A stretch of DNA of 64,000 nt, taken from positions 992,001 through 1,056,000 of the forward strand of contig CBDCDZ010000004.1 in NCBI GenBank assembly GCA_965215565.1. The letters are read 5' to 3'. Every line of letters begins with the position of its first letter. Position 1 is the stretch's first letter. The notes below the pieces were generated by a model. It saw only the letters and a list, made by a program, of their open reading frames with translations, was not told where the DNA came from and ran no database searches. The position numbers and the translations under genes are program-made. Source of the DNA: Trueperaceae bacterium. Lineage in GTDB: Bacteria; Deinococcota; Deinococci; Deinococcales; Trueperaceae. Positions 1 through 64,000 of this stretch are shown here, in pieces.

Positions 1-37
1 AAGCGATAGGTCGAGGGTTCGAGTCCTTCCTGGTGCG
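1..37 (+). tRNA. 3' half of a tRNA (anticodon outside window; probably tRNA-Arg)
   Basis: Variable loop AGGTC, T-arm GAGGG-TTCGAGT-CCTTC, acceptor strand CTGGTGC plus discriminator G; no encoded CCA. The Arg identity is only inferred. Confidence 0.85.
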
Positions 38-48
38 TTTCATAGAGA

Positions 49-86
49 ATGACCTCTTCACCTTGCGAAGAGGTCATCTTTGTTTT
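49..86 (+). terminator. Intrinsic terminator after tRNA
   Basis: ATGACCTCTTC/GAAGAGGTCAT stem followed by CTTTGTTTT. Confidence 0.8.
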
Positions 87-218
87 AGCAGGTATCATCT
101 GGTTTGAGTGTACGTAAGTTTTGCGAAGCAACACTCTCACTATGCAAAGCAGTGTCTAGCGCGCACATTCGATGATGATACCTGCGCTTATCCGTCTCAG
201 TATGTCTTGGAACTGCTA
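86..218 (+). repeat. TAGCAG...CTGCTA dispersed element, copy A (133 bp)
   Basis: Differs from 1243..1375 at one base; 6-bp terminal IR; internal IR GCAGGTATCATC/GATGATACCTGC. Confidence 0.95.
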
Positions 219-276
219 TTTCATTTAGAAAGCTTCCCCCTCGCGCCTGAACAGTGCGCTCGGCTGGAACTCGAGC

Positions 277-516
277 TTGACATAGGGGCGTCGTGGCAGG
301 GTACGTTTTGTACGTTCCGCCGTAACTACGGCGCATTGAGAAATTCTTCATGGAAGCGAGCCGGCGTGAGCGCTGTAAGACTTTTGTGACAGCCCGTCCT
401 CTAAAGTACAGTCAGGCAGGGCAATACCGTGAACCAACCTGCATTACGTCGTGCATCACCACCTACGCCCTGCCTCTCACCAAACCCCCTCGTCCTCCTC
501 TCCGAGGGGGTTTTTC
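277..516 (+). ncRNA. Candidate small structured RNA with its own promoter and terminator
   Basis: TTGACA at 277; hairpins CGCCGTA/TACGGCG and AGGCAGGGC/GCCCTGCCT; terminator at 482..516; no convincing ORF. Confidence 0.35.
482..516. terminator. Intrinsic, possibly bidirectional terminator
   Basis: AAACCCCCTCG/CGAGGGGGTTT stem with a T tract; also lies just downstream of the convergent DUF4126 gene. Confidence 0.75.
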
Positions 517-537
517 ATGGCCTCAATCATTCCGCTG

Positions 538-1113
538 CTACTGACTTCGTCCCTGCTGAGGCTGCCGCCGCAACCGCGCCACGCGCCGCGCCGCGAAGAT
601 GACAAACGCGATAAGCCCGGCGACGGCGATGAGAGGCAGTGCAAAGGCTAAGAGGGAGAAAAAGACGGCGAGGACGTTCTCTATGGTGGAGAAGACCGGG
701 TTGCCGACGCCCCCCGTCGTCGTCGTCGAAGCGAGCCGCGTCACGCTCGTGAGCGCCTGAACGCCGCCTGCCGCCCCACCGCCCAAAATACCCGCCATTG
801 TCCAGCGCAAGACCGGATCGAGTTCGGGTACGAACGAGCTTGTAATGAGCGTGCCTGCGACGACAGCGGCGGGCGCAGCGATAGTGTCGAGTAAGTTGTC
901 CACCCAGGGAACGTAAAAGCCCGCAACTTCGGCGAGCGTGGCTGCGCCCAAAGCGGCGAAGGCGGCGTTCGTTTCCATCCAGTCAGCGCTGGGGGGCAAG
1001 TCCACGCCGCCAAAAATCGCGCTGGCGCTCATAACGAAAGGCGGGATAAAGACGCGGAAGCCGCACGCGGCGCTGAGCGCGACCCCCAAGCAGATAGCGA
1101 GTAACGTGTCCAC
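538..1113 (-). CDS. DUF4126-family membrane protein
   Basis: Hydrophobic 191 aa; GVALSAACGFRVFIPP, PWVDNLLD and GNPVFSTIEN motifs. Confidence 0.8.
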   Translation of the reverse strand: MDTLLAICLGVALSAACGFRVFIPPFVMSASAIFGGVDLPPSADWMETNAAFAALGAATLAEVAGFYVPWVDNLLDTIAAPAAVVAGTLITSSFVPELDPVLRWTMAGILGGGAAGGVQALTSVTRLASTTTTGGVGNPVFSTIENVLAVFFSLLAFALPLIAVAGLIAFVIFAARRVARLRRQPQQGRSQ

Positions 1114-1242
1114 CTCTCAATTTTAACTCTTTTTGAGTAGAACAGAAATATACGTGACGAGTAGAGCGACTTATGTTTGGCTCGAGCGCCCTCTAGCCGC
1201 AGGCGCTCGAGCCGCAGTTTTACCAGTCTAGGTCTGTACATT

Positions 1243-1375
1243 TAGCAGGTATCATCTGGTTTGAGTGTACGTAAGTTTTGCGAAGCAACACTCTCACTAT
1301 GCAAAGCAGTGTCTAGCACGCACATTCGATGATGATACCTGCGCTTATCCGTCTCAGTATGTCTTGGAACTGCTA
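1243..1375 (+). repeat. TAGCAG...CTGCTA element, copy B
   Basis: 132/133 identical to copy A, same orientation. Confidence 0.95.
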
Positions 1376-1466
1376 ATTGAGGTTTTTAGTGACCTACCCA
1401 AACGACCAGTCCAGCCCTAGCTGTTCGGCGGATGCGGAAGCTAAAGGCAATCCTTAAACTGAAAGC

Positions 1467-2342
1467 GTGAACTTATCAGACCTATCCGAATCTTTAGCCG
1501 ATACCTTGGAAACCTTTTCCCCCTCACTCGTCGGCGTCGAAGCGCGGCGTAGATACGGCGTGAGCGGCGTTGTGTGGACGGATGACATGGTTGTCACCAC
1601 GCATCACACGACCGAGCGCGACGAGGACATCACCGTCAGAACGCACGGCGGCGAAACGCATTCGGCAACGCTTGTCGGACGCGACCCTACGACCGACCTC
1701 GCCTTGCTGCGCGTCGAAGGGGGCAACCTTGGCGCTCCGACTTGGAGTAGTGGCAACGTGCGCGTCGGACAACTCGTTTTTATGGCAGGGCGGCGCAGCG
1801 AAAACGTGCGGGCAAGCTTGGGCATCGTGAGCGCGTTAGGCGAGGGTTGGCATACGCGCTCGGGTGGACATATCGCAAAGGACCTCCGCACCGACGCCCA
1901 ACCCTTCAGAGGCTTTTCCGGCGGACCGCTTGTGAGCGCGTCAGGAGAGGTTTTAGGCGTGAACACGTCGGCGCTCTCGAGGCAAGGGAGCACCACCATC
2001 CCCACCAAAACGGTTGAACGAGTCGCCCAAACCCTCCTAGAACACGGCAGGATGCGCCGCCCCTACTTGGGCGTCGGCGTGCAGCCTGTGAGACTGCCAG
2101 AAGCGTATAAAGAACAAAAAACGGGACTGCTTCTCACCTCCGTCGCACCGGAAAGCTCAGGTGCTAAGGCAGGGCTCGTATTGGGGGATACGCTGCTCGA
2201 GCTTGCTGGAACACCATTACGCCACTTCGACGACCTTCAAGCCGCCTTGCACGAAGACTTGATCAACCAAGAGGTCACGTTCAAAGTGCTGCGCGGTGGT
2301 GAAGTGAGAGAGGTCAACGTCACCCTGAGTGAACGTTCGTAA
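1467..2342 (+). CDS. S1C (HtrA/DegP-like) serine protease with PDZ domain
   Basis: TTHH, DLALL and GFSGGPL triad motifs; C-terminal PDZ domain. Confidence 0.9.
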   Translation: MNLSDLSESLADTLETFSPSLVGVEARRRYGVSGVVWTDDMVVTTHHTTERDEDITVRTHGGETHSATLVGRDPTTDLALLRVEGGNLGAPTWSSGNVRVGQLVFMAGRRSENVRASLGIVSALGEGWHTRSGGHIAKDLRTDAQPFRGFSGGPLVSASGEVLGVNTSALSRQGSTTIPTKTVERVAQTLLEHGRMRRPYLGVGVQPVRLPEAYKEQKTGLLLTSVAPESSGAKAGLVLGDTLLELAGTPLRHFDDLQAALHEDLINQEVTFKVLRGGEVREVNVTLSERS

Positions 2343-2456
2343 GAGCAGGGCGCATAAGATGAGGAGAAGGAGTTACAAAATAAATATAAATATGCTTAGA
2401 ACTTATAGAATCTATCAGACACGAGGTCAGCGCTGAGGGCGGCGTTAGCGGGAGGG

Positions 2457-4274
2457 TTGGGGTCCTGGCGCGTCATGCGCCGCGACCTCGCAGAGACCTC
2501 ACAACTCGTCTGGCAAGCAAGCCCTCTACAAACCTCGCTACTCGCCGTGTTCGGCTTGCTCGCCGCCGCCATCACTCCGGCGAGCTTGTGGGTCACGAAG
2601 CTGCTCGTGGACGCCATTGCCAGAGCAATCAATGGTGACGGCGCGTTCAGCGAGTTGGTCAACCTCTTGATCCTCCAAGTCGCTATCGGCGCGGCGGGCG
2701 CGATCCTTACGGCGGGGCAGAGCGCGGTGCGTGACCTCTTGGGTGACGCGCTGCAAAACCGCATCAGCAAGCGGATTTTGGAAAAAGCGGCGGGCTTAGA
2801 GGTTGCCCAGTTCGAAGACCCAGCGACTTACGACGCTCTGCGCAATGCTTACCGAGAGGTCGGCACGCGGCCCTTGGGCGTGGTGACGCAGCTTCTCGGG
2901 CTCGCGCAAGCGGTTCTCACCCTCTCTGCCATCGGCGCACTCTTAGCCAACTTAGGCGCAGATGTCGTACCGCTCATTCTCCTAGCGACGATTCCCACCG
3001 TCTGGGTTTCGAACCGCTTCGGGCGGCAGAGCTACCGGATGATTCGGCGGCAGGCGGCGGACTCACGGATTCAGAACTACCTGGGAAGTTTGCTGACCTC
3101 AGATACCTTAGTCAAAGAGGTGCGGCTCTTCGGCTTTGAACATTACCTCTTGTCGGGCTGGCAGCACTACTACGAGAAGTTTAGAGCGCAGCTCGTTTCG
3201 CTGGTGCTGCGGCGTAGTGGGTGGGGGCTCGGGGCATCGCTGCTCTCGTCGGGCTTGGTTGCACTCGCAACGCTCTCAGTCTTACGGCGAGCGGCAGCGG
3301 GGCTCATCACGATTGGCGACTTCACGCTGTTTGCGCAAGGCATCGTGCAGGTGCAAGCGCAGTTCTCACAGCTCCTCTCAGGCTTCTCGGGGATTTACCA
3401 GAACCTCTTGTACATGCGCAACCTCTTCGAGTTTTTAGAGCTTCCCGCGCAAGACCCGGATGAAGGCGAAGAGTGGGTAGGGAAGATTGACACGCTCGAG
3501 TTCCAAAACGTCAGCTTCCGCTATCCGCTGACTGAGCGCGACGTGCTCAAAGATGTCTCGTTCACCTTGCGGCGCGGTCAGAGCGTCGCGTTAGTTGGTG
3601 AGAACGGGGCAGGCAAGACGACGCTGATTAAGCTCATGACGCGGCTTTACGAGCCGACCTCGGGGCGGATTTTGCTCAATGGGCTGGACTCGAGCCGCTT
3701 TAGCCCCCGCAGCATCCAGCGGGAGATGAGCAGCGTCTTTCAGGACTTCGGGCAGTACCAGATGAGTGCGAAGGAGAACATCGCGCTGAGCCGCACGGAC
3801 GCGCTGGACGACGAGGCGGCGATTCGTGGGGCGGGCGAGCGCTCTGGGGCGGAAGAGGTCATCAAAACGCTCCCCGAAGGCTACGACACCATGCTCGGGC
3901 GACTCTTCGAGGGCGGCGTCGGTCTCTCCGGCGGACAGTGGCAGCGCCTCGCCTTGGGGCGGCTCTACTTTCGCGGTGGCTCTGTTCTCATCTTCGACGA
4001 GCCGACCTCGGCGCTGGACGCGCGGGCGGAGTTTGAGACAATTGAGGCGCTCAGAAAACAAGCTGTCGGACGTTTAACCATCATCATCTCGCACCGCTTC
4101 AGCACGGTACGTCTGGCGGATAAGATCATCGTCTTGGAGGAGGGTGTCATCTCGGAGACGGGTTCGCATGAGGAGTTGTTGGCGCAAAACGGCACGTACG
4201 CGACGCTCTTCAAATTGCAGGCGAGTGGGTATGTAGATTTAGTGGATAATGAGGTCATGGAGGTACGAAAATGA
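2457..4274 (+). CDS. ABC transporter, fused permease/ATP-binding protein
   Basis: TM domain, Walker A GENGAGKT, LSGGQ signature, DEPTS Walker B; start uncertain. Confidence 0.92.
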   Translation: MGSWRVMRRDLAETSQLVWQASPLQTSLLAVFGLLAAAITPASLWVTKLLVDAIARAINGDGAFSELVNLLILQVAIGAAGAILTAGQSAVRDLLGDALQNRISKRILEKAAGLEVAQFEDPATYDALRNAYREVGTRPLGVVTQLLGLAQAVLTLSAIGALLANLGADVVPLILLATIPTVWVSNRFGRQSYRMIRRQAADSRIQNYLGSLLTSDTLVKEVRLFGFEHYLLSGWQHYYEKFRAQLVSLVLRRSGWGLGASLLSSGLVALATLSVLRRAAAGLITIGDFTLFAQGIVQVQAQFSQLLSGFSGIYQNLLYMRNLFEFLELPAQDPDEGEEWVGKIDTLEFQNVSFRYPLTERDVLKDVSFTLRRGQSVALVGENGAGKTTLIKLMTRLYEPTSGRILLNGLDSSRFSPRSIQREMSSVFQDFGQYQMSAKENIALSRTDALDDEAAIRGAGERSGAEEVIKTLPEGYDTMLGRLFEGGVGLSGGQWQRLALGRLYFRGGSVLIFDEPTSALDARAEFETIEALRKQAVGRLTIIISHRFSTVRLADKIIVLEEGVISETGSHEELLAQNGTYATLFKLQASGYVDLVDNEVMEVRK

Positions 4275-4735
4275 GCGCAGCAGATGAAGTGAAAGAGATT
4301 GTCGGGTCATGGGACGGGGTGAGCGTCGAGGCGCACCGCTTCGGCGGCTTGGAGTATCAACTGTCAGGCATTGAACTTGGACATCTACACGGGAGCCGCT
4401 TGCTCGACGTACCCTTTACCAAAAAGGTGCGCGACCTCTTGATTGAGCAAGATTTAGCGGCGGAGCATCATATCCTCAAAGATTCAGGTTGGATTTCTTT
4501 TTACCTCAAGAAACCGGAGGACACGGCGCACGCGCTCTGGCTGCTCAACGTGTCCTACCTCTACCGCGCTGTGACGCTCATCGGCAAGAAAAATAAGGAC
4601 GCGCCGCTGTCACTCGAAGAGGTTGAGCGAGAGGTCAAGGGGCTCGACTTAACGCCCGACTTAGCTGAGCTTTTCGCAGATTTGCTAGAGCGCCGCAAAG
4701 CGAACGCGAGCAGGGCTGACGCCGCAAAATCGTAG
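4271..4735 (+). CDS. Luciferase-like/DUF5519 family protein
   Basis: HRFGG, ELGHLHG and HHILKDSGW motifs; ATGA overlap with the ABC gene. Confidence 0.75.
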   Translation: MSAADEVKEIVGSWDGVSVEAHRFGGLEYQLSGIELGHLHGSRLLDVPFTKKVRDLLIEQDLAAEHHILKDSGWISFYLKKPEDTAHALWLLNVSYLYRAVTLIGKKNKDAPLSLEEVEREVKGLDLTPDLAELFADLLERRKANASRADAAKS

Positions 4736-4789
4736 CTGCGTATCTCAAAAAAGCTACGTTGAAGAGATGCTAAAATAGACGCACCAGAG

Positions 4790-5402
4790 GTGATTATGAC
4801 TATCAAATCCGTGTCCTCCAAAAGCGAATATCCCTACGTTGTCATGCGTCTTGACTCGGTGCTCACACTCGACGCCGACACCTTCTTCGACCTCGCCCAA
4901 GCCAACAGAGACCTCCGCATGGAACTCAGCGCCGAAGGAGACCTTATCGTCATGCCGCCTGCTGGAGGAAATACAGGAAACCGCAACGCGAAACTCACCG
5001 CTCGATTCGTCGTTTGGAACGAGCAACATGGACCGGGGTGACGTGTTCGACTCCTCTACAGGCTTCCGTTTGCCCAATAGCGCAGTGCGTTCACCCGATG
5101 TGTCGTGGGTGAGCCGCGAGCGGCTAGCAGACCTCACCCAAGCACAGATGGACAAGTTCCCCCCCTTGTGTCCCGAGTTTGTCTTGGAGCTTCGTTCGCC
5201 AACCGACCGTCTCAACGTTGCGAAGGAAAAGATGCAAGAGTACATAGAGAACGGCGCGGAACTAGGCTGGCTCATCGACCCACAAGAGAAAAAGGTCTAT
5301 ATATACACCGCTGATGGGGTAGAAGAACTCGAGCACCCTCAAGAGGTTGCAGGAACTGGCGTGTTGGAGGGGTTTGTGCTCGAGCTTAGTGATATCTGGT
5401 AA
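4790..5402 (+). pseudogene. Uma2-family endonuclease, frameshifted near 5035
   Basis: N-half (ELSAEGDLIVMPP) and C-half (FDSSTGF, RSPDVSW, PEFVLELRS, LGWLIDP) lie in different frames; one extra base in CCGGGGT; could be an assembly error. Confidence 0.8.
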
Positions 5403-5733
5403 ACGTAGAAATGCTCGAGCGTCAAAGCTGACACCTCCGTAGGGTCTAAGGACGACGCGCTACACGCCAACTTCAACCACCCGATAGGTGTTGCAAATAC
5501 GTCCATAGGTTTTTGAAAGACAGGTCAACCCTGCAACGTAAGCTAAGTGACGTCGCCAACGCAGGTGTACGCGCTAAAAAGGTAGAGAAAACACTTTTCT
5601 TCGACCCAGGACCTCTATCTTTAACCCTTCTTACGCGCCGTAACCTCTCAACTTGTAGAAAGTGGCCCCTTATGAAGACATCTGTAACGGTGAAGTTTAG
5701 CCTTGAGCCTCTCCACATTCAAGCTAAGGCGCG

Positions 5734-6954
5734 ATGACCCAAGCCGCCATCCAAGTGGACACCGCCGTCTACGGCACGCAAAGCTGCCCGCTCACAAGAG
5801 GGATTCGCGAGTGGTTGGGCGAACACGAAGTTCCTTACGACTTCTTTGACATTGAAAATGACGCCGACGCCGAAGAGCGCGTGCGGCAAATGAACAGTGG
5901 TCAGCTCAAGTATCCGATGGTCACGGTGGGCGACAGGGTCATGAAAAACCCGTCAGATGATGAGCTTAGAGACGCGCTTAGTGCGTCGGATATCGCGTTT
6001 ACAGACCCGGAAGAGGATTCGGAGGACATGGGCGTGCGCGGCGCACTCGACCGCTCGGCGTCGGGCGCACCAGCGGCGGGCAAAGCGGTGCGCGACATGT
6101 TCTCCACCGATGAGATTTTTCAGCGCATCACGGCGACGGCGGACGAGGAGTTTTCGCGCAGCAACCGCCTTTTGTTTCTGAGCGGTATCGCGGCGGGGCT
6201 TTCCATCGGCTTGACCTTTCTTGCGAGAGCCGCGCTGACGGGGCTCACGCCCTGGGACTCGAGCGGCTTAGTCGGCAACATACTCTATCCGGTGGGCTTC
6301 TTGCTCATCGTCATGGGGCGCTATCAGCTCTTTACGGAGAATACCCTCACGCCTGTGACGCTCGTCTTGACGCGCATCGCCTCGCTGCCGACGCTCCTCA
6401 GGGTGTGGGGCATCGTTTTGCTCGCCAACGTGCTCGGCGCGGCGCTCGTCGCACTCGTGTTAGCGACGACAGGCGTTCTAACGTCCGAAGGGGCAGAGGC
6501 GGCGCGGGGCTTTGCGTTGCACGGTCTCGAGACGCCCTGGTGGGATTTGTTCTGGAAGGGGCTCTTTGCGGGCTGGATCGTAGCGAGCATGGTCTGGCTG
6601 ACGCACGCGGCGCGGGACTCCATGACGCGCTTTTTCACCGTCTTCGTGTTGATGTTCATGATTCCGTCCGCCGACCTCTTTCACTGCATCATCGGCTCGA
6701 GTGAAGCGCTCTATTTGGTCTTTCAGGGCGAAGCGAGTTTGGCGGCGTCGGCGTTCGGCTTCTTTTTACCCGTCCTCTTAGGCAACACGCTCGGCGGCGT
6801 GCTCTTGGTTGGCATCCTCAACTACTCGCAGACGAGAGACGTGCGCTACCCGGACCGCGATTGCAGCACCTTGGAGCTGTCGTGGAGAGAGTGGTTGTTA
6901 GGAAATCATAAGGGGAGACCGCGGGCGCTGTCTCGTTCGTCTTCGGGGGATTAG
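5734..6954 (+). CDS. Glutaredoxin-like domain fused to YfdC-like formate/nitrite transporter
   Basis: N-terminal VYGTQSCP...YPMV; FNT motifs IAAGL, QLFTENT, HCI and GNTLGG. Confidence 0.85.
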   Translation: MTQAAIQVDTAVYGTQSCPLTRGIREWLGEHEVPYDFFDIENDADAEERVRQMNSGQLKYPMVTVGDRVMKNPSDDELRDALSASDIAFTDPEEDSEDMGVRGALDRSASGAPAAGKAVRDMFSTDEIFQRITATADEEFSRSNRLLFLSGIAAGLSIGLTFLARAALTGLTPWDSSGLVGNILYPVGFLLIVMGRYQLFTENTLTPVTLVLTRIASLPTLLRVWGIVLLANVLGAALVALVLATTGVLTSEGAEAARGFALHGLETPWWDLFWKGLFAGWIVASMVWLTHAARDSMTRFFTVFVLMFMIPSADLFHCIIGSSEALYLVFQGEASLAASAFGFFLPVLLGNTLGGVLLVGILNYSQTRDVRYPDRDCSTLELSWREWLLGNHKGRPRALSRSSSGD

Positions 6955-7122
6955 GAAGAAGCTGTTAGCTCTTAGCGCAGTCAAAAGCCAAGGGCTCGAG
7001 TAAAAGAAAGGCAAGATAGCCTACGAGTGCGGCGTCAGCTTATCATTAAACTTCATCAAGCCGTGAAGATTTTGGACTAAAGTAAAGTGAGCGAATAAGG
7101 GCAGCGGAGAAAGAGGTCTCAA

Positions 7123-7407
7123 ATGGCTGAATGTCGAGATTTCGAAGGGCTAAGTCCGGTGACGCCGAGTGATGCAGGGTGTAAAGAATGCTTGGAGACG
7201 GGGGACTCGTGGGTGCATCTGCGCATCTGCTTGGCGTGTGGTCACGTCGGCTGCTGCGACTCGTCTAAAAACAAACATGCTACCAAGCACTTTCACGCTT
7301 CTGAGCACCCCGTCGTCCGCTCCTTCGAACCGGGCGAGGAGTGGGGCTACTGCTACGTTCACGAGCTGACCAAGCGTGAAGTGCCTGACTCGCTGGTCGA
7401 AGGCTAA
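7123..7407 (+). CDS. UBP-type zinc finger protein
   Basis: CKEC, CLACGHVGCCDSS, HATKHF, WGYCY. Confidence 0.9.
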   Translation: MAECRDFEGLSPVTPSDAGCKECLETGDSWVHLRICLACGHVGCCDSSKNKHATKHFHASEHPVVRSFEPGEEWGYCYVHELTKREVPDSLVEG

Positions 7408-7408
7408 G

Positions 7409-9031
7409 GTGGCGCACGCTCAGTATCCGTGCGACGAGGGCGTCGTTCGCGGGAGCCAAAAGAATATACCCTGCGCAGATAACGCCAAACCCTGGATTCT
7501 CGCCGCGACGATTTTGGGCTCCTCGATGGCGCAGATCAACTCCTCGACGGTCAACGTCGCGCTGCCCGCGCTGCAAGAGAGTTTGGGCGCGAACGTCGTG
7601 GATATTCAGTGGGTGGTGAACGCCTACACGCTCTTTTTGGCGGCGCTCATCCTCTTGGGTGGCTCCTTGGGGGACCACTTTGGGCGCAACCGTATCTTTA
7701 TGCTGGGCGTCGCGCTCTTCGCGGGTGCGGCGGTCTGGTGTGGGCTCGCGCCTAGTGTCACGCAGCTTATTGTCGCGAGAGGCGTGCAAGGTGTTGGCGG
7801 CGCACTCCTCGTTCCCGGCAGTTTGGCGATTATCAGCGCGTCCTTTCCCGAGGGTGAAAGAGGTCGCGCCATCGGGCTGTGGGCGGCGTTCTCTGCAATG
7901 ACTTCGGGGGCGGGTCCAGTTTTGGGGGGTTGGCTGATTGATACGCTCTCGTGGCGCTGGATTTTCTTTGTGAATATTCCGTTTGCCATCGCGGTGATTA
8001 CCATCGCCTGGTGGCGCGTGCCCGAAAGCCGCGACGATGAGGTCACGGGCGGGCTCGACTGGTGGGGCGCGGCTCTGGCGACGATTGGTTTGGGCGGCGT
8101 CACCTACGGCTTTTTGGAATCCTCGAACCGGGGCTTCGGCAACCTCTCCGTCATCGCGGCGTTCGTTATCGGCGTACTTGCCGTCGTTGCCTTCATCGTC
8201 GTAGAGCGGCGACTCAAAGCGCCGATGGTTCCCCTCAAGCTCTTCACCTCCAAAACGTTCAGCGGCGCGAACCTCTTGACCGTTTTGCTCTACGCGGCGC
8301 TGGGCGGCGCACTCTTCTTTTTACCCCTCAACCTCATTCAAGTGCAGGGCTACTCAGCGACGGCGGCGGGCGCAGCCTTACTCCCTTTTATCGTGCTGAT
8401 GTCGCTCCTCTCGAGCTGGTCCGGCGGTCTCATCGCTCGTTTCGGGGCGAGGCTGCCCCTCACGATTGGTCCTGTGATTGTCGCCGCAGGCTTTTTGCTC
8501 TTCACCCTGCCGGGGACGAGCGGTTCGTACTGGACGACGTTCTTTCCGGCGATTTCGGTGATGGGCTTCGGGATGGCGATTAGCGTTGCGCCCCTCACCA
8601 CAGCCGTGATGAACGCGGTGGCGACGCACTACGCGGGCACAGCCTCGGGCATTAACAATGCAGCTTCGAGGGTCGCGGGTCTCTTAGCCGTCGCCATCTT
8701 CGGCGTCGTGATGGTCATTGCCTTTGGCAGTGCGCTAAGAGGTCAGTTAGAGCCGCTCAACCTGAGCGAAGAGGTCAGGAGCACGATTCTCAGCAACCGG
8801 GCGGATTTGGCGAGTATCCAAGTTCCCGAAGAGGTCGCGGACACGGCAGCCGTTCAAACCGCGATCAACGAGGCGTTCGTCTACGGCTTTCGCGTGGTGA
8901 TGTTTATCTCGGCGGCGCTCGCGGCGCTGAGTGCGCTTATCGCTTGGGTGATGATCGAAGGGAAAGTGGCGGAGCAGGATGAGGCGCAAGGTGAGGCAGG
9001 GCAAACGACGGGAGAGGTGTCGGCGGCATAA
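7409..9031 (+). CDS. MFS transporter, DHA2-like
   Basis: VNVALP, WVVNAY and GSLGDHFGR motifs; about 14 TM segments; GTG start just after the zf-UBP stop. Confidence 0.9.
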   Translation: MAHAQYPCDEGVVRGSQKNIPCADNAKPWILAATILGSSMAQINSSTVNVALPALQESLGANVVDIQWVVNAYTLFLAALILLGGSLGDHFGRNRIFMLGVALFAGAAVWCGLAPSVTQLIVARGVQGVGGALLVPGSLAIISASFPEGERGRAIGLWAAFSAMTSGAGPVLGGWLIDTLSWRWIFFVNIPFAIAVITIAWWRVPESRDDEVTGGLDWWGAALATIGLGGVTYGFLESSNRGFGNLSVIAAFVIGVLAVVAFIVVERRLKAPMVPLKLFTSKTFSGANLLTVLLYAALGGALFFLPLNLIQVQGYSATAAGAALLPFIVLMSLLSSWSGGLIARFGARLPLTIGPVIVAAGFLLFTLPGTSGSYWTTFFPAISVMGFGMAISVAPLTTAVMNAVATHYAGTASGINNAASRVAGLLAVAIFGVVMVIAFGSALRGQLEPLNLSEEVRSTILSNRADLASIQVPEEVADTAAVQTAINEAFVYGFRVVMFISAALAALSALIAWVMIEGKVAEQDEAQGEAGQTTGEVSAA

Positions 9032-9114
9032 AGTATTAGCATTTTTGTCACCCCCGCGTCATACCCACTTCGGGGTAAGTTACGAAATCAAGTTTCGTAA
9101 CTTACCCCAAATAT

Positions 9115-9744
9115 TCACCCCAAAAGGGTATCATCTCCTGCTAGCGGTTCCATGTGCCGCGCGTCATTCACCCGCTCAATCACCATCTCCCCGTTCCGAC
9201 AAATCACGCGGGTCAGGCTCGTATGGCGCAGAAAGATACGCTTGCGCCATCTCGGGTGCTCCACGCCCATGATGTGGCTGAGGAGCATCTGAATCGTGCC
9301 GGAGTGGGTGAAGGCGACGGTGTGCCCGTCGGATAAATTCATGAGCCAATCCACCACCCTGAGCCGCAAGTCCTCGTAGGACTCGCCCTCTGGCGTGCGG
9401 TGCCTGAAGGGGTCTTGGTACCAGGTGTTCCACGCGCTCGAGGCGACGTTCTGCGCCAAGGTGCGCCCCTCGAACGCGCCAAAGTTCAACTCTTTAAGAC
9501 GTTCATCCCGCTGAATCTCGCGCCCCGGCAACGCGATTTGCGCAGTTTGATAGGCGCGTTTGAGGGGACTCGAGACCACCCTACCGGTAGTTAGCCCGTT
9601 TTGCTCCAAGGTTTCGAGCCGTGCGCGCAACGCCTCCGCTTGCGCCCTACCCTCTTCGGAAAGCTCGATATCGCTGTGCCCTTGAAATTTGCCCGCTGTA
9701 TTCCATTCGGTAAGTCCGTGACGGATAAGAAGAAGCTGTCGCAT
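9115..9744 (-). CDS. Histidine phosphatase family protein
   Basis: LIRHG, SSPLKRA, E.NFG.FEG, GESY, THSG. Confidence 0.9.
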   Translation of the reverse strand: MRQLLLIRHGLTEWNTAGKFQGHSDIELSEEGRAQAEALRARLETLEQNGLTTGRVVSSPLKRAYQTAQIALPGREIQRDERLKELNFGAFEGRTLAQNVASSAWNTWYQDPFRHRTPEGESYEDLRLRVVDWLMNLSDGHTVAFTHSGTIQMLLSHIMGVEHPRWRKRIFLRHTSLTRVICRNGEMVIERVNDARHMEPLAGDDTLLG

Positions 9745-9792
9745 GGATAAGAGCAAGTGTAACAGATTCCACATCCAACTGTCATGGTTTTG

Positions 9793-10593
9793 TCACGCCG
9801 CATCCAACTTCGTCGCCATGAAAAGCGCCGCCTCGTGGACGAGCGCGTGGAGTACACCCTCTTGTTCCTCAACCTTGAAGTAACGCTTGTAGGTTTCGGG
9901 CAAGCTGAGGATATACGCCTCGAGCACGTCCCCATTCGGCTCGGAGGTTTGCGCCCTACGCAGCCACTCCCTGAAATCTTTGCGGGTTTCCCACCTCGAG
10001 AAGTGCAGGAGTTCTAAGCGCGTCTCGGCGAACCAGTTCAGCCAGGTTGCCACGCTGTACGCCTCAGCGTGGCTAGGGTCCCTGACCCTTTCGATGTGGT
10101 TCATGACCCGCGCCAACTCGCTCGGCGTCGGCGCGACGTTGTCAACGAGCAGGAAGCGTCCGCCAGGCTTGAGCACCCTTGCGCTCTCTTTAAGAAACAC
10201 TACAGGGTCCGCGAAGTGGTGCGCGGCGATGCGGCACGTGACGATGTCGAAGGAAGCGCTCCCAAAAGGGAGGTCTTCGGCGGCGGCAGAAGCGAAGGTC
10301 ACGCTCGCCCTCACCTCAGCGGCTTCCTCTTTGGAGGAGGCTTCGGCGGCCCTTAACATCTCTGGCGTCAGGTCGGTTGCGACGACGTCTGCACCCGCCC
10401 TGGCAAAAGCGAGCGCGGTGTGCCCGCCGCCCGTCGCGATGTCGAGGACGCGCGCTCCCGAAACGTCACCCGCAAGCTCTACCATGAGTGCCAGCTCTGC
10501 CCCCTTAGCGTGCCCCTCGCTATGAACATAGCCCTCGGCGCTCTTGCCGAACTGCGCTCTAACTTTGCTATACGTATCGGTCATAAGTCCCAC
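9793..10593 (-). CDS. Class I SAM-dependent methyltransferase
   Basis: LDIATGGG, FDIVTCRIAAHHF, RVLKPGG. Confidence 0.9.
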   Translation of the reverse strand: MGLMTDTYSKVRAQFGKSAEGYVHSEGHAKGAELALMVELAGDVSGARVLDIATGGGHTALAFARAGADVVATDLTPEMLRAAEASSKEEAAEVRASVTFASAAAEDLPFGSASFDIVTCRIAAHHFADPVVFLKESARVLKPGGRFLLVDNVAPTPSELARVMNHIERVRDPSHAEAYSVATWLNWFAETRLELLHFSRWETRKDFREWLRRAQTSEPNGDVLEAYILSLPETYKRYFKVEEQEGVLHALVHEAALFMATKLDAA

Positions 10594-10751
10594 GTTGAAC
10601 CTCTTATCTCATCTTAGCACCATGTCTCTCATACGGTCGGGTTATTCGTCAGGTGGGCTTATTTTGTAGGTATCAGCGTCAGCAAGGTTGAGCGTCCAAC
10701 GGTCATTCCGCGTGAGGAAGGGCTCGAGCCTCACAACCCGCACGACTTCGC

Positions 10752-12587
10752 CTACAGCGGGACCAAACCTGCTTTTTGCAACACGCCGAACGTCTCATCT
10801 AATACCTTTTCGGGCGGCACAAAGACCACGAATCCGTCGCGCCCCCGGCTCAGCAGCACCCGGTACGCATTGAGCCGCAAACGGTGCGGGTCTTTAGCTT
10901 TCGAACGCGGCGACGCCTTGGACCACCACGCGCCCTCTTGTGCGCGCAAGTCGCTCCCCCAACAGACGACGGGGAAGTCGAGTTCTAACCCCTGACACGC
11001 GAACTCGGTGGCGACAGCGTCTAGAGCGCAGCACGAGTTAGGCGAGTCGGGTGCGTCGATGTACCAGGGTCCGACTTTGAGGCGTTTGGTAGATTGATAG
11101 TCGTTATACACGCCGTGCTTAGGGAGGTTGCTCCCTTTGGAGGAGGCGAGCAGACCGTAACGCTTTTCCTGATTGCCCTCGTAGCGCTCGAGGCAATAGG
11201 TTTTGGCAGCCTCTAAATCTCGGGTCAAATACATCGCGAAGCCTTGGTTTTGGATACTCGAGGCCAAACCTTCAGCCCCCGCTACGTCCCCAGCTAACAG
11301 CCGCGCTACCCAGCGCTGCACATCTTCGGCTAGGTGCGTCCGCAAAGAGGTCGTGAGGTCTAAGAAGGACTGGGGCTCCAAATCCAACGACGGATTGAAT
11401 TCTGGCTCGAGCCTTTCGGGAAGGTGCACCGTCCAGGCTTCACTAGCGCCCTGTACCGCATCACTCCACTGCTCGACGCCCTCTTCTTCGCCGATATGAA
11501 TCTCTTGGCCCTCCCCGATGAGCGCTAGCATCACGCAGTATTCAGGGATGCGCTCGGCAACCTCGAACATGAGTTGCGGGTTCGTCACCTCGACGCCGTA
11601 CTTCTCGCTCATGCGCTCCTTGTCCCAAGCGCGCTGCGCCTCGTCAAACACAATAAGGTGCTCGGGCGGCGCAGACTGATTTTTGACGGCATGTTGAATG
11701 AAGAAGTTGCGAATCGGCTGCACGAAGACGCGGCTCTTGAGCGCATATTGCAACACTTGGACAAGAGGTCCGTTGCCCGAGAGAAGCACGGCGTTCGCCT
11801 CGTGCTCCTCTTTATAGGTTTGGTGGACGAACTGCAAGCCAACCAGCGTTTTACCCGCTCCCGGAACCCCTGTGACTAACATAAGATGACGCTCGCCGCA
11901 CCTTTTCGCCCGCTCGACGATCTCGCTGAGATAATTCATCACCTCGGGAATCCCTGCGCTCTGCGCCCGCCGCACGGAAGGAAGAGGTTCATTCGCGAAG
12001 ATGTGGCGGGCGGCTTGGATAACGGAGGGAAGTGGGGCGTAGTCGGCAGTGAGCCAAGCATCCGCGTCGATGGGGGAAGAGGGCTCTATCTCTAACCCTT
12101 GCAACCACCCCGCCAAGCTACGAGGCGCAATCACCTGCACCGCTCTAACCTCTTCCGATTCCTCCCGCTGTGTCGGGATGAGCACGGGAATAACAGGACG
12201 CTCGTGCGACGCCTCGTGATAGTTCGCCAAATCCCGCGCGTACGCCGCCACTTGGTCTACGTCCGCTGTGAGGAGACCGGACTTCTCTTTGAACTCTAAG
12301 ACCACTACGTTCCCCTTAGCGAGGAGCACCACGTCAGGACGCCGCCCGCCCTCTCTCGGCAGTTCATACTCAAAAACGAGCGTCCAACTTTTAGCGCTTT
12401 CGTCCGCTTCTATGACCTCTTTAAGCGCGTCTTGCAATACCTCAAACGAGCCTTTCCACGCCGTCACTTGCTGCTGGCTCGGTCTCTGACGAGTCATCGC
12501 GTCAAAGTTCTGCGCCACCTCTTGCAGCCAAAACTCGTAAGGGATGTTGAGAAAGTCTGCGACATCGCTTGCCCAGCAGTAATTCAT
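10752..12587 (-). CDS. DUF2075-family DNA/RNA helicase with N-terminal PD-(D/E)xK-like nuclease
   Basis: RRPDV...LEFK, Walker A GVPGAGKT, DEAQR, QGLELD, YRVLLSRGR. Confidence 0.85.
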   Translation of the reverse strand: MNYCWASDVADFLNIPYEFWLQEVAQNFDAMTRQRPSQQQVTAWKGSFEVLQDALKEVIEADESAKSWTLVFEYELPREGGRRPDVVLLAKGNVVVLEFKEKSGLLTADVDQVAAYARDLANYHEASHERPVIPVLIPTQREESEEVRAVQVIAPRSLAGWLQGLEIEPSSPIDADAWLTADYAPLPSVIQAARHIFANEPLPSVRRAQSAGIPEVMNYLSEIVERAKRCGERHLMLVTGVPGAGKTLVGLQFVHQTYKEEHEANAVLLSGNGPLVQVLQYALKSRVFVQPIRNFFIQHAVKNQSAPPEHLIVFDEAQRAWDKERMSEKYGVEVTNPQLMFEVAERIPEYCVMLALIGEGQEIHIGEEEGVEQWSDAVQGASEAWTVHLPERLEPEFNPSLDLEPQSFLDLTTSLRTHLAEDVQRWVARLLAGDVAGAEGLASSIQNQGFAMYLTRDLEAAKTYCLERYEGNQEKRYGLLASSKGSNLPKHGVYNDYQSTKRLKVGPWYIDAPDSPNSCCALDAVATEFACQGLELDFPVVCWGSDLRAQEGAWWSKASPRSKAKDPHRLRLNAYRVLLSRGRDGFVVFVPPEKVLDETFGVLQKAGLVPL

Positions 12588-12627
12588 AGGGTCATCGTTA
12601 CCTAATTGGTGAGAGGTAAAATAGCGG

Positions 12628-12704
12628 GCGGACTGCAATAAAAAAGTTGAAAGCAATAAGCAACGAGTAATGAGTGAAACCCTTTAGACTCATTGCTCAT
12701 TGCT
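12628..12704 (+). repeat. GCAATGA/TCATTGC heptamer hairpin element, copy 1
   Basis: 77-bp direct repeat of 14653..14729 with 4 mismatches. Confidence 0.9.
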
Positions 12705-12767
12705 ACTTTTATCATCTCTTCCATGTACTTAGGTACAAGGTGTTTCAACCGTCTAGCGCGGTTCCTT

Positions 12768-14531
12768 TTAGATGAGCGCCTCGAGCCTCAACGCCACCTC
12801 GAACGTTTCCCCGTCACGTTCTAGGCTCAATGTTCTCGAACTGCCCGCTTCCGTCAAAAGCTCGCGAACGTCGTTGAGGGTGTAATCGTTAGCGGGCGTT
12901 CCGTCTACCTTCCCCAACACATCCCCCATTTGCAGACCTGCTCGCTCAGCAGGCGAGTCAGCGAGAACTGCTTGTACCGTGACGCGCTCTAAATTCTCTG
13001 CCACGAGCCGCAACCCGCTCGCGTCGTAGACGAAAGGCGCGCCGAATTCGGCGTTGGGCTCTAAAATCATCTCCTGAGCGCTGTAGTCAAAGAAGACCCG
13101 AAAGCGCTTCAAGAGGTCGCCGCCGATGAGCCCTGCTAAAGCGTCGGTCTCGAGCGAACCCGAGGTGCTTTCGGATAAGGTTGTGACGATGTCGGTAAAT
13201 TCATACGCGCCTAAGCGCATACCGGGCAGACGCGCCACCGACTCCCGCGACGCGCCGCCGACGCCGCTGACTTGTTCGGGCAGCTCGAGCACCTTAGGAA
13301 CGGCGCTTTTGACGCCGTGACGTTCGGTGAAGAGGCGGTTGAGGTAAAGCGCCATGCGTGCGCCTGTATCAACTAAGAAGGTACCACTGGCGCGTTCTCC
13401 CTCCCCAAGCAAAACGTCCGCGTGAATATGTGGATGGTTGTTTTGCAGCGTAAAAGGGATATGCTCGCCAGGACCTTCATATACAAATATTTCAGGTGAA
13501 TGAAAGGTGACCTCTTTAGCTGCGTAGTCCACCTCGAGCACCGCTCGCCCGAGTATGTCGTAGCCCAAGATGAGGTCGATCGTGCGCCCCTCGAGCGGCT
13601 CTAAAGGCGTGAGGTCGATTGTGGCGAACGAGGTCTCTTCCAGGGCGTGACCGCCGAGCTTGAGGTTGACCCCTTTGACGTGACCCAAGTCTTGAGAGCC
13701 TTCACCGCCGCCTCTCACCTCGAGCTTGCCCGTCTCCTCTAGCCCTAAGTCATCAACCAAACTGCTGTTAAGGACCGAGCCGCCCGCGCCCGTATCGACG
13801 ATGATATTGAGCGGACGCGAGTTTCCAATCTGCCCCTCTATATAAATGTGGTTAGAGACAAGATCAAAGGGAAGCGTCACCTGGGGGTCTTCAAAAAGGG
13901 GCGCAGCATCGGCGGGCAGCTTGGCGAAGAGGTCGTCATTTAGAGGTTCGCCGAGCCGCACCGCTTCGACGTGAAACAGAGCGTCGTACTTGGCGTCGCC
14001 CGTACCCTGCCGCGACGCGAACGCAAACATGACGCCTTCCACCTCGCGCCAATCCGAGAACGTCGTCGTTTCGGTGCGATTATGAATGACCTCTTCTTGC
14101 TTGACGGGCAAAAAGGTGTCGCCCGCCAGATAGACTTTGACGGCGCGTCCACCCTGGGGGTGCAGCTCGAGCGCGTGCGCCCCCTCCTCTTCTCCCAAAT
14201 AAACCGCTTCTCCCGGCAAACGCTCCGCGATGAGGTGGGAAAAACTTCCTAAGTAGGCTTGCGTTCGTTCGGCCTCGAGTTCTGAGTCCGCAAGCTCGCG
14301 CACCAAGCCGTTTTGGTCCTTGACCCAACCCCGCTCGCCGTCATAAACACGAAGCTCGCTGTAAACGTCGCCCAAGTTGAACGACGCTCTGCGCTCGCCG
14401 CCCGGTTGCTGCCAAATCTCATACGTCCCGCTCAGCCCGCCCGTCTCCAAGGTCATGCGCTGGTACACGCTGCCAACGGCAACGTGACCCAACGCTCGCC
14501 GCCAATTATGCAGTAAGTCCGCAATGTTCAT
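12768..14531 (-). CDS. Retropepsin-like aspartyl protease (two DTG domains) with C-terminal PDZ
   Basis: IVDTGA...ILGYD and LVDTGA...LIGGD motifs; SPAERAGL PDZ. Confidence 0.85.
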   Translation of the reverse strand: MNIADLLHNWRRALGHVAVGSVYQRMTLETGGLSGTYEIWQQPGGERRASFNLGDVYSELRVYDGERGWVKDQNGLVRELADSELEAERTQAYLGSFSHLIAERLPGEAVYLGEEEGAHALELHPQGGRAVKVYLAGDTFLPVKQEEVIHNRTETTTFSDWREVEGVMFAFASRQGTGDAKYDALFHVEAVRLGEPLNDDLFAKLPADAAPLFEDPQVTLPFDLVSNHIYIEGQIGNSRPLNIIVDTGAGGSVLNSSLVDDLGLEETGKLEVRGGGEGSQDLGHVKGVNLKLGGHALEETSFATIDLTPLEPLEGRTIDLILGYDILGRAVLEVDYAAKEVTFHSPEIFVYEGPGEHIPFTLQNNHPHIHADVLLGEGERASGTFLVDTGARMALYLNRLFTERHGVKSAVPKVLELPEQVSGVGGASRESVARLPGMRLGAYEFTDIVTTLSESTSGSLETDALAGLIGGDLLKRFRVFFDYSAQEMILEPNAEFGAPFVYDASGLRLVAENLERVTVQAVLADSPAERAGLQMGDVLGKVDGTPANDYTLNDVRELLTEAGSSRTLSLERDGETFEVALRLEALI

Positions 14532-14652
14532 AACGCCTCCCACAAAGTTCACGCCGCGCCGCTCATGCTAATCTTTAGAGATAAGGTAGCACTTTGTAGG
14601 GGCTGCGCGTTCTAAAACGAAAAGCGTAGGGCGATGAAGAGGTGAGGTAGGA

Positions 14653-14729
14653 GCGGACTGCAATGAAAAAGTTGAAAGCAATGAGCAACGAGCAATGAGT
14701 GAAAACCTTTAGACTCATTGCTCATTGCT
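14653..14729 (+). repeat. Heptamer hairpin element, copy 2
   Basis: Near-identical to 12628..12704. Confidence 0.9.
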
Positions 14730-14784
14730 GCCTTTTGTCACCCCCCTTCCAGAGCCCCCGCCACTTTCCTGCTAAGTTCGCCAC

Positions 14785-15501
14785 ATGGACATTCAAGGAA
14801 AAACCGCATTTATTACAGGTGGAAGTAAAGGTATTGGCTACGGCGTGGCGGAAGCATTGGTCAAGGAGGGCGCGAACGTCGCTATCACCTCTCGGCATAA
14901 AGATGAGGTCGAAGAGGCGGCGCAGAAGCTGACCGATATGGGACCGGGGAAGGCGTTGGGTTTAGAGTGCAACGTCCGCAACTTGGATGAGCAACAAGAG
15001 GCTGCTAAGAAAACGGTGGACGAGTTCGGCAGCCTGGACATTCTCATCGCCAACGCGGGCGTCGGACGCTTCGCCCCGATTGACGAGATGGAGCCGAGCG
15101 ACTGGCACGACATGATCGACACAAATCTCACGGGCGTCTTCTACAGCGTCAAGGCGACGGTGGAGGCGCTTAAAAAGTCCGAAGGCTACATCATCACGAT
15201 TTCGTCATTGGCAGGGAAAAATCCCATGGCGGGCGGCTCCGGTTACAACGCGAGCAAGTTCGGGCTGGACGGCTTTAGCGAGGCGATCATGCTGGATTTA
15301 CGGCAAAAAGGCATCAAGGTTTCAACGATTATGCCAGGTTCTGTGGCGACGTACTTTGGCGGTCAGACGCCCACGGAAGAGGACGCTTGGAAGATTCAGT
15401 CGGAGGACATTGCCAAGCTCTGCGTTGACCTCTTGACGATGCATGAGCGCACGCTGCCGAGCCGGGTGGAGGTGCGTCCGAGTCAGCCGCCTAGCAGCTA
15501 A
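14785..15501 (+). CDS. SDR family oxidoreductase
   Basis: TGGSKGIG, NAG and YNASK motifs. Confidence 0.93.
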   Translation: MDIQGKTAFITGGSKGIGYGVAEALVKEGANVAITSRHKDEVEEAAQKLTDMGPGKALGLECNVRNLDEQQEAAKKTVDEFGSLDILIANAGVGRFAPIDEMEPSDWHDMIDTNLTGVFYSVKATVEALKKSEGYIITISSLAGKNPMAGGSGYNASKFGLDGFSEAIMLDLRQKGIKVSTIMPGSVATYFGGQTPTEEDAWKIQSEDIAKLCVDLLTMHERTLPSRVEVRPSQPPSS

Positions 15502-15517
15502 GAGAGGAAGAGGTAGA

Positions 15518-15553
15518 AATAGGGAGACCCGTCGCGGTGCTCCCTATTCTTTG
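15518..15553. terminator. Terminator between convergent genes
   Basis: AATAGGGAG/CTCCCTATT stem. Confidence 0.6.
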
Positions 15554-15578
15554 AAAAACTGTGCCGTACCTATCTAGT

Positions 15579-17189
15579 TCAATGTACATCGCCATTACAA
15601 AGCCGTTCAATGTATCTCGTTATCAAAGCAGCTCTGTTTCTCAAAAAACTCTCATAATTTGCATTTTCGTAATTGAATTCACCTGGTGAAGGCATAAGAT
15701 TGGAACTCAGAACTACTGCTGAAGATTCTGCATGGTTTTGGATACACTCAGGTAGGTATTCATGAGGATCGCGGTCGCTAATAGCGTTATTCTCTGAAGC
15801 CGTAAGCATACAGATGTTCATAATGGAGTTATGCTCTTGAACTGCATCTACTCTTTTCAGATAACCACGAGGATATATGTGATGAAACTGCTTACGATTG
15901 TAACTCGATAATGCTTCTGTAGTGTCAATGAGTGCTCCGTTCGTTAAGTTGCGAGGCTTTTGAATCGCCAAAGCAAGAATAAATGCTCGAGCCCGCGAGT
16001 TGTTTATGCGAAATAGCGTGTTTGTCAACTGTGACTCTGTCGGGGTTGAGCCAATGTCGTTCACATCGCCGGTTTCCTCAATAACAAACTGATTGATAAA
16101 TTCTAAGTCTTTCGAGATGAAATTTTCACCGCCAACACGGTAACGCTCGCTAAAAGATGCTCGCCAAAACCACTGGCGCACACGAACAATCTTCTCTTTC
16201 GTAAGATTTTTTGTATTTGCGAATATATAGCATAGAACAATTACCAAAGCTTCGTAAGGGAGGAATTCCCAGCTATAAATCTTGAATTCCGTAGTTAATA
16301 GATCAATAGCTTTAAGTAAGGCATCACTCGTTCTTTGAACGAGGTCATCCATTTCTTCTACGCGCAAGTCACGAAGCGCAAGAACTTGATCCTTCTTAGT
16401 ACCGCCAAATTGAACAGCAGCAAGACATTTAAGAATGGTATTAGGCTCGACATCTCCAAAACCTTTTGGTTCTAACTTTGTTGCTATTTTGCTAGTTTCT
16501 TCATTCAAATCGAAATTTCGAGACCAAGTGGCAGCCACCATGAGGTCGTACATCGAGAGTTTTGTTCCGGAGCTATTGATACGTTCAAAAATTGGACAGA
16601 CTTCTTCTAAGGATAGGTCTTTAAGAGTAACAACGGGTATTTTGTAGTTCGTAAAAGCGCTAATTAAAGTGTCTAGGCTTGCCTGGTATTCTTCGTGCTT
16701 TGGAAAACTCTGCAAGCTCGTACGAAAGTTAAGCATCTTCGTGGTTTCGTAAAGCCATCGCAAAGGAAATAATATAGGATTGTGTTGTAGAGGTGCAGGA
16801 ACAAATTGACGACTATCTAAATCGTATGCCACTGCAAATCCTTCTTCGGAATCGGGTGCACCTAAGCATGAATATATTACAGTTATTCGCTGTTGACCAT
16901 CGAGCACGTAGTCTGTTGGGGTTAAGTCATCCGTTTCAGGAAGTTTGAAGTTGCCAATATTTCGTTCGGTAGCAAGCTTGGTTGGTGTGCGCCACAAAAG
17001 CAAACTTCCGATCGGATAATTGTTAGCGATGCTATCAATAAGCTCAATTGCTTGTTGCTCTTTCCATACAAATTTCCGTTGAAATTGCGGGATTTTCACC
17101 TCTCCCTTTTTAATATCGTCAGTGAGATTCTTGATGTATGTAGTATCCGTGTCAAGCCGGCTCAAGATGTTGGGGCTCATTGTATTCAT
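15579..17189 (-). CDS. DUF262 (GmrSD/SspE-like) protein with C-terminal HNH-like domain
   Basis: PQFQRKFVW, LDGQQRIT, FERINSSG, FHHIYP...NICML; visibly AT-rich compared with neighbours. Confidence 0.85.
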   Translation of the reverse strand: MNTMSPNILSRLDTDTTYIKNLTDDIKKGEVKIPQFQRKFVWKEQQAIELIDSIANNYPIGSLLLWRTPTKLATERNIGNFKLPETDDLTPTDYVLDGQQRITVIYSCLGAPDSEEGFAVAYDLDSRQFVPAPLQHNPILFPLRWLYETTKMLNFRTSLQSFPKHEEYQASLDTLISAFTNYKIPVVTLKDLSLEEVCPIFERINSSGTKLSMYDLMVAATWSRNFDLNEETSKIATKLEPKGFGDVEPNTILKCLAAVQFGGTKKDQVLALRDLRVEEMDDLVQRTSDALLKAIDLLTTEFKIYSWEFLPYEALVIVLCYIFANTKNLTKEKIVRVRQWFWRASFSERYRVGGENFISKDLEFINQFVIEETGDVNDIGSTPTESQLTNTLFRINNSRARAFILALAIQKPRNLTNGALIDTTEALSSYNRKQFHHIYPRGYLKRVDAVQEHNSIMNICMLTASENNAISDRDPHEYLPECIQNHAESSAVVLSSNLMPSPGEFNYENANYESFLRNRAALITRYIERLCNGDVH

Positions 17190-17251
17190 CCGAAAATTCT
17201 ATAACGAAATCTCGTTCGTAAGGAAATAGTATAGTAATATCTCCCGACACT

Positions 17252-18553
17252 TCACACTTCTACTTCCGACAACTCCACAAACGACTCCCGCCCCGCCTCC
17301 ACCATCCGCACAATATCCTCTTCCGTATGCGCGTAGGAGAGAAACGCCGCCTCGTAGTTGCTGGCGGGCCAGTAGATACCCCTCGAGAGCAACCCATGAA
17401 ACCAGCGTTTGAAGAGGTCGGTATCCGTCGTGCTGGCGCTCTCAAAGTCCGTGACCTTTTGGTCGGTAAAGAAAACCGTAATCATCGAGCCGATGCGGTT
17501 GATAGTTGTCGTGAGTCCTGCCTCGCTCGCACCTTCTCGAAGACCATCCTCTAGCTGAGCGGTCCGCGCCTCCAACACGTCATAAAGATCGGGCGTCTCG
17601 TTCATCGCTTCAAAGGTGGCGATACCCGCCGCCATCGCTAGAGGATTTCCCGAGAGCGTCCCTGCCTGGTAGACCTTGCCGAGCGGCGAGACGTTGTCCA
17701 TCACGGAGGCTTTGCCGCCATATGCGCCTACAGGCAAGCCGCCGCCGATAATCTTGCCCCAACAGATGAGGTCGGCGTCGATACCCAAGCGTTCGGTTGC
17801 GCCGCCGGGTGCTAAGCGGAAGCCGGTCATCACCTCATCCACGATGAGGAGTGCGCCGTATTCGTGCGTGAGGTCGCGCAAGCCTTGTAAAAACTCTTGG
17901 GTCGGAATCACGACGCCCATGTTGCCGACGACGGGCTCTAAGATGACCGCCGCAATCTCCTCCGGCTTCGCCTCGAACAGTTCGCGCACTGAGTCCAAGT
18001 TGTTGTACTGCGCGACGAGCGTGGTCTTGGCGGTGTCTGCCGGGACGCCTGCCGAGGAGGGCACGCCCGTCGTCATCGCACCGGAGCCTGCCGCAACCAA
18101 GAGCGCGTCGGCGTGACCGTGATAGTTGCCCGCGAACTTCACGATGTAGTCGCGCCCTGTCGCGCCTCTCGCCACTCTGAGGGCGCTCATTGTCGCTTCG
18201 GTTCCTGAATTCACAAAGCGGATGCGCTCGCACGTTTTGTAGCGGTCTAAAACCAACTCGGCGAGTTTGATTTCGCGCTCAGTCGGTGCGCCGAAGCTCA
18301 AGCCGTCCACAGACGCTTGCTGGATGGCGTCCAACACTCTCGGGTGCGCGTGACCTAAAATCATCGGTCCCCACGAGCCGATAGCGTCGATGTATTCGTT
18401 GCCGTCGGCGTCATAAAGGCGCGTGCCTTTAGCCGATTTGATAAAGCGCGGCGTACCGCCCACCGAGCCAAAGGCGCGAACGGGCGAGTTGACGCCGCCA
18501 GGGATGAGCAGAGAGGCGCGTTCGAAGAGCGTTTGTGAGGTAGAGGTGTTCAT
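17252..18553 (-). CDS. hemL: Glutamate-1-semialdehyde 2,1-aminomutase
   Basis: PGGVNSPVRA, SGTEATM, DEVMTGFR, GKIIGGG, QAGTLSGNP. Confidence 0.97.
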   Translation of the reverse strand: MNTSTSQTLFERASLLIPGGVNSPVRAFGSVGGTPRFIKSAKGTRLYDADGNEYIDAIGSWGPMILGHAHPRVLDAIQQASVDGLSFGAPTEREIKLAELVLDRYKTCERIRFVNSGTEATMSALRVARGATGRDYIVKFAGNYHGHADALLVAAGSGAMTTGVPSSAGVPADTAKTTLVAQYNNLDSVRELFEAKPEEIAAVILEPVVGNMGVVIPTQEFLQGLRDLTHEYGALLIVDEVMTGFRLAPGGATERLGIDADLICWGKIIGGGLPVGAYGGKASVMDNVSPLGKVYQAGTLSGNPLAMAAGIATFEAMNETPDLYDVLEARTAQLEDGLREGASEAGLTTTINRIGSMITVFFTDQKVTDFESASTTDTDLFKRWFHGLLSRGIYWPASNYEAAFLSYAHTEEDIVRMVEAGRESFVELSEVEV

Positions 18554-18833
18554 GCCCTCATGGTGGCACGGAAGAGATTGGGGTACAAGAATGTGGCTTA
18601 CGAGGTAGGGAGCAGGTCAGTATCTCAGCCTGATTCGTTCCGCCTGCGCGGAAACTGCGTAAGTCTGAAAACTTCGTCTCCGCCCTTCGGCCGAAGCCTA
18701 CGGAAACAGGAACCTCTTCTTTCTCAGCGCCAAACAAGCGTTCTTAGGATTCGGGGGACAACTCCACAGCCAACCCAACCTCTTGTTGCGAGTGGTGATG
18801 TCCCTGTAGCGCAGACTCGGTAGACTGGAGGCA

Positions 18834-20075
18834 ATGTCAGAGATCACGCGCCGTAAAACCGTCACGACGTGGGTGGGAGGCGTGCCTGTCGGCTCGGCGC
18901 ACCCCATCGTCGTCCAATCCATGACCAACACCGACACCGCCGATGCGGAGGCTACCGCGCAGCAGGTCGCGCAACTTCACCGCGCAGGCTCCGAAATCGT
19001 GCGCATCACGGTAAACAACAAAGAGGCGGCGAAAGCCGTGCCGGAGATTCAGGAGCGGCTGGCGGACGCTGGGCTCGAGGTCCCTCTCGTTGGCGACTTC
19101 CACTACAACGGGCACATCTTATTAAAAGAGTTTCCGCAAGCGGCGCACATTTTGGCGAAGTACCGCATCAATCCCGGCAACGTCGGCGCGGGGCGCAACT
19201 TCGACAAGAACTTCCTCACGATGATCGACGTGGCTAAAGAATTCGACAAGCCCGTACGCATCGGTGTGAATTGGGGCTCGCTGGACCAGCAGCTCCTCAC
19301 CAAGCTGATGGACGAAAACGCCGCCTTGACGCAGCCCAAAGAGGCGCGGGACGTGATGATCGAGGCAATGCTCCAATCTGCACTCCTTTCAGCGGAGATG
19401 GCGGAGGAGCACGGGCTGGGTCACGACAAGATCATCATCAGCGCGAAGGTCTCGAACGCGAGGGACTTGTGGGAGGTCTACCGCTTGCTCGCTAAGCGTT
19501 GCGACTATCCCTTGCACCTCGGGCTGACCGAAGCGGGCATGGGCGTCAAGGGCGCGGTCTCGAGCACCGCAGGTTTGGCACCTCTTTTAGCCGAAGGCAT
19601 CGGCGACACGATTCGCGTCTCGCTCACGCCTGACCCCGGCGCACCTCGCGAGAAAGAGGTCGAAATCGCCCAAGAGATTCTGCAAGCTTTAGACCTGCGC
19701 TCCTTTGCGCCAACTGTGACCGCGTGTCCTGGCTGCGGACGCACCACCAGTACGCTCTTTCAGGAGATGGCGCGGGATATTCAGGCGTACCTCAAGATGC
19801 AGATGCCCGCCTGGAAAGAGCGCTACCCCGGCGTCGAAACGCTCAAGGTGGCGGTGATGGGCTGCGTCGTGAACGGTCCCGGCGAGTCCAAGCACGCCGA
19901 CATCGGTATCTCGCTGCCCGGTACGGGCGAAGACCCCAAAGCGCCCGTCTACCGCGACGGGAAGTTCGTCAAGACGTTGCAGGGTCCGGGGATTGTCGAG
20001 GACTTTAACGAGATGCTAGATGAGTACGTGGCGTCGCGGTACGGGGCAGCGCGGGGGGAGCAGGTGGCATCTTAG
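18834..20075 (+). CDS. ispG: (E)-4-hydroxy-3-methylbut-2-enyl-diphosphate synthase
   Basis: [38 protein letters not shown]. Confidence 0.97.
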
Positions 20076-20106
20076 GGGTTGTGTTTTGTCTGCTGGGTTG
20101 GAAGGG

Positions 20107-20209
20107 GCAGGTATTATCTATAGAATGTGCGCGCTAAAGTAATGCGTTCTCGAGCGAGAGCATTTGTGACCAGATAAGGTTCCACTAGCCTAGCGGCTGA
20201 GACCTGCTA
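20107..20209 (-). repeat. TAGCAG element, copy C (3'-truncated, extra hairpin)
   Basis: Reverse strand TAGCAGGTC...ATCTGGTCA...TAGCGCGCACATTC...GATAATACCTGC. Confidence 0.75.
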
Positions 20210-20443
20210 GTGATACCTACCTTCTGATTGTAGGATGCGGCAACGTCGTCTTCTCCAAACCTTCATAGCATTAGTGAAGAATTTACTTTATGACTACCAG
20301 ACCCTATTTCAGTGACGCTCGCGCAATTTTAGCGCTGAGGGTGCGCTTTCTCAACATGGACGTCGAAGCTGGACTCGCTGAGATACATTTGAGACACGTT
20401 GTAGTCAGATGATTCCTGCCTGTCCCTGTCCCCCGGAGGTGAC

Positions 20444-21313
20444 ATGACCTTAGAGCAAGCTGTCGAGCACTGCACCGAACTGACAAAAGTACATTCGAGT
20501 ACTTTTTATATGGGCTCGAGGCTCTTTCCAAACGCTCAGCGCCGCGCCGTGAGCGTGATTTACGCCGTGTGTCGCAGTGGGGACGACGCTGTAGACGAAG
20601 CTGCAACAACCGAAGCGGGGCGGGAGCGCTTAGAACGCTGGTGGGAACACGTGTCGCGGGCGTATGCGGGGACCCCTCGAGGTGACGAACCCTTGGAAAT
20701 CGGGCTCGCGTGGGTGCTGGAAAACCACGACGTGCCCAAGAGCGCCTTTGATGAGCTTTATCTGGGGCTGAGGTCCGACCTAGGGCACAACCCTTGCTAT
20801 GAAACGATGGACGAGTTGATGCTCTACTGCCGCCGCGTGGCGGGCGTGGTTGGGCTGCTCATCGCGCCGATTCCGGGCTACCGAGGCGGCGACGAGACGC
20901 TAAAGTGCGCTGTCGCGCTCGGTCAAGCGATGCAACTCACGAACATCTTGCGCGACGTAGGCGAAGACTTAGCGATGGAGCGCTGCTACATTCCGAACGA
21001 ACTGCTTAATAAATACAACGTCGCTTTAGGAGATCTCCGCGACGGTGAGGTGAGTGAGGGCTACGTGGCACTTTTAGAGGAACTCTTCGACTTAACGCAC
21101 ACGCTCTACCGCCAAGGTTGGCAAGGGATTCCTAAACTCAAGGGGTTCTCGGCGACGGCGGTGGGCGTAGCCGCTCTAAACTACGAAGGCATCTTGCGCA
21201 AAGTCAAACAGAACCACTACGACAACCTGACACGGCGGGCATACCTCAAGCCGGTGGAGCGGATTGTGCTGATACCGAGAGCGGTGGCGGGGGTGTATGG
21301 GGGTTTTCTGTAA
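20444..21313 (+). CDS. crtB: Phytoene synthase
   Basis: HSSTFY, DDAVD, YCRRVAGVVG, QLTNILRDVGED. Confidence 0.9.
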   Translation: MTLEQAVEHCTELTKVHSSTFYMGSRLFPNAQRRAVSVIYAVCRSGDDAVDEAATTEAGRERLERWWEHVSRAYAGTPRGDEPLEIGLAWVLENHDVPKSAFDELYLGLRSDLGHNPCYETMDELMLYCRRVAGVVGLLIAPIPGYRGGDETLKCAVALGQAMQLTNILRDVGEDLAMERCYIPNELLNKYNVALGDLRDGEVSEGYVALLEELFDLTHTLYRQGWQGIPKLKGFSATAVGVAALNYEGILRKVKQNHYDNLTRRAYLKPVERIVLIPRAVAGVYGGFL

Positions 21314-21322
21314 AAAAGCGAT

Positions 21323-21571
21323 CTATTTTGGATGAGAGATGATGTCGAGAATAATGACTACATCATCCTCAATGAGGAAGTAGAAGCGGTAGTTTCGGTC
21401 TATGCGCCCCTGCCACACGTCCTTGCCACGCTGGGGAAACTTCTACGCGTTGAGTGAGGGGTGACGTAAATCCTCGAGCAAAAACCTTAACTGTTTATCC
21501 ACCTGTTTTTGAAGATGTGAATCCAAACCTTTGTAGTTCTTGAACGCTCGTCTGGTAAAGTCAAGCCTCAT
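21323..21571 (-). pseudogene. RelE/ParE-like toxin with an in-frame TAG
   Basis: MRLDFTRRAFKNYKGL...HPSLNA*KFPQRGKDVWQGRIDRNYRFYF...HPK; internal stop at 21443..21445; absent from the ORF track. Confidence 0.8.
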
Positions 21572-21616
21572 AATAGGGCAATTCTTACGCTTCCTCGACT
21601 AAGATAACGATTACAG

Positions 21617-21871
21617 TTAGGAAGTTTTCAGATGTTCCTTAAAGGCTTCTACGCTGTCAAAAGGTCCAACTGTCTCGCCCGCTTCAACCTCGTCTAATGC
21701 TTCGTCTAATGCAGCAATGCTCTCACGATCTAAAACAATTTTGGGTGTGAAGATGAGTTTGCCATCTTGCACCTCAATCTCGAGCATATCTCCTTCCTCT
21801 AGCTCGAGAGCGTTTCTGATTCCGGTTGGGATAGTAACCTGATACTTACCCTTAATACGTACGAGCGCCAT
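21617..21871 (-). CDS. AbrB/MazE-family antitoxin
   Basis: KYQVTIPTGIRNAL...GDMLE; TATAAT and GGAGG upstream of ATG 21871. Confidence 0.85.
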   Translation of the reverse strand: MALVRIKGKYQVTIPTGIRNALELEEGDMLEIEVQDGKLIFTPKIVLDRESIAALDEALDEVEAGETVGPFDSVEAFKEHLKTS

Positions 21872-21929
21872 ACAAACCTCCGACTTTCCAACATTATACT
21901 TGAGGTTCGAACGCATTAGCTCGTCTGAT

Positions 21930-23165
21930 TTACCGCCGTTTGAAGCGGGCGATGTAAAACCCGTCCAACCCATCAAGCGGCAAGATATAAGACCCCTCTG
22001 AAGTATTTTCAGACGGCAAGTCGAACAGAAAAGACTCGGCGCTAAAGCCGGGGTGATTCGCCAAAAACCACTCGGTCATCCCCTGCCCTTCAGCGTGGGT
22101 GAGCGCGCACACCGCGTAGACGAGGATGCCGCCGGGCGCGGTAAGTTGAGCCGCCGTGTCCAGCAAGTTGCGTTGCAGCGCGGTGAGGTCTTTCACGCTC
22201 TCGGGAGTAACCTTCGTGCGGAGTTCGGGGTTACCGCGCAATGTACCCGTCCCGGTGCAAGGTGCGTCGAGCAGGACTTTCTGCGCAGGTGGAACGTCGG
22301 GGACGGTTCTCAGGTCATGCTCCAACCCCTCCCCCACTAACCCAAGCCGCGCAAAGTTCTTCTCTGCTCTTTCGAGCTTGTCCGCATGAAGCTCAATACT
22401 CAAGGGACACGCCCCCGCCGCCGCGAGCTGCGCCGCTTTGATTCCATTGCCGCTAGCGAGGTCCAAGACGCGCTCGCCGCGCTCCGCTTCTAAGAGGCGC
22501 ACGGGCAGCGTCGAAGCGGGATTTTGCGGCTGCACCCAACCGCGCTTGTAGGCGCTGAGTTCAGCGAGGGGTCTACTTGGGCGCACCGCCAGCGTACCGT
22601 CCACTTGACCGAGGGTGACTTCGCAACCCTCTTCGATAAGCGAATGCGTCGCTTGAGGATGATACGAGGTGAGCCAGAGGGGTTCGGGCGTGAGCATCCC
22701 CTGCGCCACCGCTTCCGCCCGCTGTGCGCCGAAGAGGTCTTCCCACTGCGCAAAGAGCCAGTCGGGGACGCCGTAGCGGGTAGCGAGAGGTAGCTCGAGC
22801 GGTTCAACCTTGCGCAGCACGGCGTTGACCAAACCGGAGAGCTTTTTGGAGCGTTTCTTGACGACCTCCACCCACTCGTTCACAGCGGCGCGGCGCGGCG
22901 TCTCTCTGTAGAGAATTTCGTACGCACCCAACCTCAAAGCGTCGCGCACCTCTAAAGGGAGTTTGTCGGGGCGCTCAAGATAGGGCGCGAGACACGCATC
23001 TAAAGCAAGCTCATACCGCAAGGTTCCGTAAACCAAGCTCGTCACGAAGCCTCTGTCTTGGGCGCTGAGCGAAGAGGTCTCTAAGGCTACATTTAAGGTA
23101 GGCGCAGAGAAAGCGCCGCGGTGGACGCGGCGCAGGGTCTCTAAAGCTGTCTGTCTAGCGGTGAT
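21930..23165 (-). CDS. rsmB: RsmB/Sun-like 16S rRNA m5C methyltransferase with NusB-like N-terminus; probable ATC start
   Basis: LVYGTLR, AAVNEWV, LVNAVLR, LDAPCTGTG, DGFYIA; frame open upstream of 23045 to (I)TARQTALE at 23165. Confidence 0.85.
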   Translation of the reverse strand: MTARQTALETLRRVHRGAFSAPTLNVALETSSLSAQDRGFVTSLVYGTLRYELALDACLAPYLERPDKLPLEVRDALRLGAYEILYRETPRRAAVNEWVEVVKKRSKKLSGLVNAVLRKVEPLELPLATRYGVPDWLFAQWEDLFGAQRAEAVAQGMLTPEPLWLTSYHPQATHSLIEEGCEVTLGQVDGTLAVRPSRPLAELSAYKRGWVQPQNPASTLPVRLLEAERGERVLDLASGNGIKAAQLAAAGACPLSIELHADKLERAEKNFARLGLVGEGLEHDLRTVPDVPPAQKVLLDAPCTGTGTLRGNPELRTKVTPESVKDLTALQRNLLDTAAQLTAPGGILVYAVCALTHAEGQGMTEWFLANHPGFSAESFLFDLPSENTSEGSYILPLDGLDGFYIARFKRR

Positions 23166-23168
23166 AAC

Positions 23169-23825
23169 TTACCGGCGGCTCGCCAGGATGAAGTAGACGA
23201 GGTAAGCGATGGAGGTCGCGGCAGCAGCGACGTAGGTCATCGCGGCAGCGGTGAGCACGCTTCTCGCACCGCCTTGGTCGCGCGGAGTCACAATACCAAG
23301 CTCTTTAACTTGCACCAGAGCGCGTCTACTAGCGTCAAATTCAACAGGTAGGGTAACGAGGTGAAAGAGCACAGCGGCGCTAAAGAGGATGATACCAATC
23401 TGCAAGAGCCCACTAGCGCCAAGAATAAGCCCGAACATCGCGGCGTAAATGCCGAACTGCGAGCCGATATTTGCTGCGGGCGCGAGCGCCGAACGCCATA
23501 CGAGCGGCGAATACGACTTAGCGTGTTGAATCGCGTGACCGACCTCATGGGCTGCTACAGCCATACCTGCAACACTAGGGCGGTTGTAATTATCTTCTGA
23601 AAGGCGCACGACGCGCTTTGTGGGGTCATAGTGGTCACTTAGCTGCCCTGGCACTGACTCGACCTTGACGTTGTCAATGCCGTTCGCGCGCAAAATAGCT
23701 CTGGCGACCTCAGCCCCGGTTAGTCCGGAAGCATTTTGCACTTTGGACCACTTACCGTAGGTCATGCGCAGCCAACCACTGATAGCCAGTGACACGACAA
23801 AACCAACAATACCAATTAAAAGCAT
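23169..23825 (-). CDS. YugP-like membrane zinc metallopeptidase
   Basis: DHYDP, AAHEVGHAIQH, LPVEFDAS, AAAMTYVA. Confidence 0.9.
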   Translation of the reverse strand: MLLIGIVGFVVSLAISGWLRMTYGKWSKVQNASGLTGAEVARAILRANGIDNVKVESVPGQLSDHYDPTKRVVRLSEDNYNRPSVAGMAVAAHEVGHAIQHAKSYSPLVWRSALAPAANIGSQFGIYAAMFGLILGASGLLQIGIILFSAAVLFHLVTLPVEFDASRRALVQVKELGIVTPRDQGGARSVLTAAAMTYVAAAATSIAYLVYFILASRR

Positions 23826-24138
23826 ATTCCCTCCTGAGGATGTCTCTACCTAATGCTTATGATATAGGAGAGGAGCGCAGCAAGGTGTCCACTGCGCGTA
23901 TTTGAGTTAAGTATACTCAGATTTTCTTAAATCAGCGTGAGGGGCGCGACATCGTTAGAGCGACGGCGCAAGTTCTGGGGCGGCTAAAATCGCATCCTAT
24001 AGACGCTATCTACTAACGTATGCGCTCACAAGCGCTTTCTTTGTAGGACGGTGTTCGTGAGCAGAAGAGGCTCCGCTAGCCGACCCGCCAGGCTTCGCCT
24101 GAGAACGACCGAGACCCGCTGCAAACTCGAGGATGACC

Positions 24139-24414
24139 TTAATCATCCTCGAGTTGTTCGCTGCGCACCGTGAAACGCACGGCAGTGCGCTCCTCATTTT
24201 GCAGCTCGAGCTTGACGAACGAGGGCTGCGTGAAGAGGTCGAGTCCGTCGGGCTCGATGTAGCTTCTCGCGATAGCGATCGCCTTGACCGCCTGATTCAC
24301 AGCTTGCGGGCCGATCGCTTGCACCTCCACCTCCTGTTCGCTCCTTAAAAGTGCAGCGATGGCACCTGCGACAGAGTTGGGACGGGAGCTTCCCGAGACA
24401 CGTAGAGTTTCGAT
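24139..24414 (-). CDS. spoVS: Stage V sporulation protein S family; ATC start
   Basis: (I)ETLRVSGSSRPNSVAGAIA...QAIGPQAVNQAVKAIAIAR; AAGGAGGT 6 nt before ATC. Confidence 0.92.
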   Translation of the reverse strand: METLRVSGSSRPNSVAGAIAALLRSEQEVEVQAIGPQAVNQAVKAIAIARSYIEPDGLDLFTQPSFVKLELQNEERTAVRFTVRSEQLEDD

Positions 24415-24705
24415 AGCGGAACCTCCTTAAACCGAGCAAACGGTCCTTACGCCAAGATACCCAGGGGGACAACTGGGAAGAATTAGAGGAAGCAAGAGTT
24501 GACGAAATGTAACACCCGCCCCTTCTAACGTCACTTGTAACACAAAAATGAACCGCAAGGCGGAATGTGGTAGCGCACTGCTACTCACACTGCCACCTAT
24601 GCGCGCGTGACTCAATCCTATCTGGATATATTTGGCAGACTGGAAAACTCTATTCATGGTTCAAAGTGTAGCTTCAACGTGCGGCTTTTCGCATCACGAC
24701 GCTGC

Positions 24706-24734
24706 TTGACAGCCTCCTTCCCCCTTTGTATACT
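24706..24734 (+). promoter_or_regulatory. Sigma70-type promoter of the ilv leader
   Basis: TTGACA-17 nt-TATACT. Confidence 0.8.
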
Positions 24735-24742
24735 CCGTTCAG

Positions 24743-24850
24743 ATGTTCCATGTCCACTTCACATTTGCGTCTCCTACGAAATTAGCTGCACGGTCATTCG
24801 TTACCGCTACGAAGGGCGTTCTAATTCTAGGAAGTTGGGGCGTCGTTTAG
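24743..24850 (+). CDS. Putative ilv attenuator leader peptide (35 aa)
   Basis: MFHVHFTFASPTKLAARSFVTATKGVLILGSWGVV*; Val-Leu-Ile-Leu cluster just before the antiterminator. Confidence 0.65.
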   Translation: MFHVHFTFASPTKLAARSFVTATKGVLILGSWGVV

Positions 24851-24868
24851 CGTTTTTTAGACCGACGT

Positions 24869-24902
24869 TGCCCCGCCGAAATCCCTTCGGCGGGGCATTT
24901 TT
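24869..24902 (+). terminator. ilv attenuator terminator
   Basis: TGCCCCGCCGAA/TTCGGCGGGGCA plus T tract, upstream of ilvB. Confidence 0.85.
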
Positions 24903-25006
24903 ATTGGGCGTACCCGCGTCAGTTTAGGCGTAAGTTGATTTAGGCGTATCGGTTAGACTGAGTTTAAGACAGGGGCTCAACGCTCGCGAGCCTACAAGGA
25001 GGAAAG

Positions 25007-26698
25007 ATGAACGGTGCAGCAGCATTACTCGAGGCGCTCACGCGCGAGGGCGTCCATACCGTCTTCGGGCATCCGGGGGGCGCAATCATGCCCACCTACG
25101 ACGCGCTTTACGATTCACCCATCAAGCACGTTTTGGTACGCCACGAACAAGCCGGGGCGCACGCCGCCGATGCGTACTACCGGGCGAGCGGCAGAGTCGG
25201 CGTCTGTTTCGCGACTTCTGGACCCGGCGCGACGAACCTCGTTACAGGCTTAGCGACGGCGCACATGGACTCCTCTGCCGTCGTCGCAGTCACGGGCAAC
25301 GTTCCCTCCTCGCTCATCGGCACGGACGCCTTTCAAGAGGCGGACGTCTACGGCATCACTGGGCCGATCACCAAGCACAACTATCTCGTCAAAGAGGTCA
25401 ACGACATCCCTAAAGTTGTCAAAGAAGCCTTTCACATCGCCTCCACCGGACGTCCCGGACCCGTGCTGATCGACATTCCCAAAGATATTCAGCAAGCCGA
25501 GTTCACCGGACACTTCAATCACGAGGTTGACCTGCCGGGATACAAGCCCACTGTTACCGGGCATAAAGGTCAAATTAAACGCGCCGCCAAAGCGATTAAA
25601 GCCGCCAAAAAACCGATCATGATGGTGGGCGGCGGCGGGCAAGTCGCCTCGCAAGTCGTGGCGGACTTCGCTTCGAAGACGAACATTCCGGTCATCACCA
25701 CCCTCATGGGCATCGGCGCGTACCCCGCCGGCATGGAGAACGCCCTCGGAATGCCAGGGATGCACGGCACCGTTACGGCGAACCGCGCCATCACCCACTG
25801 CGACCTCATCATCGGCGCGGGTTTGCGTTTCGACGACCGCGTGACAGGCAAAATAAGCCGCTTCGCGCCGAACGCAACGATCGTCCATATCGACATCGAC
25901 CCCGCCGAGATTTCCAAGCTCGTCAAGGCGCACGTGCCCGTCGTGGGCGACTTGCGCGATGTGCTGCCGCGCTTGGGGGAGCTTTTGGATGAACTCGACA
26001 TCCCCGAGTGGTGGGAAACGCTCCGCGAGTGGAAAGGGATGTATTACGAGCGCTACAAAAAAGAGAAGCCTTTAGTCTCCCAAGAGGTCATCCAGATGCT
26101 CCAGCGCGAGACGGGCGGCGACTGCGTCGTGACTACTGAAGTCGGGCAGCACCAGATGTTCGCCGCGCGCCTCTTCCCCACTAACAAGCCGCGCACCTGG
26201 CTCACCTCGGGCGGTCTAGGGACGATGGGTTTTGGGCTGCCCGCCGCCATCGGCGCGGCGTTCGCGCGTCCCGGCGAGCAAGTGGTCTGCGTCGCAGGCG
26301 ACGGCTCCGTGCAGATGAACATTCAAGAACTCGCGACGATTTACAAGCACCAACTCCCCATCATCATCGCCATCTGCAACAACGGGATGCTCGGCATGGT
26401 GCGGCAGTGGCAGGAGATGTTCCACGCGCAGCGCTACAGCGAGGTCTTCTTGGCTGACTCCAACCCCGACTTCGCCAAGCTCGCGGAAGCCTACGGGATT
26501 GACGGCTACAACATCTTCGATAGAGAAGAAGCCGCGCGGCTCATCCCCGAAGTCTTAGCGAAGGGCAAACCAGCGGTGATGAACTTCGTCGTGTACGAAG
26601 CCGAAAAGGTCTTCCCGATGATTCCGGCGGGTGCGGGTGTGGACCAGATGCTTTTAGGCGATCAAGATCCCGAAGAACTTGAAGAGGTTAGGGCGTGA
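25007..26698 (+). CDS. ilvB: Acetolactate synthase large subunit
   Basis: GHPGGA, RHEQ, TSGPGATN, GDGS TPP motif, GMVRQWQ. Confidence 0.97.
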   Translation: MNGAAALLEALTREGVHTVFGHPGGAIMPTYDALYDSPIKHVLVRHEQAGAHAADAYYRASGRVGVCFATSGPGATNLVTGLATAHMDSSAVVAVTGNVPSSLIGTDAFQEADVYGITGPITKHNYLVKEVNDIPKVVKEAFHIASTGRPGPVLIDIPKDIQQAEFTGHFNHEVDLPGYKPTVTGHKGQIKRAAKAIKAAKKPIMMVGGGGQVASQVVADFASKTNIPVITTLMGIGAYPAGMENALGMPGMHGTVTANRAITHCDLIIGAGLRFDDRVTGKISRFAPNATIVHIDIDPAEISKLVKAHVPVVGDLRDVLPRLGELLDELDIPEWWETLREWKGMYYERYKKEKPLVSQEVIQMLQRETGGDCVVTTEVGQHQMFAARLFPTNKPRTWLTSGGLGTMGFGLPAAIGAAFARPGEQVVCVAGDGSVQMNIQELATIYKHQLPIIIAICNNGMLGMVRQWQEMFHAQRYSEVFLADSNPDFAKLAEAYGIDGYNIFDREEAARLIPEVLAKGKPAVMNFVVYEAEKVFPMIPAGAGVDQMLLGDQDPEELEEVRA

Positions 26699-26830
26699 TG
26701 CAGACTCCGCTATATTCCGCATCACCGAGAAAGAGCTTCGGCGATGCTCCATACCACTCCGTCCGCACCTTCGTTCCTACTCGCTACGCTCGGATTGATC
26801 CGCGCATATTAGCGAATCAATCGGAATTTT
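26698..26830 (+). repeat. Deinococcus SRE-like small intergenic element
   Basis: GACTCCG...CGCTCGGATTGA...TCAATCGGAAT layout recalled from Deinococcus repeats; related short element at 52471..52538. Confidence 0.45.
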
Positions 26831-26831
26831 T

Positions 26832-27356
26832 ATGAGCACGCATAAGCACGTCATGAGCGTGACCGTGCGTGACAAGCCAGGCGTCTTGGTGCGCATCGCC
26901 AGCCTCTTCGCGCGGCGCGGCTTTAATATCGAGTCGCTCTCCGTTGCTCAATCTGAAACGCCAGGGATTTCTCGCACCACCTTCGTCGTTCGGGGTGAGG
27001 ACGACACCATCGAGCAGGTTGAGAAGCAGCTTCAGAAGCTCATCGAGGTCATTAAGGTTGTAGACCACTCTGAAGCCGCCTTCGTAGACCGCGAACTGAT
27101 GCTCCTCAAAGTCGCAGTCAAAACACCCGAAGACCGCGTGGACATCCGCCAGATGGCCCAAGACTTCCGCGCCCGCATCGTGGACGTGCACCGCGACGCC
27201 CTGACCTTTGAAATCACGGGCGACGAGGGCAAGATGGGCGCGTTCATCGAGCAGATGAGACCGTATGGCATCCTAGAACTCATCCGCACGGGACGCATTG
27301 CGCTGACGCGGAGCGCGGCGGACCCGAGATTACCGAAGCAGTTGGAAGTAGCTTAA
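26832..27356 (+). CDS. ilvN: Acetolactate synthase small subunit
   Basis: ACT domain DKPGVL...FARRGFNIESL; ELIRTG. Confidence 0.97.
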   Translation: MSTHKHVMSVTVRDKPGVLVRIASLFARRGFNIESLSVAQSETPGISRTTFVVRGEDDTIEQVEKQLQKLIEVIKVVDHSEAAFVDRELMLLKVAVKTPEDRVDIRQMAQDFRARIVDVHRDALTFEITGDEGKMGAFIEQMRPYGILELIRTGRIALTRSAADPRLPKQLEVA

Positions 27357-27357
27357 A

Positions 27358-27410
27358 GAGAAAAGGGATGAGAGGAAAGTAAAATTCTCCTTCCTCTCAT
27401 CCCTTTTCTC
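27358..27410. other. Long intergenic hairpin between ilvN and ilvC
   Basis: GAGAAAAGGGATGAGAGGAA/TTCCTCTCATCCCCTTTTCTC. Confidence 0.7.
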
Positions 27411-27454
27411 TTCCTTCACTAATTCAATCATCTTTACAGGAGACATCAAACATC

Positions 27455-28453
27455 ATGGCAAATATCTATTACGACAGCGACGCGAATCTAGAGCACCTAC
27501 AAGACAAGACTATCGCCATTATCGGCTACGGCTCGCAAGGGCACGCACATGCTTTGAACGCCAAAGACTCGGGCTGTGAGGTCGTCGTTGGCTTGCGCAA
27601 AGGCTCAGCGTCGTGGATGGAGGCGGAGGAACATGGCTTAAAGGTCATGGAGGTTGCCGAAGCCGCCAAAGCAGGCGACTTAGTGATGATTCTCCTGCCC
27701 GATGAGGTGCAGGGGCGCGTGTACGCGGAGCAGATTGCGCCAAACTTAGAAGCAGAGAACGCCCTCTTGTTCGCGCACGGCTTCAACATCCAATTCGGAC
27801 AGATCACGCCGCCTCATGAGGTGGATGTCTTCATGGTCGCGCCGAAAGGTCCGGGGCACTTAGTTCGTCGGACGTATACGGAAGGTGGCGGCGTGCCTTG
27901 CCTCATGGCAATTCAGCAGGACGCGACGGGCACGGCGAAGCAGCGGGCGCTTGCTTACGCTAAAGCGATTGGCGGAACAAAGGGCGGCGTTTTAGAGACC
28001 ACCTTCAAAGAGGAGACCGAAACCGACCTCTTCGGTGAACAAGCGGTCTTATGCGGCGGCGTTACCGAACTCATGCGCTCGGGCTTCGAGACGCTCGTCG
28101 AGGCGGGCTATCAGCCCGAAATCGCCTACTTCGAGTGCGTCCACGAGATGAAACTCATTGTGGACCTCATCTACGAGGGCGGCTTCGAGCGGATGCGCTA
28201 CAGCATCTCGAACACGGCGGAGTACGGCGACTACGTGACGGGTCCGCGCATGGTCACCGATGAGACCAGAGCCGAGATGAAGCGCGTCTTAAAAGAGATT
28301 CAGTCGGGCAAGTTTGCGCGGGAGTTTTTACTCGAGAACCAAGTCGGTCAGCCCACCTTAAAAGCGGGACGCAAAGCGACGGGTGAAACGCAAGTGGCGA
28401 GAGTCGGACAAGGCTTGCGGAAGATGATGCCGTTTATCAAAGGAAGCGATTAG
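27455..28453 (+). CDS. ilvC: Ketol-acid reductoisomerase
   Basis: [32 protein letters not shown]. Confidence 0.98.
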
Positions 28454-28487
28454 CCGTTAGCTTTTAGGTATTAGCCAAGCCCTTGTT

Positions 28488-28612
28488 TGTCATTCTGAAC
28501 GTAGTGAAACGAAGTGAAGAATCTCTGCATTTGCTTCCTCCCCTGATTGAGATTGCAGGGCGAGACCCTTCACATTCGTAAGGCTACGCCAGACTTCGTG
28601 AACAGGGTGACA
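28488..28612. repeat. REP-like palindromic element (GTCATTCTGA...GAAGAATCT type)
   Basis: Terminal IR TGTCATTCTG/CAGGGTGACA; internal GTGAAGAATCTC/GAGACCCTTCAC. Confidence 0.6.
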
Positions 28613-28781
28613 TTCAAGTCCTTTCGGGTAAGAGGTTGTACGATGTTTGAAACGAAACAAGTCATGTGGCTCGAGTCGCTAGGACGCAGGCTCGGCAACA
28701 ACCAGCGACTATGCCTTTAGCTATTCACTCATCGCTCACCTCTTCAAACACCTAAACACCTCTTCTCGAAAGGACTCAAAC

Positions 28782-30362
28782 ATGGCTTACATCAACATCT
28801 TCGACACCACCCTCCGCGACGGCGAACAGTCTCCGGGCGTTGCGCTCAATACAGTGCAGAAGCTCGAGATCGCCCACGCCTTAGCCCGGCTCGGCGTGGA
28901 CATCATCGAGGCGGGCTTCCCCATCGCCAGCGACGGCGACTTCGACTGTGTTTATCAAATCGCCAAACAGGTCAAAGGCCCGGTCATCTGCGGCTTGGCG
29001 CGGACGCACAAGCTCGACATCGAACGGGCGGCGCAAGCCATCGAACCAGCGGAAAAGGGGCGGATTCACACCTTTACCAGTGCGTCGAAAGTTCACCTTG
29101 AATACATCCTCAAGAAGACGGAGGAGGAGGTGCTTACGTTGTCCGACGAGATGGTGCGCTACGCCAAGAGGTTTACCGACGACGTGGAGTTCTCCGCGCA
29201 GGACTGTATGCGGGCGAGCCCGGATTTTGTCTACAGACTTGTGCGCACCGCCATCGAAGCGGGCGCGACGACGGTCAACATCCCCGACACGACGGGCTAC
29301 GGTACGCCCGAGGAATACGGCGCACTCATCAAAAGTATCTTCGAGCACGTCCCCGAAGCGAAAGAGGTTGCGATTTCGACGCACTGCCACGACGACTTGG
29401 GGATGGCGGTGGCGAACTCCTTGGCTGCCGTCGAGAACGGCGCGACGCAGATTGAATGCACCATTAACGGCATCGGCGAAAGGGCGGGCAACACCTCTTT
29501 GGAAGAGTGCGTGATGGCACTCTATACGCGCAAAGACCACTACGGCGCGGACATCGGCATCCACACGCAGGAGATTTACAACGTCTCGAGACTCGTCCAA
29601 CGTCACACCGGGATGAGCGTCCCGCCGAACAAAGCCATCGTCGGCGATAACGCCTTTGCGCACGAATCCGGCATCCACCAAGACGGCGTTTTGAAGCACA
29701 AAGACACCTACGAAATCATGAACGCCGAACTCGTCGGGCGCGAGGCGGGCGTGCTGGTGATGGGCAAGCACTCCGGGCGGCACGCCTTCAAAAAGGCGCT
29801 CATGGACATGGGCTATGACTTGGAGAACGAAGTCCCCGACCACGGCATCAGCGCGGACTCGGTGGACGTTTTGTTCAAACGCTTCAAGGATTTGGCGGAC
29901 CGCAAAGGGGCGGTGGACGCGAACGACATCCGCGCGTTGGTTGAGAACGAAGTGATGAAGGTGGCGGAAACATATAAGCTCGAGCACGTCCAGTTCCAGT
30001 CCGGTACGGGCGGGATGACGCCCTCCGCGTTGGTGCGTCTCGGCACGCCCGAAGGCGTTATGGAAGAGACCTCTTTGGGGGACGGTCCCGTAGACGCCTC
30101 GTTCAAGGCGCTCGCTAAGCTGACGCCTATTCCTTTTAGCCTCGAGTCCTATGACCTCAAAGCCATCGGCAAAGGGACGGACGCGCTCGGTGAAGTCTCC
30201 ATTCGTGTAAATAGCGACGGGCAGATTGTGACGGGACGCGCGGTGTCTACCGATGTGGTTCACGCTTCGGTGCTCGCGTATGTGGACGTTTTGAACAAGT
30301 TGGCGGCGGGGATTGGGCGGAATAAGGAGGCGGCGAACCGGATTACGATGACAACGCCGTGA
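28782..30362 (+). CDS. leuA: 2-isopropylmalate synthase
   Basis: [37 protein letters not shown]. Confidence 0.97.
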
Positions 30363-30365
30363 ATT

Positions 30366-30536
30366 ATGGATAAGGATGAGAGGTTGGGAGATGTGCGAGC
30401 GTCCAGTATTTCTAAAGCTAGGACGCTCGAGGCAATAGGTAAATTCTGGAATGAGCACGATTTTACGGAGTTTGATACGGATGCGCCGGATATTGATTTC
30501 GACATTAATCCTGATCTTCGTATAAGGACGGAGTGA
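30366..30536 (+). pseudogene. Short BrnA/CopG-like antitoxin N-terminal fragment (56 aa)
   Basis: SSISKARTLEAIGKFWNEHDFTEFD; lacks a DNA-binding C-terminus. Confidence 0.5.
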
Positions 30537-30544
30537 GGTGAGGA

Positions 30545-30700
30545 ATGAACACCTATACAGCTGCCGTTAAGCAGCATGATGAATGGTGGATTGGTTGGAT
30601 TGAAGAGGTTCCTGGGGTGAACGCGCAGGAGCGGACGAGAGAAGAACTCCTAGCAAGTCTCAAAGAGGTTTTTGAAGAGGCGCTCGAGTTCTCAAGGTAA
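30545..30700 (+). CDS. Short HicB-family antitoxin (51 aa), no hicA nearby
   Basis: YTAAVKQHDEWWIGWIEEVPGVNAQERTREELL. Confidence 0.7.
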   Translation: MNTYTAAVKQHDEWWIGWIEEVPGVNAQERTREELLASLKEVFEEALEFSR

Positions 30701-31513
30701 ATGAACTGGTTTTATAACGAACTCCAACAAATCGGCGTGGACTTTTCAAGCCAAGCTGAGGTTGAAGCGTATGACCAAAAGCAGGGCTCGAACTCGCCCG
30801 AAGCGTGCCGTGAACTGCTGGCGAGGTTAGGCGTCGGCGCAGAGGATAGGGTACTCGAGTTCGGTACGGCGACAGGCAACCTCACGGTTGAAGCGGCGAA
30901 GCGGTGTCAGCACGCTTACGGGGTGGATGTGTCTTTGCCGATGCTCGAGTACGCGAGGGTGAAAGCTAAAAGAGAGGGAATAGATAACGCGACCTTTGTT
31001 CACGCTGGATTTCTGAGCTACGAGCATACCGCACCACCTGTTGACTTTGTGATGACGAAGTTTGCCCTTCACCACCTCTCCGACTTCTGGAAAGCGAAAG
31101 CGCTACTCAACATCGCGTCTTCACTCAAAATGGGTGGACGCTTGCATATGCAAGACGTTATCTTTTCTTTTGAACCTCGAGAAGCTGAGCGAGAGGTTGA
31201 GGCGTGGATTCGAGAGGTGACAGACTATAGCGGGTTTTCTCGAGCCGAATTTGAGACGCACATTCGCGATGAGTTCAGCACCTTTGATTGGATTGTGGAC
31301 GGGTTACTGAAAAAAACAGGTTTTGAAATTTTAGAGAAAAATGTAGAATCACCTACTTACGCTTCGTACCTTTGTGAGAGAGTGAGCCAACCATGCCCAC
31401 CGAAATTTACGACACCACTCACAACAACCTCTTTAAGCTCAACTTCTCAAACCACTGATCCTGTAGATGGCAAAGGACACCTTCCACAACCTAGTGCGAG
31501 ACGCACTTATTAA
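30701..31513 (+). CDS. Class I SAM-dependent methyltransferase with a probable run-on tail
   Basis: LEFGTATG, FALHHLSDFWK; Ser/Thr-rich tail overlaps xisH. Confidence 0.85.
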   Translation: MNWFYNELQQIGVDFSSQAEVEAYDQKQGSNSPEACRELLARLGVGAEDRVLEFGTATGNLTVEAAKRCQHAYGVDVSLPMLEYARVKAKREGIDNATFVHAGFLSYEHTAPPVDFVMTKFALHHLSDFWKAKALLNIASSLKMGGRLHMQDVIFSFEPREAEREVEAWIREVTDYSGFSRAEFETHIRDEFSTFDWIVDGLLKKTGFEILEKNVESPTYASYLCERVSQPCPPKFTTPLTTTSLSSTSQTTDPVDGKGHLPQPSARRTY

Positions 31514-31883
31514 AGACGGCTGGGAAATAACCCATGACCCTTTAGCCGTTGAGTTCGATACCTTGCGGCAGGTTTTTGTTGACCTCGGGGCTGAGAAAAT
31601 CATCACCGCGCAGAAGGGGAAGCGGAAGATAGCGGTGGAGATTAAGAGTTTTATCGGCGTGTCGCTTCTTCAAGACCTCTACGGAGCATTGGGGCAGTTC
31701 ATGGCGTATCGAACGCTTCTCAAAGAACAAGAGCCTGATACAAAGTTGTATTTAGCCGTACCAAAGGGCGCTTATGAAGGATTTCTAATTCTCCCTTCAG
31801 TTCAGCGCATCCTCAAAGACGCGCAAACACCCCTCATCGTTTACGATGTGGAAAAGGAGACTGTGGCGACGTGGCTCGAGTAG
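31467..31883 (+). CDS. xisH: XisH-family protein
   Basis: MAKD.FH..V..ALIKDGWEITHDP, DLGAE, IAVEIKSF, ALGQF..Y, LYLAVP. Confidence 0.9.
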   Translation: MAKDTFHNLVRDALIKDGWEITHDPLAVEFDTLRQVFVDLGAEKIITAQKGKRKIAVEIKSFIGVSLLQDLYGALGQFMAYRTLLKEQEPDTKLYLAVPKGAYEGFLILPSVQRILKDAQTPLIVYDVEKETVATWLE

Positions 31884-32206
31884 AGATTTACAGAAATATT
31901 ATCAAAGAGGTGCTAACGAAGTACAGTGATGATGCGTCGTTTTTTGGCGTTGAGAACCAGCTCATTTTCGATACCGAGCATGACCATTATCAACTGGCTA
32001 ATGTCGGTTGGAAGGGGCAGAAGCGCTATTTTGGCAGTGTGATTCACATGGATATTAAAAAAGGCAAGGTTTGGATTCAGCACGACGGCACGGAGTATGG
32101 CGTGGCAAACGACTTGCTGGAGCATGGGATTCCTAAAGAGGACATTGTCCTCGGTTTCCATCATCCTTTTCAGCGTCAGTTAGGTGACTTCGCTGTGGGC
32201 GAGTGA
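31871..32206 (+). CDS. xisI: XisI-family protein
   Basis: LIFD..HDHYQL, HMDIK.GKVWIQHDGTE, GIPKEDIVLGF. Confidence 0.9.
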   Translation: MARVEIYRNIIKEVLTKYSDDASFFGVENQLIFDTEHDHYQLANVGWKGQKRYFGSVIHMDIKKGKVWIQHDGTEYGVANDLLEHGIPKEDIVLGFHHPFQRQLGDFAVGE

Positions 32207-33775
32207 TGGTTGAAATCTACGACACCACCCTCCGCGACGGTACCCAAGGGCAAGGTTTCAACCTGACCTCAGAAGATAAAGTCGCCATCGCCAAACGTTT
32301 GGACGCTTTCAGCGTGGACTTCATCGAGGGCGGCTGGCCCGGCTCGAACCCCAAAGACGTGCGCTTTTTCGAGCTGATGAAAGAGGTGCCGCTCGTCCAT
32401 GCACGTTTGGCGGCGTTCGGCTCGACGCGGCGCAAAGGCGTATCACCAGAAGACGACACGAATTTGCAGACGCTTTTGGCAGCAGAGACGCCCGTAGTGA
32501 CGATTTTCGGGAAGTCGTGGAATCTGCATGTGGTGGAGGCGTTGGGCGCGACGCTGGAAGAGAATTTAGAGATGATCCGTGACTCGGTAGCGTTCTTAAA
32601 ATCACAGGGGAAGTTCGTTATTTACGATGCGGAGCACTTTTTTGATGGACATAAAGCGAATGGGGAGTATGCGTTCAAGACATTACGAGCAGCCGCAGAC
32701 GGCGGCGCAGACAGGCTCGTGCTGTGTGACACGAATGGCGGGTCATTGCCGCAAGAGGTTGAAACGCTTGTGACGCAGGTAAGAGAACGCTTCGATGTCC
32801 CTGTCGGGATTCATGCCCATAATGACTGTGAATTGGCAGTGGCGAATTCGCTCTCGGCAGTTCAATCAGGCGCAACCCACATCCAGGGAACCGTCAACGG
32901 CTACGGTGAGCGGTGCGGCAACGCGAACCTCATCTCGGTCATTCCGAACTTAGCGCTTAAATTGGGTTTTGAGCAACCGCAGGATTTAGCGGGGCTTCGT
33001 GACCTCTCGAGATACGTAGATGAACGCGCGAACATGCAGCCGAACTCGAGGGCGGCGTATGTGGGCGACGCCGCCTTCGCCCATAAGGGCGGCGTGCACG
33101 TTTCAGCGGTCAACAAAAACCCGGAAACGTATGAACATATCGCACCGGAAGAGGTAGGCAACAATCGCAATGTCCTCCTCTCTGACCTCTCGGGGCGAGC
33201 GAACGTCTTGGCGAAGTACGGCGACGAGGGTAAGGTGCAAGAGGTCGTGGCGCGGCTCAAGGAGTTGGAGCATCGCGGGTATGCGTTTGAAGGGGCCGAG
33301 GCGTCGTTTCACCTCATGAGCCAAAAGGTGAGAGGTAAGTACCAGCCCTACTTCATCCTGCACGGCTACCGCGTCAATATCGACAAGCGCGATCAGGACA
33401 ACGAGCCGATGTGCGAGGCGACGATTAAGGTCGAGGTGGGGGGGCAGTTGGAGCACACCGCCGCGACGGGTGACGGTCCGGTGAACGCTTTAGACGCTGC
33501 ACTGGGCAAAGCCCTCATGCGCTTTCTACCCGATGCTTAGCACGCTCACGCTCACCGACTACAAGGTGCGCGTCTTGTCCGGTCCCGAAACGGGTACGGC
33601 GAGTGTGGTGCGCGTCCAGGTCGAAGTGACTGATGGCGAGAGTACCTGGGGAACGGTTGGCGCGGATAAAAACATCATCGACGCCTCGTACGAAGCGCTC
33701 ATTGACGCGATTGAATACAAGCTGTTTCGGGATAAGGTCGCGCCTAAGTTAAACCCCGTGGGTGAGAACGCCTAA
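32206..33775 (+). CDS. cimA: Citramalate synthase, split by a frameshift near 33522
   Basis: YDTTLRDGTQ, EGGWPGSNP, HKGGVH, GPVNALD; extra T in CGCTTTCTAC moves the C-terminal DYKVRV...WGTVG segment into another frame. Confidence 0.9.
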
Positions 33776-33918
33776 GATTTGTAGGCAAGAGGTCGTGAGA
33801 AAATATACATTGGCGTATGCAGGGCTCGAGCCACTCAACACGAAGGCGCTTCGAGCTTCTTTTCTGGCACAACCTTGGCAAAACAGCAGTTTGGCCTCTC
33901 TCACGAAGGGAACGCTGG

Positions 33919-34071
33919 TAACAGTTTCCTGACATGATAGGACACGCTAGCACAGATATTATCCCGTGACGTACGTGCCAGACGGTACCTTGTAAACTAA
34001 GAGCGTTCGTGACCAAATGAGGTTCCACTCTCAGGCAAAGCCGAGCGGGACGGCTTCGCTGAGACCTGCTT
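33919..34071 (-). repeat. TAGCAG element, copy D (diverged)
   Basis: Reverse strand AGCAGGTC...CATTTGGTCA...GGCACGTAC...GGGATAATATCTGTGC...AAACTGTTA. Confidence 0.65.
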
Positions 34072-34084
34072 GACATCGTGAAAA

Positions 34085-34114
34085 TTGACACGCACGCTCA
34101 CCGAACGCTATAAT
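34085..34114 (+). promoter_or_regulatory. Sigma70-type promoter upstream of gltB
   Basis: TTGACA-18 nt-TATAAT. Confidence 0.75.
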
Positions 34115-34321
34115 TACCCTTGCGCCGCTCACAATGCAGGTCGCACATCTTCATCACCATGCTTAACAAGTGCATGAACTCTCACAGCATGTGACGCTTT
34201 ACCTCACGACTGTCGAAACTCTTAGAAATTTCAGTCGGTAGGTTGTCTCGTTAGCTTTATTTGTACAGCTTAACTATCTAGTTCAATATTGGTTTGTCCG
34301 GGGGCAGGAAGGAAAGACCTG

Positions 34322-37300
34322 ATGACGAGATATTCTGACTTTCAGTCGTTGGCGTATCCGCACGAGCGCGACGCTTGTGGGGTGGGCTTTGTTGCTGATA
34401 TAGAGGGACGCAGGACGCACAAGATTTTAGAGCACGCGCTCTCGGCGCTCTGCAACCTCTCGCACCGGGGCGCGGTCAGCGCGGACGGGCTCACGGGCGA
34501 CGGCGCGGGCGTCTTGACGCAGATTCCGCACAAACTGTTTCGGCGGGAGTTGGCGGCGCAGGGTATCCGTTTGGAAAGAAACAGTGACCTCGCAGTGGGC
34601 AGCTTCTTCGTCTCGAATTTCGCACCGGAAGAAGAGATTTTTGATCTTATTGATGAGGTTATTACGGACTCTAAGCTCCCCCTCCTCATATGGCGCGACG
34701 TACCCACGAACGACGACGCCTTAGGTGACGAGGCCCGCCGCCGCCGCCCCGTCATCCGTCAAATTTTGCTGGGGCGTCCCGAGGGGTTGGACGATGCCGC
34801 CTTCGAGCGCACGCTCTACCTCACGCGCAAGCGGATTGAGAATAGGCTCTTTGACGCCGACTTGGGTCGCGTTTACATCTCCTCGTTCTCGCATCAAACG
34901 CTTTCTTATAAAGGCTTGATGGTCGCGCCGCAACTGAGCGCCTTCTACCTCGACCTCGCCGACTCCGACTATGAAACCGCGCTCACCGTCTTTCACCAGC
35001 GCTACTCGACGAATACCTTTCCGCGTTGGTCTTTGGCGCAGCCTTTTAGATTTCTAGCGCATAACGGCGAAATCAACACGCTTCAAGGCAATGTGAACTT
35101 TATGCGGGCTCGGGAGATGGTCTTAAAGAGCGGCGTGTGGGGCGACAACACAAACGACCTCATGCCGATTATCGAACCCGGCGGCAGCGACTCGGCGGCT
35201 TTAGATAACGCCTTCGAACTCCTCACGCTTTCCGGGCGTGACCTCTTGCACACGCTGATGATGCTCGTGCCACAAGCCTATGAGGAGAACGCGCAGCTTG
35301 ACCCTGAGTTGCGCGGCTTCTACGAATACCACGCCGCGCTGATGGAGCCCTGGGACGGTCCCGCCGCGCTTGCCCTTTCGGACGGGCGCATGGCGGTGGC
35401 GGCGCTAGACCGCAATGGGTTGCGCCCCCAGCGCTATTGGATCAGCGAAGAGGGCACGGTTGTGGTCGGTTCGGAAGCGGGCATGGTCTCACTTCCGGGT
35501 GAAACCATCATCGAGAGGGGGCGGCTCGGTCCAGGGATGATGCTAGCGGTGGACACAGAAAATCACCGTGTGCTGCACGACGCCGACATCAAAAAAGAGG
35601 TGGCGTCGCGTCAGCCTTATGCACAGTGGATAGATGAGCACATGTTGCGCCCAGAGCCGCAGCCTGACGCGGTTGCGGCGAGAGGTTGGGAAGCGGGTGC
35701 GCTGCTCCGGGCTCAGAGCGTGTTCGGCTACCACAAGGAAGAGATTGAGCGCATCTTCGAGCCGATGGTCTTCGGCGCGAAAATCCCGGTCGGTTCGATG
35801 GGTGACGACACGCCTCTAGCGGTGCTTTCGGAGCAACCGCAAGGGCTGTACCGCTACTTCAAACAGCGCTTTGCGCAGGTCACGAACCCGCCGATTGACC
35901 CGTTGCGCGAACGGCTGGTGATGTCCTTAGAGACCGTCGTCGGACCGCGTGGCAGCATCTTGGAGGAGGATGAGAGGTCGGCAAGGGTGATGGAGTTCGA
36001 CTCGCCCGTGTTGGACGAGGGGACGTTCAACTGGTTGCGCACGCAGACTTTGTATAGGGTTTGCACGCTGCAAACGTCTTTCGAAGTAGCGGAAGGACCA
36101 GAAGCCTTAGAGAGTGCTCTGGAACTCCTCTGCCGAAGCGCAGAAGAGGCCGTTAGAGGGGGCTGCGGCGTCCTCGTCCTCTCGGACCGCGAGGTGGACA
36201 GCGAGTGGGCTCCCATCCCGATGCTTTTAGCGACGGCGGCGGTGCATCACCACCTCTTGAAGCTCGGACTGCGCACTCGCACGGCGCTGGTATGCGATAC
36301 GGGCGAGCCGAGAGAAGACCATCACATTGCGTGCTTGATCAGTTACGGCGCGGCGCTGGTGCATCCCTATTTAGGCTTTGCGAGTGCGCGGGACGTGGCA
36401 CAAAACACTAAGCGCGAAGAACCGATTGACCCCGAAGTCGCGGTGGCGAACTACAAGAAAGTTTTAGAAAAAGGTCTCCTCAAAATCATGTCCAAAATGG
36501 GCATCTCGGCGGTGTCGTCGTACCGAGGGGCACAAATTTTTGAAGCCATCGGCGTGAGTCAAGAGGTGATTGACCGTTACTTCGTGGGAACGCCGAGTCG
36601 CATCGGAGGCGCAGATTTAGAGGTCTTCGGGGCGGATATGTTGCAATTTCACGCCGAGGCGTTTGGCGAGAATCCGGCACTCCAAGACCGAGGCGTGTAC
36701 CGCTTCCGCAAGTCGGGCGAGTACCACGCGCTCAATCCGCTCGTGTTCAAGGCACTCCACAAGGCGGTGCGCACGGAGAGTTTCGAAGCGTTTGAGGAGT
36801 ACGCGAAGCGCGTGGACGAGCGTCCGGTGTGCAACTTGCGCGACCTCTTGCAGTACAAAAAAGCGGACGCGCCCCTCCCGTTAGACGAGGTCGAACCCGT
36901 TGAAAATATCGTGCGGCGCTTTACCACTCAGGCGATGAGTCATGGATCGGTCTCGAGAGAGACCCACGAAACCCTCTCCGTTGCTATGAACCGCCTTAAC
37001 GCCAAGAGCAACTCGGGCGAGGGGGGCGAGGACCCGGTGCGCTTTACGCCCTACGAGCGGGACATGGGCGACTCGGACGCCTACCACAGCCCCTGGCACC
37101 CTAAAGCAGGCGACTGGGGCAACAGCGCCATCAAACAGGTCGCCTCGGGTCGTTTTGGCGTGACGCCGGATTATCTAGTGTCGGCTAAAGAACTCGAGAT
37201 CAAGATGGCCCAAGGCTCCAAACCCGGCGAAGGCGGACAGATTCCCGGTCACAAGGTCAACGAGGAAATCGCTCGCATCCGCCGCTCGGTCCCCGGCGTC

Positions 37301-38911
37301 ACCCTCATCTCGCCGCCGCCGCACCACGACATCTACTCGATCGAGGACTTGGCGCAGCTTATCTATGACCTCAAGCGGGTGAATAAGGAGGCTCGAGTTG
37401 GGGTCAAGCTCGTCGCTACCGCTGGCGTCGGCACGGTGGCGGCGGGCGTCGCCAAAGGCTACGCGGATAACATCCAGATTTCCGGCAACGACGGCGGTAC
37501 GGGCGCGTCGCCTCTCTCCTCGGTCAAGCACGCGGGTGTCCCTTGGGAACTCGGGCTAGCCGAAGCGCAGCAAGTCTTGATCGAAAACGACTTGCGCGGG
37601 CGTGTCTCGTTGCGCGTGGACGGCGGTATGAAGACGGGGCGCGACGTCATCGTCGGGGCGCTTTTGGGCGCAGAAGAGTACGGCTTCGGCACGGCGGCGC
37701 TCGTGGCGGCAGGCTGCGCCATGATTCGGCAGTGTCACCTCAACACCTGTCCGGTGGGTGTGGCGACGCAGCGCGAGGACTTGCGCGCGAAGTATCCGGG
37801 GCAGCCCGAGCACGTCGTTAATTTCATGGTCTACGTGGCGCAGCAAGTGCGCATGATTTTAGCGGAGATGGGCTTTAGAAGTTTGGATGATGTGGTTGGG
37901 CGCGTGGACCTCTTGGAAGCGAAAGAGGTGGCGCTGCCCAAAGCGAAGCTCGACCTCTCCACTATCTTGCGCGACGCGGACCCGACTGGGGAAAAGCCGC
38001 GCCGCTCGCTAGCCAGGCACAATGACCGCCCCGAAGAAGAGGTGCCGCTCGATGAAATCATCTGGCAGGACGCGGTGAATACGGTTCAGACGCAGCAACC
38101 TCTTTTCAAGCGCTATCAGATTACCAATCGTGAACGCTCGGTAGGCGCAAGGCTATCCGGTGAGATTGCCAGAGTCCATCCGCATGGCTTACCCGCCGGG
38201 ACGATTCGGCTTCACATCGAAGGGATTGCGGGTCAGACCTTTGGCGTCTTTAACAGCGCTGGGGTGACGTTAGATTTAGAGGGCGAAGCCCAAGACTATG
38301 TCGGCAAAGGGATGGCGGGGGGTGAAATCATCGTAAGACCGCGTGAAGGCGCTGCGCTCGCCCCGCAGGAGAACGCCATCATCGGCAATACGGTGATGTA
38401 CGGCGCGACGGGCGGTAGCCTCTACGCGGCGGGGCTCGCGGGCGAACGCCTCTGCGTGCGTAACTCGGGGGGACGCGCGGTTGTGGAAGGGTGTGGCGAT
38501 CACGGTTGCGAGTACATGACGGGCGGCGTCACAGTCGTGCTCGGTAAGACCGGACGCAACTTCGGCGCGGGCATGTCGGGTGGGGTGGCGTATGTGCTCG
38601 ACACAGATGGAACGTTTGCGGACAACCTCAACCCCGAGATGGTCACCTTGGAGCGCGTTGCGCCGGGAATTGACGAAGACCTCCTCAGGGCGATGATAGA
38701 ACGTCACGCGGCGCTCACCGGCAGCCCGAAGGCGCAAGCGCTGCTCGAGGACTGGCAAACCACCCTCTCACAGTTCTGGAAAGTCGCGCCGCATCCGAGT
38801 ATGGAAGACGCGGCGGCGGCGGAGCAAAATATCAAGGTGGTCGAGGCGGCGGCGCTAAGGGCTGTGCAACTAGAACGAGATGCACAGCGCGCCAATCCGA
38901 CAGCGCTCTGA
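34322..38911 (+). CDS. gltB: Glutamate synthase large subunit (no adjacent gltD)
   Basis: DACGVGF, HQRYSTNT, HNGEINT, KQVASGRFGV, KPGEGG, CHLNTCPVG. Confidence 0.97.
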   Translation: MTRYSDFQSLAYPHERDACGVGFVADIEGRRTHKILEHALSALCNLSHRGAVSADGLTGDGAGVLTQIPHKLFRRELAAQGIRLERNSDLAVGSFFVSNFAPEEEIFDLIDEVITDSKLPLLIWRDVPTNDDALGDEARRRRPVIRQILLGRPEGLDDAAFERTLYLTRKRIENRLFDADLGRVYISSFSHQTLSYKGLMVAPQLSAFYLDLADSDYETALTVFHQRYSTNTFPRWSLAQPFRFLAHNGEINTLQGNVNFMRAREMVLKSGVWGDNTNDLMPIIEPGGSDSAALDNAFELLTLSGRDLLHTLMMLVPQAYEENAQLDPELRGFYEYHAALMEPWDGPAALALSDGRMAVAALDRNGLRPQRYWISEEGTVVVGSEAGMVSLPGETIIERGRLGPGMMLAVDTENHRVLHDADIKKEVASRQPYAQWIDEHMLRPEPQPDAVAARGWEAGALLRAQSVFGYHKEEIERIFEPMVFGAKIPVGSMGDDTPLAVLSEQPQGLYRYFKQRFAQVTNPPIDPLRERLVMSLETVVGPRGSILEEDERSARVMEFDSPVLDEGTFNWLRTQTLYRVCTLQTSFEVAEGPEALESALELLCRSAEEAVRGGCGVLVLSDREVDSEWAPIPMLLATAAVHHHLLKLGLRTRTALVCDTGEPREDHHIACLISYGAALVHPYLGFASARDVAQNTKREEPIDPEVAVANYKKVLEKGLLKIMSKMGISAVSSYRGAQIFEAIGVSQEVIDRYFVGTPSRIGGADLEVFGADMLQFHAEAFGENPALQDRGVYRFRKSGEYHALNPLVFKALHKAVRTESFEAFEEYAKRVDERPVCNLRDLLQYKKADAPLPLDEVEPVENIVRRFTTQAMSHGSVSRETHETLSVAMNRLNAKSNSGEGGEDPVRFTPYERDMGDSDAYHSPWHPKAGDWGNSAIKQVASGRFGVTPDYLVSAKELEIKMAQGSKPGEGGQIPGHKVNEEIARIRRSVPGVTLISPPPHHDIYSIEDLAQLIYDLKRVNKEARVGVKLVATAGVGTVAAGVAKGYADNIQISGNDGGTGASPLSSVKHAGVPWELGLAEAQQVLIENDLRGRVSLRVDGGMKTGRDVIVGALLGAEEYGFGTAALVAAGCAMIRQCHLNTCPVGVATQREDLRAKYPGQPEHVVNFMVYVAQQVRMILAEMGFRSLDDVVGRVDLLEAKEVALPKAKLDLSTILRDADPTGEKPRRSLARHNDRPEEEVPLDEIIWQDAVNTVQTQQPLFKRYQITNRERSVGARLSGEIARVHPHGLPAGTIRLHIEGIAGQTFGVFNSAGVTLDLEGEAQDYVGKGMAGGEIIVRPREGAALAPQENAIIGNTVMYGATGGSLYAAGLAGERLCVRNSGGRAVVEGCGDHGCEYMTGGVTVVLGKTGRNFGAGMSGGVAYVLDTDGTFADNLNPEMVTLERVAPGIDEDLLRAMIERHAALTGSPKAQALLEDWQTTLSQFWKVAPHPSMEDAAAAEQNIKVVEAAALRAVQLERDAQRANPTAL

Positions 38912-38958
38912 CACCTCTTTTTCGATCCTACCTGCGTCTCGAGATCGATTGATTCTCA

Positions 38959-39060
38959 CGCAGGTATTATCTATAAACGTGCGAGCTAAACAAAGCCTTT
39001 TTCACTAAGCGCGTTTGTGACCAGCTCCGACCAACGGGAGACAGACTTTAGTACCTGCTT
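38959..39060 (-). repeat. TAGCAG element, copy E (3'-truncated)
   Basis: Reverse strand AGCAGGTA...CTGGTCAC...TAGCTCGCAC...GATAATACCTGCG; shares the CAGCTCCGACC..GGGAGACAGACTT module with copy I. Confidence 0.75.
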
Positions 39061-39090
39061 AGGTGGGATTTTTCATTTTTACGCGCTAAT

Positions 39091-42000
39091 GTGACTGGCT
39101 ATACTGCACAAGTGACACTCCTTTTCGGCTTACTCATCGGCTTAGGCTTAGGGTATATAGGAACGCGGCTGAGCCGCCGCCCCTTCAAAAACCGGCGGAG
39201 TAAAAACTCAGCGCTCTCACGCTTACGGCAGATACTCAAGCGGAGCGAAAGGCGCTATTTGGACCTGGAGACCGCCGCGCAGCAGCAGCGGGCGCAGTGG
39301 GCGCTTTTAGAGCAGGTGCGCGGGACGTTGGCGCAGGAACAGGGCGCGAGCGCCATCTTGAAAAGCGCGGCTGAAATCATCGCCGACAAGACCCCTTACC
39401 GGGGCGTGAGCATCTCTTTAGTCGAAGGTAACGTCCTTACGGCGCGCTATAACGCGGGGAATATAGAGAGCGAAAGCGTCGTCTTTCAACCCCTTCTGTT
39501 CGACGCCTATCTCCAACCGAGCGGGGACGCCGCTAAGCCTGTAGCCATCACGACAACGCTCAGGGCAACTCGAACGACCATTACCGAACTCACCGTGCCG
39601 CTCTTCGACGGGCTGCGTATGACGGGGACGCTCAGCGTTCAGGGGCACACGCTCACGCAGAGCGACCGTGACCTCCTAAACGTGCTCAGCAAAGAGGTGA
39701 GCGCAGCGCTAGAGCGCTCGAGGCTCCTCAGTGACGTGCGCCAGAGCGAAGCGAATTTGCAAGACTTTTTGGACAACGCTAGCGATCTCATCCAGAGCGT
39801 TTCACCGGACGGCCACTTCTTCTACGTCAACCAAACTTGGAAGAACACGCTCGGCTATGACGACACGGACCTAGCCCAACTCACCCTCTTCGAACTGATC
39901 CATCCCGAGAGCAAGGCGCACTGCGCCGCGACGTTTGAGCGCGTTTTGAGAGGCGAAGAGGTAGGCAGCGTCGAAGCGGTTTTTTTAGCGAAGGATGGGC
40001 GGCGCGTGCGCGTGCGCGGCAACGTGAACTGCCGCTTCGAAGGAGGCGAGCCCGTCGCGACGCGCAGCATCTTTAGAGACGTGACCGAAGCGGCGGAGGC
40101 GGAGGCGTCGCTGCGGCACTATCAGCGGCAGTTAGAGGAGAAGAACAGCCGCCTGGAGCGGCAGGGGCGCGACTTAGTGCAGTTGGCGGAGTTTCGCCGA
40201 GTCCTAGTAGCGTTCGTCAACGACACGCTGCGCGGGGGGGCGCTCGGCGAGACGTTCTATCAGCAGCTTTTGGAGTGCGCGGTGCGGGCGATTCCGGGGG
40301 CGCAAGCAGGCAGCTTGCTGCTGCGACACGAAGAGACGGGCGACTACACATTCGTTGCGGCGGTCAACTTCGACTTAGCCAAGCTCAGAAAGATCAGGTT
40401 TAGCGCAGACGAACTCTCCTTTCGGAAGGGCGAAGGAGACAGCGTCCCGCGACTCGTCAAAGATTACGGCTTTAGCGCAAAGTTTGGGGAGACGCGCCAG
40501 AGCCTCTTGGCGGAGGCGGGGCGCGTCGGTGAGATTGCGGTGTCGCTGAGCGTGCCTGTACTGGTAAGCGGCGGCGCGGCGGCGTTTTTGAACCTCGACA
40601 ACTTCGGGGACGCCGAGGCGTTCGGCGAGGAAGCCGTCGCACTGACCGAGGCGTTCGCGTCACAGGTCGGCGTGCTGATGACGCGGCTCAATCTGGAGGC
40701 TGAACTTCAGGCTAGGGGGCGCGACATCGAACATGCGAACGTCGAGTTGGCGCGGGCGAACCGCCTAAAGAGCGAGTTTCTAGCGAACATGTCCCACGAA
40801 CTTCGCACGCCCCTAACCGCCATTATCGGCTTCTCCGAACTCTTGAAAGAGGAGCTGTTCGGTCCCCTCAACGAGAAGCAGACGGACTACGTGAGAGACA
40901 TTTTGGAGGCGGGTCATCACCTCTTGGCGCTCATCAACGACATTTTAGACCTCTCCAAAATCGAAGCCGGGCAGATGGAGCTTGCGCCCGCCGAAGTAGA
41001 CGTCGCGGAACTCTTAGAGGGCGTCTTGAGCGTGATCCGCGAGCGGGCGCAGCGCGCCGAACTGACGCTGCACGCGGCGCTGCCCCCCGAGTTGCCGCTC
41101 AGCGCTGACCCCCGCAAGCTCAAGCAGGTGCTCTACAATCTGCTCTCCAACGCGGTGAAGTTCACGCCGCTAGGGGGCGAGGTGCACCTCTTAGTGGAAG
41201 AACGCCCCGACGCCGTGCACTTCTTCGTCACTGACACGGGCATCGGCATCGGCGAGGCGGACATGGGCGGGCTCTTCCAGGAGTTCTCGCAGGTGGACAG
41301 CTCGCTGTCGCGGCGGCACGACGGCACAGGCTTGGGACTCGCCCTCTCGAAGCGTCTGGTCGAGCTTCATGGCGGCGCGATTTGGGTGGAGAGCGAGGTG
41401 GGTAAGGGGAGCACGTTCGGATTCTCCATCCCCAAGGCGCAGGTCCCAGCAGCTTTGCCGAAGAGAACAGAGCGTTCGGAGCAGACCGGACGCCGCGCCC
41501 TCGTCATCGAAGACGACGAGCGCACCGCGAACTTGCTCTGCGCCTACTTGGAGACGGGCGGCTTCGAAGTTTTACGGGCGGCAAACGGCTTGGAAGGGAT
41601 AAAACTCGTTAGAGAGCACCGCCCCGACGTGGTGACCTTAGACATCATGATGCCCGTGATGAGCGGTTGGAGCTTTTTGGAGGCGCTTGGGAGCGAGCCA
41701 GACCTCGCCACGACACCTGTCGTCGTCGTATCGGTAGTCAATCCTGCGCTAGAAGAGGCGCTGCCAAACGCGGCGGCGCAGCTCAAGAAGCCCGTCGAGC
41801 GCGAGACGTTTCTAAGCATGTTAAATGACGTGCTAGCGAGAGACGCTTCACCTCTGGCGTTGTCGCGGGCGGACGTGCGAGCAGACGTGCACGCGCAGAG
41901 GGGCGGTGCTCAAGGCGAGGAAGAGAGCCGACAGTCTCACCAGCAGGCGGAAGCTTCAGATGAATGTTCGCCCAATCAGAATGCGCGGGAGGTCTTAGAG

Positions 42001-42174
42001 CACCTCGCCGCCACCCACCCTGACCTCACGGTGCGCGACCTCGAGCTGCCCGATACGCTCAGCAAAATTCGCACGAGCGACAGTTTGTCCATCATGGTCT
42101 TGTCACGACAAGCTGAGCCAGAGCGCACCCAGCAGAGCGCGAAAGTGGCGTCACAAGGGGTTCACGTTGAGTAG
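39091..42174 (+). CDS. Hybrid sensor histidine kinase (GAF-PAS-GAF-HisKA-HATPase-REC)
   Basis: MSHELRTPL, NLLSNAVKFT, DTGIG, GTGLGL, LDIMMP. Confidence 0.93.
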   Translation: MTGYTAQVTLLFGLLIGLGLGYIGTRLSRRPFKNRRSKNSALSRLRQILKRSERRYLDLETAAQQQRAQWALLEQVRGTLAQEQGASAILKSAAEIIADKTPYRGVSISLVEGNVLTARYNAGNIESESVVFQPLLFDAYLQPSGDAAKPVAITTTLRATRTTITELTVPLFDGLRMTGTLSVQGHTLTQSDRDLLNVLSKEVSAALERSRLLSDVRQSEANLQDFLDNASDLIQSVSPDGHFFYVNQTWKNTLGYDDTDLAQLTLFELIHPESKAHCAATFERVLRGEEVGSVEAVFLAKDGRRVRVRGNVNCRFEGGEPVATRSIFRDVTEAAEAEASLRHYQRQLEEKNSRLERQGRDLVQLAEFRRVLVAFVNDTLRGGALGETFYQQLLECAVRAIPGAQAGSLLLRHEETGDYTFVAAVNFDLAKLRKIRFSADELSFRKGEGDSVPRLVKDYGFSAKFGETRQSLLAEAGRVGEIAVSLSVPVLVSGGAAAFLNLDNFGDAEAFGEEAVALTEAFASQVGVLMTRLNLEAELQARGRDIEHANVELARANRLKSEFLANMSHELRTPLTAIIGFSELLKEELFGPLNEKQTDYVRDILEAGHHLLALINDILDLSKIEAGQMELAPAEVDVAELLEGVLSVIRERAQRAELTLHAALPPELPLSADPRKLKQVLYNLLSNAVKFTPLGGEVHLLVEERPDAVHFFVTDTGIGIGEADMGGLFQEFSQVDSSLSRRHDGTGLGLALSKRLVELHGGAIWVESEVGKGSTFGFSIPKAQVPAALPKRTERSEQTGRRALVIEDDERTANLLCAYLETGGFEVLRAANGLEGIKLVREHRPDVVTLDIMMPVMSGWSFLEALGSEPDLATTPVVVVSVVNPALEEALPNAAAQLKKPVERETFLSMLNDVLARDASPLALSRADVRADVHAQRGGAQGEEESRQSHQQAEASDECSPNQNAREVLEHLAATHPDLTVRDLELPDTLSKIRTSDSLSIMVLSRQAEPERTQQSAKVASQGVHVE

Positions 42175-42544
42175 CGACGCCACTACCCTTCTCGTCGTGG
42201 ACGACAACGAGCTTAACCTGAGGCTGCTCAACGACGTGCTCCTCATGAGAGGTTACAGCGTCACCTTAGCGAGGAGCGGCGAGGAAGCCCTCCAAGAGGC
42301 GCGCCGCACCCCTTTCAACCTCATCTTGATGGACGTGCAGATGCCGGGCATGAGCGGCACGGAAGCGATGCAAACCTTAAAGCGCGACGCGAACTGGCAG
42401 AGCGCACCGATTTTGGCGGTCACTGCGCTCGCCATGCAAGGTGATGAGGTGCAGCTTTTGGAAGCGGGCTTTGACGGGTATATCAGCAAGCCCATCGCCT
42501 ATAAGACGATGCTTCACACGGTAGCGTCGTATTTGCAGACTTGA
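42167..42544 (+). CDS. Single-domain response regulator (DivK-like)
   Basis: VVDDN, LMDVQMP, VTA, SKP. Confidence 0.92.
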   Translation: MSSDATTLLVVDDNELNLRLLNDVLLMRGYSVTLARSGEEALQEARRTPFNLILMDVQMPGMSGTEAMQTLKRDANWQSAPILAVTALAMQGDEVQLLEAGFDGYISKPIAYKTMLHTVASYLQT

Positions 42545-42550
42545 ATCTTT

Positions 42551-42648
42551 TAGCAGTTCCACAACATATTGAGACAGTTGAGCGCAGATATACCCGCTAA
42601 AGCAGGGCACAGGTCATCCCTTGAAGTGCGTGCTAGTTAGGCACTTTT
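42551..42648 (-). repeat. TAGCAG element, copy F (3' part only)
   Basis: Reverse complement matches the 3' half of copy H (CTAGCACGCACTTCAAGGGATGA...ATCTGCGCTCAACTGTCTCAATATGTTGTGGAACTGCTA). Confidence 0.9.
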
Positions 42649-42661
42649 GCTCGCTCGAGCC

Positions 42662-43471
42662 TCAAAACTCCGACTCAGGTAAATCCAAATAGCTCAAAAG
42701 CTGCGCCGCTACCCCTATCGCAATCGCCTGTGGGCTCTTGCCGGGCACCTCTGGTAAACCAATCGGCGTAGTGACGCGCTCTAAGTCGGTTTTAGATAGC
42801 CCATGCGCGAGCAGTTCCCTTCTAAAATGCTGCCACTTCACGCTGCTACCGATGAGACCGATAAAGCCAAAGTCACGCTCCTTGTCTTGCCGAAGCGCCG
42901 TCTCGATAATGGCTAAGTCTTCGGCGTGGTCGTGCGTGAGGATGAGGAGGTGTGAGCCGCGAGGAAGACCTTCCAAAGCCGTTTCAGGCACATCGGCGTG
43001 CTCGAGATGAACCGTTGCGTTAAGTGACGACGGAAGCTCTACGCTGAGCTGAGAGGGTCTCGAGTCCACCACACGAAGCTCAATCGGCAGCGTTCCGAGA
43101 ACTTGCACCAGCGCCCAGCCCACATGACCCGCGCCGAAGATCGCCACCGTTGGACGCGCTGGGTGGACGGGTTCCAAGAGAAGCGTCACCTCGCCGCCAC
43201 AGCACTGCACACCGTATTCGCCTCCTTTCGGGTTGAGCGTGACAGAAAGCATCTCGGGCGTCGTTCGTTTTTCAGAGAGGTACGTTCTTGACTTTTCAAT
43301 CGCCGTTTGTTCCAAGTTACCGCCGCCGACGCTGCCATAAACCTCGTTTTGAGTGACAATCATCTTGCTGCCCGCACCTCTTGGCGCATGACCGCGCACG
43401 GTTGTAATAGTTACGATGACAAGAGGTTCACCTTCTTCGTGAAGTTGGGTAAGAGGTTGAAGCCAGGTCAT
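42662..43471 (-). CDS. xdhC: Xanthine dehydrogenase accessory protein
   Basis: GSVGGGNLE, QCCGG, FGAGHVG, THDH, IGLIGS. Confidence 0.93.
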   Translation of the reverse strand: MTWLQPLTQLHEEGEPLVIVTITTVRGHAPRGAGSKMIVTQNEVYGSVGGGNLEQTAIEKSRTYLSEKRTTPEMLSVTLNPKGGEYGVQCCGGEVTLLLEPVHPARPTVAIFGAGHVGWALVQVLGTLPIELRVVDSRPSQLSVELPSSLNATVHLEHADVPETALEGLPRGSHLLILTHDHAEDLAIIETALRQDKERDFGFIGLIGSSVKWQHFRRELLAHGLSKTDLERVTTPIGLPEVPGKSPQAIAIGVAAQLLSYLDLPESEF

Positions 43472-43680
43472 TCAGCCCATTCACTGCTACCTAAGAGAGG
43501 TTCTGGAAGTTCAGCAAGCGCGTCTCGAGGGGCTTCGACGTCAAACATATTCACGCAGCACCCACAGCCCAAATTTTCTGAGAGGTAGTCTAAACGCGCT
43601 TCCCATCTGCCGAGCCAAGCGTCAACCGCGTCAACCTCTTCAGGGAAATCAACTTGAGCGATAATCGTCGCTTTAGGCAC
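43468..43680 (-). CDS. Hypothetical 70-aa acidic protein with GCGCC motif
   Basis: Fills the gap between the DinB gene and xdhC; ATGA overlap with xdhC. Confidence 0.65.
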   Translation of the reverse strand: MPKATIIAQVDFPEEVDAVDAWLGRWEARLDYLSENLGCGCCVNMFDVEAPRDALAELPEPLLGSSEWAE

Positions 43681-43681
43681 G

Positions 43682-44203
43682 TCAACCTCTCTTTAGCTGC
43701 TTTTTGATGATACGAATTTGCCCCCGGTGGTTGACCTCATCTTCTAGAACGTGAAACCACTTCCAGTGGTTGTTGACCCAGCCGATATCCCAAGTGGTGC
43801 CCTCTTCTAACCACGTGTCGTCTCTTTTTGCCAGAGCCTCGAGCGTCTTAGCGCGGGTCTCAGCCAAATGGTCCAAATAATAAGACAAATCGTGACCACG
43901 AACCTCTCGCCGTCCGCGCTCACCGAGCCCGCCGCCAAGCTTCCACCGCGCTTTCTGTTCTTCAGAGAGAGTGACTTCGGGGAGCGTGTCGTTTTGATAG
44001 TACATCTCTACAGCCGCCATGTGCTCGAGCAACATCCCAACCGAATTCCCCTCTTCGAAGAGGTGCGCGTCGAGGTCCGCTTGACTGAGCCCGTTCACCG
44101 CCTGCAGCGTCGTCAGCCGCGCGTAGTTCATCATGTAGACCAAGCGGCTGATGTGAGGGGTGAACCCGTCTAAATTGGTAAAGGCGTGAGGGTTATCAAT
44201 CAT
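43682..44203 (-). CDS. DinB/DUF664 family protein
   Basis: NSVGMLLEHMAAVE and FHVLEDEVNHRGQI metal-binding His pattern. Confidence 0.85.
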   Translation of the reverse strand: MIDNPHAFTNLDGFTPHISRLVYMMNYARLTTLQAVNGLSQADLDAHLFEEGNSVGMLLEHMAAVEMYYQNDTLPEVTLSEEQKARWKLGGGLGERGRREVRGHDLSYYLDHLAETRAKTLEALAKRDDTWLEEGTTWDIGWVNNHWKWFHVLEDEVNHRGQIRIIKKQLKRG

Positions 44204-46551
44204 TAATCACCGGGGACGAGGGTTTTGTCTTGGGCTCGAGACCGCACTCGTTCAACTGCCTCCAAAACCGCCTCGGGCGTCGCAGGCGAGGCGAGCGCCA
44301 CCTCTCTCCCATCCCCAAACGCCGCCACCGCCGCCTTGAGCGCCTCCCGCACCGAGAGCGCCAGCATGAAGGGCGGCTCGCCCACCGCTTTCGAGCCGTA
44401 AATCGTTCCGTCCTGCGCGGCGCGTTCTAAGAGGTGAACATTGAACGCTTCGGGCACTTCGCTGATGGTTGGAATCTTGTATGTGCTCGGCGCACTCGTT
44501 AAGAAACGCCCTTCGTCATCCCAGACGAGTTCTTCGGTGGTGAGCCAGCCTAAGCCCTGAACGAAGCCGCCCTCAATCTGTCCCCTGTCCACGAGCGGGT
44601 TTAAGGACGCACCCACGTCGTGGACGATGTCCACCTGTCTGAGCTTGTACTGACCCGTGAAGCCGTCCACCTCGACCTCACTCACGGCAGCGCCGTAAGC
44701 GTAGTAGGCGAAGGGGCGGCCTCTCCCCTTTTCGGCGTCGTAGTGGAGGTTTGGCGTGCGGTAGTAACCAGCGGCGAAGAGGGGGACTTGCTCCAAATAG
44801 GCTCGCTGCACCGCTTCGCTAAACGACACGCGCTCGCTCGGCGCACCCGGATTGTAGATGAAGTCGTCCCCGAAGACCAAATCTTCGGGCGCGTTGAGCC
44901 CCAACATCTTCGCCGCCACCTCCGCCAAACGAGACCGCAACGTCTCACACGCCTCCCTGACCGCCTGCCCGTTGAGGTCACTGCCGCTGCTCGCCGCTGT
45001 CGGCGAGGTGTTGGGAATCTTATCCGTGGCGGTGGGCATCTGCCGAAAGCGCGAGGTAGAGACGCCCAGGGTCCGCGCTGCCACCTGGAGCATCTTCGTG
45101 TGGAGCCCTTGCCCCATCTCCGTGCCGCCGTGGTTGAGTTGAACGCTCCCGTCCAGGTAGATGAGGACGAGCGCACCGGCTTGGTTCATCGGCGTGTTGG
45201 TAAAGGAGATACCAAACTTGACGGGCAGGGCGGCTAAGCCGCGTTTCTTGAACGGATGTGCGAGGTTGAAGCTCGAGACCTCTCCCCTACGCTGCTCGAA
45301 GTCCGCTACGCCTCTCACTTCAGCCCACACGCGCTGGATGCGGTTGTCTATGACCTCTTGAGCGTAATGCGTCGTATTCGCCTCACGCTCCGCCTCGACG
45401 AGCCTGTCGCCCTCCCTATAAAAGTTGCGCTCCCTCACCTCTTCGGGGGGGAGGTTCAAACTCCGCGCCACGCGGTCCATGACCTCTTCCATGACGAGCA
45501 TCCCTTGAGGTCCGCCGAAGCCGCGAAACGCCGTCTGCGAGGTTTTATTCGTCTTGGCGACGCGCCCCGTGACCTCTAAGTGCGGCACGAAGTAGCAGTT
45601 GTCGATATGAAACATCGCCCGTCCCATCACGGGCACGGAGAGGTCCGTGCACCAGCCGCCGTCGCTGGTGAGGTTCACGCTCAACGCGGTGAGCCTACCC
45701 TCGTCCGTGAAGCCTACCTCGAAGCGCCCTAAAAAGGGATGGCGCTTGCCCGTCATGACCATGTCCTGCTCGCGGGTGAGGCGCACGCGCACGCTCTTGC
45801 CCGTCTTCTGCGCAGCTAGCGCTGCAATCGCCGCATAGGGGTTCGCCTGCGACTCCTTGCCGCCGAAGCCGCCGCCCATGCGCAAGCAAGTCACGACGAC
45901 GTGGTTGCGCGGCGCGCCTAAGACTTTCGCGACGACGCTCTGCGTTTCCGTGGGATGCTGCGTCGAGGAGACGACGTAAGTGTAACCTTCGGCGTCGCGT
46001 GACGCCCAACTGGTCTGGGTTTCCAAGTAAAAATGGTCTTGCCCGCCGATGAAGATTTCGCCCTTCAAGGTTCGCGCCGACCTCTCGAGCGCCGCTCGCG
46101 GCTCACCGCGCCGAATCACTTGAGGTGAAGCGTGAAAGGCGTCCGCGGCGATGGCGTCCTCTATGGTGAGAAGAGGTTTCAACGGTTCGTATTCAATAGC
46201 TACCTCTTGCGCCCCGCGCCGCGCCGCTTCGTCGTCCTCGGCGATAATCCAGACGACGGGCTGACCCCAATAGAAAACCTCACCCTCGGGCAATAAGACC
46301 TCATCGTGATTGTGGCCGCTCGAGTCGTTTTCCCCCGTCACGTCTTCGTGCGTGAGGATGGTGACGACACCGGGGACCTCGTACGCCTTTGATACATCGA
46401 GACCGACGATCCGCGCCCTTGCGTGAGGTGAGAGAACGGGATACGCCGTGAGCATCCCGCTCACTCTGGGCTGGTCATCCGTATAGACCGCCCGCCCGCT
46501 CACGTGATGGTGGGCGCTCTCGTGGCGCTTTTCTTTACCTCGCTTGCTCAC
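44203..46551 (-). CDS. xdhB: Xanthine dehydrogenase molybdopterin-binding subunit
   Basis: HESA..HV.G.A.YTDD, MGGGFGGKE, AFRGFGGPQG, GQIEGGF, SKAVGEPP; GTG overlaps the xdhA stop. Confidence 0.95.
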   Translation of the reverse strand: MSKRGKEKRHESAHHHVSGRAVYTDDQPRVSGMLTAYPVLSPHARARIVGLDVSKAYEVPGVVTILTHEDVTGENDSSGHNHDEVLLPEGEVFYWGQPVVWIIAEDDEAARRGAQEVAIEYEPLKPLLTIEDAIAADAFHASPQVIRRGEPRAALERSARTLKGEIFIGGQDHFYLETQTSWASRDAEGYTYVVSSTQHPTETQSVVAKVLGAPRNHVVVTCLRMGGGFGGKESQANPYAAIAALAAQKTGKSVRVRLTREQDMVMTGKRHPFLGRFEVGFTDEGRLTALSVNLTSDGGWCTDLSVPVMGRAMFHIDNCYFVPHLEVTGRVAKTNKTSQTAFRGFGGPQGMLVMEEVMDRVARSLNLPPEEVRERNFYREGDRLVEAEREANTTHYAQEVIDNRIQRVWAEVRGVADFEQRRGEVSSFNLAHPFKKRGLAALPVKFGISFTNTPMNQAGALVLIYLDGSVQLNHGGTEMGQGLHTKMLQVAARTLGVSTSRFRQMPTATDKIPNTSPTAASSGSDLNGQAVREACETLRSRLAEVAAKMLGLNAPEDLVFGDDFIYNPGAPSERVSFSEAVQRAYLEQVPLFAAGYYRTPNLHYDAEKGRGRPFAYYAYGAAVSEVEVDGFTGQYKLRQVDIVHDVGASLNPLVDRGQIEGGFVQGLGWLTTEELVWDDEGRFLTSAPSTYKIPTISEVPEAFNVHLLERAAQDGTIYGSKAVGEPPFMLALSVREALKAAVAAFGDGREVALASPATPEAVLEAVERVRSRAQDKTLVPGD

Positions 46552-48020
46552 GCGGCGACCTCTTCTCCTAGAGAGGCGCTGAACTCGTGGAAAAACTTTT
46601 CGAAGAGGTTCTGGATGAGCCGCGTTCGGTACGCCGCACTGCCGCGCAAATCGTCGATCGGCACGAAAGTCTCGCCTAGCACCGCTTTGACCTCTTTCAC
46701 CGTTTGAACGTTCCAAGGTTGACCCATGAGCACCTCTTCAGCCGCAACCGCGCGCACGGGCGTCGCCGCGACGCCGCCGTACGCGAGCCTCGCATGGACG
46801 ACGCGCCCCGCTTCGGCTACATCCACCGTGAACGCCGCCGCCACGATGCTGATGTCGTCCGCGCCGCGCTTGCCCACCTTGTACGCTTGGCTGAAACGCT
46901 TTTTTGCGCCCCTCGAGTCCTCTTGAGGAATCCGCACCGAGATGATGACCTCACCCGGACCCAAACTCGTCTGGCGGTAGCCCTTGAAAAACTCGGCGAT
47001 GGGGACGGTGCGCTCACCTTTTGCGCTCGCGAGTCTAAGCTCCGCGTCCAGCGCGAGCAAGACAGGCGGCAAGTCCCCAATCGGCGACGCCGTGCCGAGG
47101 TTGCCCCCCAGCGTCGCCCGGTTGCGAATCTGCCGCGCCGCAAACCAGCGGAGCATCTCGTCTAGGGCGGGAAACATACCTCTGCATTCTTTTTCGGTGC
47201 GGGTGAGGGGGACGGCTGCGCCTAGCTCGAGATAACTAGAGGTGCTAGAGGTAGCATCTGTAGAAGAGCTAGAGGTAGCATCTGTAGAAGAGCTAGAGGT
47301 AGTATCTGTAGAAGAGCTAGAGGTAGCTATAGTTTTAAGCTCTACAACCTCTTCCAAGGAGATGAGCACGGGGAATTCCCTGTGGAACTTGTTGATTTCC
47401 ACGCCCAAGTCCGTGCCACCTGCGATGAGCTTGGCGTCCGGCTGCTCTGCCATGAGCGTGAAAACCTCTTGCAGGCTCGAGGGGCGAAAGAAGCGTTTCT
47501 CGCCGCACCGATAAGAGGTTGAGGCTCGAGCGCTAGAGGCTGACACGGGATGAATGTCCGAGGTTGACTCTGAGCTTTCCAAACGCTCCATCGCCCGGCG
47601 GATTGGCAGATAGCCCGTGCAGCGGCACAAGTTTCCCTCGATCACCTCGTCATTTAGCTCACCGTTATGCTGCGCCGCGATCATGCTCATCACGAACCCC
47701 GGCGTGCAGTAGCCGCACTGCGAGCCGCCCGTCTCGATCATCGCTTTCTGTACAGGGTGCAGTTCGCCGTTGGCGACGCCCTCCACCGTCAAGAGGTCTT
47801 TGCCCATGACTGACGCCAGCGGTACTAGGCAGCTATTGACCGCTTGGACGCTCCGCCCTTCTCTGATGACCACCGTACACGCGCCGCAATCCCCTTCGGC
47901 GCAGCCCTCTTTAGTGCCGACATCGCCACGTTGCCGTAAAAAGGTGAGCAGCGGGACCGTGGGCGAAACGCCCGTCACCTTCTCCTCTTTACCGTTAATC
48001 ATTAGCGTGAACTCAGTCAT
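46548..48020 (-). CDS. xdhA: Xanthine dehydrogenase small (2Fe-2S/FAD) subunit
   Basis: GCAEGDCGACTV, QCGYCTPG, GNLCRCTGY, IAGGTD, TLGGNL. Confidence 0.95.
   Translation of the reverse strand: MTEFTLMINGKEEKVTGVSPTVPLLTFLRQRGDVGTKEGCAEGDCGACTVVIREGRSVQAVNSCLVPLASVMGKDLLTVEGVANGELHPVQKAMIETGGSQCGYCTPGFVMSMIAAQHNGELNDEVIEGNLCRCTGYLPIRRAMERLESSESTSDIHPVSASSARASTSYRCGEKRFFRPSSLQEVFTLMAEQPDAKLIAGGTDLGVEINKFHREFPVLISLEEVVELKTIATSSSSTDTTSSSSTDATSSSSTDATSSTSSYLELGAAVPLTRTEKECRGMFPALDEMLRWFAARQIRNRATLGGNLGTASPIGDLPPVLLALDAELRLASAKGERTVPIAEFFKGYRQTSLGPGEVIISVRIPQEDSRGAKKRFSQAYKVGKRGADDISIVAAAFTVDVAEAGRVVHARLAYGGVAATPVRAVAAEEVLMGQPWNVQTVKEVKAVLGETFVPIDDLRGSAAYRTRLIQNLFEKFFHEFSASLGEEVAA
47244..47327. 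repeat. 24-bp tandem repeat (about 3.5 copies) inside xdhA
   Basis: GCTAGAGGTAGYATCTGTAGAAGA units encoding (A/T)TSSSSTD. Confidence 0.95.
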
Positions 48021-48192
48021 TTAGGCTCCGGTGGTTGAAGAAGATACCAAAAGGTAGAGGGGGAAAAGGCTCGAGTTAGAAGAGCAATTTGCGGATGTTG
48101 CCCTAAAGCGCTGAGGACAATGGATAAAATTCATTTTATCAGGTTCGGCGCACTGTTTCTATGGACGAATGGAGAAGTTCACACCGCGCGAA

Positions 48193-49170
48193 TCAGTGCG
48201 CTTCGGGCACGAAACACCGCAAGAGGACGCCGTCACCGCTCAAGGTATACGCTCCCAACGACGCAGGCAACACCGCCGCCTCACCTCTGTCTAAAGCTAA
48301 CTCTTCTTCACCTGCGCGTAGCGCTACCCTGCCCTCTACAGCCGTGAGAATCTCCAAGCTCGTCTCACGCACCTCTTCCGCTTGCTCGCCCGACACCTGC
48401 CACCTTTCCGCCGCGAAGTGCTCCGCGCGCAAAAGCTGCGTTTTAGAATCCGCAAGAGGTTCGCTTTTCACCTTTGCCCGCTCGCCGGGGGTGAGGTCAA
48501 GGACGTCGAGCGCTTTGTCCACGTGCAGTTCGCGGGTATTGCCCGAAGCGTCTTTGCGCCCGTAGTCGTACAGGCGGTAGGTCAGATCGCTCGACTGCTG
48601 AATCTCGAAGAGCAGCGTGCCCGCGCCGATGGCGTGAAGCGTGCCTGCGGGGTTGTAGATGACGTCGCCCGCGCTTATCGGCACGACGTTGAGGTGAGGC
48701 TCGAGCCGCTCCTCCTCAATAGCCCGCCGCACCTCTTCTATCGTCATCTCATCGGCGAAGCCCCAGATGATCGTCGCGTCACGCTCCGCTTCTAAAATGA
48801 CCCACGCTTCAGTCTTGCCTAAATGACCGGAGCCCGCCTCGTGCTCCTTGGCGTAAGCGTCGCCCGGATGCACTTGGATGGAAAGAGGTTGGTCCGCGCC
48901 GATGAATTTGGCGAGCAGGGGGAACTGCGCGCCGTAACGCTCAGCCGAAAGCGTGCCCAAGAGGTCCGCGCCGTGCGCCTCGGCAATTTCGGCGAGCGTC
49001 TTACCCGTCAAGTCGCCGTTGATGATGCGGTTCTCGGCGTAGACGAGCCAGACCTCGCCCAAGGGCTCGTCGCCCCTATCCTCGAGCTGCAAAAAGTCGG
49101 CGAGCCCGCCCCCGCCCCAGAGTTTCTGGCTGAGCTTGGGCTCGAGTTTAAGCGGGTAGAGCTTAGCCAT
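48193..49170 (-). CDS. manA: Type I mannose-6-phosphate isomerase
   Basis: WGG, FPLLAKF, LSIQVHP, GKTEAW, EIQQSSDLTYRLYDY. Confidence 0.92.
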   Translation of the reverse strand: MAKLYPLKLEPKLSQKLWGGGGLADFLQLEDRGDEPLGEVWLVYAENRIINGDLTGKTLAEIAEAHGADLLGTLSAERYGAQFPLLAKFIGADQPLSIQVHPGDAYAKEHEAGSGHLGKTEAWVILEAERDATIIWGFADEMTIEEVRRAIEEERLEPHLNVVPISAGDVIYNPAGTLHAIGAGTLLFEIQQSSDLTYRLYDYGRKDASGNTRELHVDKALDVLDLTPGERAKVKSEPLADSKTQLLRAEHFAAERWQVSGEQAEEVRETSLEILTAVEGRVALRAGEEELALDRGEAAVLPASLGAYTLSGDGVLLRCFVPEAH

Positions 49171-49300
49171 ACGGCGCGTCCTTACGTTCAGTCGTCATAG
49201 ACATACTTTACCTCATGATAAGAGAGAGCGAATCAGTCTTTCAGCGTGTCGGCATATCAGGGCAAACCAAAAAGCGGTAGTGGCTCTATCTGGAATGACA

Positions 49301-49411
49301 TAGCAGGTATCATCTGGTCAGAGACACTCTCACTTTGTGAAACGCTGTTTAGCACGCACTTTAAGGGATGATACCTGCGTTCAACTGTCTCAGTGTGTCG
49401 TGGAACTGCTA
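49301..49411 (+). repeat. TAGCAG element, copy G (111 bp, shortest complete form)
   Basis: TAGCAGGTATCATCTGG...TAGCACGCAC...GATGATACCTGCG...GGAACTGCTA. Confidence 0.93.
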
Positions 49412-49592
49412 ACAGTAGTATCAAACCAAGGGGTTGAAACCCCTTAGTTATCGCATGGAGACGGTAGAAGAAGCACGCGGCGGCATTCGACTTAGGACCG
49501 CTACCCAAAAAGCTGACTAGCTGAAGTACTGACTCACTGAGATGCTTCAACTGCGAACTTTTGTTACGCTTATGTGAAGAAAAAGAGGTAGG

Positions 49593-50252
49593 ATGGGAGT
49601 AGGCAGCACCTCAAATAAGATGCTCGAGACCTTATCTGACTTTCTCAACCAAGCGGGCGCGTTCGCGCCCTTAGTTTACATCTCGTTCTTTCTGGCGACG
49701 GCGCTCTTGCCCTTTATCCCGACGCCTGTGGTTGTTGCTTTGGGCGGCAGTATGCTGGGCTCGGTGCCCGCCATCGGCTACGGCGTGATCGGTTTGGGGC
49801 TCGGCGCGTACCTGGCGCTCAAGCTCTCGCGCACGTTGGGGCGTCCGGTGGTGATTCGCTTAGTTGGCGCAAAGGCGTGGCGGGAGTGGGAGTACCTCTT
49901 GGGCATCCGCTCGCCTGCGATGTGGGGGCTGATTTTCTTCCTCTTGAATATCGACTTTGCGGTGGTGGCTGCGGGGCTCTCGAGCGTCCCCATGTGGCAG
50001 CTCTGGCTGAGCGCGGTTATCGCGCGGCTCCCTTGGCTCGTGCTGAGCGCCTTTTTTGGCGAATCGCTGCTCAGCCCGGAGATGCTGCCGCTTGCGGTTG
50101 CTATCGTCGTGGTGCTCATCGTCGCGATTCACTTCATAAGGAAGCGGCTGCGCCACTACTTCGTTGTAAAACAGATGAATCAGGGGTCAGAGGGCGCTCA
50201 GGCGGCTAAGCCTAAGCTCGCCAAGAAGGACCTGTCGAAGACGGATAGATAG
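49593..50252 (+). CDS. TVP38/TMEM64 (VTT/DedA superfamily) membrane protein
   Basis: PFIPTP, GG.MLG, SRTLGR, AAGLS, ARLP. Confidence 0.8.
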   Translation: MGVGSTSNKMLETLSDFLNQAGAFAPLVYISFFLATALLPFIPTPVVVALGGSMLGSVPAIGYGVIGLGLGAYLALKLSRTLGRPVVIRLVGAKAWREWEYLLGIRSPAMWGLIFFLLNIDFAVVAAGLSSVPMWQLWLSAVIARLPWLVLSAFFGESLLSPEMLPLAVAIVVVLIVAIHFIRKRLRHYFVVKQMNQGSEGAQAAKPKLAKKDLSKTDR

Positions 50253-50271
50253 AACGCCCAGCCCTTAGTTT

Positions 50272-50502
50272 TAGCAGGTCTAGCGGGAGCGGGACCACGC
50301 GACTTCATCTGGTCAGAGTGTACGAAGTTTTGTGAAGCAACACTTGCACTTTGTAAAACGATGTTTCGCTTTGCGAAAAGTGCCCAACTAGCACGCACTT
50401 CAAGGGATGAAATCCCGCAACGGCAGGGCGACCTGCCCGTAACGCTAGTCCTTGCGGACAGAGATCTGCGCTCAACTGTCTCAATATGTTGTGGAACTGC
50501 TA
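50272..50502 (+). repeat. TAGCAG element, copy H (231 bp, extra internal modules)
   Basis: Same ends and core blocks as A and G, with insertions. Confidence 0.93.
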
Positions 50503-50597
50503 TTTTTAGCCGTTAGCAAAGACTTTCAAGCTGACAGCCTTTGAAGAGAAACCGCGTTTAGAACAGCATGATGCACACTTAGAAGACATAAGCTATA

Positions 50598-50755
50598 TAG
50601 CGGTTATCAGAAGTATTGGACTGAAATAGCGCAGATTTCACAGCTTTGCTGTAACGGAACTTCATCCGACAATGTGCGTGCTAGTCGTTGTTCTATCACG
50701 TGAGACTGGCTCAAATCAGCTCCGACCGTAGGGAGACAGACTTTGATACCTGCTA
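50598..50755 (-). repeat. TAGCAG element, copy I (diverged, TATA-flanked)
   Basis: Reverse strand TAGCAGGTATCA...CTAGCACGCACATT...GATGAA...ATCTGCGC...AACCGCTA. Confidence 0.8.
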
Positions 50756-50762
50756 TATGCAC

Positions 50763-52136
50763 CTAATCCAGCGGTATCTTCTTACCCGGATTCATGATGT
50801 TCTTAGGGTCTAGCGCGCGTTTAAGCGTCCGCATCACCTCTAGCGACGCGCCGTGCTCTTCGTCCATGTAGCGCAGCTTGCGCACGCCGACGCCGTGTTC
50901 GCCTGTAGACGTGCCGCCGAGGTTGAGCGCCAGCTTGACGAGTTGATGGCTGACCTCTGCCACCTTTTCCTTGACGGTCTCGTCCTCTTTGTCGAAGAAG
51001 ATAGCCAGGTGAAAGTTGCCGTCGCCGACGTGCCCGACGAGGTACGCGGTGAGGTCATTCTGTTTGCATAAAGCTAAAGATTGAGTGACCGCTTCAGGGA
51101 GTTTAGAAATCGGCACGGCTAAGTCGGTGACGACGCTACTCTTGCCGGGGTTCGCAGCAACCGTAGCGTAGTAGGTGCTGTGGCGCGCGTTCCAGAGTTT
51201 TTCGCGCTCTGCGGGGTCGGTGCTCGAGTCGAACGCTAGCGCCCCCACCTCTTCCGCCAGCTCTTTCGCTAGTGCCGCCTCCGCTTCGACGCCCGCCGGG
51301 TTGCCGTGAAACTCTAGAAAGACCGTCATCTCTTCGGGATAAGACGTCCCTTGATGGGCGTTGACCGCCGCGATACTCTTGGGATCAATCAACTCGCACC
51401 GCGCGACGGGAACGCCCGCTTGAATTAAAGAGGTGACAAAATGCGTCGCCGCCTCCACATCCCCAAAGGGAACCCGCGCCGCCGACGCCGCTTCGGGCAG
51501 TCCGGTCAGTCGCACGCTCACCTCGGTAATGACGCCCAAGGTTCCCTCCGCCCCGCAGTAGAGCCTCGTGAGGTTGTAGCCGCTCGAGGACTTGCGCGAC
51601 TTCGAGCCGGTGCGGATGACCTCACCTGTCGGCGTGACCACCTCGAGCCCCAACACGAAGTCCGCCGTGACCCCGTAGCGCACCGCCGCCGTGCCCGAGG
51701 CGTTCGTCGAGACCATCCCGCCGAGCGACGCATGTGCGCCGGGGTCCACGGGGAAGAAAAGCCCGTCGCGACGCGAGCGTTCGTTGATCTGCGGATAGGT
51801 CACGGCGCTTTGCACGCGCATCAGCAGGTCTTGGGGCGAATATTCGACGATTTGGTCCATGCGCCCCATGTCGAGGGAGACGCCGCCGCGCAGGGGGACG
51901 GTGTGACCTTCGAGGCTCGAGTTCGAGCCTACGGGCGTGATCGGGATACCGTGCTCATACGCGAACCTGACCACGCGCTGCACCTCTTCAGTGGACTCGG
52001 GATAGACTACCGCGTCGGGCAAGACCGCCTCGTCGTAAGACTCGCCCTTGCCGTGCTGCTCCAGCACGGACGCGCTCGTGCTCACCTGCTCGGGGCGCAA
52101 GAACGCCGCCAAATCCTGCGCGATGCTTTTAATCAT
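50763..52136 (-). CDS. FAD-linked oxidase (GlcD/D-lactate dehydrogenase-like)
   Basis: PVDPGA, GAEGTLG, HVGDGNFH, TGEHGVG, MNPGK. Confidence 0.92.
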   Translation of the reverse strand: MIKSIAQDLAAFLRPEQVSTSASVLEQHGKGESYDEAVLPDAVVYPESTEEVQRVVRFAYEHGIPITPVGSNSSLEGHTVPLRGGVSLDMGRMDQIVEYSPQDLLMRVQSAVTYPQINERSRRDGLFFPVDPGAHASLGGMVSTNASGTAAVRYGVTADFVLGLEVVTPTGEVIRTGSKSRKSSSGYNLTRLYCGAEGTLGVITEVSVRLTGLPEAASAARVPFGDVEAATHFVTSLIQAGVPVARCELIDPKSIAAVNAHQGTSYPEEMTVFLEFHGNPAGVEAEAALAKELAEEVGALAFDSSTDPAEREKLWNARHSTYYATVAANPGKSSVVTDLAVPISKLPEAVTQSLALCKQNDLTAYLVGHVGDGNFHLAIFFDKEDETVKEKVAEVSHQLVKLALNLGGTSTGEHGVGVRKLRYMDEEHGASLEVMRTLKRALDPKNIMNPGKKIPLD

Positions 52137-52266
52137 GACTTTAGAGTACGCCTTTAGACGCTTTGACACGACGTGTGTACATAGCGTTTCCACGAGAAGC
52201 TGCTGTAGCGGCTTCTCGTACGAATAGACGCAAATAGAAATAGACGCCATCAGTTGTGTAGCAATG

Positions 52267-52466
52267 AGCAGGTATCATCTGGTCAGAGTGTACGAAGTTT
52301 TGCGAAGCAACACTCTCACTTTTTAGAACATCGTTTCCTTTTGCTGCGCAAAAACTACGTAATCGGAAAACTGCGTAAGCAGCACGCACATTCTGGGATG
52401 AAATCCCGCTAGTCCTCACGGACAGAGATCTGCGCTCATCCGTCTCAGTATGTTTTGGAACTGCTA
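52267..52466 (+). repeat. TAGCAG element, copy J (200 bp)
   Basis: AGCAGGTATCATCTGGTCAGAGTGTACG...AGCACGCAC...GGATGA...GGAACTGCTA. Confidence 0.93.
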
Positions 52467-52589
52467 AATAATACGGATTCCGGTTGTTTACTGCACAAAC
52501 TCTGACGAACCTCTTCTATTCGTAACTGAAACCCGTGTCTTTTCGACTCGTCACGCTCGAGGTGACTCTTGAAAGAATTGTCCAGAAAG

Positions 52590-52621
52590 GCACTACGTCA
52601 TCCTACGTAGTGCGCTTTTTT
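52590..52621 (+). promoter_or_regulatory. Palindrome upstream of the LuxR-type gene (terminator or operator)
   Basis: GCACTACGT/ACGTAGTGC followed by a T tract. Confidence 0.5.
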
Positions 52622-52732
52622 GCGTCCCTGAGCGGCTGCGTAAGTCGATTGACCCACGCGAACTTCGCCCCTCTTTCGCTATGCTCCTTGCAGAACGTCA
52701 CCCAACTTCGACTTCCAGCAAAGGAGCCGTAC

Positions 52733-52978
52733 ATGATCCAGTCCGTTTCTGAAACCGCCCTCTTTACCCCTTCGTTCTCGCTTCAGCCTGACCTGACCTC
52801 ACGGGAGCACGAGGTGCTGAAACTGATTGCTGAAGGCATGACGAACAAGCGCGTGGCTAGGGTGCTCGAGATTTCGCCGCGCACGGTGAGCACCCACCTC
52901 ACCCGCATCTACGGCAAGCTCTGGGTGCGGGGGCGGACAGCGGCTGTGGTGAAAGCGGCGCGGCTAGGGCTCGTGTAG
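52733..52978 (+). CDS. Stand-alone LuxR/GerE-type HTH regulator
   Basis: LTSREHEVL..IAEGMTNK..A..L.IS..TV..HL..IY.KL; AAGGAG RBS. Confidence 0.88.
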   Translation: MIQSVSETALFTPSFSLQPDLTSREHEVLKLIAEGMTNKRVARVLEISPRTVSTHLTRIYGKLWVRGRTAAVVKAARLGLV

Positions 52979-53024
52979 GCACGGTGAGTTTCGAACTCAC
53001 CGCTACGTTACACGCAAGGTCACG

Positions 53025-53963
53025 TTACGAGACGTTTTTAAGCCTCGGATCGAGCACGTCGCGGATGGCGTCGCCTAAGAGGTTGAAACCAACCACCGAA
53101 AAGAAGATGGCGACGCCCGGAAAAATAGACATCCAGGGCGCGCGCAAAAACTGCGAGAAGCCGTCGCGGATCATCAGCCCCCATTCAGGGTCGGGCGGCT
53201 GCGCCCCGAGACCTAAAAAGCCGAGCGCGGCGACGTCCAGAATGGCCACACCGATCGAAAGCGTGATCTGGACGATGAGGGGCGAGAGGCTGTTCGGCAG
53301 GATGTGCCCGAAGACGATGCGGAAAGGATTTGAGCCTATCGCCCGCGCCGCCTGTACGTACTCGGACTCGCGCACGCTTAAGACTACCGAGCGCGTGATG
53401 CGCGTGTAGATAGGCACTTGCGTAATGCTGATCGCGATGAGCGCGTTTGTAAGACTCGGTCCGAGTGTGGCGACGATGGCAATAGCTAAGAGGATGCCCG
53501 GAAACGCCAGCAAGATGTCGACGAGCCACACCACCCCCGTGTCCGTCCAGCCGCCGACGTACCCCGCTAAAAGCCCTAACAAGATGCCGATGCTCGCCGC
53601 GATTGCCACCGCCTGCAAGCCGACGCTTAACGAAATGCGCCCGCCGTGCCAGACGCGCACCGCGAGATTGCGCCCCAGCTCGTCCGCGCCGAAGGGCAGT
53701 GACCAAGTAGAGAGGTCGCGGCGCTCTAACTCTTGAGCGCTCATCGTCCAGCTCGGCGGAGCGAGGCGCAGGCGCAGGTTGCGGTCCGTAGAAGCGTCAT
53801 ATGGTCTCAGGAGGGGCGCAGAGAGCGACAAGAGAATGAAAAAACCGATGATCGCCAAGCCGACGATGCCCGTTGGGTTGCGAAAAAAGCGCCGCAGATT
53901 GTCGCGCCACTGCGCTTCACTCTTGTCGCGTTTTGTAGAGGTGGGGGCGGTGTTTACAGCCAT
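53025..53963 (-). CDS. dppC: Peptide ABC transporter permease (DppC-like)
   Basis: FGADELGR, EYVQAARAIG, HILPN, PEWG. Confidence 0.88.
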   Translation of the reverse strand: MAVNTAPTSTKRDKSEAQWRDNLRRFFRNPTGIVGLAIIGFFILLSLSAPLLRPYDASTDRNLRLRLAPPSWTMSAQELERRDLSTWSLPFGADELGRNLAVRVWHGGRISLSVGLQAVAIAASIGILLGLLAGYVGGWTDTGVVWLVDILLAFPGILLAIAIVATLGPSLTNALIAISITQVPIYTRITRSVVLSVRESEYVQAARAIGSNPFRIVFGHILPNSLSPLIVQITLSIGVAILDVAALGFLGLGAQPPDPEWGLMIRDGFSQFLRAPWMSIFPGVAIFFSVVGFNLLGDAIRDVLDPRLKNVS

Positions 53964-53990
53964 AAAGTCCTTTGGACAGTCAAAAGTTCC

Positions 53991-54055
53991 GAGCAATGAG
54001 CAATGAGTGAAAAGCCTTTGCCTTTCACTTTCAACTCATTGCTCATTGCTTTCAA
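53991..54055. repeat. Heptamer hairpin element, copy 3
   Basis: AGCAATGAGCAATGAGT...ACTCATTGCTCATTGCT. Confidence 0.85.
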
Positions 54056-54090
54056 CTGTTTCATGCATAACGGCATGATACGCCCTGTCC

Positions 54091-55146
54091 TCACGAATAC
54101 TGAATACGCGGATCGATCAGCGCATACGAAAGGTCTACGATCAGATTGACGATTACGAAGACGAATGCCACGAAGAGCACGCCGCCCTGGATGATGGGGT
54201 AGTCGCGGGAGCTGATCGCGTCGTAGACCCAGCGCCCGATGCCGGGCCACGAAAAGACTGTCTCGGTCAGAATTGCACCCGAGAGGAGCGTACCGAAGGA
54301 GAGCCCGACGACGGTCACGACAGGCAAGAGCGCGTTGCGCAGGGCGTGTTTGTTGACGACGATGCGTTCGACTAAGCCCTTGGAGCGAGCCGTGCGCACG
54401 TAGTCTTGGCTCAAGACCTCCAACATCGAACTCCGTGTCATCCGCACCACGATGGCTAGAGGAATCGTGCCGAGCGCGATACCGGGTAAAATAAGGTGCT
54501 TAAACGCATTCCAACTCGCCGCTAGGTTCCCGCGCAGCAAGCCGTCTATAACGTAAAGCCCGGTAATCGGCTGCAAGTCGATTCCGGTGCTGAGCCGAAA
54601 CGACGAGGGCAGCCAGCCCAGCGTGATCGAGAAGATATAGATGAGGATAATCGCGAGCCAAAAGACTGGAAACGAAATCCCGGAGAGCGCGAAGAGCATC
54701 ACAAAGGTGTCGGCAAATTTGCCCCGGTTGAGCGCCGCCCACACCCCCGACGGGATGCCCACCGCCAGCGCGAAGAGCATCGCTACGAGCGTCAGTTCAA
54801 ACGTCGCGGGGAAGCGCGAAAGCAAGCTTTCGCGCACGGGGATGCGCGAGAAGATCGAGCGCCCCAAGTCGCCGCGCAAGAGGTCGCCCATGTAATCAAA
54901 ATATTGGGAATCGAAGAGCGCGCCTACGCGCCCCGTTTCTGCCAAGGCCGCCGTGTTGAGAAAGAGCGGCTCGTTGAGCCCCATATCGTTTCGGAGCCGC
55001 TCGCGCTGCTCCGGCGTGCTGCGGTTGCCGAGCATCGCGACAGCGGGGTCGCCGGGAATGATGCGCGTCAGCGTGAAGATAAGGAGCGTCACCCCGATGA
55101 GCACGGGGAGAAGCCCGAGGATGCGGCGGAGGGCGTAGGCGGTCAA
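54091..55146 (-). CDS. dppB: Peptide ABC transporter permease (DppB-like)
   Basis: IPGDPA, DYVRTARSKG, HALRNA, TETVF.WPG.G, RDYP. Confidence 0.9.
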   Translation of the reverse strand: MTAYALRRILGLLPVLIGVTLLIFTLTRIIPGDPAVAMLGNRSTPEQRERLRNDMGLNEPLFLNTAALAETGRVGALFDSQYFDYMGDLLRGDLGRSIFSRIPVRESLLSRFPATFELTLVAMLFALAVGIPSGVWAALNRGKFADTFVMLFALSGISFPVFWLAIILIYIFSITLGWLPSSFRLSTGIDLQPITGLYVIDGLLRGNLAASWNAFKHLILPGIALGTIPLAIVVRMTRSSMLEVLSQDYVRTARSKGLVERIVVNKHALRNALLPVVTVVGLSFGTLLSGAILTETVFSWPGIGRWVYDAISSRDYPIIQGGVLFVAFVFVIVNLIVDLSYALIDPRIQYS

Positions 55147-55310
55147 GAGGCGAACCTGACCCTACGCGAACATCCGTAAACGTTGCACTGACCGAACTTA
55201 AAGAAAATATTACTCAGTAACGGCTTCGCGCCTCTGTCTCTCAAGCTATCCTCCTCTTAAAATAAAAAGAGAGGGACACCTCAAAGGTGTCCCAAGTCAA
55301 TGCTAGCGTT

Positions 55311-56876
55311 TTACTCTACCGTTACGTCTTTCAAACTGACCGAGCTGTACCCCAAGGGGCTCGCGTTCCAGCCGCTGACGTTCGAGCGAACCGCGTTCAG
55401 CGTCACGTTATGCGCTACCGGAATCGCCGGGATTTGCTCGTGGACGCGGGTTAAAACTTGTGCGTAAAGCTCGGCGCGTTCCTCCTGCTCGGAGGCTTCG
55501 CGAGCTTGCTCCAAGAGGTTGACCGTCTCGGGGTCATCCCAGCCGAAGTCATTGGTCGCCGAGGGACCAAAGAAGGTGTACAAGAAGTTATCGGGGTCAG
55601 CGTAGTCGCCGTTCCAACCAAGCATGTACATGGGGTATTTGCCTGTGGAGTAGTTGTCTAGGTACGTCGTCCAGTCTTCGGTTTGCAGCTCGGCGTTGAT
55701 GCCTACGTCCGCGAGATAGCTCGCAATCGTCTCGGCGATGGGCTGCGGCGCGGGGTAGTAGGGACGAGAGACCGGCATAAACCAGAACTCGGTGTCGAAG
55801 CCGTCGGGGTAGCCCGCTTCGGCTAGGAGCTGACGCGAACGCTCAGGATCGTACTCGTACTGCGAGAAGTCGGCGTGACCGAAGAGCGTCGGCGGGATAA
55901 AGTCTACAGCGGGCGTGCCGAGACCTTCGTAGAAGGCGTCGACGATGGCCGCGTAGTCGATGGCGTGGGCAACCGCTTCACGCACCTGTGGGTTATCAAA
56001 GGGCGCGTTCGCTTGGTGAAACCCGACATAGCCGACGTTAAGTTCACTTTCGGGCACCGCAATCTCTAAGTTGGGGTCATTCTCAACTGTCGTGAGGTCG
56101 TCCGAGGAAAGCAGGGCGGCGACGTCGAGTTCGCCCGCTTGCAAGGCCGCGAGGCGCGCGGTGGGCTCTTCGATGCCGCGAATTACGACCTCTTCGACGT
56201 TCGCTGCGCCGTCCCAGTAGTCCTCGTAGCGAGTCAGACGAACCTGCTCGCCTTCACGCCACTCAGCAAATTCGAAAGGACCTGTGCCGACGCTACCGAC
56301 GCCCGGTGTGCCGTAGTCCGCGCCCGCTTCTTCGACGGCGGTAGGGCTGTCCATCTGGAAGTAAATAGCAGCGATCATGTTGGGGAAAAGACCCAGCGGC
56401 TTGGTGAGGACGAACTCGGCGGTGTATTCGTCAACGACGTTGACCGCCTCGAGTACACTGCCGTCCCCTATCGGGCCGCCCCAGACCCAGCCCCAGGGCA
56501 CGTAGTTCTTGCCCTCGTCGCGGAAGCTGAAGGGGTGATCGGGGTCGTTCCAGCGGTCGAAGTTGAACTTCACCGCTTCGGCGTTAAAGGGCGTGCCGTC
56601 TTGGAAGGTGACACCTTCGCGGAGCGAGACCGTCCAGACGGAGCCGTCTTCGTTGGGCGTCCACTCGGTAGCTAAACGCGGCACGAGGTTCGTCGTACCC
56701 GGCTCGAAGAAGATGAGCGTCTCGGTGATTTGGTTCGACACGGCGAGCGAGTTGCCGTCTTGCGAATCGACGGAATCCAGGCTCGAGGGAAAGCCCGAAA
56801 GCCCGTAGACGAGCGTCTGGGCGTTGGCTAGACCAAACGCTAAAACGAGACTTAGTAGAATGACGAGTCTTTTCAT
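55311..56876 (-). CDS. dppA: Peptide ABC transporter substrate-binding protein (family 5)
   Basis: Signal peptide, LREGVTFQDGTPFNAE, GTGPF, VSRPY, GWNGDY.DP. Confidence 0.9.
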   Translation of the reverse strand: MKRLVILLSLVLAFGLANAQTLVYGLSGFPSSLDSVDSQDGNSLAVSNQITETLIFFEPGTTNLVPRLATEWTPNEDGSVWTVSLREGVTFQDGTPFNAEAVKFNFDRWNDPDHPFSFRDEGKNYVPWGWVWGGPIGDGSVLEAVNVVDEYTAEFVLTKPLGLFPNMIAAIYFQMDSPTAVEEAGADYGTPGVGSVGTGPFEFAEWREGEQVRLTRYEDYWDGAANVEEVVIRGIEEPTARLAALQAGELDVAALLSSDDLTTVENDPNLEIAVPESELNVGYVGFHQANAPFDNPQVREAVAHAIDYAAIVDAFYEGLGTPAVDFIPPTLFGHADFSQYEYDPERSRQLLAEAGYPDGFDTEFWFMPVSRPYYPAPQPIAETIASYLADVGINAELQTEDWTTYLDNYSTGKYPMYMLGWNGDYADPDNFLYTFFGPSATNDFGWDDPETVNLLEQAREASEQEERAELYAQVLTRVHEQIPAIPVAHNVTLNAVRSNVSGWNASPLGYSSVSLKDVTVE

Positions 56877-57103
56877 AGCACCTCCAGGGGGTACGCCTGA
56901 GCCATACCTCGAGCTATACCTAACGAGAGAAAACGGTTTTCGTTAGCGAAGTCCATATGCGCAGGCTGCCCAATGCCGATATGAATGTTATCACACGTTT
57001 ATGCACTTAGCGCAAGAGGTCAGCGTTAATGAATACGCGGCGCGCTCTTACCTAGTCAACGCGAATTGAGGGGTCAGCCAGTCGGTGGGTCAGCGTTATA
57101 TGG

Positions 57104-57194
57104 AGCAGCGATGAGGAACGAGCAATGAGTGAAATCTTTAGACTCACCGTTCGTCCAGCTCGACTGGATTGCTTCCAACTCATTGCGCATTGCT
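57104..57194. repeat. Heptamer hairpin element, copy 4 (degenerate)
   Basis: ACGAGCAATGAGTGAAATCTTTAGACTCA...ACTCATTGCGCATTGCT. Confidence 0.75.
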
Positions 57195-57253
57195 TCTTTA
57201 CGAGCAGCTCGAGCCCAAAATTCACCTCGGCAAATGCTACGATAGAGGGAGCT

Positions 57254-58771
57254 ATGTCAGCCATCTACCAGCGCGCGCGCCCCATCACCTTCGCTCAAGT
57301 CGTCGGTCAAGACCACGTCAAAAGCGTGCTCAAAGCGGCGTTGGAGCGCGGACGCATCGGTCACGCTTATCTCTTCTCGGGACCGCGCGGCGTCGGCAAA
57401 ACGACGACGGCGCGGCTCTTGGCGATGGCAGTGAATTGCGAGAATGAGGACGTGAGTCAGCGTCCTTGTGGCGAGTGCGAGTCGTGCTTGTTAGTGCGAA
57501 GAGGTAGTCACCCGGATGTCACCGAGTTGGACGCGGCGTCGAACAACTCGGTGGAAGATATTCGCGATTTACGGGAAAAAGTTCGGCTCGCCTCACTTAG
57601 AGGGGGCAAACGGGTGTGGGTTTTGGACGAGGCGCACATGCTGAGTAAGTCGGCGTCGAACGCGCTCTTAAAGACGCTCGAGGAGCCCCCACCCAACCTC
57701 GTCTTCATCCTAGCCACCACCGAGCCCGAAAAGCTCCCGCCGACGATTCTCTCGCGCACCCAGCACTTTCGCTTTCGCAGACTTTCAGAGGGTGAGATTG
57801 CGGGCAAGCTCGAGAGGTTGTGCGCGGAGGCGGACGTCGCGGCTGAGAAGGACGCCCTTACCCTAGTCGCAAAAGCTGCCGACGGCGCGATGCGGGACGC
57901 GGAATCGCTGTTAGAGCGACTTTTGACTTCGGGTGAAGCCATTACCCAAGAGGACGCTGAAGCCGCGTTGGGATTGCCGCCACGGTCGAGATTGCAAGCT
58001 CTGGCGAAGCACCTCGTGGGCCGCGATTTGAACGCCCTTTTCACTGAAGCGAGCAGTCTCTACACTGATGGATTTGCGCCGCGCAGCCTTTCTGAGCGCC
58101 TCAAGCTGACCTTGCGTGAGGCCCTTTACACGTCAGTCGGTTTGGCGGATGACTTTCGCCTAGACGCCGCGCAAGATGACCTCTTGCGCGTCATCCACGC
58201 CCTCGACGACGAGGCGGAGCGCTTTGTCCGCTATGATGACCTCTTCTCACTGGAGGTCTCTCTCATCAAAGCGATGAACGCCCTCTCCGGTAACGCACCG
58301 AGCGACGCCGTGGCGGAACTGCCCGAGCGAGCACCCGCGCCAAATAGAAACGGGGCTGCCGCGCAGCCGCCTACGCGCTCCAGTCTGCCCGACTTCGACC
58401 CCGTCGGACGCACGCCGCCTCAACCTCTTTCAAATGGGGTTTCGAATGGTGCGGCGCGAGTGGCGGAGAGGTCTGGAGAACATGCACCTCAGAATGAGCC
58501 TCGAGCCGAATCCGCACCACCTCCCCGAAAGGTTAACTGGCACAGCGTCCAGAGCAAAGCCAGCGCCCAACTCAAAGCCTTCTTGATGCCCGCCAAGACC
58601 GACATCGAGGGTCAAGATATCTACTTGCGCTTCGCGGACACGCACAAATTTCACTTTTCGCAACTCAAGAGTCGCCAGGGTGAACTCACCTCTCTGGTGA
58701 GCGACGTGCTAGGCGGCGGCTACACGCTGCACATCGAAGGACCGGGGGAGTCGCTTGTAAAAAAGTTGTAG
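57254..58771 (+). CDS. dnaX: DNA polymerase III subunit gamma/tau (zero-frame product)
   Basis: GPRGVGKTT, zinc module, DAAS, DEAH, NALLKTLEEP. Confidence 0.96.
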   Translation: MSAIYQRARPITFAQVVGQDHVKSVLKAALERGRIGHAYLFSGPRGVGKTTTARLLAMAVNCENEDVSQRPCGECESCLLVRRGSHPDVTELDAASNNSVEDIRDLREKVRLASLRGGKRVWVLDEAHMLSKSASNALLKTLEEPPPNLVFILATTEPEKLPPTILSRTQHFRFRRLSEGEIAGKLERLCAEADVAAEKDALTLVAKAADGAMRDAESLLERLLTSGEAITQEDAEAALGLPPRSRLQALAKHLVGRDLNALFTEASSLYTDGFAPRSLSERLKLTLREALYTSVGLADDFRLDAAQDDLLRVIHALDDEAERFVRYDDLFSLEVSLIKAMNALSGNAPSDAVAELPERAPAPNRNGAAAQPPTRSSLPDFDPVGRTPPQPLSNGVSNGAARVAERSGEHAPQNEPRAESAPPPRKVNWHSVQSKASAQLKAFLMPAKTDIEGQDIYLRFADTHKFHFSQLKSRQGELTSLVSDVLGGGYTLHIEGPGESLVKKL

Positions 58772-58797
58772 CGGAGCGTGCCGAGGGGGGCGCTCCG
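58744..58797 (+). promoter_or_regulatory. Putative -1 programmed ribosomal frameshift signal
   Basis: GGGGGAG SD-like motif, A_AAA_AAG at 58759..58765, CGGAGCG/CGCTCCG hairpin 6 nt downstream. Confidence 0.8.
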
Positions 58798-59529
58798 ACC
58801 AAGTCAGTCGAATCTAAGCCAGTCGAACCCAGGCGAGCAGAACCCATCCGGGCTAAGCGTCAACCGAGTGAGCCTCAATGGAACGGGGTTCAACAGGGCG
58901 TAACTCAACAGAGTGAGCCTCGAGCCACCGCTCAGCAAGTGTCTAATCCAGAAGTTAAGCCCACAGCGGCTGAGGTTGAAGCCTCGAGTTCCCCACAATC
59001 AGAACGGAGACAGGTAAAACCGCGCCGCGAACCACCCGGACGCACGCCCGACACGCCACCGCCCCACGTCAATCCCGAAGAAGCCACGCCCAAACCCAAA
59101 GCGATCCCTAGCTCGGAGGCAAAACCTGTTCCCCCTGCTGAAGATGCGCAGCCCGAACGAACCGCGTCTGAGAGTCTTTACGGGGAGGAGTTGCCGCCCG
59201 ACTTTTGGGACAGTGACCCGGTTGCTGATGTCGACGTTCAGTCGGTCACACAAGATGAACCTAGACCGGATGAGGTTGAGTTCGCGGGCTCGGGCCGCTC
59301 CTCTCCAGCTTCACAATCCCTAACGCCACAGCCCGGACCGCAACCCAGGCAAAAGGTTGGCGGGAAGCTCGAAGATGACCCCCGCTTCGCCGTGATGCAG
59401 TCTCTTTTTCCAGGACAAATTGTCGAATGGCAAGAGAGCGAAGAGGTTACAGACGAAGAGGTTAGTGGAGAAGACGCGGACGAACCCAGTGCGGATGACT
59501 CCAACGAAGAGGTTGACGGGTTAAACTAA
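58765..59529 (+). CDS. dnaX: -1-frame C-terminal extension of DnaX (tau-like long form)
   Basis: Frame is open from the slippery site through ORF 58939..59529; Pro/Glu-rich linker then DPRF..MQSLFPGQIV. Confidence 0.75.
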   Translation, partial: VVAERAEGGAPTKSVESKPVEPRRAEPIRAKRQPSEPQWNGVQQGVTQQSEPRATAQQVSNPEVKPTAAEVEASSSPQSERRQVKPRREPPGRTPDTPPPHVNPEEATPKPKAIPSSEAKPVPPAEDAQPERTASESLYGEELPPDFWDSDPVADVDVQSVTQDEPRPDEVEFAGSGRSSPASQSLTPQPGPQPRQKVGGKLEDDPRFAVMQSLFPGQIVEWQESEEVTDEEVSGEDADEPSADDSNEEVDGLN

Positions 59530-59577
59530 GATACTGACACGTCAACCCCTGATCTTTGACCTTTAGAGGAGCGACTT

Positions 59578-59889
59578 ATGAACATGCAAAAGCTGATGAA
59601 AGAGGCGCAAAAGGCGCAGAAGAAGATGGCGGAAGCGCAGGAGCGTTTGGCGAACATCTCCGTCGAGGGCAGCGCGGGCGGCGGCCTAGTCACAGCGACC
59701 GCGAGCGGCGACGGCAACATCACGGGCATCAAAATCGACCCGAGCACCGTTGACCCCGAAGATGTCGAGCTGTTAGAAGACTTAGTCGCAGCAGCGGTAA
59801 ACGAAGCCCAACGCAAAGCCAAAGAGGTCCAAGAAGCCGAGATGGGCTCCGCGATGGGTGGCATGGGCGGACTCGGGGGGATGTTTTAA
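59578..59889 (+). CDS. ybaB: YbaB/EbfC nucleoid-associated protein
   Basis: MQKLMKEAQK, GGGLV, LEDLVAAAVN; dnaX-ybaB-recR synteny. Confidence 0.95.
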   Translation: MNMQKLMKEAQKAQKKMAEAQERLANISVEGSAGGGLVTATASGDGNITGIKIDPSTVDPEDVELLEDLVAAAVNEAQRKAKEVQEAEMGSAMGGMGGLGGMF

Positions 59890-59893
59890 GGGA

Positions 59894-59965
59894 GCTATTA
59901 GGTATTAGCAATTAGCGATTAGCGAAATTCAAAAGCTAAGCGCTAAAAGCTAACGGCTAAAAGCT
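59894..59965. repeat. TTAGCNR/GCTAA heptamer inverted tandem repeat
   Basis: TTAGGTA TTAGCAA TTAGCGA TTAGC...GCTAAGC GCTAAAA GCTAACG GCTAAAA; similar short tracts near 28450 and 50505. Confidence 0.7.
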
Positions 59966-59974
59966 GCGTAGCTT

Positions 59975-60565
59975 ATGAAATACCCTCCCGCTTTAATTCA
60001 ACTCATTCGCGAACTCGGGCGGCTCCCCGGCGTCGGTCCTAAGAGCGCCCAGCGGCTCGCCTTTCACCTCTTTAACCAGCCCGAAGAGGACGTGAAGGGG
60101 CTCGCCCAAGCCCTCCTCAACGCTAAAGGCTCGCTTAAACAGTGCGAGGTTTGCTTTAACATCACCGACGAAGAGGTCTGCTCGATTTGTAAAGACGCGC
60201 AGCGCGAGCGTGGGCTTCTCTGCGTCGTCGAAGAGCCCGCTGACCTCTTGGCGATTGAACGCAGCGGCGAGTACGGCGGGCTTTACCACGTCCTGCACGG
60301 CGCACTCTCGCCCATGAACGGCGTCGGACCGGACCAACTCACCATTCAACCTCTCTTGACGCGCCTTAAAGATATCGACGAGGTTATCTTAGCGACGGCG
60401 ACGACGGTGGAAGGGGAAGCGACGGCGATGTATTTAGATAGACTTCTTAAAGACATCGGGGTTAATTCGTCGCGTATCGGCTACGGGCTGCCGGTTGGCG
60501 GGAACTTAGAGTACGCTGACGAGGTCACGCTAGGGCGGGCGATTACGAACCGGCGGATGTTGTAG
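59975..60565 (+). CDS. recR: Recombination mediator RecR
   Basis: LPGVGPKSAQRLA, C4 zinc finger, YHVLHG, EGEATA. Confidence 0.97.
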   Translation: MKYPPALIQLIRELGRLPGVGPKSAQRLAFHLFNQPEEDVKGLAQALLNAKGSLKQCEVCFNITDEEVCSICKDAQRERGLLCVVEEPADLLAIERSGEYGGLYHVLHGALSPMNGVGPDQLTIQPLLTRLKDIDEVILATATTVEGEATAMYLDRLLKDIGVNSSRIGYGLPVGGNLEYADEVTLGRAITNRRML

Positions 60566-60567
60566 CG

Positions 60568-60954
60568 TCACCACCGCGTAGCGACTTCATACTTCCTAAT
60601 GTCTCTGTCAGCAGTAAGGAGCGTCATATTCTCGTATTGCGCTTGGGCAATGAGTAATCGATCAAAAGGGTCACGGTGGTGCATCGGCAAATTTACGACA
60701 CCTTGGCAGTGACCCTTCTCGAGAAACAACCACTTTACGCTATTAGCGACAAGTTCACTATCCAGGGTTCTTTGCCAGTTACCTCTGAGCCCTAACTTAC
60801 CTAAACTCTGTTTAATACAAATTTCCCAGTAGCTTACCGCACTAAGAAACAGTTCGTTATCCGCATCTAAAAAAATTTCTTCCGCTCCTTCACTTAGCCT
60901 ATCGTCGCCTCGGACAAGCCACAAGAAGGTGTGTGTATCGAGCAAGATGTTCAC
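60568..60954 (-). CDS. vapC: PIN-domain VapC toxin
   Basis: LLDTHTFLW, S.WEI..K, HRDPFDRLL.AQA, TAD. Confidence 0.92.
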   Translation of the reverse strand: MNILLDTHTFLWLVRGDDRLSEGAEEIFLDADNELFLSAVSYWEICIKQSLGKLGLRGNWQRTLDSELVANSVKWLFLEKGHCQGVVNLPMHHRDPFDRLLIAQAQYENMTLLTADRDIRKYEVATRW

Positions 60955-61199
60955 TTCGTTTCGTCTTTCGTCTCCATGTACTCCTTGAAATCTTCCAGAG
61001 GCGCATCGAAATCGTCAGACATAAATTCAAAGATATCCTTTGCTCCTCCAATACGCCGCTGCTTGCGAAGCTCAGGAATGACGGTAAGTTTGACGAGTGG
61101 TTTATCGCCTTTTGCAATGATGACCTCTTCACCTGCGAGCGCTTTACGGATAAGTTTGGAAAGGTGCGTTTTAGCTTCGTGAATCGTCACTTTAGTCAT
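60951..61199 (-). CDS. Phd/YefM-family antitoxin
   Basis: IHEAKTHLSKL..ALAGEEVII, DDFDAPL; GTGA overlap with the toxin; TGACTAAGTCA palindrome upstream. Confidence 0.9.
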   Translation of the reverse strand: MTKVTIHEAKTHLSKLIRKALAGEEVIIAKGDKPLVKLTVIPELRKQRRIGGAKDIFEFMSDDFDAPLEDFKEYMETKDETK

Positions 61200-61353
61200 A
61201 ACAGTATATTAGCTAAGTCAGATGACTAAGTCAACACAACCTGAAAAAAGCGTTCTTTTGCTAAGAGTAATTCATCTCACAAATCAACGTTTACTAATCC
61301 TCATGAGAAAAACTCCACTCACGTGAAGTTCGTCACGTTCGTATGATAGGGCG

Positions 61354-61381
61354 TTGACAAATTCTACGGGCTCTTTATAAT
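61354..61381 (+). promoter_or_regulatory. Sigma70-type promoter of topA
   Basis: TTGACA-16 nt-TATAAT, then GGAGG RBS. Confidence 0.75.
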
Positions 61382-61401
61382 GACGTCGCAACTGGAGGAG
61401 A

Positions 61402-64000
<2,599 letters not shown>

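Follow-up and report, generated by a model that had tools for sequence, protein, structure and literature searches.

In Escherichia coli, dnaX carries the slippery heptamer A_AAA_AAG between an upstream Shine-Dalgarno-like (SD-like) run and a downstream stem-loop, and the cell has a single tRNA-Lys(UUU). The ribosomal shift yields the short gamma subunit, with an efficiency of 50% (Atkins 2016, PMC5009743) or, by another figure, 70-80%; the spacing of SD stimulators of -1 frameshifting is given as 9-14 nt. Thermus thermophilus, which has two Lys tRNAs, also obtains gamma by recoding, but from a single open reading frame (ORF) on which RNA polymerase slips at a run of nine A (A9). Transcriptional slippage has been described for nine, and possibly eight, A (Atkins 2016, PMC5009743).

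The opposite polarity, in which a stop codon directly past the shift site makes tau dependent on a -1 transition, is already published. Antonov 2013 (PMC3711429) reports 17 such two-ORF dnaX genes in 12 genera, of which 12 contain poly-A runs of A7-A10 and were assigned to transcriptional slippage; Atkins 2016 (PMC5009743) cites unpublished data on a reversed dnaX with E. coli-like stimulators in Chlorobium phaeobacteroides. Within Deinococcota, the Deinococcus radiodurans DnaX is described as one 786-aa ORF, the older split being due to a single surplus T in the sequence of the original strain (PMC11219805). Related work on recoding and dnaX includes PMC4703070, PMC6787027 and PMC1088944.

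A split dnaX with candidate frameshifting signals

We analyzed a 64,000-nt stretch of a Trueperaceae genome (hereafter, the window), in which the dnaX region is organized as follows.

57254-58771, + strand: dnaX zero-frame ORF, ATG at 57254, 505 aa (~55 kDa), gamma-like by standard decoding
58529-58735, + strand: DnaX_C domain (N-terminal domain of a Thermus-type tau-c), zero frame, just 5' of the shift site
58744-58750, + strand: SD-like GGGGGAG, candidate stimulator; pairing core GGGGG at 58744-58748
58759-58765, + strand: slippery heptamer A_AAA_AAG (AAAAAAG), in zero-frame phase
58769-58771, + strand: zero-frame stop TAG, one codon past the heptamer
58772-58797, + strand: 3' stem-loop, 8 + 2 base pairs, 6-nt spacer
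58765-59529, + strand: -1 frame ORF, 254 codons, Pro/Glu-rich linker and tau C-terminal motifs
59185-59208, + strand: EELPPDFW-type motif, -1 frame, present too in fused Trueperaceae DnaX
59368-59430, + strand: terminal tau motif DPRF..LFPG.V, -1 frame
59578-59889, + strand: ybaB/ebfC, downstream neighbor (Pfam PF02575)
59975-60565, + strand: recR, downstream neighbor (Pfam RecR domains)

Two adjacent ORFs, related by -1 at the DNA level, make up the one dnaX of this genome, in which the high-scoring terminal motif also occurs once. The zero frame closes with GTA AAA AAG TTG TAG after 505 codons; the -1 frame runs on to a TAA at 59527-59529, 48 nt 5' of ybaB. Joined, they specify 758 aa (~82 kDa) with the junction SLVKK/VVAER. 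Residues 1-497 of the zero-frame product match positions 1-497 (of 647) of NCBIfam PRK14963, and residues 426-494 match Pfam DnaX_C (PF20964) at 24.6 bits (E 2.5e-5), just below the cut-off of 26.2; this region also gave a weak match to 4iqj_M in the PDB (E 0.031). The -1 frame ORF has no Pfam or NCBIfam match, and a promoter and terminator scan gave nothing beyond chance level. Elsewhere in this part of the window, short imperfect repeats (attagc, ctaaaagct) lie between ybaB and recR (59895-59975), and a Phd-type antitoxin and PIN-domain gene pair lies directly 3' of recR (60568-61199, - strand).

The original prediction, made from the bare sequence, had named the in-phase heptamer at the zero-frame end, the SD-like run, a GC hairpin 6 nt downstream and an open -1 frame of 254 codons reaching almost to ybaB. 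All four are present, and the predicted product lengths of 505 and about 758 aa agree with the two frames. The GGGGG core, 10 nt 5' of the heptamer, pairs at -8.6 kcal/mol with the anti-SD of this very genome, a duplex that stands out against synonymous recodings of the site (p 0.023). The stem-loop starting 6 nt past the heptamer folds at -21.3 kcal/mol, with a z-score that is -3.7 over 32 nt and -2.6 over 45 nt but only -1.2 over 65 nt and +0.1 over 100 nt. Genome-wide we counted 1084 A_AAA_AAR sites, 43 of them preceded by at least 150 open zero-frame codons. With thresholds that, like the 150 codons, were chosen after the site had been seen, the dnaX site is the only one of the 43 combining a zero-frame stop within 10 codons with a -1 frame open for 100 codons or more.

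We put the probability at roughly 0.86 that programmed -1 ribosomal frameshifting at A_AAA_AAG yields a 758-aa tau, with standard decoding giving the 505-aa gamma-like protein. Since dnaX stops one codon past the A run, full-length tau would arise only upon a slip back by one base. The upstream run and the downstream hairpin likely stimulate this shift, in which two tRNA-Lys would slip back during translocation while the ribosome pauses at the hairpin. By the precedent of E. coli dnaX, the efficiency may lie in the tens of percent, and if the tail binds DnaE, the shift would set the tau:gamma ratio.

The cassette is conserved across Trueperaceae

Among relatives we collected 120 dnaX loci, 106 of them unique; after removal of 12 that were cut off or broken, 94 rows remained. 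The split layout with a hairpin occurs in 50 of the 60 dnaX loci of the Trueperaceae clade (support 99), and in 49 of these 50 the stop lies one codon past the heptamer. Their A runs comprise 29 A6G, 18 A7, two A9 and one G_GGA_AAA; read by phase, the heptamers are A_AAA_AAG (30), A_AAA_AAA (19) and G_GGA_AAA (1). The remaining 76,746 nt of these dnaX ORFs hold only 12 A runs of six or more.

The hairpin is similarly persistent. In 47/50 loci a stem of 5 bp or more begins at +5 to +7, as against 267/1250 in-gene control windows (21%), and in 45/50 the 5' arm finds a better partner in its own 3' side than in that of other species. An exact complement to GGAGC arms is found in 11/11 loci of that class versus 1/28 of the other four arm classes, and to GGGAC arms in 4/4 of their own; with G-U pairs excluded, the weaker classes GGGGC and GGGGT reach 8/12 and 3/9. 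SD-like duplexes of -7 kcal/mol or better occur in 37/50 loci versus 7.5% of in-gene controls. They beat synonymous recodings in 42/50 (p≤0.1 in only 12/50), the synonymous mean being -6.0 and the observed mean -7.9, so that the encoded Gly/Glu residues account for part of the signal. Spacing is 9-14 nt in 22 of 40 loci and under 9 nt in the other 18, and 10/50 split loci lack any duplex at -6. Because synonymous recoding keeps much of the duplex and the spacing varies, the SD-like run is family-wide the weakest of the three signal claims.

In L094 (2587-2638) the heptamer is swapped for G_GGA_AAA, with four A, and the stop and hairpin are unchanged; in L050 (3985-4036) the zero-frame stop has become TTA and nine codons are read on, with the heptamer and hairpin kept. 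As a separate observation, near codon 62 the dnaX of L092 shows TGA, in frame, at the place of a zinc-finger Cys; an assembly error is the probable cause. The other 10 of the 60 Trueperaceae loci are single ORFs, nine without the signal and one with A9, so two DnaX products are not indispensable.

A signal model built from sequence only and run on 128 family genomes, the training genomes included, matched 55 of them at E<1e-3; G110 counts only towards the total of 128. All 20 top matches inspected fall at the end of dnaX, and 14 are new loci; 11 of these carry the tail motif, and the other three are cut, two by contig ends and one by an N gap. Five further genomes were picked for weak scores: G138 has A_AAA_AAG with a hairpin, G111 an A7 variant in which the stop comes two codons on; two others repeated loci already in the set, and the fifth had no match. 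A loose pattern search over the same 128 genomes was too noisy for use. Taken as a comparative result, the cassette is real and conserved, and very likely functional. Conservation of heptamer and hairpin in Deinococcota, the check named in the original prediction, holds for Trueperaceae and fails for the other families, which have A8-9 or no signal at this place.

Ribosomal frameshifting or transcriptional slippage

The foremost alternative is that RNA polymerase makes the long product by adding one A, the hairpin acting on the polymerase or being incidental. Slippage has been shown for Thermus and proposed for most two-ORF dnaX genes, and Baranov 2005 suggests productive slippage on eight A in D. 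radiodurans. Outside the hairpin class, the orthologous site is A8-9 in 25 single-ORF and three split loci, and even among the split Trueperaceae loci 18 have A7 and two A9. Against this, the window has six A closed by G, as do 29 of the 50 loci, and L094 has only four; moreover, the stem is spaced as for a ribosomal stimulator, and the SD-like run is 10 nt away from the heptamer. A run of six A is shorter than those on which slippage has been described, and the layout survives with four in L094; both favor -1 ribosomal frameshifting, and we consider polymerase slippage improbable for this gene. Six A are also read in contigs from two runs of one sample, which span the site without a gap; as this sample may be the source of the assembly, the bridging contigs are not independent of it.

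A ribosomal shift at A_AAA_AAG also bears on the lysine tRNAs, since the presence of tRNA-Lys(CUU) should lower the slipperiness of this heptamer. This genome has one canonical tRNA-Lys, with anticodon UUU, as in E. coli, where the sole tRNA-Lys(UUU) reads AAG weakly. A second, tRNA-Lys(CTT), called by ARAGORN was rejected as non-canonical, with a Gln/Glu-like body. Outside the window, at G000:C4:1412720-1416750 (L155), three tRNA-like genes (Glu-TTC, Gln-TTG and one with a CTT anticodon on a Gln/Glu-like body) cluster around a YrlA match that stays below threshold (37 bits, cut-off 69), and genes for Ro60/TROVE and RtcB follow downstream. The locus likely serves RNA repair, the tRNA-like genes being mimics or substrates.

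The canonical tRNA-Lys(CUU) pattern was not found, although the UUU pattern was, in G000, G001, G002, G005, G147 and G148, in genomes of a kind in which tRNAs are often unassembled. All 13 tested genomes from the other four families have tRNA-Lys(CUU), as do 13 of 26 scorable A_AAA_AAG genomes and 13 of 17 A7 genomes. Those 13 A_AAA_AAG genomes carry the UUU tRNA as well, which speaks against extending the single-tRNA argument to the family. The survey covered 80 of the 94 loci, the 14 left out all lying outside Trueperaceae. Heptamer type and tRNA-Lys(CUU) showed no significant link (Fisher p 0.12, in a test that treats kin as independent and omits four genomes with neither tRNA).

The -1 frame as the C-terminus of tau

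The original prediction took the downstream ORF for the tau C-terminus, and its end agrees: single-ORF DnaX proteins across Deinococcota finish in a short motif that also closes the window's -1 frame. An HMM of this tail, built from 31 single-ORF proteins with eight fused Trueperaceae rows excluded, scores best inside the -1 ORF in 43 of 53 split loci, many of the scores being low. The FPG core motif is found in 47/49 loci and the FW-type motif in 35/49. The two loci that lack the FPG core have a second frame break; in L057 and L097 such a break puts the terminal motif outside the -1 frame. The linker between is of low complexity and 76 to 475 codons long among loci. Profile-profile comparison of the tail with the tau C-terminus gave 97.6% (E 4e-12), an optimistic figure because the windows were chosen by motif search and profile A2 holds one Meiothermus row.

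Substitution patterns indicate that the -1 frame is under purifying selection. In alignments built on that frame, dN is below dS in 11/11 pairs, which are not independent (nearest pair 0.16/0.65), and constraint is strongest at the terminal motif (0.10/1.70); in shifted frames, dN exceeds dS in 21 of 22 comparisons.

The terminal helix of tau is reportedly the contact with the polymerase, as Liu is said to have found in 2013. The Taq tau-c chain in PDB 4IQJ, a complex with polymerase, has EKKS at the equivalent point, followed by a linker rich in Pro and, at the end, a helix-strand motif. The Thermus tail was the only tail query to link to 4IQJ; the Meiothermus-type -1 ORF and motif profile A2, searched against PDB sequences, gave no match. 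By sequence comparison, the window's terminal motif is homologous to the final helix and strand of tau-c in Thermus, and it is likely, as a prediction, the polymerase-binding end. The tau C-terminus is described as binding DnaE (bioRxiv 10.1101/2022.11.10.516041). We also noted that the DnaE encoded at G000:C4:1145066-1150189 (L122) has 1708 aa, as against open frames of ~1225-1400 aa in many relatives, and probably carries an intein.

The same tail could in principle be made as a free protein, by translation of the downstream ORF from an internal start such as GTG 58939 or by coupling. A 196-aa ORF does begin at this GTG, and 10 of 49 loci have an SD-bearing start codon before the first motif. 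No start is conserved, however: 12 of the 49 loci lack any ATG, GTG or TTG 5' of the first motif, and the window's single start there has no SD. Separate translation would also leave unexplained the heptamer, the stem and a frame open all the way back to the heptamer, and we judge it quite improbable, still more so than slippage. An assembly error, or a decayed tail that leaves the 505-aa protein as the sole functional DnaX, is the least probable reading of all and already largely refuted by conservation: it could draw on the metagenomic origin of the assembly, the tau-c N-terminal domain kept by the zero-frame product and the low-complexity, length-variable linker, but the identical break recurs in 50 loci and 14 held-out loci, the contigs show six A, and the -1 frame is under apparent purifying selection and retains its motifs.

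One orthologous site in four states

A -1 ribosomal frameshift making tau would set this gene apart from both classical systems. The E. coli shift leads to the short gamma, whereas that in the window would lead to the long product, and the 505-aa protein is not cut at the E. coli gamma point, keeping instead the N-terminal domain of a Thermus-type tau C-terminus. In Thermus, too, the site lies directly past this domain, at a Lys-Lys motif, and the short product likewise keeps the domain without the terminal motif. Unlike Thermus, however, the window has a split ORF in which no single frame encodes tau, six A closed by G rather than nine or eight, and a hairpin, with a likely ribosomal mechanism and recoding that would give tau.

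Of 34 rows outside Trueperaceae, 24 are single ORFs with A8-9, three show a split at A9 and lack a hairpin, and seven have no signal. An HMM of the zero-frame end puts all the A runs, those of Trueperaceae included, directly 3' of the DnaX_C domain, and by its place in the alignment the window's site is the positional equivalent of the Thermus A9 transcriptional-slippage site. The orthologous site thus exists in four states (single ORF with A8-9; split with A9; split with A6-7 and hairpin; without signal), from which we infer that the mechanism likely switched at this one position.

Trees (FastTree and quick IQ-TREE, unrooted) imply at least eight changes between split and single states on the 94 rows. 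Grouping all 33 split-hairpin rows of a 55-row subset was rejected (AU p 1.8e-5), so fused forms are nested among split-hairpin forms. Single ORFs with A8-9 occur in f3 (likely Marinithermaceae), f4 (which holds a Meiothermus) and f5. These occurrences fall on two distinct branches, both outside Trueperaceae, so parsimony takes this state as ancestral, provided that the root is not on the branch leading to Trueperaceae. Of the 17 Meiothermus-clade loci, 12 have a TAG at 10 nt from the first A and 11 have CGG as the next codon; in Trueperaceae a stop lies at 10 nt in 49/50 with CGG next in 46/50. This TAG/CGG spacing is absent from the other families, and in the Meiothermus clade it may reflect retention or convergence. 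Three Meiothermus-type genes (L107, L108 and L114) are split at A9 with a stop directly after and no hairpin. A single base 5' of the A run distinguishes them from sister loci, their monophyly is not rejected (p 0.13), and the splits may be assembly errors.

We tentatively propose, at somewhat less than even odds, that an ancestral A8-9 slippage site in a single ORF gave rise, in the ancestor of Trueperaceae, to a split gene in which the heptamer was shortened to A6-7 and an SD-like run and a hairpin were newly present. The old out-of-frame stop would have been reused as the gamma stop, so that mechanism and polarity both switched. The A9-split Meiothermus genes and the A9-plus-hairpin Trueperaceae genes would be living intermediates, and several lineages would later have fused the frames or dropped the signal. 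If this is true, the ribosomal route would gain from the loss of tRNA-Lys(CUU) in this lineage.

Discussion

The inverted logic put forward in the original prediction holds as a layout and is not new, having been described by Antonov 2013 and Atkins 2016; the 12 genera of the former may bear on the novelty of the Trueperaceae case. Those two-ORF genes mostly have A7-A10 runs; what sets Trueperaceae apart, across the family, is A6G together with a hairpin whose arms covary and an SD-like run. In our literature search, in which few subscription journals were covered, we found no paper on a dnaX shift site in Trueperaceae. Two things go beyond the papers cited here: a signal of ribosomal type across the family, and the four states in which a single orthologous site occurs.

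Trueperaceae therefore offer a family-wide, testable reversed dnaX that apparently uses ribosomal frameshifting, not slippage. Its nearest published parallel of ribosomal type, among the sources cited here, is the unpublished remark on one Chlorobium. A likely essential tau would depend on recoding in these bacteria, and in most of them automated gene calling will yield a truncated DnaX and a spurious hypothetical protein.
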